Source of the DNA: Clostridia bacterium
GTDB lineage: Bacteria > Bacillota > Clostridia > UMGS1883 > UMGS1540
Length of the DNA: 59,982 bases
NCBI GenBank assembly: GCA_045648645.1
Contig: JAZROH010000122.1
Coordinates: forward strand, 1 to 59,982
Reading direction: 5' to 3'
Shown here: positions 1-59,982 of the stretch, in pieces
Numbering within the stretch: position 1 is the stretch's first letter
How the letters are laid out: the number at the start of each line of letters is the position of its first letter
Translations under genes and position numbers: made by a program
Notes under the pieces: model-generated
Database searches by the model: none
What the model was told of the DNA's origin: nothing
Seen by the model: only the letters and a program-made list of their open reading frames with translations

Positions 1-284
1 CATATGCCGGAAAACGTGCGGAACATTTAGAAAAATCTGATTATGCAAAATACGATTATTTAGTGTGTATGGACAGTGCGAACGTACGTAATACCTTGCG
101 GATTGTAGGCGGTGATCCGGAGGAAAAAATACACAAATTACTTTCTTTTGCCGGCTCTTATAAGGATGTGGCGGATCCGTGGTATTCGGGAGATTTTGAC
201 AGCACATATAAAGATGTTTTGGCTGGATGCACGGGGCTTTTAAGACATATTAAGGAAAGATACGATAAATTTGATTCCATCTAA
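1..284 (+). CDS. low-molecular-weight protein-tyrosine phosphatase, C-terminal part (5' end outside window)
   Basis: Frame 3 is open from the window edge (YAGKRAEHLEKSDYAKYDYLVCMDSANVRN...) to TAA at 282-284. The C-terminal VADPWYSGDF motif is typical of LMW-PTP. Confidence 0.7.
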   Translation, partial: YAGKRAEHLEKSDYAKYDYLVCMDSANVRNTLRIVGGDPEEKIHKLLSFAGSYKDVADPWYSGDFDSTYKDVLAGCTGLLRHIKERYDKFDSI

Positions 285-313
285 TTTGGAGGCAACTTAT
301 AAAGAGGTATAGG

Positions 314-1216
314 ATGCGGATAAAAGATTTTTTGTATTTTGCGGGCTTTGGGATAAAAACGGTTTTGTTTAAGAAGAAGGACCCGATACTTGGAACAATT
401 ATTTTAACAGACAAATGTAACCTCTCCTGCAAGCATTGTTCGGTGAACAATGTGACGGCGGTGGTGTACCCGTATAAACAAATTATGGAAGAAATGCGGG
501 CTTTATATGATATGGGCATCCGCATTCTGTTTTTTTGCGGAGGCGAAACGTTTTTATGGACGGATGATGGAAAAACCTTGCGGGATTTGGTGATACAGGC
601 AAAGGAAATGGGCTTTTTAATCGTCAATGTTGTTACCAACGGTACATATAAAATCGACTTGCCGCAGGCGGACTTAATTCTATTAAGCCTGGACGGGGAT
701 CGGGAAAGGCATAATTGTATTCGTGGCGATACATATGATCGTATTATGGACAATATAAAGCATGCAACCGCAGACAACATTTGTTTTTATATGGCAGTAA
801 ACCAAATGAATAAGGATACAATTCCGCATGTTTGCCGGCTTGCAAAGGAAACCCGAAATGTTCGTGCGGTATCGTTTAATTTTCATACGCCGTACCCCGA
901 TACGAAGGAATTGGAACTGACAAAAGAAGACAAAAAGAGCTGTTTAGATACAATCAGAAAAATGATGCGGGAGAAAATGCCCGTATTCAATTTGAAAAGT
1001 GCTTTTCCGTATATTGCGAATAGCAGCTTCCCCACGCCATGCTATCAATGTGTGGTAATGGAAAACGGAAAGCTAAGTACCTGCGGGCGGTGCATCGATG
1101 TGGAAGGACTTTGCGAAAAATGCGGTTATTTTTTCGTAGCGGAATATACATTGCTGTTTCGTGGGAATATTAAAATTATGTTGGAGATGCTTTTCACATA
1201 TTTAAAATATGTGTGA
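314..1216 (+). CDS. radical SAM protein with C-terminal Cys-rich auxiliary region (HpnH/DUF3463-like layout)
   Basis: 300-aa ORF. CNLSCKHC is a CxxxCxxC radical-SAM cluster motif near the N-terminus. The C-terminal region PCYQC..CGRC..CEKC is Cys-rich. Confidence 0.8.
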   Translation: MRIKDFLYFAGFGIKTVLFKKKDPILGTIILTDKCNLSCKHCSVNNVTAVVYPYKQIMEEMRALYDMGIRILFFCGGETFLWTDDGKTLRDLVIQAKEMGFLIVNVVTNGTYKIDLPQADLILLSLDGDRERHNCIRGDTYDRIMDNIKHATADNICFYMAVNQMNKDTIPHVCRLAKETRNVRAVSFNFHTPYPDTKELELTKEDKKSCLDTIRKMMREKMPVFNLKSAFPYIANSSFPTPCYQCVVMENGKLSTCGRCIDVEGLCEKCGYFFVAEYTLLFRGNIKIMLEMLFTYLKYV

Positions 1217-2483
1217 TAGCGGTGAGAAAATGCATATACTTACAACAGCCGCAAGAATGTGGCTTACAAAAAGTACAAAGCCGTTTACGTTTACAAACGA
1301 CTTTGATAAAAAGCTATTATATGACGATGCGCAAAACATGGGTCTTTATGTGCACATTCCGTTTTGCAGACGGATATGTAATTTCTGTCCGTACTGCAAG
1401 GAGGTATACGACGCTCAAAAATGCAATGCGTATATCGATAGTCTTCTTCGGGAAATCCACATGGTGGGAAACATGCAAAGTAGCAGGAAAAAAGTGACAA
1501 GTCTGTATTTTGGCGGCGGCTCTCCGGCATTGGCGGCAGAGCGAATACCGGAAATTATAGATACAATGCGGCTGTATTTTGACATAACGGAAGGCATAGG
1601 CATAGAACTGCATCCTGCAGATGTGGAAGCAGAAAAGCTTATACAGCTGAAACGGGCGGGGATTACGAAAATCAGCATCGGTATCCAGTCTTTTGGAGAT
1701 ACGTTTCAAGCTTTACTTGGACGAAGCAAAGCGCGGGCAGAGGCAATCCGCGCCGCTCTGGACGCGGTGCATTTTGAAACAGTTTCCATGGATTTTATTT
1801 TTGCACTACCGGGGCAGACCTTTGCGGATTTAAAAGCGGATATAGACACGGCATTTGCCTGCGGGGCTAACCATATTGCGGTGTACCCGTTTATTGACTT
1901 TACCTTTACGAAAAGCAAAGTCCGAGCCATGAAAAAGAAAGAAAAGAGAAGGCTTTTGGATGCAGTAACGGATTACTGCGCCGAAAAAGGGTACAGACGG
2001 GATTCTATCTGGACGTTCTCGGGCACGGAAACCGCAAAATACTCCTCCATGACACGAGATAATTTTCTGGGCTTCGGTTGCTCTGCCACAACACTTTTAA
2101 AGGACCAATTTAAAATCAATACATTTTCCGCAGAAGAATATACGAAAAGAATACAGGCGGACACGCTGCCAACATCCCTCACCTTGCGGTTTACGAAAAG
2201 GCAGAGAATGCTGTATTATCTATTTTGGACAGCCTACACAACGCGCGTAGATTCCGCCGCCTTTGAAACATTTTTCGGGGTGTCACTCAAAAAGATATAC
2301 GGCGTTGAGCTGTTTTTGGCAAAGAGCCTCGGCTTTATAACGGAAAAGGACGGCGTTTATAAAATGACAAAGAAGGGCGCGTTTTATTACCATCACTTTG
2401 AAAATTACTACACACTTTCGTATATTGATAAGATGTGGGGCATACTGCGAAGGGATGCATTTCCGGACAGGATTTACTTATAA
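1209..2483 (+). CDS. HemN-like (coproporphyrinogen III oxidase family) radical SAM protein
   Basis: 424-aa ORF with YVHIPFCRRICNFCPYC, a HemN/HemW-type cluster motif, followed by GGGSP. The ATG overlaps the upstream stop by 8 nt, suggesting translational coupling. ATG 1230 is an alternative start. Confidence 0.8.
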   Translation: MCDSGEKMHILTTAARMWLTKSTKPFTFTNDFDKKLLYDDAQNMGLYVHIPFCRRICNFCPYCKEVYDAQKCNAYIDSLLREIHMVGNMQSSRKKVTSLYFGGGSPALAAERIPEIIDTMRLYFDITEGIGIELHPADVEAEKLIQLKRAGITKISIGIQSFGDTFQALLGRSKARAEAIRAALDAVHFETVSMDFIFALPGQTFADLKADIDTAFACGANHIAVYPFIDFTFTKSKVRAMKKKEKRRLLDAVTDYCAEKGYRRDSIWTFSGTETAKYSSMTRDNFLGFGCSATTLLKDQFKINTFSAEEYTKRIQADTLPTSLTLRFTKRQRMLYYLFWTAYTTRVDSAAFETFFGVSLKKIYGVELFLAKSLGFITEKDGVYKMTKKGAFYYHHFENYYTLSYIDKMWGILRRDAFPDRIYL

Positions 2484-2513
2484 ACCTTAGAAGGGGCAGA
2501 AAGGAAGAGAAAT

Positions 2514-3635
2514 TTGAAAACAAAGCAGCTTATAAAAATCGGTGTTTTTGCCGCACTTTTCTATCTTTTTATGTATTACTGGGATAAAATGGCGGGCTTT
2601 ATCAGCGCGGTGCTTGGGGCGGCGGTGCCGCTCTTTATCGGCGGCATGATTGCGTATCTTGTCAACATCTTAATGCGGTTTTATGAACGGCACTATTTCC
2701 CGAAAAAGAAAAAGGGCTTCCCCGTAAAGAGCCGCAGACCTGTTTGCATGCTGGGCGCGTTCCTGACCCTCATAGCCATTCTTGTTTTCGTGGTCAGTTT
2801 AATCGTTCCACAGCTTGTTTCCTGTGTACAGCTTCTTTTGTCCGCTGTACCGGGGCTGATTGAAAAACTAGTCGCATGGGCGGGAAGTCTGAATCTCTTT
2901 TCAGAGGAAACCTTTCAAATTCTGCAGGCGTTTGATTGGAAATCCCGCATCGGAGAAATTGCGAGGGTGCTTACAAGCGGTGTAGGGGATGTAATGAACG
3001 TGGTGTTAAATATTATTACCTCCGTAATCTCCGGCACGGTAACGGCATTTTTAAGCATTATTTTCTCGATTTATCTTCTCGGCTCGAAGGATAAAATCGG
3101 AAGGCAGATAAAGAGAGCCGGCAGACGGTATCTGCCGGGCGCTGTGTACCGGAAAGGCGGCTATGTGGTGCGGGTTTTGGATGATGCGTTCCATCGCTAT
3201 ATCGTTGGCCAGTGCACGGAAGCGGTTATCCTCGGCGCACTCTGTACGGTCTTTATGCTTCTCTTTGGGCTTCCATATGCCACCATGATTGGCGCACTCA
3301 TTGCCTTTACGGCACTCATTCCCGTTGCCGGTGCTTATATCGGCGCAGGGCTTGGCGCACTTATGATTTTGTCTGTTTCCCCGATTGAAGCACTTGTTTT
3401 TCTTATGCTCGTCTTGGTGCTGCAGCAGCTTGAGGGAAATTTGATTTACCCCAAAGTGGTAGGGGCTTCCATCGGACTTCCGGGCATCTGGGTGCTTGCG
3501 GCAGTCACCATTGGCGGCGGTATTCTCGGTATTTTCGGGATGCTTCTCGGCGTACCGCTTGCCGCAGCACTCTATCGCATCGTGCGGGACGATGTAAACG
3601 GTACAGCACCGATATTGCCGCATCCAAAAAAATAA
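2514..3635 (+). CDS. AI-2E family transporter (PerM/YhhT-like permease)
   Basis: 373-aa multi-pass membrane ORF with the family-typical C-terminal EGNLIYPKVVG motif. The start codon is TTG. Confidence 0.8.
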   Translation: MKTKQLIKIGVFAALFYLFMYYWDKMAGFISAVLGAAVPLFIGGMIAYLVNILMRFYERHYFPKKKKGFPVKSRRPVCMLGAFLTLIAILVFVVSLIVPQLVSCVQLLLSAVPGLIEKLVAWAGSLNLFSEETFQILQAFDWKSRIGEIARVLTSGVGDVMNVVLNIITSVISGTVTAFLSIIFSIYLLGSKDKIGRQIKRAGRRYLPGAVYRKGGYVVRVLDDAFHRYIVGQCTEAVILGALCTVFMLLFGLPYATMIGALIAFTALIPVAGAYIGAGLGALMILSVSPIEALVFLMLVLVLQQLEGNLIYPKVVGASIGLPGIWVLAAVTIGGGILGIFGMLLGVPLAAALYRIVRDDVNGTAPILPHPKK

Positions 3636-3655
3636 AAAGCATATGAAAGTATGAA

Positions 3656-3694
3656 GGAGCTGTAGCAAAATGGAATTCATTTTGCTACAGCTCC
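3656..3694 (+). terminator. 17-bp perfect hairpin downstream of the AI-2E gene
   Basis: GGAGCTGTAGCAAAATG-gaatt-CATTTTGCTACAGCTCC followed by TTTGGGG. The T-run is weak. Confidence 0.5.
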
Positions 3695-3706
3695 TTTGGG
3701 GTGGAC

Positions 3707-3938
3707 GAAAAATAGCTCAGATTGGACAAACTGAGCCAACAAAGCCCATTTTTGGGGCTTTGTTGGGTTACCCGAAGGCGTACGATGGTACGTCAAGAGG
3801 CGAAGTTTGTTCAAAACACATGGCGCTTTATAATAGAAATTCGTCAAATGACGAATTATTCCTGTATTTTAACATTTTTAGTTGCAATAAAATGGCTTTA
3901 TTAAACGTTTCTTTTGCCTTGTGTGGTGTGAGCATTTT
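3707..3938 (+). repeat. unclassified structured intergenic element, copy A
   Basis: Shares invariant blocks (CAGATTGGACAAACTGA; CCCGAAGGCGTAC; GAAGTT) and four helices that keep pairing while changing sequence with the copies at 16049-16270(-) and 39545-39750(+). Confidence 0.85.
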
Positions 3939-3953
3939 GCTACACCTCCATTC

Positions 3954-4526
3954 TTATTCTTCCGGTTTTGTTTCCAGTTTAATTTCGTAATCGCCGAGGT
4001 GTTTTACCTTAAAAGCGTTTTTCTTATATTCCGCGTAGTCGAAAGCCTCCAGCTCGTCAATGGCAAGCTTATGGAATTCATAAAAGTTATGCCACCATTC
4101 GTAATCGGTGCCGAGGTCAGCTGTTAGAAACGCATCGGCAATGTCACAGCCCATTTTGGGGGCTACGTAAAATGCGCCCATCGCAAGGACATTTACGCCG
4201 TTGCCGGTGATGGCACGTCTTGCCGCGGGTACGCTTTCCACAACACCTGCGTGTACATGCGGGCATTTACTTGCCGCAATATGGATGCCCATGCCCGTAC
4301 CGCAAAAGAGAAGTGCCCGCTCAAATTCGCCCTCGGAAATCATGGAGCCGACGCGAAGACCTATGCGGTGGAACATCAAATCCGTATCGTCATCCTCCGG
4401 CGAGCGTACGCCCACATCCGTTACGGTCCAGCCCTTTGCCTTCAGGTGCTCTACAACCGCCTCTTTGAGAGGAAAGCCTGCAAAATCAGCACCTACCAGA
4501 ATTTGCTTATCCTTTATTGTTTTCAT
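3954..4526 (-). CDS. RpiB/LacA/LacB family sugar-phosphate isomerase with about 40-aa C-terminal extension
   Basis: 190-aa ORF. ILVGADFAGFPLKE...CGTGMGIHIAASK matches the RpiB-type fold. The RBS AAGGAGG lies upstream. Confidence 0.75.
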   Translation of the reverse strand: MKTIKDKQILVGADFAGFPLKEAVVEHLKAKGWTVTDVGVRSPEDDDTDLMFHRIGLRVGSMISEGEFERALLFCGTGMGIHIAASKCPHVHAGVVESVPAARRAITGNGVNVLAMGAFYVAPKMGCDIADAFLTADLGTDYEWWHNFYEFHKLAIDELEAFDYAEYKKNAFKVKHLGDYEIKLETKPEE

Positions 4527-4634
4527 AACGAAGCCTCCTTTTTTCTAAATTGTAACAGAAAAAAGAGAAAAAAGGAATTGCAAAAAACATGGTTTACTTT
4601 GCATTTTTTATGATTTTTAAGGGGTAAAACCTTG

Positions 4635-7112
4635 CTAGGCAATAGGCGTTGCAATAATAATCCGTACTTTGCCGCCGGAGGCGGGGGAGCGGTCATAATA
4701 GGCACGAAGTGTGTAGGAGTCGGCGCTGATGTCGCCGGTCTTTTTTTGCACATAAACGTAATCGGAATTTCTTGTGTAGATGGCGGCATCGCTTATATCA
4801 TAACGGCTGCCGTCGGCATAGCGGATATAACCGGCTGTGATTTCTTTGATTACGCCCGAAATTTCCGAAAGTTTTGTGATGCTGTGGATTTTGCCGCCGC
4901 TGTATGTAAATTGTGCGGGCGTATTTGCACCGATGGAAAAGGCACTGCCGCTTGTCTGATATGAGCCGGTGCTGCCACCTATTATATACGTGTAGCTGCC
5001 GGAAACCTGCATACCATACGAATTATTATTTACTTTTGTAACGACGCCGTATTTATGCATATCTCCCGTCACATCATTTAAAATGAGTTCACAAATACGG
5101 TTTTGGCTGTCCCGGGCAACATGCAAGACCTTGGAGGCAGGAATGGATACGCCGTCGAGCCGCCGGAGAAATATGGGAGAAGCTGTACCGGCTGTATATG
5201 GGTCGGGGAAAAAGGTGTCTAAAATTTTAACGGAAGAGGAAAAGGTATCCAGCCCGATTTTCTCATTTGTCGCATCCACCGTGCCGCTGACGGACCCCGT
5301 TTCCGCGAGGGTGGCAGATGCCTTGCCGTCCGAGAAGGAAAGGGCGGCTACACGGTTTAAGAGAGAATCGTAATCTTTGTCCGCTTCAAAGGAAAGGGAT
5401 TTGCCGTCTGCACCCACTATGGAAATGGTGTAGCCGGTATAAGATTCGCCCAAAGCAGTTTCGTACTGCGCCGTGCCTGTATTCGTTACAAAGCCTATCA
5501 CACGGCTTTCTGCATCATGGGTCACAACATCTGCAATGGCCCCATCTCGGCCGAGGAGCACCGTTACGGTATCGCCGTAGGAAAAGACGCCGCCTGCGCC
5601 CAGCTTGTGGAAGGCTTCCACGCTTTCAATAGCGTATGTCGTGCCGGAAATATCCACAGAGGAGGGGGTGTCCTTCGAGGGAGAAGCGTTTTTATATACG
5701 CCGGTGATTTTATCCGTATAAGCAAGTACCATATTCAAAGCTTCCGAATAATAGAGAATGTCATACGTTTCAATATCGGAAACGGAAACCTTTTTGCCAT
5801 CCCGCATAATGGCAGTAGAGGCGGTAACGGGGAAGCGGGCAGTCCAGGCGTTGTTTTGCACCGTGTAGGGCCCTTCCACGCCGTCTGTGTTTAAAATTAC
5901 ATACTCTGCGTCGCCGTCCTCATCATAGACGATTTTTAGAATATCGCCCATTTGAAGCCTCGATTTGGAAAGCGTTCCCGCGGGCGTATCTCCTTCATAC
6001 AGGGTGATGCCGTCATTTAAAGAAACTTTTTCCATAACGCCGTTTTTATAGGTGATAATGCCGTCATTTAAAACAGAGTAAACTGCGTAGGTCTTTACGG
6101 CTACAGCGTCGGCAGTTTGCGGCGTGGTTTTTCGAAGCAGCCCGTATTCTGCGGCGCCGTCGGCATCATAAAAAAGGGTGAAGGTGCATCCGGCTTTTAC
6201 ATTTGTGTGTGCCTGTCCGTAGGTGATGGCGGCAGATTTATAATAGACGGGGAGATTGTCATCCCAGTTGTAAATGGTGTCATCCAAAACAAGGTCACTG
6301 CCTGCCGTGCCGGTAACAGTATAGGTTTTTGCCGTCTGGTTTTTGGGGACAAAGGCTATGATGGTGTCCCCGTTTTCCAAAAACAGTTCGCCGGTGCGCC
6401 CGATCCATTCCGAAGAGAAGGCTGTACCTTTTTTGAATGTACCTGCAGAGGTCAGCACTTTGTCGGAGGAAATAGCGGTGTCCTCTTCGCTTGTGGCGCG
6501 GATAACAACATTTTCCTGCGAAGTGCAGTCTAAAACAGAAATATATTCCGTGTTTGTTCCCTTACGGTTTTCATCCAGAAGGTTATATAAAAGCGTGACT
6601 GTATCGCCGCGGGTTATGGATGCGTTAAAGTCAAGCGCTATGCCGTCCGTAAGCCCGAGCTGTGCTGCAATTTCCATATGTCCTCTCGGCCATGCAGCAC
6701 CAAAGTCGCTGTTTTGATAGCCGAGAAGCCGGAGGAATACCGCGGTAGCTTCCGCAAAGGTAATCGGGTCATCGGGGCGGAAGGTGGAGTCCAGATATCC
6801 GGTAACATACCCTTTTTGTGCCGCAAGGCGAATGTAGGGCGCGGACCAGAGCGTATGCGGCACATCCGCGTAGGGCGATACCGCAAGGTAAGCGGAAACC
6901 GTCTTTCGGTTTTCCGAGGCACAGACCGCCACCTTTGTAAATTCTGCGCGGGTTAAATTGTTTTCAAGACGGTATGCGCCGTCCTCGTACCCTTCAAAAA
7001 TTCCAAGACTTCGAAGAAGTGCCAGCCGTCCGTCTGCTTCGGCGGCAAGTGTGGGCAGTGCCGAAAACACAAGACAGAGAGCAAGCATGGAGGCAAAAAG
7101 TTTTTTAAGCAT
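4635..7112 (-). CDS. S-layer homology (SLH) domain cell-wall protein
   Basis: The start is set at the internal ATG 7112 (MLKKLFASMLALCLVFSALPTLAAE signal peptide, RBS GGAG upstream). The track ORF extension to 7379 overlaps the permease gene. Three SLH-like repeats are followed by about 600 aa that look beta-strand-rich by composition. Confidence 0.8.
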   Translation of the reverse strand: MLKKLFASMLALCLVFSALPTLAAEADGRLALLRSLGIFEGYEDGAYRLENNLTRAEFTKVAVCASENRKTVSAYLAVSPYADVPHTLWSAPYIRLAAQKGYVTGYLDSTFRPDDPITFAEATAVFLRLLGYQNSDFGAAWPRGHMEIAAQLGLTDGIALDFNASITRGDTVTLLYNLLDENRKGTNTEYISVLDCTSQENVVIRATSEEDTAISSDKVLTSAGTFKKGTAFSSEWIGRTGELFLENGDTIIAFVPKNQTAKTYTVTGTAGSDLVLDDTIYNWDDNLPVYYKSAAITYGQAHTNVKAGCTFTLFYDADGAAEYGLLRKTTPQTADAVAVKTYAVYSVLNDGIITYKNGVMEKVSLNDGITLYEGDTPAGTLSKSRLQMGDILKIVYDEDGDAEYVILNTDGVEGPYTVQNNAWTARFPVTASTAIMRDGKKVSVSDIETYDILYYSEALNMVLAYTDKITGVYKNASPSKDTPSSVDISGTTYAIESVEAFHKLGAGGVFSYGDTVTVLLGRDGAIADVVTHDAESRVIGFVTNTGTAQYETALGESYTGYTISIVGADGKSLSFEADKDYDSLLNRVAALSFSDGKASATLAETGSVSGTVDATNEKIGLDTFSSSVKILDTFFPDPYTAGTASPIFLRRLDGVSIPASKVLHVARDSQNRICELILNDVTGDMHKYGVVTKVNNNSYGMQVSGSYTYIIGGSTGSYQTSGSAFSIGANTPAQFTYSGGKIHSITKLSEISGVIKEITAGYIRYADGSRYDISDAAIYTRNSDYVYVQKKTGDISADSYTLRAYYDRSPASGGKVRIIIATPIA

Positions 7113-7129
7113 TTGAAAAGGCTCCTTTC

Positions 7130-8302
7130 TTAATCGTAACGCAGTGCGTCGATGGGATTGAGGCGGGATGCTTTCCTTGCAGGGAAGTATCCAAAGCCAA
7201 TGCCGATGGCGGCGGAGACGGAAAAGGCAATCAAAATAGAGGGGACAGATAACGTAAACGGAATACCGATAAGCTTTGCCGCAAAGGATGCTCCGCTTGC
7301 GCCCGCCAAAATACCGATAATGCCGCCGATGCCACTCGTTACACACGCCTCCACCAAAAACTGACCGAGAATATCCCACGGCGTTGCACCGAGAGATTTT
7401 CGAATACCGATTTCGCGCGTTCGCTCCGTTACCGATACCAGCATAATGTTCATTACACCGATGCCGCCAACGAGAAGAGAAACGGCGGCAATGCCTACGA
7501 GCATTGTGGTCATCATGCCAATAAGTTTATTAAGCTCTTCAATAATGGCAGCCTGGTCTATTAGCGTATAATAATCGTCAGAACTAAATTTCTCCAGCAG
7601 AAATGCTTCTACAATTTCTTTTGTTTCATCAATGGTATCCTTTGTGGAGGCACTAACGCTGAAAGAACGGATGTTGCTTCCGGTAAGCTGTTTTGCTGTT
7701 GTGTACGGAAGGAGAAGCGTGTTATCGGCACTGGAGGCAGTGCTTGTGCCCTTTTCCTCTAAAATACCAACGATCCGAAAGGCGTAGCCGTTTACATACA
7801 CCGTTTTATCTAAGGGGTTTTCTCCGTCAAACAGCTCTTTGACAAGATACGTGCCCACAACACAGTTTTTGCATCGTTCATTTATGTCCGCATATGTCAG
7901 ATGTCTGCCAATCTGCACATTCAGCTGTTTGATTTCATCATAGTCCTCATTCACACCCGTAGCTTGCATAGAAATGTTTTCGTTGCCGTTTTTAACGGTT
8001 GCATTAAAGGATAGGGAGGGGGATATGTAGCCGATAACGTCCGGATTATCAAGCACTAATTCCTGCATTTCTTCGGGGCTTACGCTTCGATTGCCGCCGC
8101 GACCGGAAATGCTTACTGTGATAAGATTTGCGCCCATATCCTCAAAGGTTGCAATAACATAATTTGTAAGACTGGACATAAGGCTTACAATAATGATAAC
8201 TGCCGCAACGCCGATGATAATACCAAGCATGGTAAGGAAGGAACGCATTTTACTTGCACCGAGGCTTTTCAGCGCAAGACGCAGGGATTGCCGCAGGTTC
8301 AT
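7130..8302 (-). CDS. ABC transporter permease, FtsX/MacB family
   Basis: 390-aa ORF. It has an N-terminal TM, a large extracytoplasmic domain, then a C-terminal FtsX-type 3-TM block (REIGIRKSLGA motif). Confidence 0.85.
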   Translation of the reverse strand: MNLRQSLRLALKSLGASKMRSFLTMLGIIIGVAAVIIIVSLMSSLTNYVIATFEDMGANLITVSISGRGGNRSVSPEEMQELVLDNPDVIGYISPSLSFNATVKNGNENISMQATGVNEDYDEIKQLNVQIGRHLTYADINERCKNCVVGTYLVKELFDGENPLDKTVYVNGYAFRIVGILEEKGTSTASSADNTLLLPYTTAKQLTGSNIRSFSVSASTKDTIDETKEIVEAFLLEKFSSDDYYTLIDQAAIIEELNKLIGMMTTMLVGIAAVSLLVGGIGVMNIMLVSVTERTREIGIRKSLGATPWDILGQFLVEACVTSGIGGIIGILAGASGASFAAKLIGIPFTLSVPSILIAFSVSAAIGIGFGYFPARKASRLNPIDALRYD

Positions 8303-8985
8303 GCTGTTTCCTCCTTTCCGCTGTCGGAAAGAATTTTGCCGTCATGGATGCGAACAATACGGGGAAGCTCTGCGGCAATGGAATTATCATGGGTAATCAA
8401 AACGATGGTCGTGCCTTCCTTGTGCAGACTTTTCATAAAGTCCAGCACCTCGCGTCCCGTTTTGGAGTCCAGCGCGCCCGTAGGCTCATCCGCGAGAATA
8501 ACAGACGGTCGCCCTGCCAGAGCGCGGGCAATGGACACGCGTTGCTGCTGTCCGCCGGAAAGCTGGGAGGGTAGTTTTTTATACCGGTCCGCAATGCCGA
8601 CGCGTTCTAAGGCTTCCATAGCCATTTCCCGCCGCTGCGCGGCACTGATGCCCCGATAAAGAAGCGGCAGTTCCACGTTTTCCAGTATATTCAGCTTCGG
8701 AATCAAATTGTATTGCTGGAATACAAAGCCAAGCTTTTGGTTTCGTACATGAGCAAGCTCCTTTTCGTGCATGGTGCTTACATCCGTGCCGTCAAGATGA
8801 TATGTGCCGGAAGTAGGTACGTCCAGACAGCCGATAATATTCATGCAGGTGGATTTCCCTGAGCCGGAAGAACCGACAATGGCAACAAATTCGCCTTGTT
8901 TCACATGGAGAGAAATACCGTCGAGGGCGTGAATTTCGTTATCACCGTCGGAATAAATTTTATATACATCGGTTAATGTAATCAG
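8299..8985 (-). CDS. ABC transporter ATP-binding protein (MacB-type ATPase)
   Basis: Walker A GSSGSGKST, signature LSGGQQQR and Walker B ILADEP are present. Homology predicts the N-terminus at (L)ITLTDVYKIY, where only CTG or ATT codons exist after a GGGGGT RBS. Canonical GTG options are 9033 and 9048, so the start is uncertain. Confidence 0.8.
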   Translation of the reverse strand: MITLTDVYKIYSDGDNEIHALDGISLHVKQGEFVAIVGSSGSGKSTCMNIIGCLDVPTSGTYHLDGTDVSTMHEKELAHVRNQKLGFVFQQYNLIPKLNILENVELPLLYRGISAAQRREMAMEALERVGIADRYKKLPSQLSGGQQQRVSIARALAGRPSVILADEPTGALDSKTGREVLDFMKSLHKEGTTIVLITHDNSIAAELPRIVRIHDGKILSDSGKEETA

Positions 8986-9001
8986 AAGAATACCCCCAAT
9001 C

Positions 9002-10804
9002 TTAGCGACTGCCCATGCCGCCGCGGTTCCCACCGGACATGCCGCCACCCATGGGCATGCCGCCGCCCATAGGCATACCGCCCATCATACGTGTGTTGGC
9101 GGCATCACGGGTAAAGGCTACGGCAGAATTTGCATTTCCGGCAGAGGCGGGTAACAGTACCACATCGCCCTCGGAAAGCCCTGAGAGGACTTCGATATAG
9201 GTGCCGTCCGTAATACCGGTTTCAATGCGGACGTAGTGATACCCTTCCGGCGCTTCCATATTCATTGTGCGCTGTGCTGCTTTTTCCTTTACGCGCTCGG
9301 CTGCGCTTTCGATATTGGAAGCGTCAGAGGCGGACGTTTTGCCTTCGGGCATTGTACCGGCAGCCTCAGGTGCAGAGTTTTCCATACTGTCTTCGCCCTT
9401 TACGGCTACCATGTTTCCGCGGGAAATGGTAGAAGCGGGAATTAAAAGGATATCTTGTTTTTGTTCTACGATAACGGTGGCACTGACGTTCATACCGGGG
9501 ATGAGTGCGGCATTTTCTGCGCCGTCAAGCACAACGGTGACGGGATAGGCGGTAACGCCATTTGCAGTTGTACCAACAATGCTGACGTTATCCACGCGCC
9601 CCGTAAACATGCGACCGGGAACGGCGTCGGCGGTAATTTGCACCGATTGCCCTTCCTGTATGCTCGAAATGTCTAGTTCATCCACCGACATTTCAAATGT
9701 AAGAATAGACAGGTCTGCTATGATTGCCATAGAGGATGCATTGCCGCCGCTTCCGCTTTCAAGCTTATCACCAGCTTTCACGGTCTTCTGGATAACCTTT
9801 CCGGAAATGGGTGCTTTAATGCTGTAGTCCTCCAGTTGGTCGTAGGTATTTTCCAGACTGCGGACAGAATCGTTATACGAAAGGCGGCTGCGCTCGATGC
9901 TGCGGGTGGTAGAATCACTTTCCAAGGTGAAAAGAACGCTGCCGGCTTCAACGCGGTCCCCTGCTTTTACCGAAAGACCCGTAACATCACCGCCGGTTTT
10001 AACGGTGACGGTTTCGCGACCTTCGTATGTAAATGTACCGGCTTCATTGCAGGCATATGTACCAACGGTAGCTGTGGCGCGCGAGCCGTCCCCGATACCG
10101 CCGGGATTATCCACGAGAATTTCAACAGCCGAAACGGAAACACCAAGCGCACTGGTGGTGCTGCCCGAGGCTACGCTTTTTACAGTGCCTGAAAGCGTCT
10201 GAAACGGCGCGTTTTCCGGCACTACGGAAGCTATATCCCCGGGGAAGATATACTGTGCGTCTGCTGCGAGAAAGTTAAGCGTTAAAAGCATACGGTCGGA
10301 ATTTATAATTTCCGCTACCTGTTTGCCGCCGGAAACTTCATCTCCTTCTTTTACGGAAAGAGAGGAAATAACGCCGCTGATGGGGGATTTTATCGTCATG
10401 TTTTCAAGCGTTTCCAGAGATTCCTCATAGGAAAGCCGTGCCGACTGTACGCCTGATTCTGCCTTTTCGATATTAAAATCCAGATTTGTACTGTCAATCA
10501 CATAGAGAAGGTCGTCCTTGTTTACCATGTCCCCCTCTTCAAAGGTATCCGACAAAACCTCACCGGTTACGAGAGAACTGATAGTATATTGGTCGTTTGC
10601 CTCAATAACCCCGCTTCCCTCAATCGTTTTAGTGATAGAGCCACGGGTGACGGTGGCGGTAGTCTGTGCCTGCGCACTTTCCCCTTTAAGGCGCGGGCGC
10701 ACAATAAAAAAGGCGGCAACCGCAACGACGAGAAGGGCGGCAACCAGAATAATCCAGATTTTTTTGCCGAGCTTCTTTTTGGGCTTTGCATATGTTGTTT
10801 CCAT
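9002..10804 (-). CDS. efflux transporter periplasmic adaptor (HlyD/MacA family) with Gly/Met-rich C-terminal tail
   Basis: 600-aa ORF with an N-terminal TM anchor and lipoyl/barrel-sandwich-like repeats. It sits directly upstream of the MacB-like ATPase and permease. Confidence 0.75.
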   Translation of the reverse strand: METTYAKPKKKLGKKIWIILVAALLVVAVAAFFIVRPRLKGESAQAQTTATVTRGSITKTIEGSGVIEANDQYTISSLVTGEVLSDTFEEGDMVNKDDLLYVIDSTNLDFNIEKAESGVQSARLSYEESLETLENMTIKSPISGVISSLSVKEGDEVSGGKQVAEIINSDRMLLTLNFLAADAQYIFPGDIASVVPENAPFQTLSGTVKSVASGSTTSALGVSVSAVEILVDNPGGIGDGSRATATVGTYACNEAGTFTYEGRETVTVKTGGDVTGLSVKAGDRVEAGSVLFTLESDSTTRSIERSRLSYNDSVRSLENTYDQLEDYSIKAPISGKVIQKTVKAGDKLESGSGGNASSMAIIADLSILTFEMSVDELDISSIQEGQSVQITADAVPGRMFTGRVDNVSIVGTTANGVTAYPVTVVLDGAENAALIPGMNVSATVIVEQKQDILLIPASTISRGNMVAVKGEDSMENSAPEAAGTMPEGKTSASDASNIESAAERVKEKAAQRTMNMEAPEGYHYVRIETGITDGTYIEVLSGLSEGDVVLLPASAGNANSAVAFTRDAANTRMMGGMPMGGGMPMGGGMSGGNRGGMGSR

Positions 10805-10918
10805 ATATGTACCTCCTTGTATTTGACGCAGTTATCGTACTGCAAAAATCTCCTTCTGTCAATGGAAAATACGTAACATTTCCATTTTGTTTAAAGGAGA
10901 TTTACAAATTATTCATTT

Positions 10919-11692
10919 TTAAAAGCGGAATGTTACAAAAAGCCGTCCCTTTCGACTGGTACCGCCTGTTTCTTCCAGAATAAAGCGTCCTTTGCCCTGC
11001 CAGCGAAGCTTATCCCCTATGGACAGCTGCTTGTCACCTTTTAATAGCGGCAGATTATTACAGTACACTTTTTGTGCACGAATCGCATCCTGCGCGAGGG
11101 TGCGGGAAACAGAAAATGCGGCGGCAAGCACAGCATCGGCACGGAGCGAGGCGAGGGATGCCGTTTTGTATATGGGCTCTTTTTCGGGAATAGAAAGGGA
11201 AGAAATGGGAAGGGCGGAAACAGAAAGGTGTACGCGGCCTGCACTTTGATAGTTTGCCGCAAAAAAATCGGCAAGCGTGGCGCGCACAATAAGCTGTGCA
11301 CCATCCTCTTCTACCAGAATATCTCCTACCCCAGCTCTGTCAACGCCAAGCCCTAAAATGCTGCCCAGATAATCCCGATGTCCGGGCGGACGGGTATCGC
11401 GGTGCATAGCCTTAATAATGCAAAGCGCGTCTTCGGGCGGGGCTTCCATATAGTCCGGAAGAAAAAAGAGCATTTTCCGTTCTGCATCTTCGTAGCCGCC
11501 CCAAAGCGTGGGTCTGACGGTAAGATGCGGTACAAGGGATAAAACGAGCGCCTGCTGGCGCGGGTCCAGAAAATCTGTTTCTACGGGAATGTTTTTATGT
11601 AAGCATACGGCTTCTCTATCCAGTATATGAGCAAGAAGCATTTTATCTTCGTTGTTTTTTGCGTATTTCGCAAGGATTTCGGTTTTTTGCAT
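10919..11692 (-). CDS. ylmH: YlmH-like RNA-binding S4 domain protein
   Basis: 257 aa. DFLDPRQQ, GGYEDAERK and the C-terminal S4 region (LRADAV...) align with my recollection of B. subtilis YlmH. Confidence 0.75.
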   Translation of the reverse strand: MQKTEILAKYAKNNEDKMLLAHILDREAVCLHKNIPVETDFLDPRQQALVLSLVPHLTVRPTLWGGYEDAERKMLFFLPDYMEAPPEDALCIIKAMHRDTRPPGHRDYLGSILGLGVDRAGVGDILVEEDGAQLIVRATLADFFAANYQSAGRVHLSVSALPISSLSIPEKEPIYKTASLASLRADAVLAAAFSVSRTLAQDAIRAQKVYCNNLPLLKGDKQLSIGDKLRWQGKGRFILEETGGTSRKGRLFVTFRF

Positions 11693-11958
11693 AGTTTACC
11701 TTCTTTCTGTACCAGTATAGCATATTCCGAAGAAAAAAGCAATTCTTTTTCCGGTGACGGGGGAGAGGCAAAGGGCGGGCGCAAGATTTGGAAGAAGAAC
11801 ATTTTTTGTATACCATCCCTTGTAAGAAATATGGTTTTGTAACCGTTTTGTAAAAATAATACTGGTATTTTGTAATCGAAACTGCTATAATATTTCTTGA
11901 CGGGCGGCCAGCGGTCGCCCGTCGAAGCGCGATGCTGAAAAAGGAAAAGGAGCAAGCC

Positions 11959-12954
11959 ATGGTTAAATACAAGATTTCAGGCTCGGTAGGGCTTCCGGCA
12001 TTTCCGGTTGCCAGTGCCTTTGTAGATAAATATATGGTAGAAGCGAATGCCACGTTTGTAAAAGTGTATCTTTACGGGCTTCGGCTTTGCTATGCTGTGG
12101 GAACAAAGCCCGACAGTGCGCATATTGCTGAGGCGCTTGACCTTTTGGAATCGGATGTTATACAGGCATGGCGGTATTGGGAAAAAAAGGGTGTTATTCG
12201 AAGAGACCCTGACGGCGGCATTGAATTTGTCGACCTTACCATGGAATCCCCTGCCCCGCCACAGGTGCAGGAAAAGCCTCAATATAAAGCGCGGGATATT
12301 GCCGCGGCGGTGACGGAAGACAGAAAAATGGCAACCCTTCTGGATTTTGCCCAGAATGTTTTCGGGAAAACATTGGGGACGGCGGAAGCGGGTACGCTCT
12401 TTAGCTTTTATGAATGGCTGAAATTGCCCCTTGAGGTTATCATGATGCTTTTGGAGCATTGCGCGGCGCTGGAAAAATACAGCATGCGCTATGCGGAAAA
12501 GATTGCAATTGCATGGGCGGATGAGGGAATTAACACAATTGAAAAAGCGGAAAAGCATTTGCAAAATGCAGATAAAAGGGCAAAGCTTTCCCGAAAATAT
12601 AAGCGGATGCTCGGCATTACGGGACGCGACCTTTCCGATGCCGAATATGCACATATTTTGCAGTGGACGGAAGAAATGCAGATGCCGCAGGAACTGATTA
12701 AAACGGCATACGAAAAAGCGGTACTCGCCACGGGACAGGCTTCTTTCCCGTACATAAATGCAATTTTGCAGTCCTGGCATAAGCAGGGCATTGCGTCTAT
12801 TTCGGAGCTTTCCAGAGATACGGCACCTGCGCCCGTGCAAAAGACACAGCAGAAGAAAACAAATGCTTTTATAAATTATGAACAGACCGCGGTGTATGAT
12901 TTTGAGGAAATTGAACGCCGTGCACTTGAAAAAAGGATAAACGAGTATGGATGA
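11959..12954 (+). CDS. DnaD/DnaB_2 domain replication initiation/restart protein
   Basis: Contains two DnaD-C-like repeats (FYEWLKLPLEVIMMLLEHC...; ILQWTEEMQMPQELI...INAILQSWHKQGI). ATG 11959 follows the RBS AAAGGAG. Confidence 0.7.
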   Translation: MVKYKISGSVGLPAFPVASAFVDKYMVEANATFVKVYLYGLRLCYAVGTKPDSAHIAEALDLLESDVIQAWRYWEKKGVIRRDPDGGIEFVDLTMESPAPPQVQEKPQYKARDIAAAVTEDRKMATLLDFAQNVFGKTLGTAEAGTLFSFYEWLKLPLEVIMMLLEHCAALEKYSMRYAEKIAIAWADEGINTIEKAEKHLQNADKRAKLSRKYKRMLGITGRDLSDAEYAHILQWTEEMQMPQELIKTAYEKAVLATGQASFPYINAILQSWHKQGIASISELSRDTAPAPVQKTQQKKTNAFINYEQTAVYDFEEIERRALEKRINEYG

Positions 12955-13921
12955 GAAAAGCCTTGCAGGGGTAAACCGAAAATTTAATGAAAGAAAGAAA
13001 AAACGGGAAGCCCTTCTGTCCATGCGGCGGGAAGAGGTATATCGTGCCATTCCCCGCATGCGGGAGATAGATGATGCGATTTTCGGCGGCGGTATGCGCA
13101 TGCTTTCCGCTGTTTGGGACGGGACGGGTACGCCCGAGGCAGTTGCAGAGGAATATGCCCGCGAAACGGCAAAGTATGCGGCGGAAAAGCGGGTGCTTTT
13201 AAAAGAGGCGGGCTTTGAAAAAGACTATCTGGACGTGCCGTACACCTGTGCACATTGCAAGGATACGGGGCTTCGGGATGGCAAATTATGCAGCTGCTAT
13301 CTTACCCTTTTGACGGAGGCTTTAGCCGCAGAATCCGGCATGGGCAAGCTTTTGCAAAAGCAGACCTTTGATGCCTTTGATATAAATTATTATGCCGATG
13401 CGCCCACAGAAGGACAACGGCTTTCGCCCCGAAAAAATATGCAGTCTATTGTGAATGTCTGCCGTGAATTTGCGCGAAATTTTGAAAAGCATACGGACAG
13501 CCTTCTCTTTTACGGCAATCCCGGTCTTGGTAAAACCTTTTTATCAAGTGCAATTGCAAACGAGCTTTTGCGGCGCGGGATTTCCGTTTTCTATCAAAGC
13601 GCAGGGCAGATTGCCGAAATTCTTTCCGATGCCCGATTCGGCAGGGGGGATGAGGCGCGTACCCTTTTAAAGGAACAGCTTTTAAAAGCGGATTTATTGA
13701 TTATTGATGATTTGGGCACGGAATTTATAAATTCCATGACGGATGCGGATATTTTCTATGTGGTGAATAGCCGCATTATGGCAGAAAAAAGCACAATTAT
13801 CAGCACGAATTTACAGCTTGCGGATATCGGGCGTTTGTATTCCGACCGTATGCTTTCCCGTGTGTTAGGACATTTTACAAAGCTGCATTTTTACGGTACG
13901 GATATAAGGAGTATGCGGTAA
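12947..13921 (+). CDS. DnaC/DnaI-like helicase loader (IstB-like AAA+ ATPase)
   Basis: Walker A GNPGLGKTF, Walker B LLIIDDLG and an N-terminal Cys cluster CAHCKDTG..CSC are present. It overlaps the upstream dnaD-like gene. Confidence 0.75.
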   Translation: MDEKSLAGVNRKFNERKKKREALLSMRREEVYRAIPRMREIDDAIFGGGMRMLSAVWDGTGTPEAVAEEYARETAKYAAEKRVLLKEAGFEKDYLDVPYTCAHCKDTGLRDGKLCSCYLTLLTEALAAESGMGKLLQKQTFDAFDINYYADAPTEGQRLSPRKNMQSIVNVCREFARNFEKHTDSLLFYGNPGLGKTFLSSAIANELLRRGISVFYQSAGQIAEILSDARFGRGDEARTLLKEQLLKADLLIIDDLGTEFINSMTDADIFYVVNSRIMAEKSTIISTNLQLADIGRLYSDRMLSRVLGHFTKLHFYGTDIRSMR

Positions 13922-14460
13922 TGTACACATTTACAGAGCCATCAGAGGTAAAGCTGATTATCTTATATATTATCCAAAACTTCGGGGAAGCCATTGATAA
14001 CGGGCAGATTACCGATATTTTTATGGACTACGAATTTGTGGATTATTTTACGATGCAGCAGTATCTGGACGAATTGGTAGAGAAAAAACTGGTGGATATA
14101 GATTTGCAGGATGGCGTGCGGCTTTATTTTCTCACGCATCACGGCAAGGATGCCTACGAAACCTATATTAAAAAAATTCCGGTTTCCGTGCGTGAAAAGC
14201 TGCTGCTGACCATTCGCGCATATAAAAAACGGGAGAGAAACGAGGCGGATATTTCCGCATCCTTCCGCCCTTTAAATGAGCTTTCCTATGCGGCGGAGCT
14301 TTCCATTCGGGAAAGCGGCTTTCCGCTCCTTGATATCCGCATGAGCGTGGGGTCAAAGGAAACGGCAAGAGAGGTTTGCAGAAGATTTCGGGAAGACCCC
14401 CAGAAAACGTATGCGGCACTTTTGGAAATCCTGACCGCGCAAGAAAAGGACGAAGAATAA
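13921..14460 (+). CDS. hypothetical protein (DUF4364-like)
   Basis: 179-aa ORF whose ATG overlaps the TAA of the upstream gene. The family assignment is from memory only. Confidence 0.45.
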   Translation: MYTFTEPSEVKLIILYIIQNFGEAIDNGQITDIFMDYEFVDYFTMQQYLDELVEKKLVDIDLQDGVRLYFLTHHGKDAYETYIKKIPVSVREKLLLTIRAYKKRERNEADISASFRPLNELSYAAELSIRESGFPLLDIRMSVGSKETAREVCRRFREDPQKTYAALLEILTAQEKDEE

Positions 14461-14468
14461 CGAATAGT

Positions 14469-14499
14469 AAAAAGCCGAGGAACAATCCTCGGCTTTTTC
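14469..14499. terminator. bidirectional intrinsic terminator between convergent genes
   Basis: AAAAGCCGAGG-aacaat-CCTCGGCTTTT with A/T runs on both sides. Confidence 0.75.
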
Positions 14500-14511
14500 T
14501 ATAATTTTTCT

Positions 14512-16020
14512 TTATTTTACAATTAAGCTTTCGCCTGTCATTTCTTCCGGTTTTTCCAGATGCATAAGCTCGAGCATGGTCGGTGCAATATCTGCAAGGC
14601 GACCGTCTTTGCGAAGCGCTACGTTTCCTGCGCCCGCCACGAGAAGGGGAACGGGGTTTGTGGTGTGTGCGGTGAAGGGGCTGCCGTCTTCGGCGTACAT
14701 GCAATCTGCATTGCCGTGGTCAGCCGTTACAAGCGCGATACCGCCCTTTGCCAAAATGGCATCTACAACTTCGCCCACGCAGGCATCCACAGTTTCTACT
14801 GCGCGCACGGCACAGTCAAACACACCGGTGTGCCCAACCATGTCACAGTTTGCAAAGTTTAAGATGATAACATCCTGCTCGGTAAGACGGGCAAGAACAG
14901 CATCTTTAACTTCTACTGCGCTCATTTCAGGTTTCAAATCGTAGGTAGCAACCTTGGGAGAAGGAATCAGAACGCGGTCTTCGCCTTCGGCTGTTTTTTC
15001 TACGCCGCCGTTAAAGAAAAACGTAACGTGTGCATATTTTTCCGTTTCGGCAATGCGAAGCTGTGTGTAGCCCTTTTCGGAAATATAATCTCCAAAGGTG
15101 TTTGTCAGCTTCTGGGGTTTGAAAGCTACATCTACGTTCGGCATGGTTGCATCATACTGCGTCATGCAGATGTAGGTGAGGGGGAAGAACTTGCGGGTAA
15201 AACCGCTGAAATCCGGGTCCACAAAGGCGCGGGTGATTTCACGGGCGCGGTCGGGGCGGAAGTTGAAGAAGATAACGCTGTCATTTTTCTCAATCTTACC
15301 GGCGTCTGTGGTGGCGGGAACGATAAATTCGTCCGTAACCTCTTCTTCGTAGGAAACGCGTACATATTCAGCAGGGTTTTCAATCTTTTTGCCCTTACCG
15401 CGGGTCATAACCTCGTATGCTTTTTCTACTCTGTCCCAACGGTTGTCGCGATCCATGGCGTAATACCGACCCATAACGGTGGCAATTTCGCCAACGCCGA
15501 TACGCTTCATTTCGGCTTCAAGGGCTTCTATGTAGCCGGCACCGGAGGTGGGGGATACGTCACGTCCGTCGAGGAGGGCGTGTACATACACCTTGGTAAG
15601 ACCATGGCGCTTTGCCATTTCGAGCAAACCATACAGGTGTGTGATATGGCTGTGCACACCGCCATCGGACAAAAGCCCGATAAGGTGGAGCGCAGAGCGG
15701 TTTTCCTTGCAGTTTTCCATGGCGGAGAGAAGGGCGCTGTTTTCAAAAAAATCGCCGTCTGCAATGGATTTTGTGATACGGGTCAGTTCCTGATATACAA
15801 TTCTTCCGGCACCGATATTTGTGTGACCGACTTCGGAATTACCCATTTGTCCTTCGGGCAGACCTACGTCCATACCGCTTGCCTGAATGTCTGTGTGCGG
15901 GTAGGCGGCGAAAAGACGGTCGATGTTCGGGGTGTTTGCTTTTGCGATTGCGTTGCCGGCATTTGCGGGCGCTGTGGCAAAGCCATCCATGATGATCAGC
16001 GCCATGAGTTGTTTATCCAA
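14512..16020 (-). CDS. gpmI: 2,3-bisphosphoglycerate-independent phosphoglycerate mutase
   Basis: 502 aa. MGNSEVGHTNIGAGR and the C-terminal ADHGNA motif are characteristic. Confidence 0.95.
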   Translation of the reverse strand: MDKQLMALIIMDGFATAPANAGNAIAKANTPNIDRLFAAYPHTDIQASGMDVGLPEGQMGNSEVGHTNIGAGRIVYQELTRITKSIADGDFFENSALLSAMENCKENRSALHLIGLLSDGGVHSHITHLYGLLEMAKRHGLTKVYVHALLDGRDVSPTSGAGYIEALEAEMKRIGVGEIATVMGRYYAMDRDNRWDRVEKAYEVMTRGKGKKIENPAEYVRVSYEEEVTDEFIVPATTDAGKIEKNDSVIFFNFRPDRAREITRAFVDPDFSGFTRKFFPLTYICMTQYDATMPNVDVAFKPQKLTNTFGDYISEKGYTQLRIAETEKYAHVTFFFNGGVEKTAEGEDRVLIPSPKVATYDLKPEMSAVEVKDAVLARLTEQDVIILNFANCDMVGHTGVFDCAVRAVETVDACVGEVVDAILAKGGIALVTADHGNADCMYAEDGSPFTAHTTNPVPLLVAGAGNVALRKDGRLADIAPTMLELMHLEKPEEMTGESLIVK

Positions 16021-16048
16021 AATTACTCTTCCTTTCTATTAAGATGTC

Positions 16049-16270
16049 AAAAAATGCACATACCGCACAAAGCAAATTTTTTTTAAAACCATTCGAAAAT
16101 AAGTTCCGAAGAGAAAATGTAAAATTCGTTTAAACGAATTTTCTTTTTTTGTTGCTTTGTGCTTTGAACAAACTTCACCGCTCGACGTACCTATGTACGC
16201 CTTCGGGCACGGTAAAACAGGGCGTTTACGCCCTGTTTTACTTCAGTTTGTCCAATCTGCACTATTTTTT
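16049..16270 (-). repeat. unclassified structured intergenic element, copy B (inside the tpiA-gpmI spacer)
   Basis: The reverse complement aligns block-for-block with copy A. The hairpin sequences differ but remain self-complementary. Confidence 0.85.
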
Positions 16271-16297
16271 TACATCCTTATGCATTCCTTGCTCAAA

Positions 16298-17047
16298 TTA
16301 GCTGTTGGCGATGACGGTGAAGTCGTCTGCCTTAAGGCTTGCACCGCCGACAAGACCGCCGTCGATATCGCTGCAAGCAAAGAGTGCTTCGGAGTTGCCT
16401 GCGTTTACGCTGCCGCCGTAGAGAATGCGGATTTTATCTGCAACTTCTGCACCGTACAGTTCGGAAACGAGAACACGGATTGCAGCACAAACTTCATTTG
16501 CCTGTTCGTTTGTGGCGGTAACGCCTGTACCGATAGCCCAAATGGGTTCGTAGGCAATAACGAGGGATGCAGCTGCATCTGCGGGAACATCCTTTAATGC
16601 CTTCTTCATCTGCATGCGAATCCATTCGATGGTGATACCGTCTTCGCGCTGTGCAAGAGTTTCGCCACAGCAGATAACGGGGCAAAGACCGTATTCGAGG
16701 GCTTTTAAAACCTTCTTGTTTACGGTTTCATCGGTTTCGCCAAAATATTCACGTCTTTCGGAGTGACCGATAATAACATGGGTAACACCCATTTCGCGAA
16801 GCATGCCGGGGGCTACTTCACCGGTGAATGCGCCTTTATCTTCAAAATACATGTTCTGTGCGCCAACCATGATTTTGGTACCTTCTGCAGCTTTGAGTAC
16901 TGCATCGAGGCAAACGTACGGCGGGCAAACGAGAACATCGTTTTTAGCGTTTGCTGCCTTTGCGGCTAAATCCTTCATAAGTTCTGCGGCTTCTGCGGGG
17001 GTTTTATTCATCTTCCAGTTGCCGGCTGCGAGTTTTGTTCTGCTCAT
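16298..17047 (-). CDS. tpiA: triose-phosphate isomerase
   Basis: 249 aa with [15 protein letters not shown] and [10 protein letters not shown] motifs. Confidence 0.95.
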
Positions 17048-17071
17048 TGTATTTCTTTCCTTTCTTACTTC

Positions 17072-18268
17072 TTATTTATCTTCGAGGCATGCGATACCCG
17101 GCAGGATTTTACCTTCTAAAAATTCGAGGGATGCGCCGCCACCTGTGGAAATGTGTGTCATTTTATCAGCAAAGCCAAGCTGTTCAACGGCAGCTGCGCT
17201 GTCACCGCCGCCGATGATGGTAACTGCATCGGTTTCGGCAAGTGCTTTTGCAATTGCAATGGTACCCTTTGCAAGTACCGGATTTTCAAATACACCCATA
17301 GGTCCGTTCCAAACAACGGTTTTTGCAGTCTTTACAGCCTCTGCAAAGAGAGCCTGTGTCTTCGGACCGATATCAAGACCCATCTGGTCTGCGGGAATCG
17401 CATCTGCATCGGCTGCGGAAACTGCGATTTCAGCTGTAATCGGGTCAGGGAATGCAGGGGCAACCATGGTATCAACGGGCAGAAGAAGTTCTACGCCGTT
17501 TGCTGCAGCTTTTGAGAGAAGGTCTTTTGCAAGGTCAAGCTTTTCAGCATCAAAGAGAGAAGTACCGATTTCATAGCCTTTTGCCTTGAGGAAGGTGTAT
17601 GCCATGCCGCCGTCGATGATAAGCTTGTCTACCTTACCGATTAAGTTTTCGATAACAGCAATCTTATCGGAAACCTTAGCACCGCCGAGGATGGCAACAA
17701 AGGGACGTTCGGGATTGGAAAGAGCCTTGCCCATAACGTCAAGCTCTTTCTGAATGAGGTAACCGCATACTGCCGGGAGATAATCGGCAACGCCTGCGGT
17801 GGAAGCGTGGGCGCGATGTGCCGTGCCGAATGCATCGTTTACATAAATTTCTGCAAGAGAAGCCAGTTCCTTGGAAAATGCTGCGTCGTTCTTTTCTTCT
17901 TCCTTGTGGTAACGAACGTTTTCGAGAAGAACAACGTCACCGTCTGCCATAGCGGCAACCAGTGCCTTTGCGCTGTCGCCGATAACATCTTCTGCCATTT
18001 TTACTTCTTTGCCGAGGTGCTCGGAAAGACGCTTTGCAACAGGTGCAAGGCTGTATTTGGGGTTCACTTCGCCCTTCGGACGGCCAAGGTGCGAGCAGAG
18101 AATTACGCGTGCACCGTTTTCAACCAAATACTTAATTGTGGGCAGAGCGCCGAGAATTCTGGTTTCGTCCGTAATGTTCTTATCTGCATCAAGCGGTACG
18201 TTAAAATCACAGCGGACAAGAACTTTTTTGCCGTTTACGGCAATGGATTCAATGTTTTTCTTGTTCAT
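17072..18268 (-). CDS. pgk: phosphoglycerate kinase
   Basis: 398 aa with [18 protein letters not shown] and GGGDSAAA motifs. Confidence 0.95.
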
Positions 18269-18378
18269 AGTATTTCACTCCTACTAAAATTTACTTACTA
18301 TTTTACAACAAAAATCCCTTGAAATCAAGTGAAATTTGAAAAAAATAGAAAATAGTAGAAAAATTATTTTTTCCGTTC

Positions 18379-18407
18379 TTGACAGGGGGATGTTTTCTCG
18401 GTATAAT
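18379..18407 (+). promoter_or_regulatory. sigma-A type promoter upstream of recA
   Basis: TTGACA (18379-18384), 17 nt, TATAAT (18402-18407). Confidence 0.55.
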
Positions 18408-18431
18408 AATGTAAGATAAGGAGTGTTTATT

Positions 18432-19442
18432 ATGTCAGAAAAGAAAAAAGCGCTTGAAGCGGCAATCGGTCAAATTGAAAAACAATTCGGCAAGGGTGCC
18501 GTTATGAAAATGGGCGAGAATACACATTTGAATGTAGAAGCAATTCCTACGGGGAGCCTTGCGCTGGACCTGGCACTGGGAATAGGCGGCGTGCCGCGGG
18601 GACGCATTGTGGAAATTTACGGACCTGAATCCTCCGGTAAAACCACCGTTGCCTTACATATTATAGCCGAAGCGCAAAAGCGTGGCGGCGAGGTTGCATT
18701 TATTGATGCGGAGCATGCGCTCGACCCGCAGTATGCAAAAAATCTCGGCGTGGATGTGGACGAGCTTATCGTAGCACAGCCGGATACGGGCGAACAGGCA
18801 CTTGAAATTGCAGAAGCCCTCGTTCGAAGCGGCGCGCTGGACGTTTTGGTTGTGGACTCGGTTGCGGCTCTTGTGCCGAAAGCAGAAATTGAAGGCGAAA
18901 TGGGTGACTCGCATGTCGGTTTGCAGGCACGTCTTATGAGCCAGGCACTCCGTAAGCTTGCGGGTGTTGTGAATAAGTCTAATACTACGGCAATTTTCAT
19001 TAACCAGCTGCGTGAGAAGGTTGGCGTAATGTACGGAAATCCCGAAGTTACCACCGGCGGTCGTGCCCTGAAGTTCTATGCTTCCGTCCGTCTTGACGTG
19101 CGCAGAGTGGAAGGCATTAAGGTAGACGGCAACATTGTGGGCAACCGCACACGCATCAAGGTTGTTAAAAATAAGGTTGCACCGCCCTTTAAGGAAGCGG
19201 AATGCGATATTATGTACGGGCAGGGTATCTCGAAGGTTGGCAATATCTTAGACCTTGCGGCAGAGTATGGTTTTCTCGAAAAAAGCGGCGCATGGTATTC
19301 TTATGATGGGCAGCGCATCGGGCAGGGCCGTGAAAATGCCAAGAAGTTTTTGACGGAAAACCCCGCCGTAATGGAAGAACTGGATAGAAAAGTGCGTGAA
19401 AAGGTGGGTGCGCAGGTGGCACCTGTTTCCACGGCAGAATAA
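18432..19442 (+). CDS. recA: recombinase RecA
   Basis: Unmistakable RecA sequence ([18 protein letters not shown]). ATG 18432 lies 8 nt after AAGGAG. The track start at 18423 is a GTG inside the RBS. Confidence 0.95.
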
Positions 19443-19458
19443 AAAAATAAGAAAAGCC

Positions 19459-19487
19459 TTGCAATTTGGGGCTTTTCATGATATACT
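19459..19487 (+). promoter_or_regulatory. promoter of the pheS T-box leader
   Basis: TTGCAA, 17 nt, TATACT. The -35 element lies in the loop of the recA terminator hairpin (19452-19476). Confidence 0.5.
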
Positions 19488-19493
19488 CAAAGA

Positions 19494-19731
19494 AAAGCAA
19501 TGAATGGGAGAGTAGGCAGAAGGTACCTTTCCGAGAGAAAAAACGCCGTCGGCTGGAAGCGTTTTAAGGGGAAATCTGCTGAAGTTCACCCGGGAGCTGC
19601 GCTTTTGAACAGGCAGTAGAGAGCGCCGCGTAAGACACGTTACGTCTTAATGAAGTGCCCGCCATAGGCGGGAATTAGGGTGGTACCGCGATGTCAAGTC
19701 GTCCCTATCGATGGATAGGGACGACTTTTTG
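19494..19731 (+). promoter_or_regulatory. T-box riboswitch leader, Phe specifier (UUC)
   Basis: T-box sequence AATTAGGGTGGTACCGCG lies at 19673-19690. The terminator GTCGTCCCTATC/GATAGGGACGAC plus a T-run lies at 19698-19731. The specifier candidate UUC-A is at 19585-19588 and pheS is downstream. Confidence 0.9.
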
Positions 19732-19750
19732 TATAATTTAGGAGGTTAGT

Positions 19751-20782
19751 ATGAGAGAAAAAATCGAACAGATGCGGCAAGCGATTTCCAACACATTGTG
19801 TGAGGGACTCGGGCGCGAAGGCTTTTCGAAGCTTCGCGAAAAATATTTAAGCCGTGCAGGCGAAATTCCGGGGCTTATGAAGGAAATGAAGAATATTCCC
19901 AAGGAAGAAAGACCGGAATTCGGTAAAATCGTTAACGAATTCAAGCAATGGGCAGAAAGCCGTTTTGACGAGGTGGAGGAAGCCCTTCGCAAAGCAGAGC
20001 TGGCAGCTAAAAATGCAAGCGAAGCCGTGGACGTAACCATGCCGGCAGAAAAAAACGAAATTGGTGCACTTCATCCCGTATCCCTTGTTAAAAGTGAAAT
20101 TATTTCCATTTTCCAAGGCATGGGCTTTGATGTATTTGAAGGGCCGGAAATTGAGACGGATTATTACAACTTCACGGCACTGAACGTACCGGAGGACCAT
20201 CCGGCACGTGCCGAACAGGATACTTTCTATATCACGGAAAACATTTTGCTCCGTACCCAGACTTCGCCGGGGCAGATTCGAACCATGGAAGTTAAAAAAC
20301 CGCCGATTAAGGTGCTCAGCCCCGGCAGAGTGTTCCGTTCGGACTATGATGCAACCCATTCGCCCATGTTCCATCAGATGGAGGGGTTGGTTGTAGATAA
20401 AAACATTTCGGTTTGTGACCTTTATGGGATGCTCGACCTGCTTGCGAAAAAAATCTTTTCCGACGATACAAAAACAAGACTTCGTCCGTCCTTCTTCCCC
20501 TTTACAGAGCCGAGTGTTGAAGTGGATGTTACCTGCTGCGAATGCGGCGGTACGGGCTGCAAGCTTTGCAAAGGAACAGGCTGGATTGAGGTGCTTGGCG
20601 GCGGAATTGTAAACCGGGTTGTGCTGGAAAACTGCGGAATTGACCCGGAAGAATATTCGGGACTGGCATTCGGTATCGGTATAGACAGAATTGCCATGCT
20701 GAAATATGGCATTAACAACATTCATATTCTGTTTGATAACGATATTCGTACGCTTCGGCAGTTTCGGATGACGCAGAGATAA
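19751..20782 (+). CDS. pheS: phenylalanine--tRNA ligase alpha subunit
   Basis: 343 aa. Class II motifs (FRSDYDATHSPMFHQMEG, GLAFGIGIDR). Confidence 0.95.
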   Translation: MREKIEQMRQAISNTLCEGLGREGFSKLREKYLSRAGEIPGLMKEMKNIPKEERPEFGKIVNEFKQWAESRFDEVEEALRKAELAAKNASEAVDVTMPAEKNEIGALHPVSLVKSEIISIFQGMGFDVFEGPEIETDYYNFTALNVPEDHPARAEQDTFYITENILLRTQTSPGQIRTMEVKKPPIKVLSPGRVFRSDYDATHSPMFHQMEGLVVDKNISVCDLYGMLDLLAKKIFSDDTKTRLRPSFFPFTEPSVEVDVTCCECGGTGCKLCKGTGWIEVLGGGIVNRVVLENCGIDPEEYSGLAFGIGIDRIAMLKYGINNIHILFDNDIRTLRQFRMTQR

Positions 20783-20796
20783 GGGGGTAGAGAAAG

Positions 20797-23193
20797 ATGA
20801 AAGCACCACTTGGTTGGCTTAGGGATTATGTAGATATAGATATACCGGTAGAGGAGCTTAAGGAAAAGCTTTTCTCCAGCGGTTTCGAGGTAGAAGAGGT
20901 TATATACCTTGGAGAAGAGATTACAAAATGTGTAGTCGGACAGATTACGCATATTGAAAAGCATCAGGATTCCGACCATTTGCAGATTTGCCGTCTTGAC
21001 TGCGGCGAAGAATGGGGACGGGATATTCAGATTGTAACGGGGGCAGACAACGTTTTTGTCGGTGCTAAGGTTCCGGTAGCACTTGACGGCTCCACCCTTG
21101 CCGGCGGCATTAAAATTAAAAAAGGAAAGCTTCGCGGCGTAGAGTCCTTCGGTATGCTTTGCTCCGGTGAGGAACTCGGCATAAACGAAAATTGGTATGA
21201 AGGCGCAGAGGTTTACGGGATTTTAATTTTAGAGGACACAGCCCCGATTGGAGAAGATATTCGAAAAATCGTGGGTCTGGATGAATATGTATTTGATATT
21301 TCCATCACGGCAAACCGCCCCGACTGTCAGTCCATCCTCGGCATGGCAAGAGAAATTGCGGCAATTTTGAAAAAGCCTGTGAAAATGCCGGATATGTCTT
21401 TTGTGGCGCATAAGGAAGCAAACGATGACGGACTTCGGGTTTCGGTAGAGGCGCAAGACCTTTGTCCCCGCTATATTGCCCATTACGTAAAGGATGTTAA
21501 AATTGAAAAAGCACCGCTTTGGATGCGCAAGCGTCTGGCGATGGTGGGCATTAATGCCATCAGTAACATTGTAGACATTACAAACTTTATTTTGATGGAG
21601 CTTGGTCAGCCGATGCACGCGTTTGACCTTTCCGATCTCGGTGGAAAGACGATTGACGTAAGGCGCGCTAAAAACGGAGAAAAGATAACAACACTCGACG
21701 AAAAAGAGTTTACCTTAAATGAAAATAATCTTGTGATTTGTGACGCTGCAAGACCCGTTGCCCTGGCAGGCATTATGGGTGGTCTTAACAGCGAAATTAA
21801 GGCTACAACAAAGGACGTTGTATTTGAATCCGCCAAATTTGCAAGGGATAGTGTAAGAAAGACCTCAAGAAGCCTTGGGCAGTCTTCGGATTCCAGTGCA
21901 AAGTTCTGCAAGGGTGTGGATGAATACACAACGCAGTGTGCCATGAAGCGCGCACTCCATCTTATAGAAGAGCTTGCCTGCGGTACCGTTTCGGAAACCG
22001 GATATGAAATTGCGGCAAAAGAAATTAAACCTGCCGTTATCAAAACCACCTTTGCAAAAATCAATAAGGTTTTGGGCATCACAGTGCCGAATGATACGAT
22101 TGCCGAAATTTTAAAGAGCCTTGAATTTAAGGTGGACGTGGATGGGGAAACCATTACCGCCGAAGCGCCCCCTTACCGCGAAGACGTATTCGGGTACGAG
22201 GATTTGGCAGAGGAAGTAATTCGGCTTTACGGTTACTCGCACATTACCCCGCAGCTTCTGCCCTTTGCCGCAGTCACCAACGGCGGACTTACGGAAGAAC
22301 AGAAAATGGAGCTTAAGGCGAAAAATGCACTTGTAAAGCAAGGCGCGTTTGAGGCTGTGACCTTCAGCTTTTATTCCGTAAAGGAACTGGATATGCTGCG
22401 CCTTGCGGCAGACAGTCCGCTTCGGAATGCAATCCGGATAGATAATCCTATAAGCGAAAATTATTCCATTATGTGCACAACCCTCGTTCCGAACATCATA
22501 AATATTATGGTGAAAAACTTTAAAAACGGAAACGATGCCGGAAGATTTTTTGAGCTTGCCAATGTGTATATCGCAGATGCATTCCCGCTTACAAAATTGC
22601 CTGCAGAAAATAAGACAATTGTGGTAGGCGCGTATGGCGACAAAGAAGACTTCTTCAAGGTAAAGGGTATTGTGGAAGGCATTGCAGATGAATTCGGGCT
22701 GACATTTACTTATCAAAAAGCGGAAAAATCCTTCCTCCATCCCGGCATTACGGCGGAGATTCTTTGCGGCGGGGAAGTGATTGGATATATCGGCAAGCTT
22801 TCGTATGAGGTATGCGAGGAAATTTCGCTTGCAAAGGATGCTTTTGTTGCCGAAATTAACTATGAAGCACTTAAGAAGAATTTTAAAAGCACGATGAAGT
22901 ATGCGCCCCTGCCGAAGTTCCCCGATGTGGTGCGTGACTTTGCCTTTGTTTGCGATGAAGCGCTTACTTGCGGCGAAATTGAAGGGGTTATCCGTGCCGC
23001 CTGCAAAAATGTGGTCAGCATACAGCTTTTCGATATTTTTAGAGGTAAGCAAATCGGAGAAGGGAAAAAGAGCATGGCATATACGGTAACGTTCCGTGCG
23101 CAGGACAAACAGCTCGGGGATGAAGCCGTAACACGTATGACAGATAAAATTCTGAAAAACATGGAAAAGGAGTTAGGCGTTGTACTGCGCTAA
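20797..23193 (+). CDS. pheT: phenylalanine--tRNA ligase beta subunit
   Basis: 798 aa. It starts MKAPLGWLRDYVDI and has the tRNA-binding, B3/4, B5 and FDX-ACB layout. Confidence 0.95.
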   Translation: MKAPLGWLRDYVDIDIPVEELKEKLFSSGFEVEEVIYLGEEITKCVVGQITHIEKHQDSDHLQICRLDCGEEWGRDIQIVTGADNVFVGAKVPVALDGSTLAGGIKIKKGKLRGVESFGMLCSGEELGINENWYEGAEVYGILILEDTAPIGEDIRKIVGLDEYVFDISITANRPDCQSILGMAREIAAILKKPVKMPDMSFVAHKEANDDGLRVSVEAQDLCPRYIAHYVKDVKIEKAPLWMRKRLAMVGINAISNIVDITNFILMELGQPMHAFDLSDLGGKTIDVRRAKNGEKITTLDEKEFTLNENNLVICDAARPVALAGIMGGLNSEIKATTKDVVFESAKFARDSVRKTSRSLGQSSDSSAKFCKGVDEYTTQCAMKRALHLIEELACGTVSETGYEIAAKEIKPAVIKTTFAKINKVLGITVPNDTIAEILKSLEFKVDVDGETITAEAPPYREDVFGYEDLAEEVIRLYGYSHITPQLLPFAAVTNGGLTEEQKMELKAKNALVKQGAFEAVTFSFYSVKELDMLRLAADSPLRNAIRIDNPISENYSIMCTTLVPNIINIMVKNFKNGNDAGRFFELANVYIADAFPLTKLPAENKTIVVGAYGDKEDFFKVKGIVEGIADEFGLTFTYQKAEKSFLHPGITAEILCGGEVIGYIGKLSYEVCEEISLAKDAFVAEINYEALKKNFKSTMKYAPLPKFPDVVRDFAFVCDEALTCGEIEGVIRAACKNVVSIQLFDIFRGKQIGEGKKSMAYTVTFRAQDKQLGDEAVTRMTDKILKNMEKELGVVLR

Positions 23194-23200
23194 GAAGGGT

Positions 23201-23752
23201 ATGAAATATACGATGGAAATTGCAGGGCTTCGGCGGGATTTACCTCTTTGCCCTATAAATGAAAACTTATATATCGGCGCATTTATTATGTTCAGCGACG
23301 TAGAGCTTACCACGGCGTGCGCGGCGGCTCTCTTAGAAAAGGCACCGGATTTTGATGTTTTGGTAACAGCAGAGTCGAAAGGGATTCCTCTTTGCTATGA
23401 AATGGCACGGCAGAGCGGAAAGCCGTATGTAGTTGCAAGAAAAGGCGAGAAGCTATATATGGAAGATGTTTTAAAGGCAGAGGTGCAGTCGATTACCACA
23501 AAAGGAATACAGACCCTTTGTATCGGGAAAAAGGAACGGGAGCTTATGCAAGGTAAGCGCGTTTTGGTGGTAGACGATGTAATCAGTACAGGGGCATCCC
23601 TTAAAGTTTTGGATGCGCTTGTGCAAAAGGCGGGCGGAAAGATTATCGGGGAAATGGCTGTGCTTGCCGAAGGGGAAGCGGCAGACCGGATAGATATTGT
23701 TTTTCTGGAAAAACTGCCCCTGTTCGATAAGGAAGGAAATCCTTTGGTATGA
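23201..23752 (+). CDS. phosphoribosyltransferase family protein (purine/adenine PRT-like)
   Basis: The PRPP-binding motif VLVVDDVISTGAS is present. ATG 23201 follows AAGAAGGG. The track TTG at 23180 overlaps the pheT end. Confidence 0.7.
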   Translation: MKYTMEIAGLRRDLPLCPINENLYIGAFIMFSDVELTTACAAALLEKAPDFDVLVTAESKGIPLCYEMARQSGKPYVVARKGEKLYMEDVLKAEVQSITTKGIQTLCIGKKERELMQGKRVLVVDDVISTGASLKVLDALVQKAGGKIIGEMAVLAEGEAADRIDIVFLEKLPLFDKEGNPLV

Positions 23753-25218
23753 GTAAGAAAAAGAAAGGTGCGGGCGAGGGACTTTCGCCTGCACCGGAAA
23801 TGGAAGCATTTTTGCATCGGATTTTGTATCGGGTGCGGCTTCCCAAAAAAGAAAGCAAGGCGCTGAAGGAAGACTTTTTGCGCCTTTTCGCGTTTTATAA
23901 AAAGGCGGGGCTTTCGGCGGAAGAAATAGAGGAAAGAGTGGGAGATGATATTCTCGGTGATTTTTACTGTCCGCCCTCTCCTGATGAATGGTATCGGCTT
24001 GACAGTGCGGCGAAAGTGTACCCCCTTTCCATGACGCATACCCGCGGCACGATGTTTCGTGTTTCGGCGTACATGCAGGAGGAAGTGGTGCCGGCGGTGC
24101 TGCAGGTGGCGCTTCTTTCGGTGATAAAACGATTTCCCGTCTTTTCTACCGCTATGAAAAGGGGCGTGTTCTGGCATTATTTTGACGCTGTTCGTTGCCG
24201 CTTTTTCGTGCGGGAGGAGAAACAGCCGCCTTGCTCCAAAATTTTTCTCGGACGAAGACAAACCCCGTGTTTTCAGGCGCTTTACTATAAAAACAGAATT
24301 GCACTGGAAATTTTCCATGCATTAACGGATGGTACGGGCGCGATGGTTTTCTTAAAAACCTTGGTGCGGGAATATCTGCGCCTTATGGGGACGCCGGTTT
24401 TGGTGCAGCTTCCGGATTTAGAAGAGGAACCGCCCTTTGAAGAAGCAGAAAATGCCTTCGGGCAGGCTGAAAAACAAAAAAAGGGAAGTGGATTTTTGCA
24501 ACGCATGGCGCTGCAACCCGGTAAGGGGAAGCGGAAAAGGAAAACCCCACGGATTTTGCATTTTATTATGCCTACGGAAGCACTTCGCGCGGCAGCAAAA
24601 AGAGAAAATGCCACCGTGACGGTGTATCTGACAAGTCATATTTTTTCCGCTGTCCGAAAAACGGTTTCTTATGCAGGCGGGGAGGAATGTATGCAGGTAC
24701 AGGTGCCGATTAACATGCGGCGTTTTTATCCGTCCAAAACCCTTCGGAATTTTTCACTGTATGCCGTAATCAGCTTGCCGTATAAAATAAAAAACAGGGA
24801 AGCTATGGTGCCGGAAATAAGGAAACAACTGGAGGCACAGACGGAAAAAGAAGCGCTGGCACGCATGCTGTACAGTGCAAATCAAATGGCAACGGGCGCG
24901 CTTGTGCGCAGTATGCCGCTGGGACTTAAAGGGCTGGTGCTGAAAAAGGTTTACGGTATTTTGGGCGAACAGGTATTATCAAGCACGCTTTCGAACTTAG
25001 GCAGAGTGGAAGAGGATTTCGGCGAGCATGTCCGCTTTTTTGATTTTGTGCTGGGTGCTACGTGCAAGACAAACGTAAAATGCACACTAGTTTCCTATAA
25101 GGATACCGCTGTGCTGACGGTAACAGACTCTATGCGGGACAAAACATTTCCCGCTTCTATTGCCCGCGCCCTTTCTGAAGCGGAAATTCCGTTTTATATT
25201 GAGGGGGTGGCAGAATGA
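23749..25218 (+). CDS. HxxxD-motif acyltransferase (condensation / alcohol acetyltransferase superfamily)
   Basis: 489 aa with the HALTDGTG catalytic-type motif. The ATG overlaps the upstream stop. Confidence 0.55.
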   Translation: MSKKKKGAGEGLSPAPEMEAFLHRILYRVRLPKKESKALKEDFLRLFAFYKKAGLSAEEIEERVGDDILGDFYCPPSPDEWYRLDSAAKVYPLSMTHTRGTMFRVSAYMQEEVVPAVLQVALLSVIKRFPVFSTAMKRGVFWHYFDAVRCRFFVREEKQPPCSKIFLGRRQTPCFQALYYKNRIALEIFHALTDGTGAMVFLKTLVREYLRLMGTPVLVQLPDLEEEPPFEEAENAFGQAEKQKKGSGFLQRMALQPGKGKRKRKTPRILHFIMPTEALRAAAKRENATVTVYLTSHIFSAVRKTVSYAGGEECMQVQVPINMRRFYPSKTLRNFSLYAVISLPYKIKNREAMVPEIRKQLEAQTEKEALARMLYSANQMATGALVRSMPLGLKGLVLKKVYGILGEQVLSSTLSNLGRVEEDFGEHVRFFDFVLGATCKTNVKCTLVSYKDTAVLTVTDSMRDKTFPASIARALSEAEIPFYIEGVAE

Positions 25219-25871
25219 GAATATGTAAAGCCTGTAAAACGCAAATCGGAGATGCCTTTCGTTTGTGCCCCGTTTGCGGTATGACGCAAACGGATGTACA
25301 GGAAGCGGCTGCCTTATATCCCATGGCGAAAAAAAACGGCATACTGTTTTTCTGGCGGCGGCTTATGGTGGCATTTCTTTGGCTTGGAAGCACCATATCC
25401 TGCCTTATAAATACTATAGTGGGTGGTGCGCCTTGGGCAATTTATGTGGTGCTCGGGGCCTATACCGCATACGTAATTTTCCTTGAATGGGAAACGGCTG
25501 AAATCAGCATTATACGCCGTATTATTTCGGGAAGCGTGGCAATCAGCTTTTTACTTTTCGGGATAGAGAAAAGCACGCAGTCGGGGGCATGGGCAACAGA
25601 GCTTGCCATTCCCTTAGTGCTCCTTGCAGGTCTGGTTGCCGCTGTGACACTTTATTTCTCGGCATTTCGTCGCTATGCAGCACAGTTTTTACCAATTCTG
25701 CTTATTGCTTTTGGTGCGCTGGTAGCGGCAGCGCTCGGCATTCGCGGTGTTTTGCCCATGCATTGGCCGCTCATTGCCTTTTCGGGCTTTGCGCTTTTAG
25801 TGCTTATAGCAATTGTTGCTACGTTTTGGCGGCGGCTTTGGGCAGAGGTTAAGAAAAAAATGCACAGATAA
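25215..25871 (+). CDS. zinc-ribbon membrane protein
   Basis: It has N-terminal CKACKTQIG..CPVCG followed by about 5 hydrophobic segments. It overlaps the upstream gene by 4 nt. Confidence 0.6.
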   Translation: MRICKACKTQIGDAFRLCPVCGMTQTDVQEAAALYPMAKKNGILFFWRRLMVAFLWLGSTISCLINTIVGGAPWAIYVVLGAYTAYVIFLEWETAEISIIRRIISGSVAISFLLFGIEKSTQSGAWATELAIPLVLLAGLVAAVTLYFSAFRRYAAQFLPILLIAFGALVAAALGIRGVLPMHWPLIAFSGFALLVLIAIVATFWRRLWAEVKKKMHR

Positions 25872-26015
25872 TGCGGTATTATCTTGGGGGATTTCACCAA
25901 AAAGTTTGTAGGATTTTGTGAAAAACCGAAATTTCCGCATCTCCTGATACGAGGAGTTGACTTTTTCGGCAAAATATGGTAAACTAAAAGAAATATAATA
26001 AAGCAGGAAGGAAGA

Positions 26016-27062
26016 ATGAATATGAAAATCAGATGGGGTATTATCGGCTGTGGCGGTATTGCAAGACGGAGAACCATTCCGGGTCTTGTAGGCGCTGCCA
26101 ATGCAGAACTTGTAGCCGTTATGGATACAAATGAAACATTTGCAAAGGAAGTAGCAGAAGAATTTGGCGTAAAGCATGCATTTTCCGATATGGATGCGCT
26201 TTTAGCACTCGATGAGGTGGATGCCGTTTATATTGCAACGCCTGTTTTCTGCCATAAAGAACAGGTGATTGCCGCTGCCAATGCAGGCAAGCACATACTT
26301 TTGGAAAAGCCCATGGCGCTGACAAGTGCAGAGGCGGAAGAACTGAAGGCACTTTGCGACGCAAAGGGTGTACGCCTCAGCATCGGTCTTATGATGCGTT
26401 TCCATGCCTACCATGAGGAAATGAAACGTCTTATCGCAGAAGGCGCTATCGGCGATATTGTTTCCATCCGTTCTCAGTTTGCATGCTGGTATCCAGATAT
26501 GCCGGGCGTATGGCGGCAGGATAAAGCAAAATCCGGCGGCGGTGCACTTGTAGACCTTGGCGTACATTGTATTGACCTTGTACAGTATGTAACAGGGCTT
26601 CGTGCAAAGGAAGTAACGGCGATTTGCGAAACCCAGACCTTCTCCTACGGCGTGGATGACAGCGCTACAGTTTTGATGCGTATGGATAACGGTGCGCTTT
26701 GTGTTATCGAATCCAACTTTAATATTCCGGATGATGCCGTAACGGGGAAAATTGAAATTTACGGTACAGCCGGCAGCATGCGTGCCGACGGCACACTTGC
26801 GCAGGAAGAAGTGGGCACGGTGCAGATTTTGCGTAGCGATGCAGGCAAGGCATATGATGCCGCCCAGACAAGACAGGGTAACACTTCGGAATATATCGAT
26901 GTTCCCACAGGCAATATGTACACAAAGGAAGTAGAGCGATTCGGCGATGCAATTGCAAACGGCACAGAAGCGCCTGTGCCTGCAGCAGATGCTATCTTTG
27001 TACAGAAAATTGTAGAAGCGGCATATGCGGCAAGCGAAGAAAAGCGCTTCGTAACGGTGTAA
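26016..27062 (+). CDS. Gfo/Idh/MocA family oxidoreductase
   Basis: It has an N-terminal Rossmann GIIGCGGIARR and the EKP motif (LLEKPMA). ATG 26022 is an alternative start. Confidence 0.85.
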   Translation: MNMKIRWGIIGCGGIARRRTIPGLVGAANAELVAVMDTNETFAKEVAEEFGVKHAFSDMDALLALDEVDAVYIATPVFCHKEQVIAAANAGKHILLEKPMALTSAEAEELKALCDAKGVRLSIGLMMRFHAYHEEMKRLIAEGAIGDIVSIRSQFACWYPDMPGVWRQDKAKSGGGALVDLGVHCIDLVQYVTGLRAKEVTAICETQTFSYGVDDSATVLMRMDNGALCVIESNFNIPDDAVTGKIEIYGTAGSMRADGTLAQEEVGTVQILRSDAGKAYDAAQTRQGNTSEYIDVPTGNMYTKEVERFGDAIANGTEAPVPAADAIFVQKIVEAAYAASEEKRFVTV

Positions 27063-27066
27063 AACA

Positions 27067-28791
27067 ATGAAGGGCTCATTTTGGAAATTTCTGAAATACT
27101 ATAAGCCTTATGTGTGGATTATGGCGGCGGATTTATTATGCGCCGCCTTTTCCGGTGTTTGCGAGCTTGTATTTCCTGTGATTGTGCGGGAAATTACGGA
27201 CAGGGCATCGGCGGGGACGCTTGTTATGTCCCTGATCCTGCGACTTGGTGGTTTATACATGTTTTTGCGGCTTTTAGATACGCTTGCAAACTATTATATG
27301 AGCAATATCGGGCATGTTATGGGAGCAAGGCTCGAAACGGACATGCGGCGGGATTTGTTTGACCATCTCCAAAAGCTTTCCTTCCGTTTTTTCGATAATG
27401 CCAAGGTGGGGCAGATTATGTCCCGCATTACCCATGACCTTTTTGATATCACGGAGTTTTCACATCATTGTCCGGAAGAATTCTTTATTTCCGGCATTAA
27501 AATAATAGGTGCGTTTATTATACTTCTTCGGGTGAATGTTCCGCTGACACTTATCTTGTTCCTGCTTTTGCCGCTCATGCTCCTTTCCCGCATCTTTTTG
27601 CGGCGCAAAATGAAGGATGCTTTTAAATATCAGAGAGAGCAGGTGGGCGAGCTGAATGCGCAGCTTGAGGATAACCTGCTCGGCATCCGCGTTGTGAAAA
27701 GCTTTGCCAATGAAGACTATGAAAGAGAACGCTTTGAGGACGGCAATCAACGCTTTTTAGGAGCGAAGAAAAACGCGTATAAGTACATGGCGCTTTTTCA
27801 TGGCGGCATCCGTTTCTTTGACGGTGTAATGTATATTGCCGTTATTATCATTGGCGCGGCGTATTTATTGGCGGGGAAAATTACACCCGGTGATTTTCTT
27901 GCCTATCTTTTGTATATTCAAACACTTATTGCATCCCTTCGCCGTCTTGTGGAATTTACCGAACAGTTTCAGCGAGGTACCACAGGTATTGACCGATTCA
28001 TGGAGATAATGCAGGAGCCTGTGGAAATTGCGGATAAAGAAAATGCTGTGCCGCTTCGAGCAGTAAAGGGGCACGTACAGTTTGATAATGTGAGCTTTCG
28101 ATATTCCGAGGAAGGGAAAACGGTACTTTCGCATATTGATTTGCAGGTTTCGCCCGGCGAAAACATTGCACTTGTCGGACCTTCCGGCGGCGGAAAAACG
28201 ACGCTTTGCAGTTTAATCCCCCGCTTTTACGAAGCGGTGGAAGGTCGTATTTTGATAGATGGACAGGATGTGCGGGACGTAACGCTTGAATCTCTCCGGC
28301 GAAACATCGGGGTCGTGCAGCAGGATGTATATCTTTTTAGCGGTACGGTAGGTGAAAACATTCTTTACGGAAGACCCGATGCTACACAAAAAGAGGTAGA
28401 GGAAGCGGCACGGGCGGCAGGAGCACATGCATTTATTGCAGCGCTTCCCGATGGATATAACACTTATGTGGGCGAGAGAGGCGTGAAGCTTTCCGGCGGA
28501 CAAAAGCAGCGCATTGCCATTGCAAGATTATTTTTGAAAAACCCGCCCATTTTAATTTTGGATGAAGCCACCAGCGCACTGGATAATGAAAGTGAACGAC
28601 TGGTGCAGGAATCCTTAGACCGACTGGCACACGGACGCACAACGTTTACCATTGCCCACCGCCTTACCACCGTGCGGGGTGCAGACAGAATTTTGGTTTT
28701 GACGGAAAACGGAATTGAGGAAACGGGAACGCACGAAACGCTTCTCCAAAAAGGAGGCATCTATGCCTCTCTTCACAGCCTGTACAGTTAA
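27067..28791 (+). CDS. ABC exporter, fused permease/ATPase (MsbA-like)
   Basis: 574 aa with a 6-TM domain, then GPSGGGKTT, LSGGQKQR and LILDEATS. Confidence 0.9.
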   Translation: MKGSFWKFLKYYKPYVWIMAADLLCAAFSGVCELVFPVIVREITDRASAGTLVMSLILRLGGLYMFLRLLDTLANYYMSNIGHVMGARLETDMRRDLFDHLQKLSFRFFDNAKVGQIMSRITHDLFDITEFSHHCPEEFFISGIKIIGAFIILLRVNVPLTLILFLLLPLMLLSRIFLRRKMKDAFKYQREQVGELNAQLEDNLLGIRVVKSFANEDYERERFEDGNQRFLGAKKNAYKYMALFHGGIRFFDGVMYIAVIIIGAAYLLAGKITPGDFLAYLLYIQTLIASLRRLVEFTEQFQRGTTGIDRFMEIMQEPVEIADKENAVPLRAVKGHVQFDNVSFRYSEEGKTVLSHIDLQVSPGENIALVGPSGGGKTTLCSLIPRFYEAVEGRILIDGQDVRDVTLESLRRNIGVVQQDVYLFSGTVGENILYGRPDATQKEVEEAARAAGAHAFIAALPDGYNTYVGERGVKLSGGQKQRIAIARLFLKNPPILILDEATSALDNESERLVQESLDRLAHGRTTFTIAHRLTTVRGADRILVLTENGIEETGTHETLLQKGGIYASLHSLYS

Positions 28792-28837
28792 ATTCTGCGG
28801 TTTTTCACCGAATTTTTAGAAAAAATGTAAAAAAGGC

Positions 28838-28866
28838 TTGACAAAACAGGCGAAAACGGGTATACT
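28838..28866 (+). promoter_or_regulatory. promoter of the second T-box leader
   Basis: TTGACA, 17 nt, TATACT. Confidence 0.55.
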
Positions 28867-28872
28867 ATAATA

Positions 28873-29155
28873 AATTAATATGGATAAAGGCAATGAAGAG
28901 AAGGAGTACCTGTCATGGAACCCTATAGAGAGAAGCGGATGGTGGAAGCGCTTTGGCGGAAGGGCAGGGAAGTAGTCTTGGAGCTGCGGACCGAAAAGAG
29001 CAATCTTGCTTTGAGTAGACTTCGACGGAAATTCCAACCGTAAAAATGGGAAACGGCATACATGTGCCGATTGAGGTTTGTCGCGTGAGCGGCAGATGAA
29101 TTTAGGTGGTACCACGAGTCATTCGTCCTAAACGCAGGGTGAATGACTTTTTTGT
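28873..29155 (+). promoter_or_regulatory. T-box riboswitch leader, probable Val specifier
   Basis: T-box sequence AATTTAGGTGGTACCACG lies at 29099-29116. The terminator AGTCATTC/GAATGACT plus a T-run lies at 29117-29153. GUA/GUC codons sit at 28972-28977 in the specifier region. valS is the second gene downstream. Confidence 0.85.
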
Positions 29156-29176
29156 TTGCAGGAAAGGATGATACGA

Positions 29177-30808
29177 ATGGAACTTTTAACGAGGTTCGTA
29201 AAAAAGACTGAATTTGAAAGTTACGAGGATTTTAAGGCGAATTTTCGTCTGGATGTGCCGGAAAAATTTGAATTTGCCCGGGATGTTGTAGATGCATGGG
29301 CAGAGCTGGAGCCGGAAAAACGGGCACTTGTCTATTGTAATGACGAAGGGGTTGCCCGTACCTTTACCTTTTCCGATATTTCTGTGCTTTCCAAGAAGGC
29401 GGCAACATATTTTACGCAGATGGGCATTCGCCGCGGCGATAAGGTGCTGACGCTTCTGCGCCGCAGATATGAATATTGGATTTGCGCGGTGGCACTGCAT
29501 AGAATCGGCGCAGTCTTAATTCCCGCATCCATTCAGCTCCGTGCAAAGGATATTGATTATCGCTTAAATCAGGCAGATGCAAAATGCGTAATTGCCGTAA
29601 AGGATGATTTTGTATGCCAGCAGGTAGCATCTCTTCGGACAAAGTGTATGGTTATTTTTGCCGGGGACGAGCCTGTGGAGGGGTATCCGTATTTTAATGC
29701 AGAATACGAAAACTGTGCGCTGTATGAGGAGCCGGACGAAGGCACGAATGCGGACCAGATGCTTCTGTATTTTACTTCCGGTACCACAGGATATCCGAAA
29801 ATGGCGGTGCATAACCGTACGTATCCTTTGGGGCATATCATGACAGCGAAATATATGCAGTGCGTCCAGAATAACGGGTTGCATCTTACCCAGTCCGACA
29901 GCGGTTGGGCAAAGTTTGGATGGGGGAATATTTACGGGCAGTGGATTTGCGGCAGTGCCATTTTAGGCTATGACCCCATTCGGTTTAGCCCTGAGCAGCT
30001 TATGGAACACATGAAGGAATTTAAACCTACCTCCTTGTGCATCCCGCCCACCATGTACCGTTTCCTTTTAAAGGCAGGGGTGCAGAGAGAACATCTTGCA
30101 TCTATCAAGTGGTTTGCCACAGCGGGAGAGCCCTTAAGCGGGGAGGTCAACAGTGCGTTTTACGACCTTTGCGGGCATTATATTCATGAGGGCTACGGAC
30201 AGAGTGAAGGGACGCCCATTACCTGCTCCTTCCAGTGGCTTGGTATTCGTCCTTCGTCTATGGGAAGACCTTCACCACTTTATGATGTTGCCCTTATTGA
30301 TAAGGACGGCAACCGCTGTGCGGTAGGCGATGAAGGCGAAGTTGTTATGTTTGTGAAGGACGGCAAACAGGTTGGTCTTTTGGATTATTACTATCAGGAC
30401 GGCGAAAAAATCAATCCGATTGAAAATGGTATCTACCATACCGGCGATATTGCCTATGAGGATGAAGACGGGTACTACTGGTATGTGGGACGAAATGACG
30501 ATATGATTAAATGCTCAGGCTATCGCATCGGCCCGTTTGAAATTGAAAGCGTACTCAATACACACGAGGCGGTTAAGGAATGCGCAATCGTGGGAAGACC
30601 TGATGAAATTCGCGGACAAATTGTTTGCGCGGTAGTTGTGTTGGCACCGGGCTTTGAGCCTTCCGACGCCCTTACCAAGGAACTGCAGGATTATGTAAAG
30701 AAGCTGACGGCACCGTATAAATATCCCCGTAAAATTGAATATGTTTCGGAACTTCCCAAAACAACCTCGGGGAAAATAACACGGAATGCCTTAAGAACAG
30801 ATAAATAG
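29177..30808 (+). CDS. AMP-forming acyl-CoA synthetase (medium/short-chain, ACSM-like)
   Basis: The AMP-binding motif [11 protein letters not shown] and C-terminal SGKITR are present. ATG 29177 follows GGAAAGGA, and ATG 29168 is an alternative start. Confidence 0.85.
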
Positions 30809-30822
30809 AAAGGATTTTGAAA

Positions 30823-33438
30823 ATGAAAAACATTGATAAAACCTACGAACCGCAAACTGTAGAAAAAAAGCTTTATAAAAAGTGGCAGGATAACGGCTAT
30901 TTCAAGGCTTCACCCGATAAGAACAAGAAACCCTTCTGTATCGTAATTCCCCCTCCCAATGTAACGGGACAGCTGCATATGGGACATGCACTGGACGAAA
31001 CGCTGCAGGATATTTTAATCCGTTGGCGCAGAATGCAGGGATATAGTGCCCTGTGGGTGCCGGGAACAGACCATGCGGGGATTGCTACGCAGATTAAGGT
31101 AGAAGAACACCTTCGCAAAACCGAGGGGCTGACCCGTCATGACCTTGGGAGAGAAAAGTTCCTCGAAAGAGTATGGGACTGGAAAAACCAATATGGTGAC
31201 CGCATTATTAACCAGCTGAAAAGCTTGGGAAGCTCCTGCGATTGGTCCAGAGAACGCTTTACCATGGACGAAGGCTGCTCTCGTGCAGTCCGCGAGGTGT
31301 TTGTACGTCTGTATGAAAAAGGGCTGATTTATAAAGGAAACCGCATTATTAACTGGTGCCCGCAGTGTCGCACGGCGCTTTCCGATGCAGAGGTGGAATA
31401 TAGTGAACAGGGCGGACATTTCTGGCATATCCGTTACCCCATCAAGGGTGAGAACGGTTTTGTGGAAATTGCCACAACACGTCCCGAAACGCTTCTTGGC
31501 GATACGGCGGTAGCTGTAAATCCCGAGGATGAACGGTTTAAAGATTTGGTCGGAAAGACCTTGATTCTCCCGCTTGTGGGTCGTGAAATCCCCATTGTTG
31601 CCGACGAATACGTAGATAAGGAGTTTGGTACGGGTGCCGTTAAGATTACACCTGCCCATGACCCCAACGACTTTGAGGTCGGTCAGCGCCATAACCTCGA
31701 ACAAATCCGCATTATGGACGATGATGCTAAAATTTCCTTTGATTGCAAATATAAAGGCATGGACCGCTATGAAGCAAGACGTGCCATGGTGGAGGACCTT
31801 GAAAAAGAAGGTCTGCTTATAAAGACAGTAGACCACAGCCACAATGTAGGTGCCTGCTATCGCTGTGGCACTACGGTAGAACCGCTTACAAGTGAACAGT
31901 GGTTTGTAAAAATGGAGCCGCTTGCAAAAGAGGCAATGCGCGTTGTTAAAGACGGCACGATTGAATTCATTCCGGGACGTTTCTCGAAAACGTACATGAA
32001 CTGGATGGAAAATGTGCATGATTGGTGTATTTCCCGTCAGCTTTGGTGGGGACACCGTATTCCGGCGTTCTACTGCGAAGAATGCGGTAAAATGGTTGTT
32101 TCCCGCGAGGATGTGGAAACATGTGCTTGTGGCGGTAAAATGCGGCAGGAGGACGATGTTCTGGATACATGGTTCAGTTCCGCCCTTTGGCCGTTCTCAA
32201 CGCTCGGTTGGCCCGATAAGACGGAGGAACTTGACTATTATTATCCCACAAGTGTGCTTGTAACGGGGTATGACATTATCTTCTTCTGGGTTTCCCGCAT
32301 GATTTTTTCAGGTATGGAACACATGGGCAAGGAGCCCTTTAAGCATGTATTCCTGCACGGGCTTGTGCGTGACGGGCAGGGCAGAAAGATGTCCAAGTCC
32401 CTCGGTAATGGTATTGACCCCCTCGAGGTTATTGAGGAATACGGTGCGGATGCACTTCGCTTTACGCTTGCTACCGGCAATTCGCCCGGTAATGATATGC
32501 GCTTCTACATGGAAAGAGTAGAGGCAAGCCGTAACTTTGCCAATAAGCTTTGGAATGCGGCACGCTTTGTTATGATGAATTTGGATATTGACAAAGTAAC
32601 GCTTCCGGAAAATCCCCAGATGGAAGACAAATGGATTTTGTCTAAGTACAATACACTGGTAAAAGAGGTTACGGATAATCTGGAAAACTACGAAATCGGT
32701 ATTGCCCTTGGAAAGGTGTACGACTTTATCTGGGATATATACTGCGATTGGTATATCGAGCTTACAAAGCCGCGCCTTTATGATGAAGCCTGTCCCACAA
32801 GACGGGATGCACAAAATACGCTGTGCTACGTTTTAGCCGGAACGCTGAAGTTGTTGCACCCGTTTATGCCCTTTGTAACCGATGAAATTTATACAGCCCT
32901 TCCCGTAGAGGATGAGAGCATTATGATTTCCGCATGGCCGACCTTTGACGAAGCACTTGCTTTCCCCAAGGATGAGGCGGAAATGGAAATTATCTGTGAT
33001 GCCATTCGCGGCATTCGAAATGCAAGAGCAGAAATGCAGATTCCGCCTTCCAAACGTGCAAGCCTCTATGTGGTAACAGAAAAGGCAGACCTTTTTGCCG
33101 GTAGTGAAGAGTTCTTTAAAAAGCTTGCAGGCGCTTCGGAAGTGGTTGTAAAGGCAGAAAAGGATGCGGCCTGTGAAAAGGCACTCACGGTGGTTGTAGA
33201 AAGCGCCATGCTCTTTATGCCCACAGACCAACTGATTGACAAGGAAAAGGAAATTGCCAGACTCGAAAAAGAAAAGGCAAACCTTGAAAATGAAATTAAA
33301 AGAACGAGCAGCAAGCTTTCCAATCCCGGCTTCCTTGCAAAAGCGCCGGCAAAGCTTGTGGAAGAAGAAAAGGCAAAACAGGCAAAATACGAAGAAATGT
33401 TAGAAAAGGTGTTAGAGGGCATTGAAGCATTCAAATAA
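30823..33438 (+). CDS. valS: valine--tRNA ligase
   Basis: HMGH and KMSKS motifs plus a C-terminal coiled coil. ATG 30823 lies after AGAAAGGA, and the track TTG is at 30817. Confidence 0.95.
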
Positions 33439-34726
33439 TTTCAGCTATAAGGACGCACTTTGCTTTGTACACGGGGCACTGAAGCTCGGGTCAAAGCTTG
33501 GGCTTACGAATATACGGGAGCTTTTAAAGCGCGTTGGTCGTCCGCAGGATAAACTGAAATTCATTCACATTGCAGGTACAAACGGAAAAGGAACGGTTAC
33601 AACCGCACTCGCCGCAGTCTTGACTGCGGCGGGTTTCCGCACGGGTGCATACACATCCCCTTTTGTATATCGCTTTAATGAACGTATGCAAATTGACGGG
33701 GCGGAAATTTCTGATGCCGTTTTTACGCGAAACGCCTATTTGGTAAAGGAGGCCTCGGCGGCAATGGTGGCGGAGGGGCTTGCCCACCCGACGGAGTTTG
33801 AAATTGTAACGGCAATCGGGCTTTTGTGCTTTGCGGAGGAAGGGTGCGAATATGTGGCACTGGAGGTTGGTCTCGGCGGTAGACTCGATGCCACGAATGC
33901 AATCGAAAATCCTGTCTGTACCGCAATTTGTTCCATCGGATATGACCATATGCAATACCTTGGAGATACACTCGAAGAAATTGCAGGAGAAAAGTGCGGC
34001 ATATTAAAAGAGGGTGTGCCCGCGGTGGTGTATAGGGAGCAGCCTAAAGCGGCAATGGCGGTTATTCGCGAAAAATGTGCCGAGAAAAATGCGCCGCTTC
34101 TTCTCTCGGAGGTGCCTAAAGTTTCGGAGAGCACCTACCGCGGGAACCGTTTTTCAACGTCCCGCTACAAGGATTTGTTCTTGCCCCTTGCAGGTACACA
34201 CATGGCAAAAAATGCATGTGTAACGCTTGGGATTATTGACGTATTGCGGGAAAAAGGTGTTTCCATTCCCGACAGTGCGGTGTATGAAGGACTGAAAGCG
34301 GTACGGCATCGGGGAAGACTGGAAACCGTTTCGGAAAATCCCCTATTTATTTTGGACGGGGCACATAATGCTGACGGAATTGATGCCCTTTGTGCCGCTG
34401 TAAAATCCCTTTTTGCAGGGAAAAAGCTTGTGTTTATTACAGGCATGCTTGCCGATAAAGAATATGAAAAGGCAATGGAGAAGACGGCGGGACTTGCAGA
34501 ATGCGTAATTTGTGTCACCGTGCCGTCCCCTCGCGCCCTTTCGGCCTTGGAACTTGCCGAAGCGGCAAAGCCATATCATAAAAAGGTGCAGGCGGCAGAA
34601 AGTATGGACGAAGCCATTCGGGCGGCATACGGCGAAAAACCGGATGTGATTCTTGCCTTCGGTTCGCTTTATATGCTTGCAGATGTACATGCAGCGGTAA
34701 TACGGTTTTTAAACGAGCGGGATTGA
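33422..34726 (+). CDS. folC: folylpolyglutamate synthase / dihydrofolate synthase
   Basis: Mur-ligase P-loop [10 protein letters not shown] and DGAHN are present. The TTG start overlaps the valS end. Confidence 0.9.
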
Positions 34727-34751
34727 CAAAAAATCCCGCTCGTGATATAAT
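34723..34751 (+). promoter_or_regulatory. sigma-A type promoter
   Basis: TTGACA, 17 nt, TATAAT. The -35 sits in the loop of a 10-bp hairpin (34713-34743) and overlaps the folC stop codon. Confidence 0.5.
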
Positions 34752-34809
34752 GTGATTGCAAAGAAAACAAAATTTTAAAATGGAACAAAATTTAAAAAGG
34801 AGATGCAAA

Positions 34810-36063
34810 ATGACCGGTATCTTAGAAATTATAGAGGATTTTAAGAAGGCGTGCCCTTGCGGCAGACAGCATGAAACGGCTGTTCGGGATGTGCTTATTG
34901 AATCGGGGGCGGTACATCGCGTAGGAGAAATGCTTTCGAAAAACGGATTTTCCAAGAATCTTTTACTGGTTGCGGATAAAAACACATTACGCGCCGCAAG
35001 TGGTATTGCGGAAAGTCTGCAAGATTTTTCGGTAGAATATAAAATTTACGACGATTTGCGCGTTGCCACCATGGAGCACGTACGCGAAATTGAAGAGATG
35101 ATTCAGGGGAAAGACATTTCCGTTTTATCGGTAGGGACAGGCTCGGTAAACGACACCTGCCGCCTGGCTTCTGCGCGGCAGAAAAAACTGCTTTGTATTT
35201 TTGCAACAGCGCCGTCCATGGATGGCTTTGCCTCTTACGGTGCGCCTATCGTATGTAACGGTTTCAAATCCTCTTATGATGCGAAAAGTCCCGAAGTCAT
35301 TATTGCCGACACTAAAATTTTAGCAGAAGCGCCAAATGAACTGAAGTCGGCGGGCTTTGGAGATATGATTGCAAAATATATCGGACTTGTGGACTGGCAG
35401 ATTTCCGCGCTTCTTACCGGTGAGTACTACTGCGAAAAAATTGCAAAGCTTACAAGGGAAGCTGTAGATGAACTGATGGAAATGGCAGACAGGGTGTGCG
35501 TAAAGGACGAATATACCGCAGGTAAAATTTTTGAAGCCTTGCTCAAAACCGGTATCGGCATGAGCTTTGCGCAAAATTCACGCCCTGCCAGCGGAAGTGA
35601 ACATATTGTTGCCCATTTAATTGAATGTGTTGAACTTCGTGATAACATCATTCCCAATTTCCATGGCGATGATGTTGGTGTTGCCACGCTGGAAATGTTA
35701 AAATATTATAATGCTCTGGCAGAAAAGCCGTGCATTGAAACGCAGGACGAAGTGGTCGATTGGGAGGATGTGTACGCATTTTATGCCGAAATGGCAGAGG
35801 AAGTCAGAAAACTCAATACGCCGGATACCGTCAGTGATGCGGTGGATAAAGATGACCTGAAAAATAAATGGCAGGAAATCAGAAAAATTATACATAGCGT
35901 ACCAAGCTACGAAACATGTAAAACCGCTATGCAAAAGGCAGGCTGTAAGCTTACGGTAGCGGATATAGGAAAAGACCAAAAATTATTTGATGATTGCGTA
36001 AAATATTCGCCGTATATGCGAAGAAGATTGACGCTGTTAAGACTTCGAAACATGATAAAATAA
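34810..36063 (+). CDS. iron-containing alcohol dehydrogenase family protein, sn-glycerol-1-phosphate dehydrogenase-like (AraM/EgsA type)
   Basis: GTGSVNDTCR, APSMDGFASYGAPI and SGSEHIVAH motifs are present. ATG 34810 lies 7 nt after AAGGAG. Confidence 0.6.
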   Translation: MTGILEIIEDFKKACPCGRQHETAVRDVLIESGAVHRVGEMLSKNGFSKNLLLVADKNTLRAASGIAESLQDFSVEYKIYDDLRVATMEHVREIEEMIQGKDISVLSVGTGSVNDTCRLASARQKKLLCIFATAPSMDGFASYGAPIVCNGFKSSYDAKSPEVIIADTKILAEAPNELKSAGFGDMIAKYIGLVDWQISALLTGEYYCEKIAKLTREAVDELMEMADRVCVKDEYTAGKIFEALLKTGIGMSFAQNSRPASGSEHIVAHLIECVELRDNIIPNFHGDDVGVATLEMLKYYNALAEKPCIETQDEVVDWEDVYAFYAEMAEEVRKLNTPDTVSDAVDKDDLKNKWQEIRKIIHSVPSYETCKTAMQKAGCKLTVADIGKDQKLFDDCVKYSPYMRRRLTLLRLRNMIK

Positions 36064-36156
36064 CGGTTTGCCTGCTCATGCGTGTGAAAACACATATCAA
36101 TTTATTTGTACGTGAACCGGGACTGTCATTCATTTTTTAGTATAGGAGAACACAAT

Positions 36157-36714
36157 ATGCGTGTAATTTCCGGAACTGCCCGCGGACGCAAGCTTTTGAG
36201 CCTTGACGGGTTGCATACAAGACCGACGACAGACAGAGTGAAAGAAGCTGTATTTAATATTGTGATGCCGCACGTGCGGGAAGCGACGGTGCTTGACCTT
36301 TTTGCGGGAAGCGGCGCACTTGGCATTGAAGCACTTTCAAGAGGTGCTGTGCACAGTACATTTGTGGAAAACAGCCGTGCCGCGGCAGAGATTATCCGGC
36401 AAAATTTAGAGAATACCAAATTTACTGCAAACGCCACGCTTATCGAAAGGGATGCGCTTGCCTTTTTATCGGCAACGCAGGAAAAATACACACTTATTTT
36501 TCTGGACCCACCGTATGACGGCGGCTTTTATGCGCCTGTGCTTTCCCTTATAGCGGGAAAGGCACTTTTGCAGCCGGACGGGGTGCTGGTTTTGGAAAAA
36601 CGGGCAGATATGGACATACCGCTATCGAGTGGTCTGGAAATTTTGAAAGAAAGAAAATATGGAAAAACAGAAGTTTTAATACTAGGACGGAAAGGAAGGC
36701 ATGAACATGATTAA
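36157..36714 (+). CDS. rsmD: 16S rRNA (guanine966-N2)-methyltransferase
   Basis: MRVISGTARGRKL..RPTTDRVKE..DLFAGSGALGIEALSRG..FLDPPY. Confidence 0.9.
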   Translation: MRVISGTARGRKLLSLDGLHTRPTTDRVKEAVFNIVMPHVREATVLDLFAGSGALGIEALSRGAVHSTFVENSRAAAEIIRQNLENTKFTANATLIERDALAFLSATQEKYTLIFLDPPYDGGFYAPVLSLIAGKALLQPDGVLVLEKRADMDIPLSSGLEILKERKYGKTEVLILGRKGRHEHD

Positions 36715-37672
36715 GACAATCGGTGTTTTAACAAGCGGCGGTGATGCGCCGGGCATGAATGCGGCAATTCGCGCCGTTGTTCGTACGGGCTGTGCAAACG
36801 GGCTTCGTGTTATGGGGATTCAAAGAGGCTATCAGGGGCTTATCGACGGTGAAATTCAGGAGCTTACGCCCCGAAGCGTTTCCGATACCCTGCAACGGGG
36901 CGGAACGTTTTTGCAGTCAGCACGTTGCAAGGCATTTATGGAAGAAGCAGGGGTTATCCGCGCTATTGAGGTGGCAAAGGTGTTCGGCATTGATGCCCTT
37001 GTTGTTATCGGCGGGGACGGGTCTTTCCGCGGCGCGCTGGATTTAAGCCGGCACGGACTTACGGCGGTCGGTATTCCCGGCACAATTGATAACGATATTG
37101 ACTGCACCGAATACACCATTGGGTATGATACGGCAATGAATACGGCAATGGAAGCCATTGACAAAATCCGCGATACGATTTCGAGCCATCAGCGCTGCAG
37201 TATTGTTGAGGTTATGGGCAGGGGCGCAGGACACATTGCGCTGAGCCTTTCCATCGCAAACGGTGCGGAAGCTGTGATTGTGCCGGAAAAAGACTTTTCG
37301 GTGGATGAGGACATTATAAAGCCGATTTTTGCATGCCGCAACCGCGGTAAAAAGCATTATATTATCATTTTAGCAGAAGGCGTTGGAAAGGCGGAGGAAA
37401 TCAAGGCGGAAATCCACCAGAAAACCGGCATTGAAGCCCGCATCAGCGTACTTGGTTACATTCAGCGCGGCGGAAGCCCCACAGCGCGGGACAGAATTGA
37501 AGCCAGCCGTATGGGTGCGCATGCTGTTGAAATTCTCATGAAAGGGTGCGACAGCCGTATTGTGGCACTGAAAAACGGTCTTGTTACCGATATTCCTATC
37601 GAAGAAGCACTCAGCATGAAGAAAAACATCAGCGAAACAGACCTTGCGCTTACTAAAATTCTGTCTACCTGA
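36707..37672 (+). CDS. pfkA: ATP-dependent 6-phosphofructokinase
   Basis: MIKTIGVLTSGGDAPGMNA, GGDGS and PGTIDND motifs are present. The track ATG at 36701 is an alternative start. Confidence 0.93.
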   Translation: MIKTIGVLTSGGDAPGMNAAIRAVVRTGCANGLRVMGIQRGYQGLIDGEIQELTPRSVSDTLQRGGTFLQSARCKAFMEEAGVIRAIEVAKVFGIDALVVIGGDGSFRGALDLSRHGLTAVGIPGTIDNDIDCTEYTIGYDTAMNTAMEAIDKIRDTISSHQRCSIVEVMGRGAGHIALSLSIANGAEAVIVPEKDFSVDEDIIKPIFACRNRGKKHYIIILAEGVGKAEEIKAEIHQKTGIEARISVLGYIQRGGSPTARDRIEASRMGAHAVEILMKGCDSRIVALKNGLVTDIPIEEALSMKKNISETDLALTKILST

Positions 37673-37719
37673 TTTTGACAAAGAAAGTCAGAAAACTTAT
37701 CTTTAAAATGACATATTTT

Positions 37720-37768
37720 GCACCTCTTTTCCTGTATACTGGTAGGGACGGGAAAAGAGGTGCTTTTT
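37720..37768 (+). terminator. intrinsic terminator after pfkA
   Basis: 13-bp perfect stem GCACCTCTTTTCC/GGAAAAGAGGTGC, an 18-nt loop, then TTTTT. Confidence 0.8.
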
Positions 37769-37791
37769 CATTTGAAGAGGAGATGGGCGGT

Positions 37792-38691
37792 ATGACTGTA
37801 TATGCAGATATTTTATTTCTTATCAATTTTACCGTAAACATTCTGGTGCTGTACCTGACAGGGAAAATCGGAAGGCTTTCACCGCGGCGGTGGCGCATTG
37901 CGCTGGGGGCGGTGGCAGGGGCAGCGTATGCTGTTTTTATGTTTTTTCCGCGGCTTTCCTTCGGGTATTCAGCGGCGGCAAAGGTTTTATTTTCTCTTTT
38001 TGTGGTGGCGCTCACCTTTAATATCCGCGGTGTGCGACTGTACATAAAAACCGTCGGTGTATTTTATCTTGTAACCTTTTGCCTCGGCGGGTGCGTGATG
38101 GCGCTCTTTTATTTGACGGATGCGGGGGCAAAGCTTGGAGCCGTTGTGAAAAACGGTATATTATATTTAAATCTTCCGTGGAAGGTTTTAATCGGGGCGG
38201 TGCTTTTTTCCTATGCCATTATCCGCGTTGTGTGGGGGATTTTGCAAAGCCGCATGGCAAGAGAAGCAATGTACCGTAAAATCGGAATTTCGTGGAATGG
38301 AAATGAGGTTTGGATGGATGCGCTTTTGGATACGGGCAATGCCCTTTGTGAGCCGTTTTCTGGCGCACCGGTGATTGTGGCGGAGTATGAAAAGCTTTTG
38401 CCGATTTTGCCCGAGGCTTTAAGGGAAGCCTGTCAATTGGGAGAAACTGCCGTGGAGCAAATCTGTGACGAGCGAATAAGAGGGCGCATTCGAATGATTC
38501 CTTTTTCCTCTCTCGGAAAAGAGCATGGCATGCTGATAGGCTTTCGCCCTGACAAGGCTTGGCTTTTGGAGAATGAAAAAATTTTGGATGCAGGGGCGGT
38601 TGTAATCGGTATTTATACAAGAAATCTCGCCCGTGACCGCAGCTACGGCGCACTTTTGCCGCCGCAGCTTGCGACACATGAATTTATATAA
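37792..38691 (+). CDS. spoIIGA: sigma-E processing peptidase SpoIIGA
   Basis: [22 protein letters not shown] matches the SpoIIGA N-terminus and contains the DTGN aspartic protease motif. ATG 37792 lies 8 nt after GAGGAG. Confidence 0.9.
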
Positions 38692-38707
38692 AGGAAGGGA
38701 CTTTTTC

Positions 38708-39406
38708 ATGAAATGGCAGGAACTTTTGCGCGCGATTCTTTCGCGCATCTGCGGAAGAGAAGTGCATTATATCGGCGGGGCAGAGGTACTCCCGAAAGCC
38801 CTTTCGCCTGAGGAAGAGGCGGAGCTGATTGCAAAGCTTGGACCGGATACGGAGGATGCAAAACGGGCACTTATCGAGCACAATTTGCGGCTTGTAGTGT
38901 ATATCGCGCGAAAGTTTGATAATACGCAGGTGGGCGCCGAGGACTTAATTTCCATCGGCACGATTGGGCTAATCAAAGCCATTAACACCTTTCAACCGGA
39001 AAAGAATATTAAGCTTGCCACCTATGCTTCTCGCTGTATCGAAAACGAAATTTTAATGCACCTTCGAAAAAACTCTTCCCGCCGCACCGAGGTTTCCATT
39101 GACGAGCCTTTGAATGTGGATTGGGACGGCAACGAGCTTCTTCTATCGGATATTTTAGGAACAGACAGCGATTTGGTGCACCGCCATCTGGAGGACGAAG
39201 CAGAACGTGAAATGCTCTCAAAAGCCCTTTCCCGCCTTTCCGACAGGGAACGGACGATTATGCGCCTTCGCTTCGGGCTTGGCGGCTGCCATGAAAAGAC
39301 CCAGAAGGAGGTGGCAGATATGCTTGGCATCAGCCAGTCCTATATCTCCCGCCTTGAAAAACGAATTATAGCGAGGCTGCAAAAGGAATTTGCCGCTATG
39401 GGGTGA
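38708..39406 (+). CDS. sigE: sporulation sigma factor SigE (pro-sigma E)
   Basis: It has the pro-sequence, then [17 protein letters not shown] and regions 2-4 ([23 protein letters not shown]). Confidence 0.93.
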
Positions 39407-39450
39407 ACAGTGTCGAAATCTTTTTTTACATAAAGTTCACAGTTTATTCA

Positions 39451-39479
39451 TTGACCCTCGGGCAAGGAAGGTATATAAT
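39451..39479 (+). promoter_or_regulatory. sigma-A type promoter upstream of element copy C and ftsH
   Basis: TTGACC, 17 nt, TATAAT. Confidence 0.55.
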
Positions 39480-39544
39480 AGAAAGAAAAGGGAATGCAAA
39501 AATATTTCTTATCCCCCCTGACCGGAGATTTCTGAGGGGATAGG

Positions 39545-39750
39545 AAAAAGATTCAGAATGGATAAAATGAGCCCGAACTGTGCTCGGGGATACCCGAAGG
39601 CGTACTGGTGTACGCCGAGCGGCGAAGTTGATTTATAGAAAAAAGGCATAAAATATGGGAAAATCTCAAATCTTGAGATTTTCCTGCATTATAGTAGTTT
39701 TTAAAATTTTTTGAACAACCAATCTATATGTAAGTGCTTGCCTTTTTGCG
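39545..39750 (+). repeat. unclassified structured intergenic element, copy C (ftsH leader)
   Basis: It carries the invariant CCCGAAGGCGTAC, the GGCGTAC-tggt-GTACGCC hairpin and GAGCGGCGAAGTT. The architecture matches copies A and B but with different helix sequences. Confidence 0.8.
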
Positions 39751-39792
39751 TTCTGGACTTTTATTACACCCCCGTTTGCATAGGAGGAAAAA

Positions 39793-41616
39793 ATGAACGA
39801 GGTCAAAACACCAAAGAAGCCACTGCTTTTTTATTATGCGATTGCAATCGGTGTATTACTGCTTTTTAATATGCTGATTACGCCGAATCTGTTCGGTGCC
39901 CGTATGGAGGAAGTGGACTACGGTACGTTTATGCGAATGACAGACGAAAAGAACATCGGGATTGTACAGATTGAAGCAAACCGAATTGTTTTCACCGATA
40001 AAACGGAAAAAATTGTTTACGAAACAGGACGCATCGAGGATGCCGGTATGGTAGACCGATTATATGCGGCGGGCGCAAAATTCGGCGGGGAAATTGTGGA
40101 GGAAGCGTCTCCGATTTTGAGCTTGCTTTTATCTTGGATTATTCCTATATTGCTTTTTGTGGGCGTAGGGCAGTTTTTATCGAAAAAAATGATGAAGAAA
40201 ATGGGCGGCGGTCCCGATTCCATGATGTTCGGTATGGGAAAGAGCCATGCCAAAATTTACGTAAAATCCTCCTCGGGCATTAAGTTTTCGGATGTGGCGG
40301 GGGAGGATGAGGCGAAGGAAAACCTTGCGGAGGTGGTAGACTATCTCCATAACCCGAAAAAGTACAGCGCCATCGGCGCGTCCATGCCGAAAGGAATTTT
40401 GCTCGTAGGGCCTCCGGGAACGGGGAAAACCATGCTTGCAAAGGCAGTTGCGGGCGAAGCAAACGTACCCTTTTTCTCCATTTCCGGCTCGGAATTTGTG
40501 GAGATGTTTGTGGGTATGGGCGCATCGAAGGTGCGCGACCTTTTTAAGCAGGCAAAGGAAAAAGCGCCATGTATTGTATTTATTGACGAAATTGATGCCA
40601 TCGGGAAAAAGCGCGACGGGCACATAGGCGGCAACGATGAACGCGAGCAGACCCTAAATCAGCTTCTTACAGAGATGGACGGATTTGAGGGAAATACAGG
40701 GGTTATGATTTTGGCGGCGACCAACCGACCCGAATCCTTAGACCCGGCACTTCTCCGTCCGGGACGGTTTGACCGCCGTGTGCCGGTAGAACTTCCGGAT
40801 TTAAAGGGAAGAGAAGAAATCCTGAAGGTTCACGCACGCAAAATCAAAGCAAGCCCGGAGATTGATTATAACGCCGTTGCGCGCATGGCATCCGGTGCCA
40901 GCGGTGCGGAACTTGCCAACGTTATAAACGAAGCGGCGCTTCGGGCGGTGCGGGAAAATCGGCGGCAGGTAACACAGGCGGACATGGAGGAGAGCATCGA
41001 GGTTGTAATTGCCGGTTACCGAAAAAAGAATGCTATTTTGTCCAATAAGGAAAAGTTGATTGTGGCATACCACGAGGTGGGACATGCCCTTGCAGCGGCA
41101 CTGCAGTCTCATTCCGCACCGGTGCAGAAAATTACAATTATTCCCCGCACAAGCGGCGCACTCGGCTATACAATGCAGGTGGATGAAGATGAGCATTATC
41201 TCCTTTCTAAGGAAGAACTTACGAACAAGATTTTGACGTTTACGGCGGGGCGTGCGGCGGAGGAAGTGGTGTTCGGCTCGGTGACAACGGGTGCGGCGAA
41301 CGATATTGAACAGGCAACAAAGCTTGCCCGTGCCATGATTTGCCGATATGGCATGAGCGAGGAATTCGGTATGGTGTGCATGGAGCAGGTGACGAATATT
41401 TATCTCGGCGGGGACGCAAGCCTTACCTGCTCGCCCGAAACGCAGACAAAAATTGACGATACTGTAGCGCGCCTTGTGCAGACACAATACGAAAAAGCGG
41501 TACAGATGTTACGGGAGAATAAACCGAAGCTGGACGAAATTGCAAAGCATCTATATGAGAAAGAAACAATTACGGGTGAGGAATTTATGGGAATTCTGTA
41601 CGCACCAATTGAATAA
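39793..41616 (+). CDS. ftsH: ATP-dependent zinc metalloprotease FtsH
   Basis: GPPGTGKT, the AAA SRH and the HEVGHAL zinc motif are present. Confidence 0.95.
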
Positions 41617-41640
41617 GGAACGGTGGAAAGCACCACAAAA

Positions 41641-41679
41641 ACCCACCTGCACTGCCTTTTTTCGGCAGTGCAGGTGGGT
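41641..41679. terminator. bidirectional intrinsic terminator
   Basis: 16-bp stem ACCCACCTGCACTGCC/GGCAGTGCAGGTGGGT flanked by A- and T-runs, lying between convergent genes. Confidence 0.8.
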
Positions 41680-41709
41680 TGAATTTTTTATATAAACCTA
41701 TGGTTACAG

Positions 41710-42876
41710 TTATGCAGCATCCTGCGAGAGGGAATCCCCATCTGTTGTAAAGATAATCGTTCCGTCCTGGTCTGTACGAAGAACGCAAGCTCCAATGGCG
41801 GCAAGGCGCAAAAGCGTCTTTTCGGCGGGATGTCCGTAGCTGTTTCCATTACCTACGCTAATTACGGCATACTGTGGCATTACCTTGTTTAGAAATGCTT
41901 CGGAGGAGGAAGTAGTAGAGCCGTGGTGCCCGACTTTCAGAACATCCGCCGCAAGATCCCCTTGCATTTGGACTTCGCTTTCTTCTTCTGCATCCCCCGT
42001 GAAAAGAAACGTGCGGTTTAAATAGGTAACAAGAAGCACCGCAGAAGCATTGTTGGCATCGGTGTTTTCTGCGGTGGGGGCTACCATGGTAATGGAAAGC
42101 CCGTCCGCGTCGAAAATCGATACGCCCGCTGCCGCTTTTAAAATCGGCACATTCGTTTCTTCTGCCGCTGTGAGAACATCTTTATAGGTTTTCGTATTGG
42201 CAGAAAGTGCAGGCATATAGAGAACATCCGTGGGGAGTGCGCGCAGAACATCATCCATACCGCCAATGTGGTCGGCATGCGGGTGTGTGCCGATAGCGTA
42301 TTCAATATCGGTTACACCTTGCTTTTTCAGATAGGATGCCACATCGTCCCCGTCCCCGTTTTGCCCGGCATCAATCAGCATGTCCTCGCCGTTTGGTAAA
42401 AGCAGAAGAATACTGTCTGCCTGCCCTACGTCAATAAAATGTACGGAGAGGGGACGCTTTACCCGTCTTTCCCCGTCGGTAATCCATACGGTTTCTGTTT
42501 TTTGTTGCCATCTGACATCGCACCCGAAGCTTTCGGCCACAAAACGGGCGGGAACAAGAGTGCGTCCTTCCACAATTTTGGCAGGAACGTCAAGCGCTTT
42601 TGCTTCCTCGTTTATATAAGCCGTCATTTTACCGATGGGGACAGATACGGTTGTATCCCCGCGCACACCGGTAGCAGTTTGGGTTTCCCCGTTCCACGAA
42701 ACCGCAGCACCGAGTGCTTCAAAAATAAAGCGCATGGGAACGAGGGTGCGTCCGTCTTCGATAATGGGCGGACTGTCAAAGGTGACAGGGGTATTGTTCA
42801 CCATCACGCGAATTTCTGCGTGGACGGGAAGGGCAAGAAAACAAAGCAAAAGCAGTAGTGCTGTCCATTTTTTCAT
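41710..42876 (-). CDS. secreted MBL-fold hydrolase (ComEC/Rec2-related lactamase domain) with copper amine oxidase N-terminal-like domains
   Basis: It has a signal peptide and two DGRTLVP(M/A)RF repeats, then the HPHADHIGG metallo-beta-lactamase motif. Confidence 0.75.
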   Translation of the reverse strand: MKKWTALLLLLCFLALPVHAEIRVMVNNTPVTFDSPPIIEDGRTLVPMRFIFEALGAAVSWNGETQTATGVRGDTTVSVPIGKMTAYINEEAKALDVPAKIVEGRTLVPARFVAESFGCDVRWQQKTETVWITDGERRVKRPLSVHFIDVGQADSILLLLPNGEDMLIDAGQNGDGDDVASYLKKQGVTDIEYAIGTHPHADHIGGMDDVLRALPTDVLYMPALSANTKTYKDVLTAAEETNVPILKAAAGVSIFDADGLSITMVAPTAENTDANNASAVLLVTYLNRTFLFTGDAEEESEVQMQGDLAADVLKVGHHGSTTSSSEAFLNKVMPQYAVISVGNGNSYGHPAEKTLLRLAAIGACVLRTDQDGTIIFTTDGDSLSQDAA

Positions 42877-42878
42877 AT

Positions 42879-43226
42879 TTATTCTCCTAATTTAAATGCA
42901 TCCGGCAAAAGCGCGGAAAGGCGTTTTGTGCCGGTTTTTGTAACAATGTCTATATCGCCAAACTCGGCAAGGGTCTGGCGGCAAATACCGCAGGGCGTAT
43001 GGGTGACGGCAATGGCGCGAAATGTGCGCACGCCTTGCGCGACAGCGGAAAATAAAGCCACACGCTCGGCACAAACGGTAGCACCAAAGGATGCATTTTC
43101 GACGTTACACCCTGTAAAGATTCTGCCGTCCTCCGCTAAAAGCGCCGCGCCCACGCGGACGTCAGAATAGGGAGCGTATGCGTTTTCTGCGGCACGCTCT
43201 GCCGCTTCGAGCAACGTTTTATACAT
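42879..43226 (-). CDS. cdd: cytidine deaminase
   Basis: 115 aa with CAERVA and PCGICRQ zinc motifs. Confidence 0.9.
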
Positions 43227-43671
43227 TTTCTTCCCCTCGCATAAGACCCAGCCCGGTCAGAATTTTTTCTTCCATTGCCCGCATTTCGATGCGGTCTTCT
43301 TCTTCAATATGGTCGTAGCCATAAAGGTGCAGCATGGAATGTACGGTGAGAAAGCCGATTTCCCGCGCGGGGCTGTGCCCGTATGCTTCTGCCTGCTCGT
43401 ATGCTTTTTCCAGCGACAGAACAATATCCCCGAGAATACGTTCATCATCCTCCATGGGGAAGGATAAAACATCCGTTTCCCTATCTATACCGCGCCACTG
43501 TGCGTTCAGTTCCCGGATTGCGGCATTGTCACACACAAGCACGGAAACGGCCTTCCTTTCGCCATTGCCGAGCATGCGAAATGCACCGCGGATGCTTTTT
43601 TTAATGGTGCGACGGACCGAAAAGGTCAAGGGGCAGACCTTTTGTTCATTTCGAAGCCAAATTGTAAGCAT
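43219..43671 (-). CDS. ybeY: rRNA maturation RNase YbeY
   Basis: The start is set at the internal ATG 43671 ([10 protein letters not shown]...). The [11 protein letters not shown] zinc motif is present. The track extension to 44058 lies inside the upstream gene. Confidence 0.9.
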
Positions 43672-43672
43672 A

Positions 43673-45637
43673 TCAGTTCTCCTTCTTTTCATTTTCCGGA
43701 TATTGGATGCGGCTGTGGAAGTACCCGCAGAACACGTGAACAAAGGCGGATTCGATGGTTTCCATGTCCCGAAGGGTAAGACCGCTTTCGCCCATTTGTC
43801 CGTCACCCAGCTTTCCGTGCAGAATTTTCTGCACCATTTCGCGGATGCTCGCTTCATCCTTGTTTTCAAGGGAGCGCACCGCAGCTTCCACGGAATCGGC
43901 AAGCATAACGATGGCTTCCTCGCGTGTGTTGGGACGTGGACCCGGATAGCGGAACTTTTCCTCTTCCACTTCGCCCTCGTTTTCAATTTTTGCTTTATGG
44001 TAAAAGAAGGAAACCAGGGTATTGCCGTGGTGCGATGCAATAATACTGCGAATGGCACCGGGCAGGCGGTGTTGCCGCGCTAAATCATTGCCTTCTTTTA
44101 CATGTGAAATGATAATGGAAGCACTCAGCTGCGGATTCATTTTATCATGGGGATTTTCGGCGTACTGATTTTCCTTGAAATACTGCGGACGGCGCAGCTT
44201 GCCCACATCATGATAATAGGCACCCGTGCGTGCTAAAAGCGCATTTCCGCCGATAGCCTCGCAGGCAACCTCGGCAAGATTCCCCACCATAAGGCTATGG
44301 TGATAGGTGCCGGGGGCTTCCGTTAGAAGACGCTTTAGGAGCGGCTGGTCAGGATTGGAAAGCTCTAAAAGCTTAAAGGGGGTTGTTACGTCAAAGGCAT
44401 ATTCCCAGAAGGGAAGCGTGCCGATAATCAGCACGGAGCTGATAGCACCTGCGCCGAACCCGTACAAGCCACGAAGGAGCGCGCTTTCAAGCTCAAGCCC
44501 CTCTAAAACGCCGATGGCAAAATATAAGCCGAACTGGCATGCCGCCTGTATGACGGCGGAAAATACGAGGGTGTGCCGAAGCCCTGCACGCGTAAAGACA
44601 AACGCCGATAGAGTGCCGGAGAGAATCAGGCAGGAAAGGCAGAAAATATCGCCTTCAAAAATCAAAACGGACAAGATGGAAATTACGGCGTTGTATGTAA
44701 CGGCAAAGCGAATATCTACCAAAATGGCAAGAAGTGCTGTACCTGCAACAATCGGCAGGAGATAGGGGTTTATGGATTTGGCAATGCCCGCTGAGCTTAA
44801 GAGGACGGTCAAAGCGAAAATAATGGCAATCATGAGGAGAAGACCGTCATTTTTCAAACACTCATGGGCATACCGCCGCATATAGAGATACAAAACGGTG
44901 TAGCATGCGAAAAGAAGCAGGAATGCGCCGAAAATACTGAGCGCGTGAAGCCCTGCGGTATTGGACTCTATCATGCCAAGGTCGGAGAGTACCGCATATT
45001 GCGCCTGGGTGACAATATCCCCCTTTCGCACAATAACCTGATTTGCCTTATAGGTTACTTCTTCTACACTATCACGAAGTGCGCGCCGTGCCTCCTCTGT
45101 TTTTTCAGCATTAAAAAATTTGTTTTCTGCAAGGGTTGCATCCAGAAGTGAAACCGCGAAATCCGCGTAGCGCGTATTTTCGGACAAGACGGTGCGTGCC
45201 TCGGAAAGGGCGGCTCCCTTTTCTGTAATCCCTGCCTCCAAAAGCTCTCGTTGTGTTTCGATAAGAAGCGAGGAAAAAGCGGAAAAGGCGGCATCATCCA
45301 TGGAAAGAAGGGGCGAAATATCCATCCCTTCCGTTTGCGTTTCCTGCATGGGGGCGGAGGTTTCCCGCTGGGCACTTGCAAAAGCCAAAATGCTTCGAAG
45401 CGCCTTTTCCGATTCCTGCGTAATTTCAGGAGAAATATCGTATTTATCCGCAAGGTCTGCTTCTGCTTCCGCCCGCCGCCGCTCTGTGGTAAGCTCGTCC
45501 ACAATTTCGCGGGGTGCGTAGATGTCTGCAGGCGCGGTGCGCCCTGCGGCAATATCGTACTGTGTGGGGCGAAGCCCCGTCAGCATTAAAAGAAACGTAA
45601 CAATAAATGAAATCGCAATAATAATTATCTTTTTCAT
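43673..45637 (-). CDS. pgpH: 7TM-HD membrane phosphohydrolase (PgpH/YqfF family, cyclic-di-AMP phosphodiesterase type)
   Basis: 654 aa with an N-terminal extracellular region, 7 TM segments and an HDIG domain (HHSLMVGNLA..YHDVGK). Its position matches B. subtilis yqfF. Confidence 0.8.
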   Translation of the reverse strand: MKKIIIIAISFIVTFLLMLTGLRPTQYDIAAGRTAPADIYAPREIVDELTTERRRAEAEADLADKYDISPEITQESEKALRSILAFASAQRETSAPMQETQTEGMDISPLLSMDDAAFSAFSSLLIETQRELLEAGITEKGAALSEARTVLSENTRYADFAVSLLDATLAENKFFNAEKTEEARRALRDSVEEVTYKANQVIVRKGDIVTQAQYAVLSDLGMIESNTAGLHALSIFGAFLLLFACYTVLYLYMRRYAHECLKNDGLLLMIAIIFALTVLLSSAGIAKSINPYLLPIVAGTALLAILVDIRFAVTYNAVISILSVLIFEGDIFCLSCLILSGTLSAFVFTRAGLRHTLVFSAVIQAACQFGLYFAIGVLEGLELESALLRGLYGFGAGAISSVLIIGTLPFWEYAFDVTTPFKLLELSNPDQPLLKRLLTEAPGTYHHSLMVGNLAEVACEAIGGNALLARTGAYYHDVGKLRRPQYFKENQYAENPHDKMNPQLSASIIISHVKEGNDLARQHRLPGAIRSIIASHHGNTLVSFFYHKAKIENEGEVEEEKFRYPGPRPNTREEAIVMLADSVEAAVRSLENKDEASIREMVQKILHGKLGDGQMGESGLTLRDMETIESAFVHVFCGYFHSRIQYPENEKKEN

Positions 45638-45647
45638 ATGTTATCCC

Positions 45648-46607
45648 TTACTTTCGTTTTCCTGCGTTTCGTTCATAGGCATCAATAATTTTTTGTACCA
45701 ACGGATGCCGGACAACGTCCTTCGCCGTCAGATGCACAAAGGAAATACCTTCGATATTTTTCAAAATGGAAATGACATCCCGAAGCCCCGAACGCTTGCC
45801 ATCCGGAAGGTCTATCTGGGTAATGTCTCCCGTGATAATGGCTTTAGAGCCAAAGCCGATACGGGTCAGGAACATTTTCATCTGTTCGGGGGTGGTGTTT
45901 TGCGCTTCGTCTAAAATGATAAAGGCATCATCCAGCGTTCGCCCGCGCATGTAGGCAAGCGGTGCAACCTCAATAAGTCCCCTTTCAAAATATTTCATGT
46001 AGCTTTCCGTGCCGAGCATGTCGCTTAAGGCATCATACAGGGGACGAAGATAAGGATCAACCTTGTTTTGCAAATCACCGGGCAAAAAGCCGAGCTTTTC
46101 TCCGGCTTCCACCGCGGGACGGGTGAGAATGATGCGGCTTGCCTGCTTTTTCCGAAAGGCATCCACCGCGAGCGCTACCGCAAGGTAGGTTTTTCCTGTC
46201 CCCGCAGGGCCTATGCCAAAGGTTACGGTGCTGTTTTTTATGCTTTCCACATATGTTTTCTGTCCCAGTGTTTTTGCCTTTATGGGCTTGCCCTTTGCTG
46301 TGATGCACACATAGTTTTCGCCAAGGCTTGCCGCGGAAAAGGTGATGCCGTCCTCTGCCATGGTGATGGCGTAGCGCACGTCCTGCTCCGAAAGACCGTC
46401 TCCCTTTTCTAAAATTCCTTTCAGGTTTTCAAAGACATAGATGGCTTTCTGGGTGTTTGTATCCTCGCCCAGTATCTTGATAACGCCGTCGCGCGTGATA
46501 AGCTGCACATCCAACTCTTTTTCTATAAGCATTAAATTTTTGTCAAACGCGCCGAAAAGCTCAGATTGGTTTTTCATGCCGTTTATATCAAAATATCTCT
46601 CTGTCAT
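45648..46607 (-). CDS. phoH: PhoH family ATPase
   Basis: GPAGTGKTYLA and the ILDEAQN motif are present. Confidence 0.9.
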   Translation of the reverse strand: MTERYFDINGMKNQSELFGAFDKNLMLIEKELDVQLITRDGVIKILGEDTNTQKAIYVFENLKGILEKGDGLSEQDVRYAITMAEDGITFSAASLGENYVCITAKGKPIKAKTLGQKTYVESIKNSTVTFGIGPAGTGKTYLAVALAVDAFRKKQASRIILTRPAVEAGEKLGFLPGDLQNKVDPYLRPLYDALSDMLGTESYMKYFERGLIEVAPLAYMRGRTLDDAFIILDEAQNTTPEQMKMFLTRIGFGSKAIITGDITQIDLPDGKRSGLRDVISILKNIEGISFVHLTAKDVVRHPLVQKIIDAYERNAGKRK

Positions 46608-47793
46608 CCTCTGTTTCCTCCAGTATTTCCCGTATTTCTCCGATTTCCTCTATACATTCGACGGTACAAGTGACCGTAATGGTTCCATCTTCGTTTAGTA
46701 TGTGCGTATATTCCGTATTTATAATTTCTCCGTCCTCCGGAATTTGTATATCCGCTAAAAGCGTTTGCCCGTAAAAGAGAGCCGCATCCTCTGCCAAAAG
46801 CTTATCGCAGGATACATTTGTTTTGTAAATGGTATCTTTTTGAATGGTTATCGGTAAATATAAATCACCCCAAAGCCGAAGAGAAGTCGTTTCGCTTTCT
46901 GTTCGGTAGGTTTCAAAGGGCGCTTTTTTGCTATGCAGCGGCAGGTGAAAAGAGCCGAAAGATAAACTGTAACGCGTCTTTGTTTCTCCGGCATCCGTTT
47001 CTGTTTTCTTGGAAAGCGGAAAGGTGCCGCTTTTGGACGTCCAGGTTTTGGCACGCGCTGTACCTTCTGCATGGACAAGCATGGTTCCGCCGTGCTTCGT
47101 TTCTACGGTGCCGCTTATAAGAAGCGTACCCTTTTGTACCGTATCGCCCTCTTGCACGAGTGCCGTGCCCCGTGCCGCAGTACAGCTTACAATCACGCCG
47201 TCCCGCGATGCAACAATATTGGTCGGGCGGTGCACCGGAATAATTTCAGGCTTCGGTGTTTTCTCACGGACATGGACAAAAGCACGTGTGCCCCGAACCT
47301 CCACCCAAAGCCAGGAAAGCTCCGGTATTTCCCGTAGCATATCCTCTTTAATTTCGGATGCCTTCAATGTATATTTTAACACACCTACATCCAAACCGCA
47401 AGACTTCAGGGTATTTCTTATCAGATTTTTATCAATTTTTTCCGTTTCATCAATTTCAATTGCCCATATGAAAGAAGAAAGAAGGGTAAGGATCACGGCG
47501 AAAAGCAATACACCGACAATAAAAGCGCCACGTTTTCGGTGCCGGTGCAGAAAGAGAGGGAGTCCGCGCTTTCGAAGAATGCGCACCCGCGTTTTTGTTT
47601 TTCGCGCCGCTTCCCGTATGCGGAAAAAGCCCCGTATGCTTACGCAAACGGTGGCACGGGTGTCACTTTCTTTTCGAATGTGCCAAAGGTAGATGCCATG
47701 GCGCACACAGAGATTGATGAAACGTTCCAGACAGGGACCGTGCAGCCCCAGTACAAGAAACCCTTGGAGATAATGTAAAACAGAAAAAATCAT
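46588..47793 (-). CDS. yqfD: sporulation protein YqfD
   Basis: 401 aa. The N-terminal region resembles B. subtilis YqfD, there is a central TM, and synteny fits between yqfC and phoH. Confidence 0.85.
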   Translation of the reverse strand: MIFSVLHYLQGFLVLGLHGPCLERFINLCVRHGIYLWHIRKESDTRATVCVSIRGFFRIREAARKTKTRVRILRKRGLPLFLHRHRKRGAFIVGVLLFAVILTLLSSFIWAIEIDETEKIDKNLIRNTLKSCGLDVGVLKYTLKASEIKEDMLREIPELSWLWVEVRGTRAFVHVREKTPKPEIIPVHRPTNIVASRDGVIVSCTAARGTALVQEGDTVQKGTLLISGTVETKHGGTMLVHAEGTARAKTWTSKSGTFPLSKKTETDAGETKTRYSLSFGSFHLPLHSKKAPFETYRTESETTSLRLWGDLYLPITIQKDTIYKTNVSCDKLLAEDAALFYGQTLLADIQIPEDGEIINTEYTHILNEDGTITVTCTVECIEEIGEIREILEETEDDREIF

Positions 47794-47802
47794 ATTGTAC
47801 CT

Positions 47803-48081
47803 CTATTCAAATTCAATTTTGGAGATGATGCCCTGTATCGTAACATCCTCGTCCGTTATGGCGGAAATGTCCAAGTTTTCACCGGTAAGATTTAGGATGC
47901 CCGCGGCGGTATATAGGCGGATTTTTTCGCGGGAAAGCTCAATAACGCCTTTATAGTTTTCCACAGAGGCTTCTTTGCCTGCAAGCACGGTGATTTTAGG
48001 CATAGATAACGCAATTTCCTTTGGAAGCTCCATGGCATCGGCTACTTTTTCCCGTATGGGGGTTCGGTTTCGTTTTCGCAT
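47803..48081 (-). CDS. yqfC: sporulation protein YqfC
   Basis: The start is set at the internal ATG 48081 (MRKRNRTPIREKVADAMELPKEI...), with an RBS AAAGGA upstream. Confidence 0.85.
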   Translation of the reverse strand: MRKRNRTPIREKVADAMELPKEIALSMPKITVLAGKEASVENYKGVIELSREKIRLYTAAGILNLTGENLDISAITDEDVTIQGIISKIEFE

Positions 48082-48153
48082 GAAATCAGTCCTTTCGCCA
48101 TATGTATATGAGAAAGAACAAGAAAAAAAGACTGATTTTAAGGAGGACACGCC

Positions 48154-49200
48154 ATGAAAAAAATAATTGGCATAGGTGCGGCGGTTTTTGCCGTTATCAT
48201 TGCCTGTGCGCCCGCAGTTTCCGCAGATGCAGCGCGGGAGGCATTGGCAATATGCGGCGGGACGCTCATTCCTTCGCTGTTTCCCTTTTTTGTTTGTGCC
48301 AATGTTTTGGTGGGGAGCGGAATGACGGAAACGGCAGGGCGTATTCTGGAAAAACCCATGCGGCGCGGCTTCGGCATCGGCGGCGAAGGGGCGTCAGCTG
48401 TTTTGCTCGGGCTTATCAGCGGATATCCGGCGGGGGCAGCCGTAACATGCCGCCTGTATGCTGCGGGCGGAATTTCCCGTGAAGAAGCTGAGCGACTTTT
48501 GGCATTTACCAATAATGCCGGACCGCTCTTTGTAATCGGGGTGATTGGTATGGGCGTTTATCAAAGCCCTGCGGCAGGCTATATTTTGCTTTTAGCCCAG
48601 AGCCTTGCAGCACTTTCCGTTGGCGCTTGCATGCGGATTTTCGGGAAAAGAATCGAGGGGAAGCGCGTGAAAATGCGTAAAGGCTTTGGAGACCCCGTGG
48701 GGGATGCCGTGCAAACGCTTTTAACACTTTGCGGCTTTGTTGTCTTTTTCTCCGTGCTTACGGCATTTATGGAAACGGCAGGTATACTGGCGGCAATTCG
48801 CCGGATTTTGTGCATTGCAGGCATGGGAGAAAACACCGCCGCACTTTTAACAGAAGGGTTTTTCGAAATTACCGCGGCGGCAAAAAGCTGTGGAGCGGCA
48901 ATGCCCGCGATGGCAGGGCTACTTTCCTTTGGGGGGATGTCCGTTCTTTTGCAAACCGTTTCTCTTGTACGAAAAGCCGGCCTTTCGATGAGAAGCTATT
49001 TTTTAGGAAAAGCGCTTGCGGTTGGTTTTTCTGCTTTTTACTGTCGGTTATTACTTTCAGTATGGAAACCTTCCATGGCGGTGAGTCTTTCGGCACCCAT
49101 GGCAAAGACTGTGCTGTTCGGCGGGTATCTTGGGGCGGCGGCACTCCTTGCAATTGCCGTGTACGCATTGCATGCACTTTTGGAGAAATTTTGTAAATAA
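48154..49200 (+). CDS. ylbJ: sporulation integral membrane protein YlbJ (nucleoside-recognition/Gate domain)
   Basis: 348-aa polytopic ORF with the N-terminal EALAICGGTLIPSLFPFF motif. Confidence 0.75.
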   Translation: MKKIIGIGAAVFAVIIACAPAVSADAAREALAICGGTLIPSLFPFFVCANVLVGSGMTETAGRILEKPMRRGFGIGGEGASAVLLGLISGYPAGAAVTCRLYAAGGISREEAERLLAFTNNAGPLFVIGVIGMGVYQSPAAGYILLLAQSLAALSVGACMRIFGKRIEGKRVKMRKGFGDPVGDAVQTLLTLCGFVVFFSVLTAFMETAGILAAIRRILCIAGMGENTAALLTEGFFEITAAAKSCGAAMPAMAGLLSFGGMSVLLQTVSLVRKAGLSMRSYFLGKALAVGFSAFYCRLLLSVWKPSMAVSLSAPMAKTVLFGGYLGAAALLAIAVYALHALLEKFCK

Positions 49201-49284
49201 ACGTTGCATAGCAAACCCTTCTGTGCTATAATTCGCAGTATATGCTTTAAGGTGAAACATATCAGAATGATAAGGGAGAAGCGA

Positions 49285-50865
49285 ATGATTGTATTTAACA
49301 GCGGCATCTATCGCCGCCTTGAATTGTTTCCGGAAACAGAGCCGGATGGCAGTGCCGGCATTACCCTGCAAAACGGCAATGCGGTACGTTTTGTACAGGC
49401 ACGAAACCACGAACGGGTCATATTTGAACTCGCCCTGCATACTACCTATTCGCTCTCGCTTGAGAACGCTGCGACAGGACTTATCTATCTTTCGGATTGT
49501 GCAGAACTTATGGAAAAGGGGATACGGGTTTTAGAGGAAGGGGACAGAGAGAAAAGTCCCCTTCGCTTTGCACCCTTTAAGGGATGGATGGGTGCGCCTT
49601 GCGGACTTTGTGCCTATGGTGGCTTTTACCATATGTTTTATGAATGGAATCCTTTTTCCGAGGGAGCAGACAATTTGTACTGGGGGCATGCCGTGAGCCG
49701 TGACCTTACCACGTGGAAGCATCTGCCCGTACTGTTTGCGCCGCCCCGCGAGTTGCAGCTAGCCCGCTTTCGAACAGGCGGGGCTTTTTCCGGCAGTGCG
49801 GAAGTGATGGGAGACCGCGTGCGTCTGTTTTTTACGCAAAGTCTTGCAGTGCGCCGAACGGGTGCGATTTTACGGCAATATCAGATGCAGGCGGAAAGCC
49901 GCGATATGTTGCATTTTTCTGAAGAAGTCCCCGTGCTTTTGATGCCGCCTGTGCGGGAGGCTGGACCTATATTTTGTGCACCAAAGGTAACCGAGGCAGA
50001 TGGCGAACGGTACATGGTAGTTGGGAGCACATGGAAGGGTAAGGCAGCAATGCTCTTGTATCGGGAAAACAAAGCGGGCTGGGAATATATAGGACCGTTT
50101 CTCAAAGAAAAAGGTGCGACCGAATGGAATAATCCTGATTTTTTCCCGCTTGGGAAAACGTACGCAGCACTTGGTACATTTGGCGGCAATATAGTACGGT
50201 GGTACACGGGTAGCTTTGGGGATGGGCATTTTCGCGTACGTGCGCGGGGAATTTTAGATTTCGGCGGTGATTTTTCCGCACCCCAGACCTTTACGGGTGG
50301 CGGGCGAAGACTTATGATAGGGCGGATTGGAAGACCGGATGGAAGTGGCTGTGCATCCCTGCCGCGGGAGGTATTTGCACGAAACGGAAGAATTCGAACA
50401 AAGCCTTGCGAGGAAGTGTATGCAAGAAAAGGAGAATGTATATACGAAGGACAGGGGGAAACCCTCGCCTTATCCATCAAAGATAATGCGTTTATGGCAA
50501 CCCTCTGTTTTTCGGGTAAGACGGATTTTTCCCTCTGCATAGGGAAAGAGGATGGTGTGCCGTTATATCTCCATTGCAAAAATGATGCATGCTTTTTTGA
50601 AGAGGGGACAGAAAAAACAGGAAACGCAGACGTAAAAGCTTTGAAGTCGCTTACCCTTTTTGCGGATGATAGCGGCGTGGAAGTCTTTATAAATGACGGG
50701 GAAGCTACAGGAACAAAAGGGATTTGCGGGCTGGATGGTACATTTCGCTTTGAAGCTTTAGAAGCGGATGCGATAGAAAGCATTTCGGTTTTTCGTCTTT
50801 GTTCCGACAGTTCAAAGGAAGCGTGGGACGAAGGACTTCCGGCAGGGGAAACCTTTGAGTTTTAA
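49285..50865 (+). CDS. glycoside hydrolase family 32-like protein with substituted catalytic triad
   Basis: GH32 blocks are recognisable (GWMGAPCGL..YHMFYEWNP, FSGSA, FCAPKV, WNNPDFFPL). ATG 49285 follows AAGGGAGA. Confidence 0.75.
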   Translation: MIVFNSGIYRRLELFPETEPDGSAGITLQNGNAVRFVQARNHERVIFELALHTTYSLSLENAATGLIYLSDCAELMEKGIRVLEEGDREKSPLRFAPFKGWMGAPCGLCAYGGFYHMFYEWNPFSEGADNLYWGHAVSRDLTTWKHLPVLFAPPRELQLARFRTGGAFSGSAEVMGDRVRLFFTQSLAVRRTGAILRQYQMQAESRDMLHFSEEVPVLLMPPVREAGPIFCAPKVTEADGERYMVVGSTWKGKAAMLLYRENKAGWEYIGPFLKEKGATEWNNPDFFPLGKTYAALGTFGGNIVRWYTGSFGDGHFRVRARGILDFGGDFSAPQTFTGGGRRLMIGRIGRPDGSGCASLPREVFARNGRIRTKPCEEVYARKGECIYEGQGETLALSIKDNAFMATLCFSGKTDFSLCIGKEDGVPLYLHCKNDACFFEEGTEKTGNADVKALKSLTLFADDSGVEVFINDGEATGTKGICGLDGTFRFEALEADAIESISVFRLCSDSSKEAWDEGLPAGETFEF

Positions 50866-50879
50866 TTGTATAAAACAAA

Positions 50880-50910
50880 AAGTCGAAGCAAGCTGCGCTT
50901 ACTTCGACTT
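50880..50910 (-). terminator. intrinsic terminator downstream of the tRNA-Leu 3' end
   Basis: Stem AAGTCGAAG/CTTCGACTT, followed on the minus strand by TTTTTGTTTT. Confidence 0.7.
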
Positions 50911-50967
50911 GGTGCTCGAGACCGGAATCGAACCGGTACGGGATTGCTCCCACGGGATTTTAAGTCC
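50910..50967 (-). tRNA. 3' fragment of tRNA-Leu(UAA), running from the anticodon stem to CCA (prophage attachment-site remnant, not a complete gene)
   Basis: The reverse complement reads GGACTTAAAATCCCGTGGGAGCAATCCCGTACCGGTTCGATTCCGGTCTCGAGCACCA. It shows a CUUAAAA anticodon loop, a long variable arm, a T-arm, the acceptor 3' strand and CCA. No matching D-arm or 5' acceptor strand (GCTCGAG) lies upstream. Confidence 0.8.
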
Positions 50968-51314
50968 TATCCCTCGGTGATTATGCTATATTATTTATAA
51001 TTATGGATTACCCTTTAATGTTGTCCGATTTGGCTTAAACCCTACATTTATAGATGTGTTTTGTGCAAAAGTGAGATTTTATCGAAATAGAATTATTTTC
51101 GAATTTGGTGGAATTTTGGTGGAAATTTTAATCGGTGTTTTTGAATGCTAAGATAAGTCTATTATTGATTGTTTACATATGGCAATAGTAGACTTATTTT
51201 AGGGTTTAAGGATGTTCATATGCCGTACTGTTAAAAACCCGCTGCCATACCTAAAATAACAAGCCTTAAAACGATGATTTCATTGGCATAAAAGCAAAAC
51301 GGAAGGAGAAATGC

Positions 51315-51662
51315 ATGGACACAATAAGTAAAAATGAATTGATTGACAGAATATCCGCAAAGCTAAACAAAGAGCGTATTATAGTTGGTGGTAATAAGCA
51401 CACCTACAAGAAAAAATATCATCTAAAATACACCGAAATAATTATTAGAAAAGTGGTAGATGCTTTTTGGAGTGCGATAGCCGATACTATAGCTGACGGA
51501 GATAGAATATCAATTCAAAATTATATGACGATATACCCTAAATATGCTACCAATGCTAACATCAACTCTTATTGCGTAAAAACCAAAGCAAAAGAGAGAT
51601 TGAAGGAAGCCTGTAGAATACTTAACGAGAGGGAAAAGAGAAAGGAAATACAGAATGAGTGA
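51315..51662 (+). CDS. HU/IHF-like DNA-binding protein (phage)
   Basis: The N-terminal SKNELIDRISAKL and VVDAFWSAIADTIADGDRISIQNY resemble the HU fold, with an insertion. Confidence 0.55.
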   Translation: MDTISKNELIDRISAKLNKERIIVGGNKHTYKKKYHLKYTEIIIRKVVDAFWSAIADTIADGDRISIQNYMTIYPKYATNANINSYCVKTKAKERLKEACRILNEREKRKEIQNE

Positions 51663-51915
51663 CACTAAATGGATTGAATTATTTACAAGAGCATTAGCAG
51701 ACATAACAGAGCCGGAGAAAAGGAGTTTTCTCTATACGGTACTTATCGGCGTTATCAACGAATACAAGAACGGCACTTATGACGGTATGGACGGCGTAGA
51801 CATATTGAACTCTTTCGGCATAAAGTGTAAGATCATTTCTGCTTCTGCTACGGAAGAAAACGAGCAAAAGAGTAAAAAGAAAACAACAAAAAGCGGTAAG
51901 ACTACAGCCGTATAA
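51655..51915 (+). CDS. hypothetical phage protein
   Basis: 86-aa ORF overlapping the upstream gene by 8 nt. It has a Lys-rich tail. Confidence 0.4.
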   Translation: MSDTKWIELFTRALADITEPEKRSFLYTVLIGVINEYKNGTYDGMDGVDILNSFGIKCKIISASATEENEQKSKKKTTKSGKTTAV

Positions 51916-52046
51916 GTGTAGGGTTACTCCCATCTGCCCGGAGTAAAAAGAAAGTTTGCAGAACCATAATCAAGCATAGATGACTTTGCTGCTTCGGTGA
52001 GGTCTATTTTTATGTCTGAATTTATGGGTATTATAAAGGAGGAACG

Positions 52047-53372
52047 ATGAATGACAATAAAACATATAAAGAGGGGCAAGATTGGTTAAGTGACATCCTC
52101 ACAAAAGAGGTAACAAAAATTTGTAACAAGTGTGGTATGATACTACCAATAGAGAATTTTAGAATTGTTAAAGGACAATTTCACAACCCCTACTATTTAG
52201 GACATTGCAAAAAGTGTGAATATAAATACCAAAGGAATTATCTAAAAGAAAAGAACAAGATAAGTATTTCAAATAATGTCGAAATACTTATAAAAAGAAA
52301 GTTTAAAACGATAAATCCTTACAGAATATTAGATATAAACAAGACAACTATAATGCCTATTGGTACAGATGAAGTTTTTGTTAAACTAATGGATTATAAG
52401 AATGTGTGGCTTTCTAATTATGGACGTATTATAAGAAGTACGCCAAGTGGTAAATACAAGTTATTACAAGGTAGGCGTGACAAATACGGAGTGCTCTATT
52501 ATACTTTGCCAAAGTTAAAACTTATTGACGGCAAATGGTGTTGTGTAAATACAAGTCTACGTGCAGCAAAAGCGGTTGTTGATGAATTTATAGTTAATCC
52601 TGACAAAGCAAACAATATCTTTATTTGGCACAGTGGTTATAATAAAGAGGTTTGTTATTACCGAAACTTATATCCATTAAACCAAAATCAATATAAGGTC
52701 GTGAAGCAAAGCTTTACTGAAACGGGGGAAGATTCAGAAGATTTTATTATTAAAGTAATGAACGAGCTTAAATATCAACCTGATAATTGGAGCAAACAAT
52801 GTTTAGAGCCTGTATTGTGTGGCATAGGATATCACGGCACTCTATACGAAAATAGTAACGTCGAATCATATCTAAGGTGGTCTGATATGATGAATCGTTG
52901 TTATAATGAAAAATTTCATATAAGACAGCCACAATATAAAGAATGTGTTGTATGTGAAGAATGGCATAATTACAGTAATTTCAAGGTGTGGTATGATGAG
53001 AATAAAGCTCCCGGAATGGCGCTTGATTTAGACAAAGACATCGTATTTAAAGGCAATAAAGAATACAGTCCGGCAACGGTTTCGCTGATTCCTCATTTTA
53101 TTAATGTTTTATTTGTTAGCAATAAGAAAAACAGGGGTGATTTGCCGGTAGGCGTGTATCTCGACAACACGAGTAGCAAATACAGAGCCGAAATGAATGT
53201 TATGGGTAAAACCAAAAAGATAGGTGGTTCTGACACAGCATTCGAAGCATTCAAGAAATATAAGGAATATAAAGAAACATTTATTAAAAACATGGCTGAG
53301 CAATATAAGGCTCAGATACCATATAAAACGTACATAGCAATGTTAAATTGGGAAGTGGAAATAACAGATTAA
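52047..53372 (+). CDS. homing-endonuclease-like protein (Zn-ribbon + NUMOD4-like + degenerate HNH_3 + AP2-like DNA-binding domain)
   Basis: It contains CNKCG..HCKKC, WLSNYGRIIRS (NUMOD4-like) and WHSGYNK..YRNLYPLNQNQY (HNH_3-like). It also has W..MMNRCYN..Y..C.VCEEW and GVYLDNTSSKYRAEMNVMGKTKKIGGSDTAFEAFKKY (AP2-like). Confidence 0.55.
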   Translation: MNDNKTYKEGQDWLSDILTKEVTKICNKCGMILPIENFRIVKGQFHNPYYLGHCKKCEYKYQRNYLKEKNKISISNNVEILIKRKFKTINPYRILDINKTTIMPIGTDEVFVKLMDYKNVWLSNYGRIIRSTPSGKYKLLQGRRDKYGVLYYTLPKLKLIDGKWCCVNTSLRAAKAVVDEFIVNPDKANNIFIWHSGYNKEVCYYRNLYPLNQNQYKVVKQSFTETGEDSEDFIIKVMNELKYQPDNWSKQCLEPVLCGIGYHGTLYENSNVESYLRWSDMMNRCYNEKFHIRQPQYKECVVCEEWHNYSNFKVWYDENKAPGMALDLDKDIVFKGNKEYSPATVSLIPHFINVLFVSNKKNRGDLPVGVYLDNTSSKYRAEMNVMGKTKKIGGSDTAFEAFKKYKEYKETFIKNMAEQYKAQIPYKTYIAMLNWEVEITD

Positions 53373-53392
53373 TTTTGAACAACAACATATAG

Positions 53393-53432
53393 AGGCTATA
53401 TTGGATATTGATTTATCTGATATAGCCTTTTG
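53393..53432 (+). terminator. intrinsic terminator after the HNH/AP2 gene
   Basis: AGGCTATAT-18 nt-ATATAGCCT followed by TTTT. Confidence 0.6.
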
Positions 53433-53449
53433 TAAAGAAAGGAGGCTAA

Positions 53450-53902
53450 ATGAGCATTCAACAACAGCTGCAAAAAATTGTAAATAGAATTGATATTAAA
53501 ATGAATAAAGCTGCTAATGAAATTATGCAAAAGACCAAAGAACAACTTAGAAAGTCGGTTAATGATTTATGGTATTCCACCTACTCTCCCACTGATTACA
53601 TTAGAACTTATGAAACGATAGATGCAGTTAGTGGTAAGACTGTAAAAAACAGTAAAGGTTATTATACAATCGAAGTGTACTTTGACGAGAACTTAATGAG
53701 TTCAAAATCAAGTACATATGGTTGGGGCACACATTCAGGCTTTGATAGTGGAGATTTTAGGAAAGGTCTTATTAGCAGTATTATTCGAGGCATGGGTGGT
53801 TCTAAAACTAACCCCCGATATGGTGAGTCCACCAATGTTATTGAGGTGGTTAAACAAGAAGCAGAAAGATATGCAAATGGCATACTTAAAAAATATTTAT
53901 AA
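53450..53902 (+). CDS. phage morphogenesis protein, HK97 gp10-like (tail-completion type)
   Basis: 150 aa. The YSPTDYIRTYE motif resembles the Y.P..Y.RTG.L motif as I recall it, and the gene sits upstream of the tail genes. This is a weak assignment. Confidence 0.4.
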   Translation: MSIQQQLQKIVNRIDIKMNKAANEIMQKTKEQLRKSVNDLWYSTYSPTDYIRTYETIDAVSGKTVKNSKGYYTIEVYFDENLMSSKSSTYGWGTHSGFDSGDFRKGLISSIIRGMGGSKTNPRYGESTNVIEVVKQEAERYANGILKKYL

Positions 53903-53928
53903 AAGAATTTTAGGAGGAACAAATTATT

Positions 53929-54417
53929 ATGAACAAAAGAATTTATTACAAAGGAACAGACATTACAGAAATTTATAAGCTGGCTCTTATTGGCGCGGAA
54001 TTTGCAACAGAAAAGGATGAAAATGGCATTACTCTGGTAAATTCACTCAACAAAGAATTGTATACTAAAACTGTTTTACTTGCAAGATTTTTAAATGTCA
54101 TTGACCTACCTGAAGATAGAGTAATGAGCATTGAACAGTATAAGAACAATGGTTGCACCATTGAAGATTTTTCGGGTAAGAATGCAAACAAGTTGAGAGC
54201 GAACTATAATTTGTTTACTGCTATGTTTGATGAAGAAATCAAGAACTACATTACAAAGGAAAACGATGTTACTATCCGTATGCATGAGATGATGGCAGTT
54301 GATTTATCACCTGAAAACCTTGAAATTATGCAGAAAAACAGCAAAGAGTTTACATCTCAATTAAAGAAGATTACAAAACTTGTTGAAAAGGCTGATACTG
54401 CAAAATCTAAAGCGTAA
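53929..54417 (+). CDS. putative tail assembly chaperone
   Basis: 162-aa acidic ORF immediately upstream of the tape-measure gene. The assignment is by position only. Confidence 0.4.
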   Translation: MNKRIYYKGTDITEIYKLALIGAEFATEKDENGITLVNSLNKELYTKTVLLARFLNVIDLPEDRVMSIEQYKNNGCTIEDFSGKNANKLRANYNLFTAMFDEEIKNYITKENDVTIRMHEMMAVDLSPENLEIMQKNSKEFTSQLKKITKLVEKADTAKSKA

Positions 54418-54428
54418 GGAGGTAGTCT

Positions 54429-57400
54429 ATGGCTAATAACGATGATAGAATACTCCTAAATTTAGTCTTAAACGAGGCTACAGTCAATGCCGTTGAAGGC
54501 AGAGTGCGTAACCTTGTAAATAGGCTAAATAACCAAAATATCAGTTTGAATATCAATGGGCGAAACCTTGATAATATCGTAAACCGACTGAACGATATAC
54601 AACAACGAATGCAGACGATAAATTCTACGCCTGTAAATATCGATGCTAATCTCACATCTGCACAGCAACAGTATAGGCTTGAAACGGAACGTATGAGAGT
54701 TGTACAGCAATTAGAGTTGTCAAGACAAAGGACGTTGCAGACCGAAAATCAAGCAATATCGGCATTGGCACAGCAAAACAGAACGCTGACAGTTAATGGT
54801 AATGTTACTCACCAAATTGAACAAAACACTCAAAACATAGGTAACAATATGAATGTTGCCGGAGGTCATGCAAGAGATTTTGTTGACTACCTTTCAGACG
54901 GTGTAAGATACTTAGTTACATACAGAAGTCTTTATGCCATTATGAATCAAATTGGCGAAGCATTTTCCGAAATGAAAAATGTTGATACCGCAGCTATTCA
55001 GGTTCGTAAAACAACAGGCATGTCAAAAGATGAAATTGAAGCAATTAAGAAATCATCTTATGGTGTTGCAACAGAATACGGTAGATCTGCAAGTGAATAT
55101 CTTGAATCTGTATCAGAGTTTGCACGTGCCGGATATAAACAGCACAGTACAGAACTTGGTAAACTTTCATTGCTTACACAAAATGTTGGTGATGTTAGTG
55201 AAGAGTCAGCAGACAAGATGTTATTAGCGGTGGATGCAGCTTACCAGTTGGAAGGAAATGTTACGGAACTTACAAATGTTGTAAATGCCTTAAACAACAT
55301 TGCGAACAAAAATCCAACTTCTATGCAAAAAATGGCTGATGGCTTACAAGTTTCGGCATCTATGGCAAAAACTGCAGGTATGGATATTTCTGAATTGACT
55401 GCATTAATCGGTACGGGTACAGCAGTTACTCAAAGAGAAGGTGCTGAAGTTGCGAGAGCAATTCGTACAATAGTCATGAATGTCAAAAGCGTAAAGGGCG
55501 AGCTTGAGGATGGTACAATTATTGATGACGAGTCCATAGCGAAAGCAGAAGCAGCCTTAAAAGGTGTTGGCATTTCAACAAAAGAGGTTGTTAATGGTGT
55601 GCGAGAACTAAGAAATCCTATGGAAGTTCTTGATGAACTTGCAGACAAATGGCATACTTTAGGAACTGAAGCAAAAAGTGTACTTACAGAAAGCATAGCA
55701 AATAAGAGACAGGCTAACGTACTTTCCGGTATCCTCGATAATTGGTCTATGGTAGAGAAAATGCAGAGCGAGTATTTTAATTCTGCTAATAGTGCCATTG
55801 AAGAAAACATCTTATATCTTGAAGGGTGGGAAGCAAAAAGTAAGGTTGTAAGTGCTAAATGGACTGAATATATTTCTAATCTTGCTGATACGAAAGTTAT
55901 TACAGGAACGTTAGATGCATTATATGGCTTACTGACGGCACTTGATACCCCTATTGGAAGAATAGTAACACAGATTGTACTTGTAAACACAGCGTTAGCT
56001 GTTACAGGCAGATTGTGGCAACAAATTCGAGCAAGAAGCATTGTTGCAGAAATATTGTCAATAGGCGTAGCAGACAGACAGCTTGGAACGGCTATTGGAC
56101 TTGTAACAGAGCATTTGGGTAGACAAGCTTTGGCTTGGGCTACATCACCTTTTGGCATGGCTACAATCGCTGTCGCAGGCATTACGCTTATTACTTCCGC
56201 TATCGAAAAGAACAGCCAAAAGTTAGAGGAAAACGCTCAAAAAGCAGGTGAAGCATACGACAAAGTTAAGCAAAATATGAATGAGCTTGACGATTTAATC
56301 AAGCAATATAATGATTTGCAGATTTCTAATGAATGGGATAATACACCTGTTGAAACAAAGAAACAGCTTCATGAGGATATTAACAGACTTCTTGGAGATG
56401 AAGCCGATAAAGTTGATATTCTTAACGGCAAGTACAAGGAAACAACCGAAGAACTGTTCAAGCAGAGAATGTCTAAACTTCCTGAAGAGGAAAAGAAAGC
56501 ATTTGACAATGAACAAGCAAAAGGCAAAAGTTTGTGGGACACTGCATATTGGAATGGCGGTGGCGGTGCAGGTGGATATAATTACGGCACTATGCAAGCA
56601 ACTGATGCCGAAAAGAAGTTTATTGAAAAGTACGAAAAGATATTTGACGAAAAGTATTACTCTGCCGGAATGGGTATGGGTGGTACTGATTATGTGGTAA
56701 GATTTGATAATTTTGATGACTTCATGATGAAGTATGAAGAAGCTAAAAAGATGCTTCAGGAACTTTATGATGAGGGCATGGGTGAATCAGAACTTTATAA
56801 AGGATTAAACTCCTTCATTACAAAGTTTGATACTAAGGTCGGTGAATATAAAACCGCAGTAGAAGAACTGGAAAGCACAAAAGCAGGTCAAAAACTTGCA
56901 GACTACATCAACACAAGTGTTGGTGGATATGTTGACGATTTAGACGAATATAAAATTGTCGTAGATTGGATAAAGAGTAACTTTACAGGTAAAGATGCAG
57001 ACAACGCATTAGGCTTACTTAATTCATATTTCTCCGAGTATGCAGAAAAGGTCTCTAAGACCAACGAAATGTTGGGTCAAGAGGGACTTTCAATTCAATT
57101 ATCTGAACTGGAGAAAACTTCGGATAATATTAAAACCTTGTCTTCTGCCTTTAAAGAACTTTCAGAAGATGGATACATAACAACTAAAACACTCGGAGAG
57201 ATTAAGACCGCAACTGGTTTAGTTGATGATGAGTGGGAAGAATATCAGACCAAACTCCTAAATGCAAAAGTTGGGACATCTGAGTTTAATCAAGTAATGT
57301 CGGATTTAACATACAAAATACTTGATAACACTTTTAAAAAAGATGGACTCGTTGATGCGACAGAAGATGAGATAGCTGCCGTTCTTCGTGAGTGTAATGT

Positions 57401-59982
57401 TGTAAACGCAAGTGCTGTCGCACATGAATATGCAACGAGAAATATTAGCGCCGAAGGAAAGGCTAAAGCAGAAAACGCGATACAAACCGCCATAGAAAGT
57501 GGAGAAATAGGAACTCTAATAAAGAACCTATCTTCTGAAGCAACTGCTTGTGGCGTTAGTGAATATGCTTTTAGGCAACTAACCGCGCAAATAATAATTA
57601 CAAGCGGAACGAAGCTTAGTGTAGAGCAACAAATTGTCGCTTTACAACAATTGGGGTACGCCGCCGACGTCGCACGCTCAAAAATATCTTCTGTCTATTC
57701 TATGAAAGCAAGCAATGGGATACTGGAGCGTGGCGTTGCCAAGACCTTATATAAAGATGGATATATTTATTATTATGACTCTCATGGAGGCGTGATATCT
57801 CGTGAAAATATCATGCCAGATATGCCTGATATACCAAATATAACTATTCCAAACTACAGTGGAGCCGCAAGTGGTTCCGGTGGCAAATCCTCCTCTCCCT
57901 CTTCCCCAAAAGAGCCAACTGCCAAAGACTACGACGAAGATACCTCATACATAAGCGAAGTCGATGCTTGGATTGACGAAGGTAAACGACAAGTAGAAAA
58001 CTTAGAGGAAGAACGCGACGGCTTAAACCGTCAACTGGCAAACGCCTTAGAGTCCGGCAACAAAGATCAAGCCGAAATCATTCGCAGAAAACTCGCTGAA
58101 AACGCGAAGGCACAAAAAGATGCGCTTCACACACAAAATATTGGGCTTCGTTCCATGCAAAATGACCTACTATATTCTTTATATCAATACGCGCCAGAAC
58201 TTGCAGGAAAGTCTTGGGACGAAATTTCAGAAGTAGATTTAGCACACATAAGCCAATGGTTTGAAGGTATGGTTGATGCGGCTGAACGTGGAGTGGTAGA
58301 TGCTGAAAACAAGAAAGACCTTGCTGTATATAATTATGAGTTAGCCAACCCAGACGATGAAACGGGTAAAAATGCCGTTGAAAAAGCAGGAGACGCCACC
58401 ATTAAAACAGCGGAAGCGGCAGTTTCAAACGCCAAGTACAACTTAAACCAAGTTACCGGAATCATAGACGATTTAAAAGCTTTAGACGGAGCAATAGCCG
58501 ACAACTCTTCGTCTTGGTGGGATGTCGACGACGAGGCTAAAAGCAACTGGGAATCTATTATTGACAATCAGGACGAATACAGCAACAACTGGATAGAAAA
58601 CCAGAAGGCATATAACAGACTGAGTGCTGAGGAAGAACTCGCCGCCTACGGGCGTATGATTGACAACAACAAGGCGTTCCAAGAGCAAATTCTTGCTGAT
58701 ACAACATTAAGCCAGGAAGCCAAGCTCGCTCTTCTCAAAAAAACAAATGACATCATTGTTGATCTTGAACAGAAGTCATATCAACTGAACCGAGATACGA
58801 GATGGGAGAATTCAAACGATTGGATTGCAGAACGAAATAGACTTGGCGACTGGCACTTGTTTAATGATAGTGAGGTTGATGCGTGGAAGCGTGTTTTAGG
58901 ATGGTTAAGAACGGATTATCCTAACGAACTTGAGCTTATTAAAGAAGCGGAAGAAAACCTTTATAATGCCCGTAGAGAACAAATGGATAAAGAACTGGGT
59001 GATATTGACGAATATATCAACGCCAGAAACACTTACAACGACTGGGAAGACTGGTCTGATAGTGAAATCAAAGCAATCCGTCGCAAGATGGACATGATTG
59101 AGGACTACTACGAGCAAGGCATTCTCTCCTTAGAGGAATACAACGACAAAGCAAGAGAGTTAGAGCAGAATCTTTATACGACGGGCAAAAACGCTGTTGT
59201 CAACGCCATTGAAAAGATGATTTCGGACTACGAGAAGATTAAAAACGATGAAAAAGAAGCGATTCAAGAACTTCTTGAAAAAGAAGAAGACGATGCGGAC
59301 GCAAGGCGTAAATCTTTGGAGTTTGATTCTTCTCAAGCAAACGCAAGGCACACATTGCTCAAATCTTATTATGATGTCATCAATGCCATCACCGAGGCAC
59401 AGCGCGAAATTACAAAAGAACTGAATGCGTCTCTTAAGATGTATGAGTATCTTGACGAGTCTTCCAGAGAGTTATTGTTTAATCAAGAAGATTATAATGC
59501 TTTAAGCAAAGAACTCACAGACATTGAAGCCGAAGCTAATGAACTACAACGGCAGTATAACGAAGATATTCTTGGCGCATCCAAAGAGAATATCGCTGAA
59601 ATAACGTCTCACTACCAAATGCAATATGAGACTCTTATGAAGAGTTACGAGATTGCAAAGGCAGAACTGGAAGTAGCGAAAAAGAGACAAAAACTTAATA
59701 ATGTGCTGAACGAGCGCAATGTACGCATGTTTATTAACGGCCAGTGGCAGTGGGTTGCTAACACACAGGATGTTATCAGTGCACAGGAAGAGTTGGCGGA
59801 TGCAGAAATTGAAAGAAAACAGAAGGAAACCACTTTAAAACAAACAGAGTCTTTGAATGACCTGATTGAGCAACAAGATAAAATCACTACGCAGATTAAC
59901 TTCCTCGAATCTGACCTTGAAGAGATAAGAGAAAGGTGGAATGAGCAACAAGAACTTATTGACGAAGAGTTGGATGCCATCA
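54429..59982 (+). CDS. phage tail tape measure protein (3' end outside window; at least 1851 codons visible)
   Basis: It is not in the ORF track because no stop occurs before the window end. ATG 54429 lies 7 nt after GGAGG. I translated MANNDDRILLNLVLNEATVNAVEG...KTTGMSKDEIEAIKKSSYGVATEYGRSASEYLESVSEFARAGYK...MQKMADGLQVSASMAKTAGMDISELTALIGTGT, which resembles the TP901-type TMP core as I recall it. The absence of any frame-0 ORF in the track implies the frame stays open, and the last codons read NEQQELIDEELDAI. Confidence 0.85.
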   Translation, partial: MANNDDRILLNLVLNEATVNAVEGRVRNLVNRLNNQNISLNINGRNLDNIVNRLNDIQQRMQTINSTPVNIDANLTSAQQQYRLETERMRVVQQLELSRQRTLQTENQAISALAQQNRTLTVNGNVTHQIEQNTQNIGNNMNVAGGHARDFVDYLSDGVRYLVTYRSLYAIMNQIGEAFSEMKNVDTAAIQVRKTTGMSKDEIEAIKKSSYGVATEYGRSASEYLESVSEFARAGYKQHSTELGKLSLLTQNVGDVSEESADKMLLAVDAAYQLEGNVTELTNVVNALNNIANKNPTSMQKMADGLQVSASMAKTAGMDISELTALIGTGTAVTQREGAEVARAIRTIVMNVKSVKGELEDGTIIDDESIAKAEAALKGVGISTKEVVNGVRELRNPMEVLDELADKWHTLGTEAKSVLTESIANKRQANVLSGILDNWSMVEKMQSEYFNSANSAIEENILYLEGWEAKSKVVSAKWTEYISNLADTKVITGTLDALYGLLTALDTPIGRIVTQIVLVNTALAVTGRLWQQIRARSIVAEILSIGVADRQLGTAIGLVTEHLGRQALAWATSPFGMATIAVAGITLITSAIEKNSQKLEENAQKAGEAYDKVKQNMNELDDLIKQYNDLQISNEWDNTPVETKKQLHEDINRLLGDEADKVDILNGKYKETTEELFKQRMSKLPEEEKKAFDNEQAKGKSLWDTAYWNGGGGAGGYNYGTMQATDAEKKFIEKYEKIFDEKYYSAGMGMGGTDYVVRFDNFDDFMMKYEEAKKMLQELYDEGMGESELYKGLNSFITKFDTKVGEYKTAVEELESTKAGQKLADYINTSVGGYVDDLDEYKIVVDWIKSNFTGKDADNALGLLNSYFSEYAEKVSKTNEMLGQEGLSIQLSELEKTSDNIKTLSSAFKELSEDGYITTKTLGEIKTATGLVDDEWEEYQTKLLNAKVGTSEFNQVMSDLTYKILDNTFKKDGLVDATEDEIAAVLRECNVVNASAVAHEYATRNISAEGKAKAENAIQTAIESGEIGTLIKNLSSEATACGVSEYAFRQLTAQIIITSGTKLSVEQQIVALQQLGYAADVARSKISSVYSMKASNGILERGVAKTLYKDGYIYYYDSHGGVISRENIMPDMPDIPNITIPNYSGAASGSGGKSSSPSSPKEPTAKDYDEDTSYISEVDAWIDEGKRQVENLEEERDGLNRQLANALESGNKDQAEIIRRKLAENAKAQKDALHTQNIGLRSMQNDLLYSLYQYAPELAGKSWDEISEVDLAHISQWFEGMVDAAERGVVDAENKKDLAVYNYELANPDDETGKNAVEKAGDATIKTAEAAVSNAKYNLNQVTGIIDDLKALDGAIADNSSSWWDVDDEAKSNWESIIDNQDEYSNNWIENQKAYNRLSAEEELAAYGRMIDNNKAFQEQILADTTLSQEAKLALLKKTNDIIVDLEQKSYQLNRDTRWENSNDWIAERNRLGDWHLFNDSEVDAWKRVLGWLRTDYPNELELIKEAEENLYNARREQMDKELGDIDEYINARNTYNDWEDWSDSEIKAIRRKMDMIEDYYEQGILSLEEYNDKARELEQNLYTTGKNAVVNAIEKMISDYEKIKNDEKEAIQELLEKEEDDADARRKSLEFDSSQANARHTLLKSYYDVINAITEAQREITKELNASLKMYEYLDESSRELLFNQEDYNALSKELTDIEAEANELQRQYNEDILGASKENIAEITSHYQMQYETLMKSYEIAKAELEVAKKRQKLNNVLNERNVRMFINGQWQWVANTQDVISAQEELADAEIERKQKETTLKQTESLNDLIEQQDKITTQINFLESDLEEIRERWNEQQELIDEELDAI

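Follow-up and report, generated by a model that had tools for sequence, protein, structure and literature searches.

Structured interspersed repeats of uncultured gut and rumen Eubacteriales with three copies in a 60-kb stretch of Clostridia DNA

To our knowledge, far more is known of structured interspersed repeats in Proteobacteria (REP/BIME/REPIN, ERIC, Correia) than in uncultured Eubacteriales, which are dominant in animal guts. MITEs and other structured repeats include Correia in Neisseria, ERIC/IRU in enterobacteria, BOX, RUP and SPRITE in pneumococci and bcr1-18 in Bacillus cereus. These repeats are 100-250 nt long, intergenic and bounded by terminal inverted repeats, carry terminator-like modules and are co-transcribed either way. 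Their presence or absence varies among relatives, and some show compensatory changes which keep an RNA-type fold. Mobile DNA which targets hairpins includes IS1397/ISKpn1, IS110/IS1111 elements in REPs (e.g. ISPpu9) and class C group II introns, found after terminators. REP termini can supply a stop codon, REP stems contain G.T/G.U pairs, and REP subfamilies have alternative complementary stem residues (PMC3733652), while inverted REP doublets (REPINs) make a larger hairpin (PMC3116915). The survey of GTAG/CGTC repeats has no Firmicutes among the phyla listed and mentions neither Firmicutes nor Clostridia in its text (PMC3733652).

The DNA analysed here is a stretch of 59,982 nt, referred to as the window. 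The first-pass annotation had described in it three copies (A, B and C) of a structured intergenic element with six shared features. All six are present at the places described, but the elements are longer than had been proposed, an outer stem having been missed (Table 1). The helices are named P0 to P5, where P0 is the added outer stem, P1 the junction-closing stem, P2 the hairpin previously called H1, P3 the 7-bp tetraloop hairpin, P4 the long-range stem and P5 the terminator-like hairpin. Exactly three matches to the core CCCGAAGG-N16-RAGMGGYGAAGTT occur in the window, against 0.00 expected from 100 shuffles. When the window was searched for further degenerate or solo copies with a covariance model (R1), only A, B and C were significant; this model handles large inserts poorly, and its weak matches in the window are ordinary terminators.

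Table 1. Positions of the three repeat copies, their parts and adjacent features in the window
Feature	Position	Strand	Remark
Copy A, whole element	3698-3949	+	Between convergent genes
Gene 5' of copy A	2514-3635	+	AI-2E-type permease
Gene 3' of copy A	3954-4526	-	RpiB/LacA/LacB-family; stop codon 4 nt from end of copy A
H0 by copy A	3654-3696	+	Perfect 19-bp hairpin AAGGAGCTGTAGCAAAATG / CATTTTGCTACAGCTCCTT, directly upstream
A: P0 5' arm	3698-3723	+	GGGGTGGACGAAAAATAGCTCAGATT
A: P1 5' strand, then GA	3724-3734	+	GGACAAACT; GA in tandem G.A with 3'-side GAAG
A: P2 hairpin	3736-3767	+	Variable and optional
A: conserved core	3771-3807	+	CCCGAAGG...GAAGTT; contains P3 hairpin (3777-3794) and flanking purine loops
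A: P1 3' strand, junction, P4 5' strand	3804-3824	+	P1 3804-3812; junction AAA; P4 ACACATGGC 3816-3824
A: P5 hairpin	3838-3857	-	AATTCGTC/GACGAATT; terminator-like on minus strand
A: P4 3' strand and P0 3' arm	3916-3949	+	P4 3916-3924; P0 3925-3949 (...GAGCATTTTGCTACACCTCC)
Copy B, whole element	16041-16279	-	Between tpiA and gpmI, same sense as both
tpiA, flanking copy B	16298-17047	-	
gpmI, flanking copy B	14512-16020	-	
B: P0	16279-16254 / 16064-16041	-	
B: P1	16253-16245 / 16174-16166	-	
B: P2	16241-16212	-	
B: core	16207-16171	-	
B: P4	16162-16152 / 16075-16065	-	
B: P5	16142-16121	-	
Copy C, whole element	39536-39773	+	In leader of ftsH-like gene
ftsH-like gene	39793-41616	+	
Promoter-like site upstream of copy C	39451-39479		
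C: P0	39536-39559 / 39750-39773	+	
C: P1	39560-39568 / 39626-39634	+	
C: P2	39572-39588	+	
C: core	39593-39629	+	
C: P4	39638-39648 / 39739-39749	+	
C: P5	39658-39684		Terminator-like on minus strand

A, B and C are members of a large family of non-coding interspersed repeats of ~230 nt (range 147-300). The family is abundant (three copies in 60 kb here), and at least 119 genome loci were found by a pattern scan of species-representative genomes, 2 of them chance matches; the carriers among the genome matches listed are all uncultured Eubacteriales. The corresponding scan of metagenomes gave at least 75 clear copies and ~14 at contig ends, with ~32 chance matches. Among uncultured Eubacteriales of gut and rumen the repeat is widespread in MAGs of Acutalibacteraceae and Oscillospiraceae type, and two copies are carried by a contig of one of their phages. 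Collections of plasmids and GenBank phages gave no blastn match. Tandem and partial duplicates are present in the family, and two near-identical copies (L072 and L076) were found in the same MAG. A 36-codon ORF on the reverse strand of A (GGAGG-N9-ATG) was considered and rejected: C has no ATG, B stops after 10 codons, and the length of P2 varies.

Minimum free energy folds recover the listed helices, with z = -5.4, -7.4 and -4.4 for A, B and C relative to dinucleotide shuffles. P0, an outer stem of ~25 bp, pairs both element ends and closes a unit of ~235 nt as a Y-shaped three-way junction. It is built from a variable outer part, an A-tract/U-tract and an inner part GTGCAGAAC/GTTCTGTGC with G.U pairs; the outer half differs and co-varies between copies, and the inner half is conserved. 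The first arm consists, in order, of P1, a tandem G.A, an R-Y pair, the optional P2 branch (0-36 nt), C-G pairs, a second purine loop and the 7-bp P3. The second arm is P4, with a loop of ~90 nt which contains P5 and an AT-rich spacer. Unpaired purines flanking the helices and the junction bases are invariant, and the internal core with its two tandem-G.A-type loops is nearly invariant across families of Eubacteriales. The purine-rich loops flanking P3 had been noted before, with a K-turn as one option; the loops are real and conserved, but as read from the alignment both appear to be tandem G.A between Watson-Crick pairs, with bulges of 0-1 nt and without the 3-nt bulge of a K-turn. Many copies have RTAG in front of the inner P0 and of P4, though not consistently.

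The observation, made originally on three copies, that the helices pair while their sequences change holds for an alignment of 71 members and establishes a structured, non-coding, multi-copy element. Pairing was found in 97.5% of cells, compared with 83.0% after shuffling and 31-49% with slid partners, and double changes were found at 24 of 35 pairs; the observed values were reached by none of 500 shuffles. Because complementarity was used to place the 3' strands of P0 and P4, the pair counts for these two helices are partly circular. Those for P1, P3 and the single pair at columns 39-77, all taken in fixed register, are not; 32 copies have A-U at this isolated pair and 32 have G-C. The stability of P0 was -23.8 kcal/mol against -17.9 kcal/mol in the shuffle control, which is only a moderate separation. 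The fold is strand-specific. Wobble pairs are biased (72 G.U to 3 A.C in P1, 45 to 0 in P3), and the strand described here was the more stable in 71 of 71 copies (-62.3 versus -49.2 kcal/mol). This asymmetry is equal in all gene contexts, including copies antisense to both neighbours. A conserved, covarying, aptamer-like core is present; such cores are common to many structured nucleic acids.

Several of these properties would agree with transcription of the folding strand into a functional structured RNA, perhaps a scaffold that binds protein, a guide-like molecule or a ribozyme that cleaves itself, whose copies would spread as passengers. They are the strand-specific fold with G.U pairs throughout, the very strong covariation that extends to the isolated A-U/G-C pair, the invariant unpaired purines and junction bases, and the optional P2 and variable P4 loop, as in many RNA families. 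A parallel is given by the HEARO RNAs, which were initially described as orphan structured RNAs linked to mobile elements and later turned out to be IscB omega-RNAs. The folding strand lies certainly within an mRNA at those copies, B, C and the phage copies among them, where both neighbouring genes run in its direction. Against such an RNA, no folding-strand promoter was found inside or just upstream of the unit: the AT-rich spacer and the region upstream of P0 have no consistent -35/-10 pair, and scan matches there are at shuffle level. In ~80% of copies the abutting gene runs antisense to the folding strand, and in ~1/3 both neighbours do, the fold being preserved equally well there; neither a recurring associated protein gene nor an Rfam match was found. 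A functional RNA is considered somewhat unlikely, though plausible.

Placement was recorded as the strands of the upstream and downstream genes, the element being read on its folding strand. The genome copies among the matches listed were (+,-) in 34 cases, (-,-) in 24 and (+,+) in 10, and the metagenome copies among the matches listed were (+,-) in 19, (-,-) in nine and (+,+) in 10; no (-,+) copy, between divergent genes, was found in either set. Among the genome matches listed, 64 of 75 copies are antisense to the downstream neighbour and follow its stop codon, mostly by 0-20 nt, and most metagenome copies among the matches listed are likewise antisense to the abutting gene. The neighbouring genes and the C-termini of their proteins are diverse, no neighbour family being found at more than eight loci.

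P5 was terminator-like solely on the strand opposite to the fold in A and C; P5 of copy B did not pass the terminator scan. On the folding strand of 49 copies, A outnumbers T in the run before P5 (223 versus 139), and T only slightly outnumbers A in the run after it (187 versus 172). Judged from its sequence, P5 with its U-tract is a candidate one-way intrinsic terminator for the abutting gene. It is nested in the P4 loop, and no competing anti-terminator pairing was seen. An H0-type hairpin, as found beside copy A, occurs upstream of 67 of 120 complete copies. The right arm of H0 is nearly identical to the P0 3' arm of copy A, and the arrangement can be written as X then X' for H0 followed by X, interior, X' for the element. 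When the window was searched for solo H0-type hairpins as a separate abundant repeat, only the one beside A was found. A simple hairpin serves as terminator elsewhere in the window.

The first-pass annotation had compared the junction and terminator with a riboswitch or attenuator, in which the junction would sense a ligand or protein and control the downstream terminator hairpin. A covarying three-way junction followed ~20 nt later by a stable hairpin has this appearance, and copy C, with a strong promoter-like site upstream, is part of a 5' leader. The comparison is contradicted by the placement of most copies after stop codons and antisense, only the 10 (+,+) copies among the genome matches listed being suitably placed. 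The neighbours are unrelated, the U-tract of P5 is on the other strand, nothing pairs in competition with P5, three copies in 60 kb is a high density, and in congeners the site is empty or decayed or the element inverted. A riboswitch is regarded as very improbable.

A host-domesticated 3'-end module, no longer mobile, which terminates and insulates transcription where genes are closely spaced, or stabilises the 3' ends of mRNAs, would agree with this placement after stop codons. A role of this type at mRNA 3' ends or terminators has been proposed for REP/BIME. Copies abut stop codons and, among the matches listed, are absent between divergent genes; P5 is terminator-like for the abutting gene; H0 hairpins with T-runs resemble bidirectional terminators; and the operon-internal copies (B and phage copy L144) are oriented so that P5 is left without a downstream U-tract. 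Orthologous copies also persist across species (winA/L018, L020/L109, L026/L048) and are stable between strains. Such a module leaves unexplained the conserved core, which is located beyond the terminator and would go untranscribed, and the strand-specific fold on the antisense strand. A simple hairpin takes on termination elsewhere in the window, and the corresponding site in close relatives has no element. Domestication is rated as unlikely.

Orthologous sites were compared chiefly at the syntenic recA-pgk-tpiA-gpmI locus, where three congeners have an empty site of 74-88 nt with a small hairpin. The tpiA-gpmI site is filled in the window and in L145; it is empty in L139, L140, L141 and L146, and L142 retains a decayed remnant. 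In a relative at greater distance, the copy at this locus is oppositely oriented. The element sits inside the hairpin which is present in empty alleles, the flanking CAAAAGG...CCCTT being kept, in one empty/filled comparison. In the closest relative, L145 (TpiA 94% identical), the site holds B's own element at ~80% identity but inverted, and these two share a P2 which was found in no other copy among the loci compared. Between rny and ymdB, elements of different subfamilies lie in opposite orientations, with an H0-type hairpin on the element's 5' side in both. For the window's own RpiB-like and TpiA proteins no exact-protein match was on record; genes homologous to the RpiB-like one lie among other neighbours and lack the element, and tpiA 3' ends in metagenomes gave no match to the degenerate pattern. 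The flanks of the elements often have TAA/TTA beside GGGG...CCCC, which might mark a target-site duplication but is equally readable as an extension of the stem.

The opposite orientations of B and its L145 orthologue between the same two genes raise the idea of an inverton-like switch, with the P0 arms as inverted repeats for a recombinase and flipping of P5 toggling a one-way terminator for the flanking genes. Invertible leader switches working through terminators are known in Clostridioides difficile (cwpV). Inverted repeats of ~25 bp do bound the element, and P5 is directional. In L145, though, the whole element including its asymmetric arms was flipped, beyond the mere interior, and the other cases of opposite orientation are elements of different subfamilies and therefore independent insertions. 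None of ~15 pairs of near-identical strains, with flanks of at least 97% identity, differed in orientation, a weak test since assemblies show the majority orientation only. No invertase gene is nearby, and the conserved internal fold would be left unexplained. A switch of this kind appears improbable.

The explanation which we prefer, and to which about an even chance is given, is that A, B and C are copies of a non-autonomous, mobile or recently mobile structured repeat of REP/BIME/MITE-like type. Such an element would lodge at gene ends, usually after the stop codon and antisense to the gene. A factor probably encoded elsewhere and acting in trans may recognise or copy its fold on a single strand, in the simplest case ssDNA rather than RNA, and as a side effect P5 and its U-tract would provide the abutting gene with a one-way intrinsic terminator. 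The family itself, its fold, covariation, strand specificity and placement are observed, as are presence/absence differences, inverted, decayed and tandem partial copies, and copies in a phage. As the mark of a recent MITE, the first-pass annotation had named copies that are near-identical and carry target-site duplications; the copies are diverged, and no clear duplication was seen. Despite this, the evidence as a whole is what an interspersed repeat of mobile type would give.

Other observations count against mobility. No transposase or recombinase was found beside or inside ~240 loci, and clustering alone of 648 flanking ORFs, as a search for a recurrent neighbour that might be a transposase, gave unrelated genes and no transposase-like family. 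An autonomous parent was rejected, with no distant P4/P0 partners up to 4.5 kb downstream and no ORF between the ends of any copy. The co-varying outer P0 arms would not be tolerated by a DDE transposase binding terminal inverted repeats, and the shuffle control for P0 was only moderate. Tandem G.A and loop-E-like motifs, together with junction bases that do not vary, are more characteristic of functional RNAs than of the ends of transposons. The ~15 strain pairs keep both element and orientation and therefore give no sign of movement on a short time scale, and the persistence of orthologous copies across species would fit a host-level function too.

The repeat shares features with several described systems. 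As with the REP/BIME/REPIN sequences of Proteobacteria and their RAYT/TnpA-REP tyrosine transposases, the Clostridia repeat is high-copy, extragenic and mostly downstream of genes, has G.U pairs and subfamilies with alternative complementary stem residues, and its termini can supply a stop codon; H0 and the element together also recall the mosaic of alternating repeats in BIMEs. REPs, however, are simple palindromes of 20-40 nt, whereas the Clostridia unit, at ~230 nt, contains a three-way junction and has a core which is asymmetric and highly conserved. The Clostridia repeat has no consistent GTAG or CGTC tag, and it flanked no RAYT gene in ~240 loci of up to 8 kb. MITE-type repeats are similar in size, inverted-repeat ends, intergenic site, co-transcription in either orientation, terminator-like module, presence/absence variation and, for some families, compensatory changes, but for the Clostridia repeat neither a target-site duplication nor a parent insertion sequence was identified, its terminal repeats co-vary instead of staying conserved, and its core has the two nearly invariant tandem-G.A-type loops. 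The tpiA-gpmI element, occupying the interior of a hairpin found in empty alleles, resembles hairpin-targeting mobile DNA; those elements are autonomous with their own enzyme, whereas the Clostridia element has no ORF, and the likeness comes from one empty/filled comparison.

Compared with other repeats of its kind, the fold is more elaborate, better conserved and strand-specific. It is kept on a strand which is usually not the mRNA strand of the neighbour, which raises the question of what reads that strand, as DNA or as RNA. The element puts candidate one-way terminators at many gene ends and makes inversions and presence/absence differences between close relatives. It is also likely to break short-read assemblies and to confuse gene callers and screens for non-coding RNA. 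If a dedicated enzyme or an RNA activity exists, the conserved core would be its recognition handle. A bolder proposal, which we consider doubtful, is that Clostridia may harbour a new class of mobile or guide-like nucleic acids that depend on structure, with the repeat as their genomic form. The conserved two-loop arm and the junction would then be either the handle for an enzyme in trans (HUH nuclease, recombinase or RNA-guided protein) or themselves catalytic, as a new self-cleaving motif. If so, the variable P2 hairpin and the spacer could be left free or be programmable, and the repeat would be the first system of REPIN-like or omega-RNA-like type to be built on a complex three-way-junction scaffold.

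The repeat family was matched in no catalogue searched and, on that basis, appears to be undescribed. Its size, three-way junction, optional stems and strong covariation are like those of a typical Rfam motif, orphan structured RNAs from Clostridia and gut metagenomes included. Nevertheless, as the first-pass annotation had supposed, no family could be assigned at gathering score: in E-value scans run on the three copies and on a compact one, the best match reached 29.3 bits against a gathering score of 80. The 13-mer of the core had no match in the indexed literature, nor was a match found in the first 200 of the 408 supplementary files of a human-microbiome structured-RNA survey (PMC8040213). 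The Rfam 15 gathering scan of the window gave no match at A, B or C; two T-box leaders were identified by it elsewhere in the window.

The three copies in the window belong to a family of structured repeats that is interspersed in gut Eubacteriales genomes and apparently not described before. The window contains exactly three matches to the core pattern CCCGAAGG-N16-RAGMGGYGAAGTT, where 100 shuffles predict 0.00; one falls in each of the stretches A, B and C, whose sequence was as the first-pass annotation had described it. The helices proposed there (junction-closing P1, P2, tetraloop hairpin P3, long-range P4 and terminator-like P5) were recovered in minimum-free-energy folds of A, B and C (z = -5.4, -7.4 and -4.4, respectively). 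These folds also revealed an overlooked outer stem, P0, which encloses the entire element; in copy A the 5' block AAAAATAGCTCAG... pairs with ...TGAGCATTTTGCTACACCTCC, past the 3' limit originally set. The copies had been placed correctly, within limits that were too short and have been corrected in the table. The observation holds up and was understated at first; the window has 3 copies in its 60 kb, and two subfamilies coexist there.

Coordinates of element copies and other features in the window and in related loci (L-numbers, loci from genome, metagenome or homologue searches)
Feature	Sequence	Position	Strand	Remark
H0 hairpin of copy A	window	3654-3696		hairpin upstream of the element
Copy A	window	3698-3949	+	corrected limits
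Core, copy A	window	3771-3807	+	pattern scan
RpiB-like gene	window	3954-4526	-	adjoins copy A
gpmI terminator hairpin	window	14469-14498		bidirectional
Copy B	window	16041-16279	-	corrected limits
Core, copy B	window	16171-16207	-	pattern scan
tpiA	window	16298-17047	-	
T-box leader	window	19491-19709	+	129.8 bits
T-box leader	window	28884-29133	+	106.3 bits
Promoter TTGACC-17-TATAAT	window	39451-39479	+	near-consensus sigma-70-type
Copy C	window	39536-39773	+	corrected limits
Core, copy C	window	39593-39629	+	pattern scan
ftsH terminator hairpin	window	~41640-41680		bidirectional
tpiA-gpmI gap	L143	3248-3678		431 nt
Core matches, phage contig	L144	2784-2820 and 7474-7510	-	between structural genes, same sense as them
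Second core arm	L009	~4000-4300		degenerate
Second core arm	L095	~2700-3000		degenerate
Terminator	L120	2574-2620		3' of closest RpiB-like homologue

On the strand described at first (the folding strand) the element is Y-shaped. P0 (~25 bp) has a GC-rich, variable outer part (e.g. GGGGAT/ATCCCC), a middle A-tract/U-tract and a conserved inner part, GTGCAGAAC/GTTCTGTGC, with G.U pairs, and leads straight into a three-way junction P0/P1/P4. The first arm starts with P1 (9-10 bp) and tandem G.A (CUGA opposite GAAG); a single R-Y pair precedes the optional P2, after which come two or three C-G pairs, another purine loop (GAA opposite GAGA/GAGC) and, at the end of the arm, P3, a 7-bp hairpin with a 4-nt loop. 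The second arm is P4 (10-11 bp); its loop, usually ~90 nt, contains P5 about 10 nt past the P4 5' strand and then an AT-rich spacer of 50-65 nt. P2 is missing in some copies (e.g. L008, L046, L075, L080, L087 and L106), and P4 is a plain hairpin in compact copies of 147-186 nt (L060, L049, L091, L089 and L045). At L009 and L095 the second core arm (GCCAAAGCTGTATGCGATACTGCG...) stands in tandem with the canonical one.

Rfam scans of the element returned no matching family, as the failure to name one had suggested. The view that it is non-coding was likewise borne out: it lies between called genes, its reading frames differ among copies, and P2 ranges from 0 to 36 nt. An autonomous insertion sequence was rejected, no ORF being found between the ends (up to 4.5 kb), and no transposase-like family recurred among 648 neighbouring ORFs.

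A loose core pattern was used to scan species-representative genomes, yielding at least 119 loci, all of them elements save two chance coding matches (L036, L047). Hosts among the genome matches listed were all uncultured gut or rumen Eubacteriales, labelled Clostridia bacterium, Acutalibacteraceae, Oscillospiraceae, Congzhengia and Ca. Fimenecus. Metagenomes gave at least 75 clear copies plus at least ~14 cut off by contig ends, and, among the matches listed, ~32 chance matches from other environments. Several MAGs contributed two or three loci each, and the same subfamilies were found again in different genomes. Tandem copies were present at L046 (216 nt apart) and L086 (242 nt apart), and a 30-76-nt direct repeat of the element's own 3' part was found upstream of 11 of 74 copies. 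Two copies were carried by a phage contig (L144, IMG/VR IMGVR_UViG_3300029860_000340) with genes for terminase large subunit, P22-like portal and capsid; the plasmid and GenBank-phage collections contained no match.

In an alignment of 71 copies (A2), with P2 and the P4 loop swapped for short linkers, compensatory double changes were observed in 24 of 35 predicted pairs. Standard pairs occupied 97.5% of cells, compared to 83.0% when shuffled and 31-49% with slid partners; both sides had changed in 353 cells versus 98 in shuffles, and none of 500 shuffles attained any observed covariation measure. Where the register is fixed (P1, P3 and the isolated pair), the base after CUGA pairs with the Y of GGYGAAG as A-U or G-C, in 32 copies each, and P1 column 27-90 holds U-A in 37 copies and C-G in 27. 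P4 column 96-132 is A-U in 31, U-A in 22 and C-G in 17, pair counts for P4 and P0 being partly circular because their 3' strands were placed by complementarity. The shuffle control for P0 was only moderate (-23.8 vs -17.9 kcal/mol, with 83% vs 26% at or below -20 kcal/mol). The fold is specific to one strand: G.U outnumbered A.C pairs by 72 to 3 in P1 and 45 to 0 in P3, and the folding strand was more stable than its complement in 71/71 copies (mean -62.3 vs -49.2 kcal/mol).

Copies were oriented by the folding strand and flanking ORFs were called. The configuration (upstream gene strand, downstream gene strand) was (+,-) in 34 genome and 19 metagenome copies, (-,-) in 24 and 9, (+,+) in 10 and 10, and (-,+), that is, divergent genes, in none of either set. 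The downstream gene was on the opposite strand in 64/75 genome cases; its stop, almost throughout TAA, was mostly 0-20 nt from the element 3' end (within 30 nt in 52 cases), and in the metagenome set within 10 nt in 27/37 such cases. Along the strand of the abutting gene, the stop is followed by the P0 arm, the P4 arm, the spacer, the P5 hairpin and then a U-rich run, and in a consensus scan P5 of copies A and C was terminator-like on that strand only. On the folding strand of 49 copies, the 10 nt preceding P5 were A-rich (223 A vs 139 T) and the 10 nt following it only marginally T-rich (187 T vs 172 A). The riboswitch-like or attenuator-like role suggested at first is wrong, since most copies follow stops, antisense to the abutting gene, with P5 terminator-like on the other strand; a riboswitch or attenuator is extremely improbable. 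Selection on P5 as a putative one-way terminator for the abutting gene best explains the orientation bias and the in-operon copies facing the other way.

The minority (+,+) copies, including B, C and those of the phage, have their 3' end 12-54 nt ahead of the next start codon. P0 often ends in TAAGGGG...CCCCTTA and is therefore able to supply TAA itself; at L019 and L035 the ORF terminates at a TAA within the element. A strong H0 hairpin was found at most 22 nt upstream in 67/120 complete copies, often as GGnCTGTAAAAAAAC-loop-GTTTTTTTACAGnCC, the sequence type of the P0 3' arm.

Congeners for the copy B site were located via TpiA homologues, and its recA-pgk-tpiA-gpmI neighbourhood is syntenic in them. 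The tpiA-gpmI gap, 277 nt in the window, is 74-88 nt and empty in L139, L140, L141 and L146 (TpiA 90-92%), with one small hairpin (AAAAGGGAGyCTACC...GGCAGGCTCCyTT) 5' of the RBS. In L142 (TpiA 89%) it is 178 nt and holds a decayed remnant; in L143 (TpiA 72%) it holds an opposite-orientation copy in which a GC-rich insert of ~220 nt replaces P3, so P3 can host large insertions. The closest relative, L145 (TpiA 94%, 279 nt), carries the orthologue of element B inverted: the whole element aligns only as reverse complement (~80% identity), and both share a P2 hairpin, GTAAAACAGGG...CCCTGTTTTAC, found in no other copy among ~145 loci compared. The flanks have not moved, and both CAAAAGG...CCCCTT of L145 and CATAAGG...CTTAAT of the window correspond to the base of the hairpin at empty sites, which indicates that the element sits inside a pre-existing hairpin and was flipped as a whole. 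An invertible switch, which this flip might recall, is quite improbable: in ~15 near-identical strain pairs (flanks at least 97% identical) element orientation was always shared, so movement or inversion is rare and not phase variation.

The gap between rny (RNase Y) and a ymdB-like gene, apparently an insertion hot-spot, holds elements in six species (L101, L189, L249, L105, L257, L053). They form two orientation classes from different subfamilies, indicating independent insertions. An H0-type hairpin, where there is one (L101, L189/L249, L257), is found 5' of the element whichever the orientation; H0 and the Y-shaped element thus behave as one unit. Other species' homologues of the RpiB-like gene are followed by ordinary terminators, with no element. 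L018 has the flanking gene to the right of A in common with the window, and there a diverged copy follows the corresponding stop codon. The L120 terminator consists of AAGAAGGTGTACGCCTTCTT and a T-run and contains GAAGGTGTAC, whose likeness to the element's GAAGGCGTAC core is probably coincidence. The exact RpiB-like and TpiA proteins of the window were absent from the public assembly collection; the nearest TpiA on record is 94% identical, from which the source species appears poorly sampled.

The element is thus a multi-copy, diverged, strand-specifically folded repeat at gene ends, one that has been gained, lost, inverted and tandemly duplicated, has decayed and has spread into a phage. An even chance is given to a non-autonomous element of the REP/BIME/MITE kind, now or recently mobile, whose Y fold, as a single strand, some factor encoded elsewhere would recognise or copy. 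A domesticated gene 3'-end module, which would share the location and be devoid of mobility, is unlikely. Slightly less so is a functional RNA borne by the repeat, for which the strand-specific fold and covariation would speak. Fold stability and strand asymmetry are equal across all gene contexts, including (-,-) copies antisense to both neighbours, and no promoter for the folding strand was apparent. Single-stranded DNA is favoured over RNA as the folded form because the fold is equally kept where no neighbouring gene transcribes the folding strand, and because a promoter for it is not evident. Whatever reads the fold would do so on a strand that is usually untranscribed.

By analogy, the element would work most like REP/BIME/REPIN sequences. 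Like them it lies outside and after genes, can donate a stop codon, has G.T pairs and complementary sub-families, and shows a mosaic alternation of repeats (PMC3733652; PMC3116915). It differs in unit size and shape and has no consistent GTAG/CGTC tag, and no RAYT gene was seen in about 240 loci of up to 8 kb. Inverted repeats at the ends and presence/absence polymorphism are common to MITEs (Correia, ERIC, BOX, bcr), but the element has no demonstrable target duplication and no identified parent insertion sequence, and its termini are conserved in their inner half only. Unlike both groups, it has invariant junction bases and an arm, with two loops of the tandem-G.A type, that hardly varies; these look like a specific recognition handle.

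Copy C probably lies in the 5' leader of an ftsH-like gene, because the sigma-70-type promoter is ~55 nt upstream; a hairpin between the two, TATCCCC...GGGGATA, recruits the P0 5' arm. The ordinary terminators 3' of gpmI and ftsH, with A-/T-tracts, gave weak, non-significant matches to the element's covariance model. Both T-box leaders in the window exceeded the Rfam gathering score of 93.

Follow-up and report, generated by a model that had tools for sequence, protein, structure and literature searches.

A valine T-box leader precedes an acyl-CoA ligase, valS, and folC in a Clostridia genome and suggests a valine-supply operon

The leader of Bacillus subtilis valS is an example of a Val-specific T-box. 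For some 60 years, rumen and gut microbiologists have also been aware that isobutyrate, 2-methylbutyrate, isovalerate, and phenylacetate are required or used by many anaerobes as sources of amino acids. In rumen bacteria, isobutyrate, 2-methylbutyrate, and isovalerate are described as precursors of Val, Ile, and Leu (PMC7356843, citing Allison and co-workers). The T-box targets covered in reviews are aminoacyl-tRNA synthetases, biosynthesis genes, and transporters (PMC3766115, PMC2494555); neither CoA ligases nor ferredoxin oxidoreductases are named in their main texts, although the supplementary T-box tables of PMC3766115 may include such a ligase. Two acyl-CoA ligases are relevant here. MacsMa of Methanosarcina acetivorans is reported to favor 2-methylbutyrate (PMC10455477), and MbcS of Staphylococcus aureus is reported to be selective for 2-methylbutyrate and isobutyrate taken from the environment, its role in Staphylococcus being to provide primers for branched fatty acids (PMC10026030). 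A literature search found no paper linking isoacid carboxylation to T-box/ligase wiring, and none naming the isoacid-activating enzymes of Clostridia or the control of the route. Here, we describe a Val T-box that stands in front of an acyl-CoA ligase, valS, and folC in a 59,982-nucleotide stretch of DNA (the window; contig JAZROH010000122.1 of the Clostridia bacterium assembly GCA_045648645.1), whose closest named records are ruminant-gut MAGs.

Architecture of the leader and the genes behind it

The features of the locus are collected in Table 1. An earlier note, made from the sequence of this DNA, had claimed a consensus promoter, a T-box, and a terminator ahead of the ligase, and all three were recovered where it had placed them. 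The −35 (TTGACA) and −10 (TATACT/TATAAT) boxes are conserved across 13 aligned leaders. The same note had proposed the T-box covariance model as a means of fixing the specifier codon. The leader matched this model (RF00230 of Rfam, for which membership needs full-model coverage) with 106.3 bits, above the gathering score of 93 bits (cmscan, E = 1.7e-22, model positions 1 to 219). The specifier region, GAAGTAGTC (28969-28977), had been read as offering both GUA and GUC; the assignment to Val stands and the codon is GUA, in the register GAA-GUA-G-UCUU, where G 28975 is followed by the helix strand UCUU (28976-28979), whose 5′ partner in the RF00230 alignment is GAGA. GUC as the specifier was ruled out by the register of the covariance model together with the behavior of the triplet in relatives.

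Table 1. Features of the T-box locus, in positions of the window
Feature	Position	Strand	Basis
Sigma-70-type promoter, TTGACA-17 nt-TATACT	28838..28866	+	11/12 consensus matches
T-box leader (Stem I, Stem II/IIA-B region, Stem III, antiterminator)	28884..29133	+	RF00230
Specifier codon GUA (Val)	28972..28974	+	Register of cmscan alignment
T-box core AATTTAGGTGGTACCACG with UGGU bulge	29099..29116	+	Read from sequence and RF00230 alignment
Intrinsic terminator, 14-pair stem and T-run	29116..29158	+	Stem 29116-29149, fold
AMP-forming acyl-CoA ligase (predicted)	29177..30808	+	ATG start; Pfam AMP-binding and AMP-binding_C
valS, valine--tRNA ligase (predicted)	30823..33438	+	NF004349
folC, folylpolyglutamate/dihydrofolate synthase (predicted)	33422..34726	+	TIGR01499
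Next consensus promoter, TTGACA-17-TATAAT with TG	34723..34751	+	12/12 matches

The UGGU bulge is complementary to a tRNA 3′ end of A73-CCA, and the discriminator base is A in all three tRNA-Val genes of the genome, where a gene for tRNA-Val(UAC) was found. The two Trp T-boxes of the same genome provide an internal control, as their bulge is UGGC and the tRNA-Trp discriminator is G73. Downstream, the terminator stem is followed by TTTTGTTTGC, and the segment 29085-29165 folds with −24.1 kcal/mol (z = −2.59 versus shuffles). The 5′ arm of the terminator and the 3′ strand of the antiterminator share positions 29116-29130 in the cmscan alignment and are thus mutually exclusive. The RF00230 score, specifier loop, UGGN bulge, and competing hairpins are all those of a T-box.

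The genes following the leader also agree with the earlier description. The first, described there as an AMP-forming acyl-CoA ligase, matches PF00501 (AMP-binding, E = 1.7e-54) and PF13193 (AMP-binding_C, E = 7.5e-25). The valS start codon lies 14 nt behind the ligase stop, as had been claimed, and its product scores 1286.5 bits against NF004349 (cut-off, 704). The product of folC scores 351 bits against TIGR01499 (cut-off, 162.65), and folC overlaps the end of valS, by 17 nt if the provisional TTG at 33422, the first start codon in frame, is the start. The note had suggested looking for a promoter or terminator between ligase and valS; no promoter-like or terminator-like site was found in the 14-nt gap. 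The ligase, valS, and folC are probably co-transcribed as one unit under the T-box. The stop codon of folC shares bases with the −35 box of the promoter that follows, which by its sequence appears to open the next transcription unit, so that the T-box operon would end there.

The ligase aligns end to end with MacsMa (PDB 3ETC; query residues 2-540, 585 bits, E = 1.1e-174), with further matches to 8BIQ (E = 2.4e-94) and ACSM2A (E = 2.5e-89), and thus appears to be an AMP-forming acyl-CoA synthetase of the MACS type (MacsMa/ACSM-like). Its best NCBIfam model is MbcS (NF047394), for which its 400 bits fall short of the equivalog cut-off of 850; the protein is accordingly treated as a relative of MbcS and is not classed as MbcS. 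The Val specifier, the enzyme family, and the genome context together suggest isobutyrate as the substrate. Points against isobutyrate are that the closest characterized enzyme, MacsMa, is reported to favor 2-methylbutyrate, and that the score against the MbcS model is below the equivalog level. As a contrast within the alignment, residues K73, R109, P284, and T462 set the Val-linked clade described below apart from the other 61 relatives sampled; in the 3ETC alignment, MacsMa differs from that clade at three of these positions (K109, V284, and Q462).

Conservation of the T-box among related ligases

The window's ligase falls in a clade of 38 rows (SH-aLRT, 100) in a tree sample of 99 MACS rows. 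A Val-specifier T-box is located 61 to 219 nt upstream of the ligase in 38/38 members of this clade (GUA, with GUC in two). The leader is kept in 12/12 close ortholog loci, at 99.8 to 113.8 bits against RF00230, and in 20/20 distant ligase loci of the same clade, of which 10 reach at least the cut-off and 10 score 68 to 90.5 bits, the latter being full-length RF00230 matches with E ≤ 1e-12. Because it is retained in both sets, the leader is more than a chance match. The motif GUA-G is conserved beside a covarying helix in alignments of 13 and then 42 leaders. Loci L068 and L069 carry the synonymous GUC-A, and in L059/60, L071/72, L081/85, and L123, where GAA is followed by one additional base, the triplet GUA stays in place.

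The gene valS lies downstream of the ligase only in a 12-row subclade of the 38. The ligase has no valS behind it in the other 26 (one of which, L075, has no downstream sequence), where the genes that follow are unrelated or convergent, e.g., rnpA-yidC-jag or an FAD enzyme; in L081 and L085, the ligase is followed by open reading frames of 348 to 353 aa that encode repeat/CTERM proteins. VOR genes were searched for downstream of other Val-ligase loci and were not found. In the 42-leader alignment, the window leader aligns from end to end with leaders that serve the ligase alone, and the valS genes of three relatives (G024, G015, and G013) have no T-box within ∼1.5 kb (0/3). Since all 38 clade ligases have a Val T-box, 12 have valS, and these three valS genes stand without one, the T-box is native to the ligase and not to valS. 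By the same comparison, valS and folC joined the ligase T-box unit recently, in a linkage confined to two genera. The earlier note had combined the ligase and valS into a coherent valine-supply regulon. The valine-supply reading is supported and the two genes do share a leader; the standing of valS is what the comparison changes, with isobutyrate kept as the probable substrate.

Outside this clade, MACS proteins fused to an HTH-cupin domain form a group whose T-boxes are of the Ile type in certain lineages and of the Val type in genus g12. The specifier is thus an unclean label of substrate across the MACS family.

Genome context and the proposed valine route

The genome is 95.9% complete and assembled in 131 contigs. 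No match to ilvB, ilvC, or ilvD was found in it (controls, 14/14 each), and ilvC is above the cut-off in 0/9 genomes of the genus. Their absence from so fragmented an assembly is not proof, as even vorB is broken across the ends of two contigs. If the acetolactate route is absent, as it appears to be, the isobutyrate route would be the sole valine synthesis. In some genomes ilvC occurs alongside the Val T-box ligase (G016), and the unit is not limited to genomes lacking the acetolactate route. Valine may also be imported. BrnQ was not found in the genome, which has one BPD_transp_2 ABC permease pair.

The earlier note had pointed to a 2-ketoisovalerate:ferredoxin oxidoreductase (VOR) as the enzyme to look for. 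By profile scores, both this enzyme and a branched-chain aminotransferase are encoded in the genome. VorB is divided between two contigs, and its N-terminal part reaches 455.8 bits (cut-off, 399). Genes resembling vorA and vorC are present, each scoring below its cut-off, together with a probable ferredoxin gene, and IlvE scores 506.3 bits (cut-off, 307). VorB is above the cut-off in 22/22 genomes of the family. A ferredoxin-like gene precedes vorB in genome G008 of the same genus, and G000 has an unannotated gap of matching size there. VOR and ilvE are unlinked to the ligase in the window's genome and have no T-box, none of its seven T-box matches being located on the VOR operon contigs (C77 and C60). 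In the sister family, these functions are found in one gene string. Genome G026 has, on one strand, a Val T-box, a MACS ligase, a P-loop protein, a ferredoxin, VorB, VorA, and VorC, and G024 has, also on one strand, a ligase, IlvE, a P-loop protein, a ferredoxin, VorBAC, an HTH-cupin protein, and a MACS.

Other T-boxes of the genome show the same arrangement. Ile (AUC), Leu (CUC), and Phe (UUC) T-boxes each precede another acyl-CoA ligase. The genome has two MACS paralogs, 48% identical, one under the Val leader and the other, of 766 aa, under the Ile leader; the Phe T-box stands before a PaaK-like ligase, and IorAB is present. For the PaaK-like leader, a UCC (Ser) specifier was considered and rejected, as its UGGU bulge fits A73 and all four tRNA-Ser genes have G73. 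The assembly yielded no gene for tRNA-Phe or tRNA-Ile.

We consider it likely that the locus is an operon for valine supply under the control of uncharged tRNA-Val, and that isobutyrate is converted to valine by reductive carboxylation. When valine is short, the anticodon of uncharged tRNA-Val(UAC) would pair with the GUA specifier in Stem I, and its free ACCA end would pair with the UGGU bulge and hold the antiterminator. RNA polymerase would then pass the terminator (29116-29158) and transcribe the ligase, valS, and folC in one message. The ligase would convert isobutyrate to isobutyryl-CoA (ATP to AMP and PPi), and VorBAC, encoded elsewhere in the genome, would with ferredoxin carry the flux onward to 2-ketoisovalerate by reductive carboxylation. 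IlvE would transaminate 2-ketoisovalerate to valine, which ValRS would charge onto tRNA. The same logic seems to apply to Ile, Leu, and Phe through the three further T-box/ligase pairs.

The familiar reading of such a leader is that the T-box is a plain regulator of valS, as in many Firmicutes, and that the ligase, whose function would have nothing to do with valine, came to lie between leader and valS by chance. Val-specifier T-boxes in front of valS are the textbook case, and the window does have the ligase and valS under one leader. The comparative sequence data nevertheless already contradict this reading, which we regard as very improbable: a Val T-box precedes a ligase without valS in 26/38 clade members, valS has no T-box in three relatives, and the window leader is alignable throughout with those of ligase-only loci. 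It is less improbable, though still unlikely, that the switch and pathway are as proposed and the ligase is a general branched-acid enzyme for 2-methylbutyrate, isobutyrate, and perhaps other acids, with the Val T-box as one of several inputs to a shared acyl-CoA pool. The reported preference of MacsMa for 2-methylbutyrate (PMC10455477), the acceptance of both acids by MbcS (PMC10026030), and the lineage-dependent occurrence of the fused MACS clade behind either Val or Ile T-boxes are consistent with such an enzyme. Against it, two MACS paralogs with 48% identity are kept under separate Val and Ile leaders, and the Val-linked clade is monophyletic with 38/38 Val specifiers; divided labor therefore fits better than redundancy.

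A further explanation retains isobutyryl-CoA as the product and changes its destination. The ligase would make the primer for iso-even branched-chain fatty acids, and the operon would spare valine rather than make it. Valine shortage would be the signal for this purpose, since the primer would normally derive from valine via oxidative VOR. VOR is reversible in principle, as are 2-oxoacid:ferredoxin oxidoreductases generally. MbcS is reported to do exactly this in Staphylococcus (PMC10026030). This explanation seems quite improbable to us, given that relatives have their ligases strung together with the VOR and IlvE genes, which points to amino acid synthesis; that lipid priming makes no sense of the Phe T-box/PaaK-like unit and IorAB; and that the missing ilvBCD genes imply a need for 2-ketoisovalerate. 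Returning to the valine-supply operon, we extend it tentatively to the genus, which may have abandoned the acetolactate pathway and may use four T-boxes (Val, Ile, Leu, and Phe) to gate dedicated acid-CoA ligases feeding VOR or IOR. Such bacteria would depend on the fermentation acids of their neighbors, and the specifier could serve as a substrate label across uncharacterized gut CoA ligases.

Significance and comparison with known systems

A T-box before a ligase supplies both a candidate gene and a signal naming the amino acid served, which would make an old pathway testable gene by gene. An isoacid requirement could be explained from the genome alone, in which ilvBCD were not found and the ligase, VOR, and IlvE are present. 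Acid-CoA ligases would be a new target class for the T-box regulon, and the pairing offers a possible annotation rule for gut metagenomes, where genes labeled "AMP-binding protein" number in the hundreds. The matter also has a practical side, as ruminants are given isoacid supplements to support fiber-degrading bacteria.

The leader resembles the Val T-box leaders of valS in Firmicutes in its RNA family (RF00230), in the Stem I specifier followed by a purine, in the UGGN bulge, in the competition between antiterminator and terminator, and in having valS among the regulated genes. It differs from them in that its first and ancestral target is an acyl-CoA ligase, with valS under the leader only in two genera. 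As with the Leu T-box of B. subtilis ilv-leu, uncharged tRNA would induce the synthesis of its own amino acid; unlike ilv-leu, the route proposed here is a salvage of fermentation acids by CoA activation and ferredoxin-dependent reductive carboxylation. The ligase shares its two Pfam domains with MacsMa, which has no known RNA control. MbcS is the best-scoring family model, and it feeds fatty acid primers, in contrast to the amino acid synthesis proposed for the ligase. The closest likeness in physiology is the carboxylation of isoacids in the rumen described by Allison and co-workers in the 1960s-70s (cited in PMC7356843), with the same proposed chemistry in the same habitat; as cited there, that work was physiological, and candidate genes and their regulatory wiring are proposed here.

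The T-box leader and its operon

The coordinates that an earlier note, made from the sequence, had assigned to the promoter, T-box core, terminator, acyl-CoA ligase, valS, and folC were all borne out on re-examination. In the Rfam model alignment, the terminator hairpin's 5′ arm overlaps the antiterminator's 3′ strand, as is normal for a T-box. The terminator region folds at −24.1 kcal/mol, with a z score of −2.59 versus shuffled sequences. A promoter or terminator between the ligase and valS had been named as an objection to joint expression; on the plus strand from the leader to the folC stop, the promoter search gave no site above 9/12 matches, and weak terminator-like hairpins are at chance level (12 found versus 8.7 ± 3.0 expected). 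The ligase, valS, and folC probably form one transcript. Both the folC stop and the next consensus promoter's −35 box are enclosed by an 11-bp perfect inverted repeat (34713-34723/34733-34743), which no T-run follows; the repeat may act as an operator or as an atypical terminator. Elsewhere in the window, a second T-box (19491-19709; 129.8 bits; specifier UUC-A, Phe) precedes pheS (19751-20782) and pheT (20797-23193) and is an ordinary aminoacyl-tRNA synthetase T-box.

Both GUA and GUC had been offered as valine codons of the specifier. Alignment of the leader to the covariance model fixed it as GUA (Val), in the register GAA-GUA-G followed by the helix strand UCUU, whose pairing partner on the 5′ side is GAGA. 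GUC was rejected because it lies partly within the helix in this register and relatives keep GUA-G next to the helix. The sequence GAAGUAGUCUY is invariant among 13 close leaders; in distant leaders with an extra base after GAA (GAA-G-GUA-G, GAA-C-GUA-G), GUA-G still adjoins the helix, whose specifier-side strand covaries among leaders (UCUU, UCUC, CCCC, and CCUU). At two homologous loci (L068 and L069), GUC stands in place of GUA, with an A next to it; this codon still specifies valine. The genome contains a tRNA-Val(UAC) gene, and all 3 of its tRNA-Val genes have discriminator A, which fits the UGGU bulge of the window leader; tRNA-Trp serves as an internal control: it has G73, and both Trp T-boxes of the genome have UGGC.

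Features of the operon and of the window's genome (G000; C, contigs of G000; L, sampled loci; MACS, medium-chain acyl-CoA synthetase type)
Feature	Location	Strand	Evidence or remark
Near-consensus promoter TTGACA-17-TATACT	28838-28866	+	Motif match
T-box leader, full length of Rfam model	28884-29133	+	106.3 bits (gathering score 93), E 1.7e-22
T-box core AATTTAGGTGGTACCACG	29099-29116	+	Read from sequence
14-pair hairpin, then T-run	29116-29149	+	Terminator search; follows T-box core
Ligase ORF, ATG start, 543 aa, AMP-binding/AMP-binding_C	29177-30808	+	Domain search
valS, 14 nt past ligase	Start 30823	+	1286.5 bits, NCBIfam valine--tRNA ligase model (cut-off 704)
folC	33422-34726	+	Overlaps valS end by 17 nt if TTG 33422 is the start
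Perfect consensus promoter opening next unit	34723-34751	+	Motif match; overlaps folC stop
Ile (AUC-A) T-box, 766-aa HTH_3-Cupin_2-MACS fusion	G000:C100:18342-20970 (L009, L005, L021)
Leu (CUC) T-box, 846-aa xylose-isomerase-like TIM barrel (AP_endonuc_2)/AMP-binding fusion, MFS transporter	G000:C74:18647-22829 (L003, L012)
Phe (UUC) T-box, PaaK-like phenylacetate-CoA ligase	G000:C100:14577-16225 (L004)		529 bits, below cut-off 646
Two Trp (UGG) T-boxes, trpB-like genes (458 and 411 aa)	G000:C78:41118-41367 and C125:6181-6406
VorB	Ends of contigs C77 and C60 (split)		455.8 bits (cut-off 399)
IlvE	C60		506.3 bits (cut-off 307)

Distribution of T-boxes among ligases

Ligase loci were drawn from 41 genomes around the window's genome and from the 80 top-ranking of 426 related loci, with one genome per species. 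Among named records, the closest are MAGs of uncultured Clostridia, Oscillospiraceae, and Acutalibacteraceae, several of which come from goat gut. In a maximum-likelihood tree of 99 ligase rows, with ten duplicate loci left out, the window enzyme belongs to a clade of 38 (SH-aLRT support of 100), all of which have a T-box core 61 to 219 nt upstream and a Val specifier at the expected place. The Rfam model matched the leader in 12/12 close loci and in 20/20 distant clade loci tested (10 above the cut-off and 10 at 68 to 90.5 bits, full length); in the six remaining rows the T-box was assigned by alignment and motif. Only the innermost subclade of 12 rows, which spans the window's genus and a single sister genus, has valS downstream of the ligase. 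Of the 26 clade loci outside it, 25 have unrelated or convergent genes at this place, and the sequence of the remaining one stops at the ligase. Three relatives have valS elsewhere, and no T-box was found in the roughly 1.5 kb that precedes it. What is conserved, therefore, is the pair of Val T-box and ligase: the T-box is native to the ligase, and valS and folC came under the Val leader recently. The reading of the earlier note is supported with one correction here, in that the switch belongs to the ligase rather than to valS, whose link to it, together with folC, is confined to two genera.

Among the other 61 rows, 43 have no T-box, 11 have Ile (AUC-A) leaders, 5 have Val leaders, 1 is unclear, and 1 is without flanking sequence. 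The five Val leaders precede HTH-cupin-fused ligases of genus g12; since the fused clade has Ile or Val leaders, specifier and ligase clade are not locked together. Two loci have additional regulatory RNAs. In one distant locus (L070:4474-6219), another T-box (86.2 bits) lies behind the Val T-box and ligase and before a 2-isopropylmalate-synthase-like gene. In one MAG, a cobalamin riboswitch (L076:4348-4549; 69.3 bits) lies directly 3′ of the Val T-box ligase and precedes an ORF of 757 aa without a matching NCBIfam family.

The window's genome has seven T-boxes, four of which precede adenylate-forming ligases (Val, Ile, Leu, and Phe); the remaining ones lie before pheST (UUC) and before each of two trpB-like genes (UGG). 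The Ile-associated fusion is 48% identical to the window enzyme. Its joining of a DNA-binding/ligand-binding module to a CoA ligase is unusual, and in G024, a related genome, an unfused MACS is immediately preceded by the HTH-cupin part as its own 183-aa ORF. CUC is kept in 13/13 orthologous Leu leaders with a covarying helix; two more close orthologs have no T-box. The Phe leader of the PaaK-like ligase occurs in 3/30 homologous loci and is invariant among those three; a UCC reading was considered, and UUC was preferred on the discriminator argument. One of the three carriers, G026, is from another family and its PaaK-like protein is 94% identical, suggesting recent transfer. The trpB-like genes, labeled from a reading of their translations, may reflect salvage of indole, which would match the salvage theme.

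Valine pathway genes and ligase identity

The genome assembly (2.14 Mb, 131 contigs, 95.9% complete) gave no match to ilvC, ilvD, or the acetolactate synthase large subunit, each search being positive in 14/14 control genomes. ilvC is above the cut-off in 0/9 genomes of the window's genus and is present in other genera of the order. A search for 2-ketoisovalerate:ferredoxin oxidoreductase (VOR), which the earlier note had proposed, recovered VorB, with VorA- and VorC-like genes downstream whose best matches are under their cut-offs. VorB is above the cut-off in 22/22 genomes of the family and, across the 41 genomes, tends to occur where ilvC is absent; four genomes have both. IorAB and a NifJ-type PFOR are also encoded. 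leuB and prephenate dehydratase were found, and therefore the cell could produce leucine from 2-ketoisovalerate, and phenylalanine by de novo synthesis. In G008 (same genus), vorB is preceded by a ferredoxin-like gene and a gene for about 220 aa; in the window's genome, an ORF of 222 aa corresponds to the latter, and a gap of 245 nt without annotation lies at the expected ferredoxin position. This ∼220-aa protein, with weak ParA/CbiA P-loop matches and no NCBIfam family, always lies just 5′ of the ferredoxin-VorBAC genes (G000:C77:1068-1736; L146:6593-7267; L144:7221-7880; L147:7767-8456) and may serve this VOR as a maturation or partner factor.

In G026, a Val T-box, fused MACS ligase, P-loop protein, ferredoxin, VorB, VorA, and VorC follow one another on one strand. 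The string in G024 comprises a TIM-barrel/AMP-binding ligase (56% identical to its homolog, the Leu-associated 846-aa fusion), IlvE, P-loop protein, ferredoxin, VorB, VorA, VorC, HTH-cupin protein, and MACS ligase. AMP-forming ligases run toward acid activation, and therefore their company with VOR and an aminotransferase points to acid assimilation.

The closest solved structure to the window ligase is 3ETC (E 1.1e-174, 585 bits, residues 2-540 aligned), the medium-chain acyl-CoA synthetase of Methanosarcina acetivorans, whose preferred substrate is 2-methylbutyrate (PMC10455477). The top NCBIfam model is MbcS of Staphylococcus aureus, an enzyme selective for 2-methylbutyrate and isobutyrate (PMC10026030). 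The match is 400 bits versus an equivalog cut-off of 850, and the window ligase is therefore a relative of MbcS, yet not MbcS. The characterized relatives use these acids, so the family acts on small alpha-branched acids. For the window ligase, we infer isobutyrate.

A probable tRNA-Val-gated valine supply and known T-box systems

Alongside the RNA family and Val specifier, operon layout, T-box-ligase conservation, and genome gene content, all established by computation, we consider it probable that the locus provides a tRNA-Val-gated supply of valine from isobutyrate. Uncharged tRNA-Val would cause read-through of the leader, VOR would run reductively, and the ligase-VOR route would be the cell's way to valine. 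However, the closest characterized enzyme favors another acid, the fused clade breaks the link between specifier and ligase clade, ilvC co-occurs with the Val unit in one carrier, and in the window's genome neither VOR nor ilvE is under T-box control. Valine import may be an alternative source of the amino acid.

A full-text literature search returned no description of T-box control of an acyl-CoA ligase with reductive carboxylation of isoacids, and the main texts of two T-box regulon surveys do not mention CoA ligases or ferredoxin oxidoreductases. The leader RNA is an ordinary T-box; the novelty lies in the class of gene controlled, an acyl-CoA ligase, and in the valine pathway implied.
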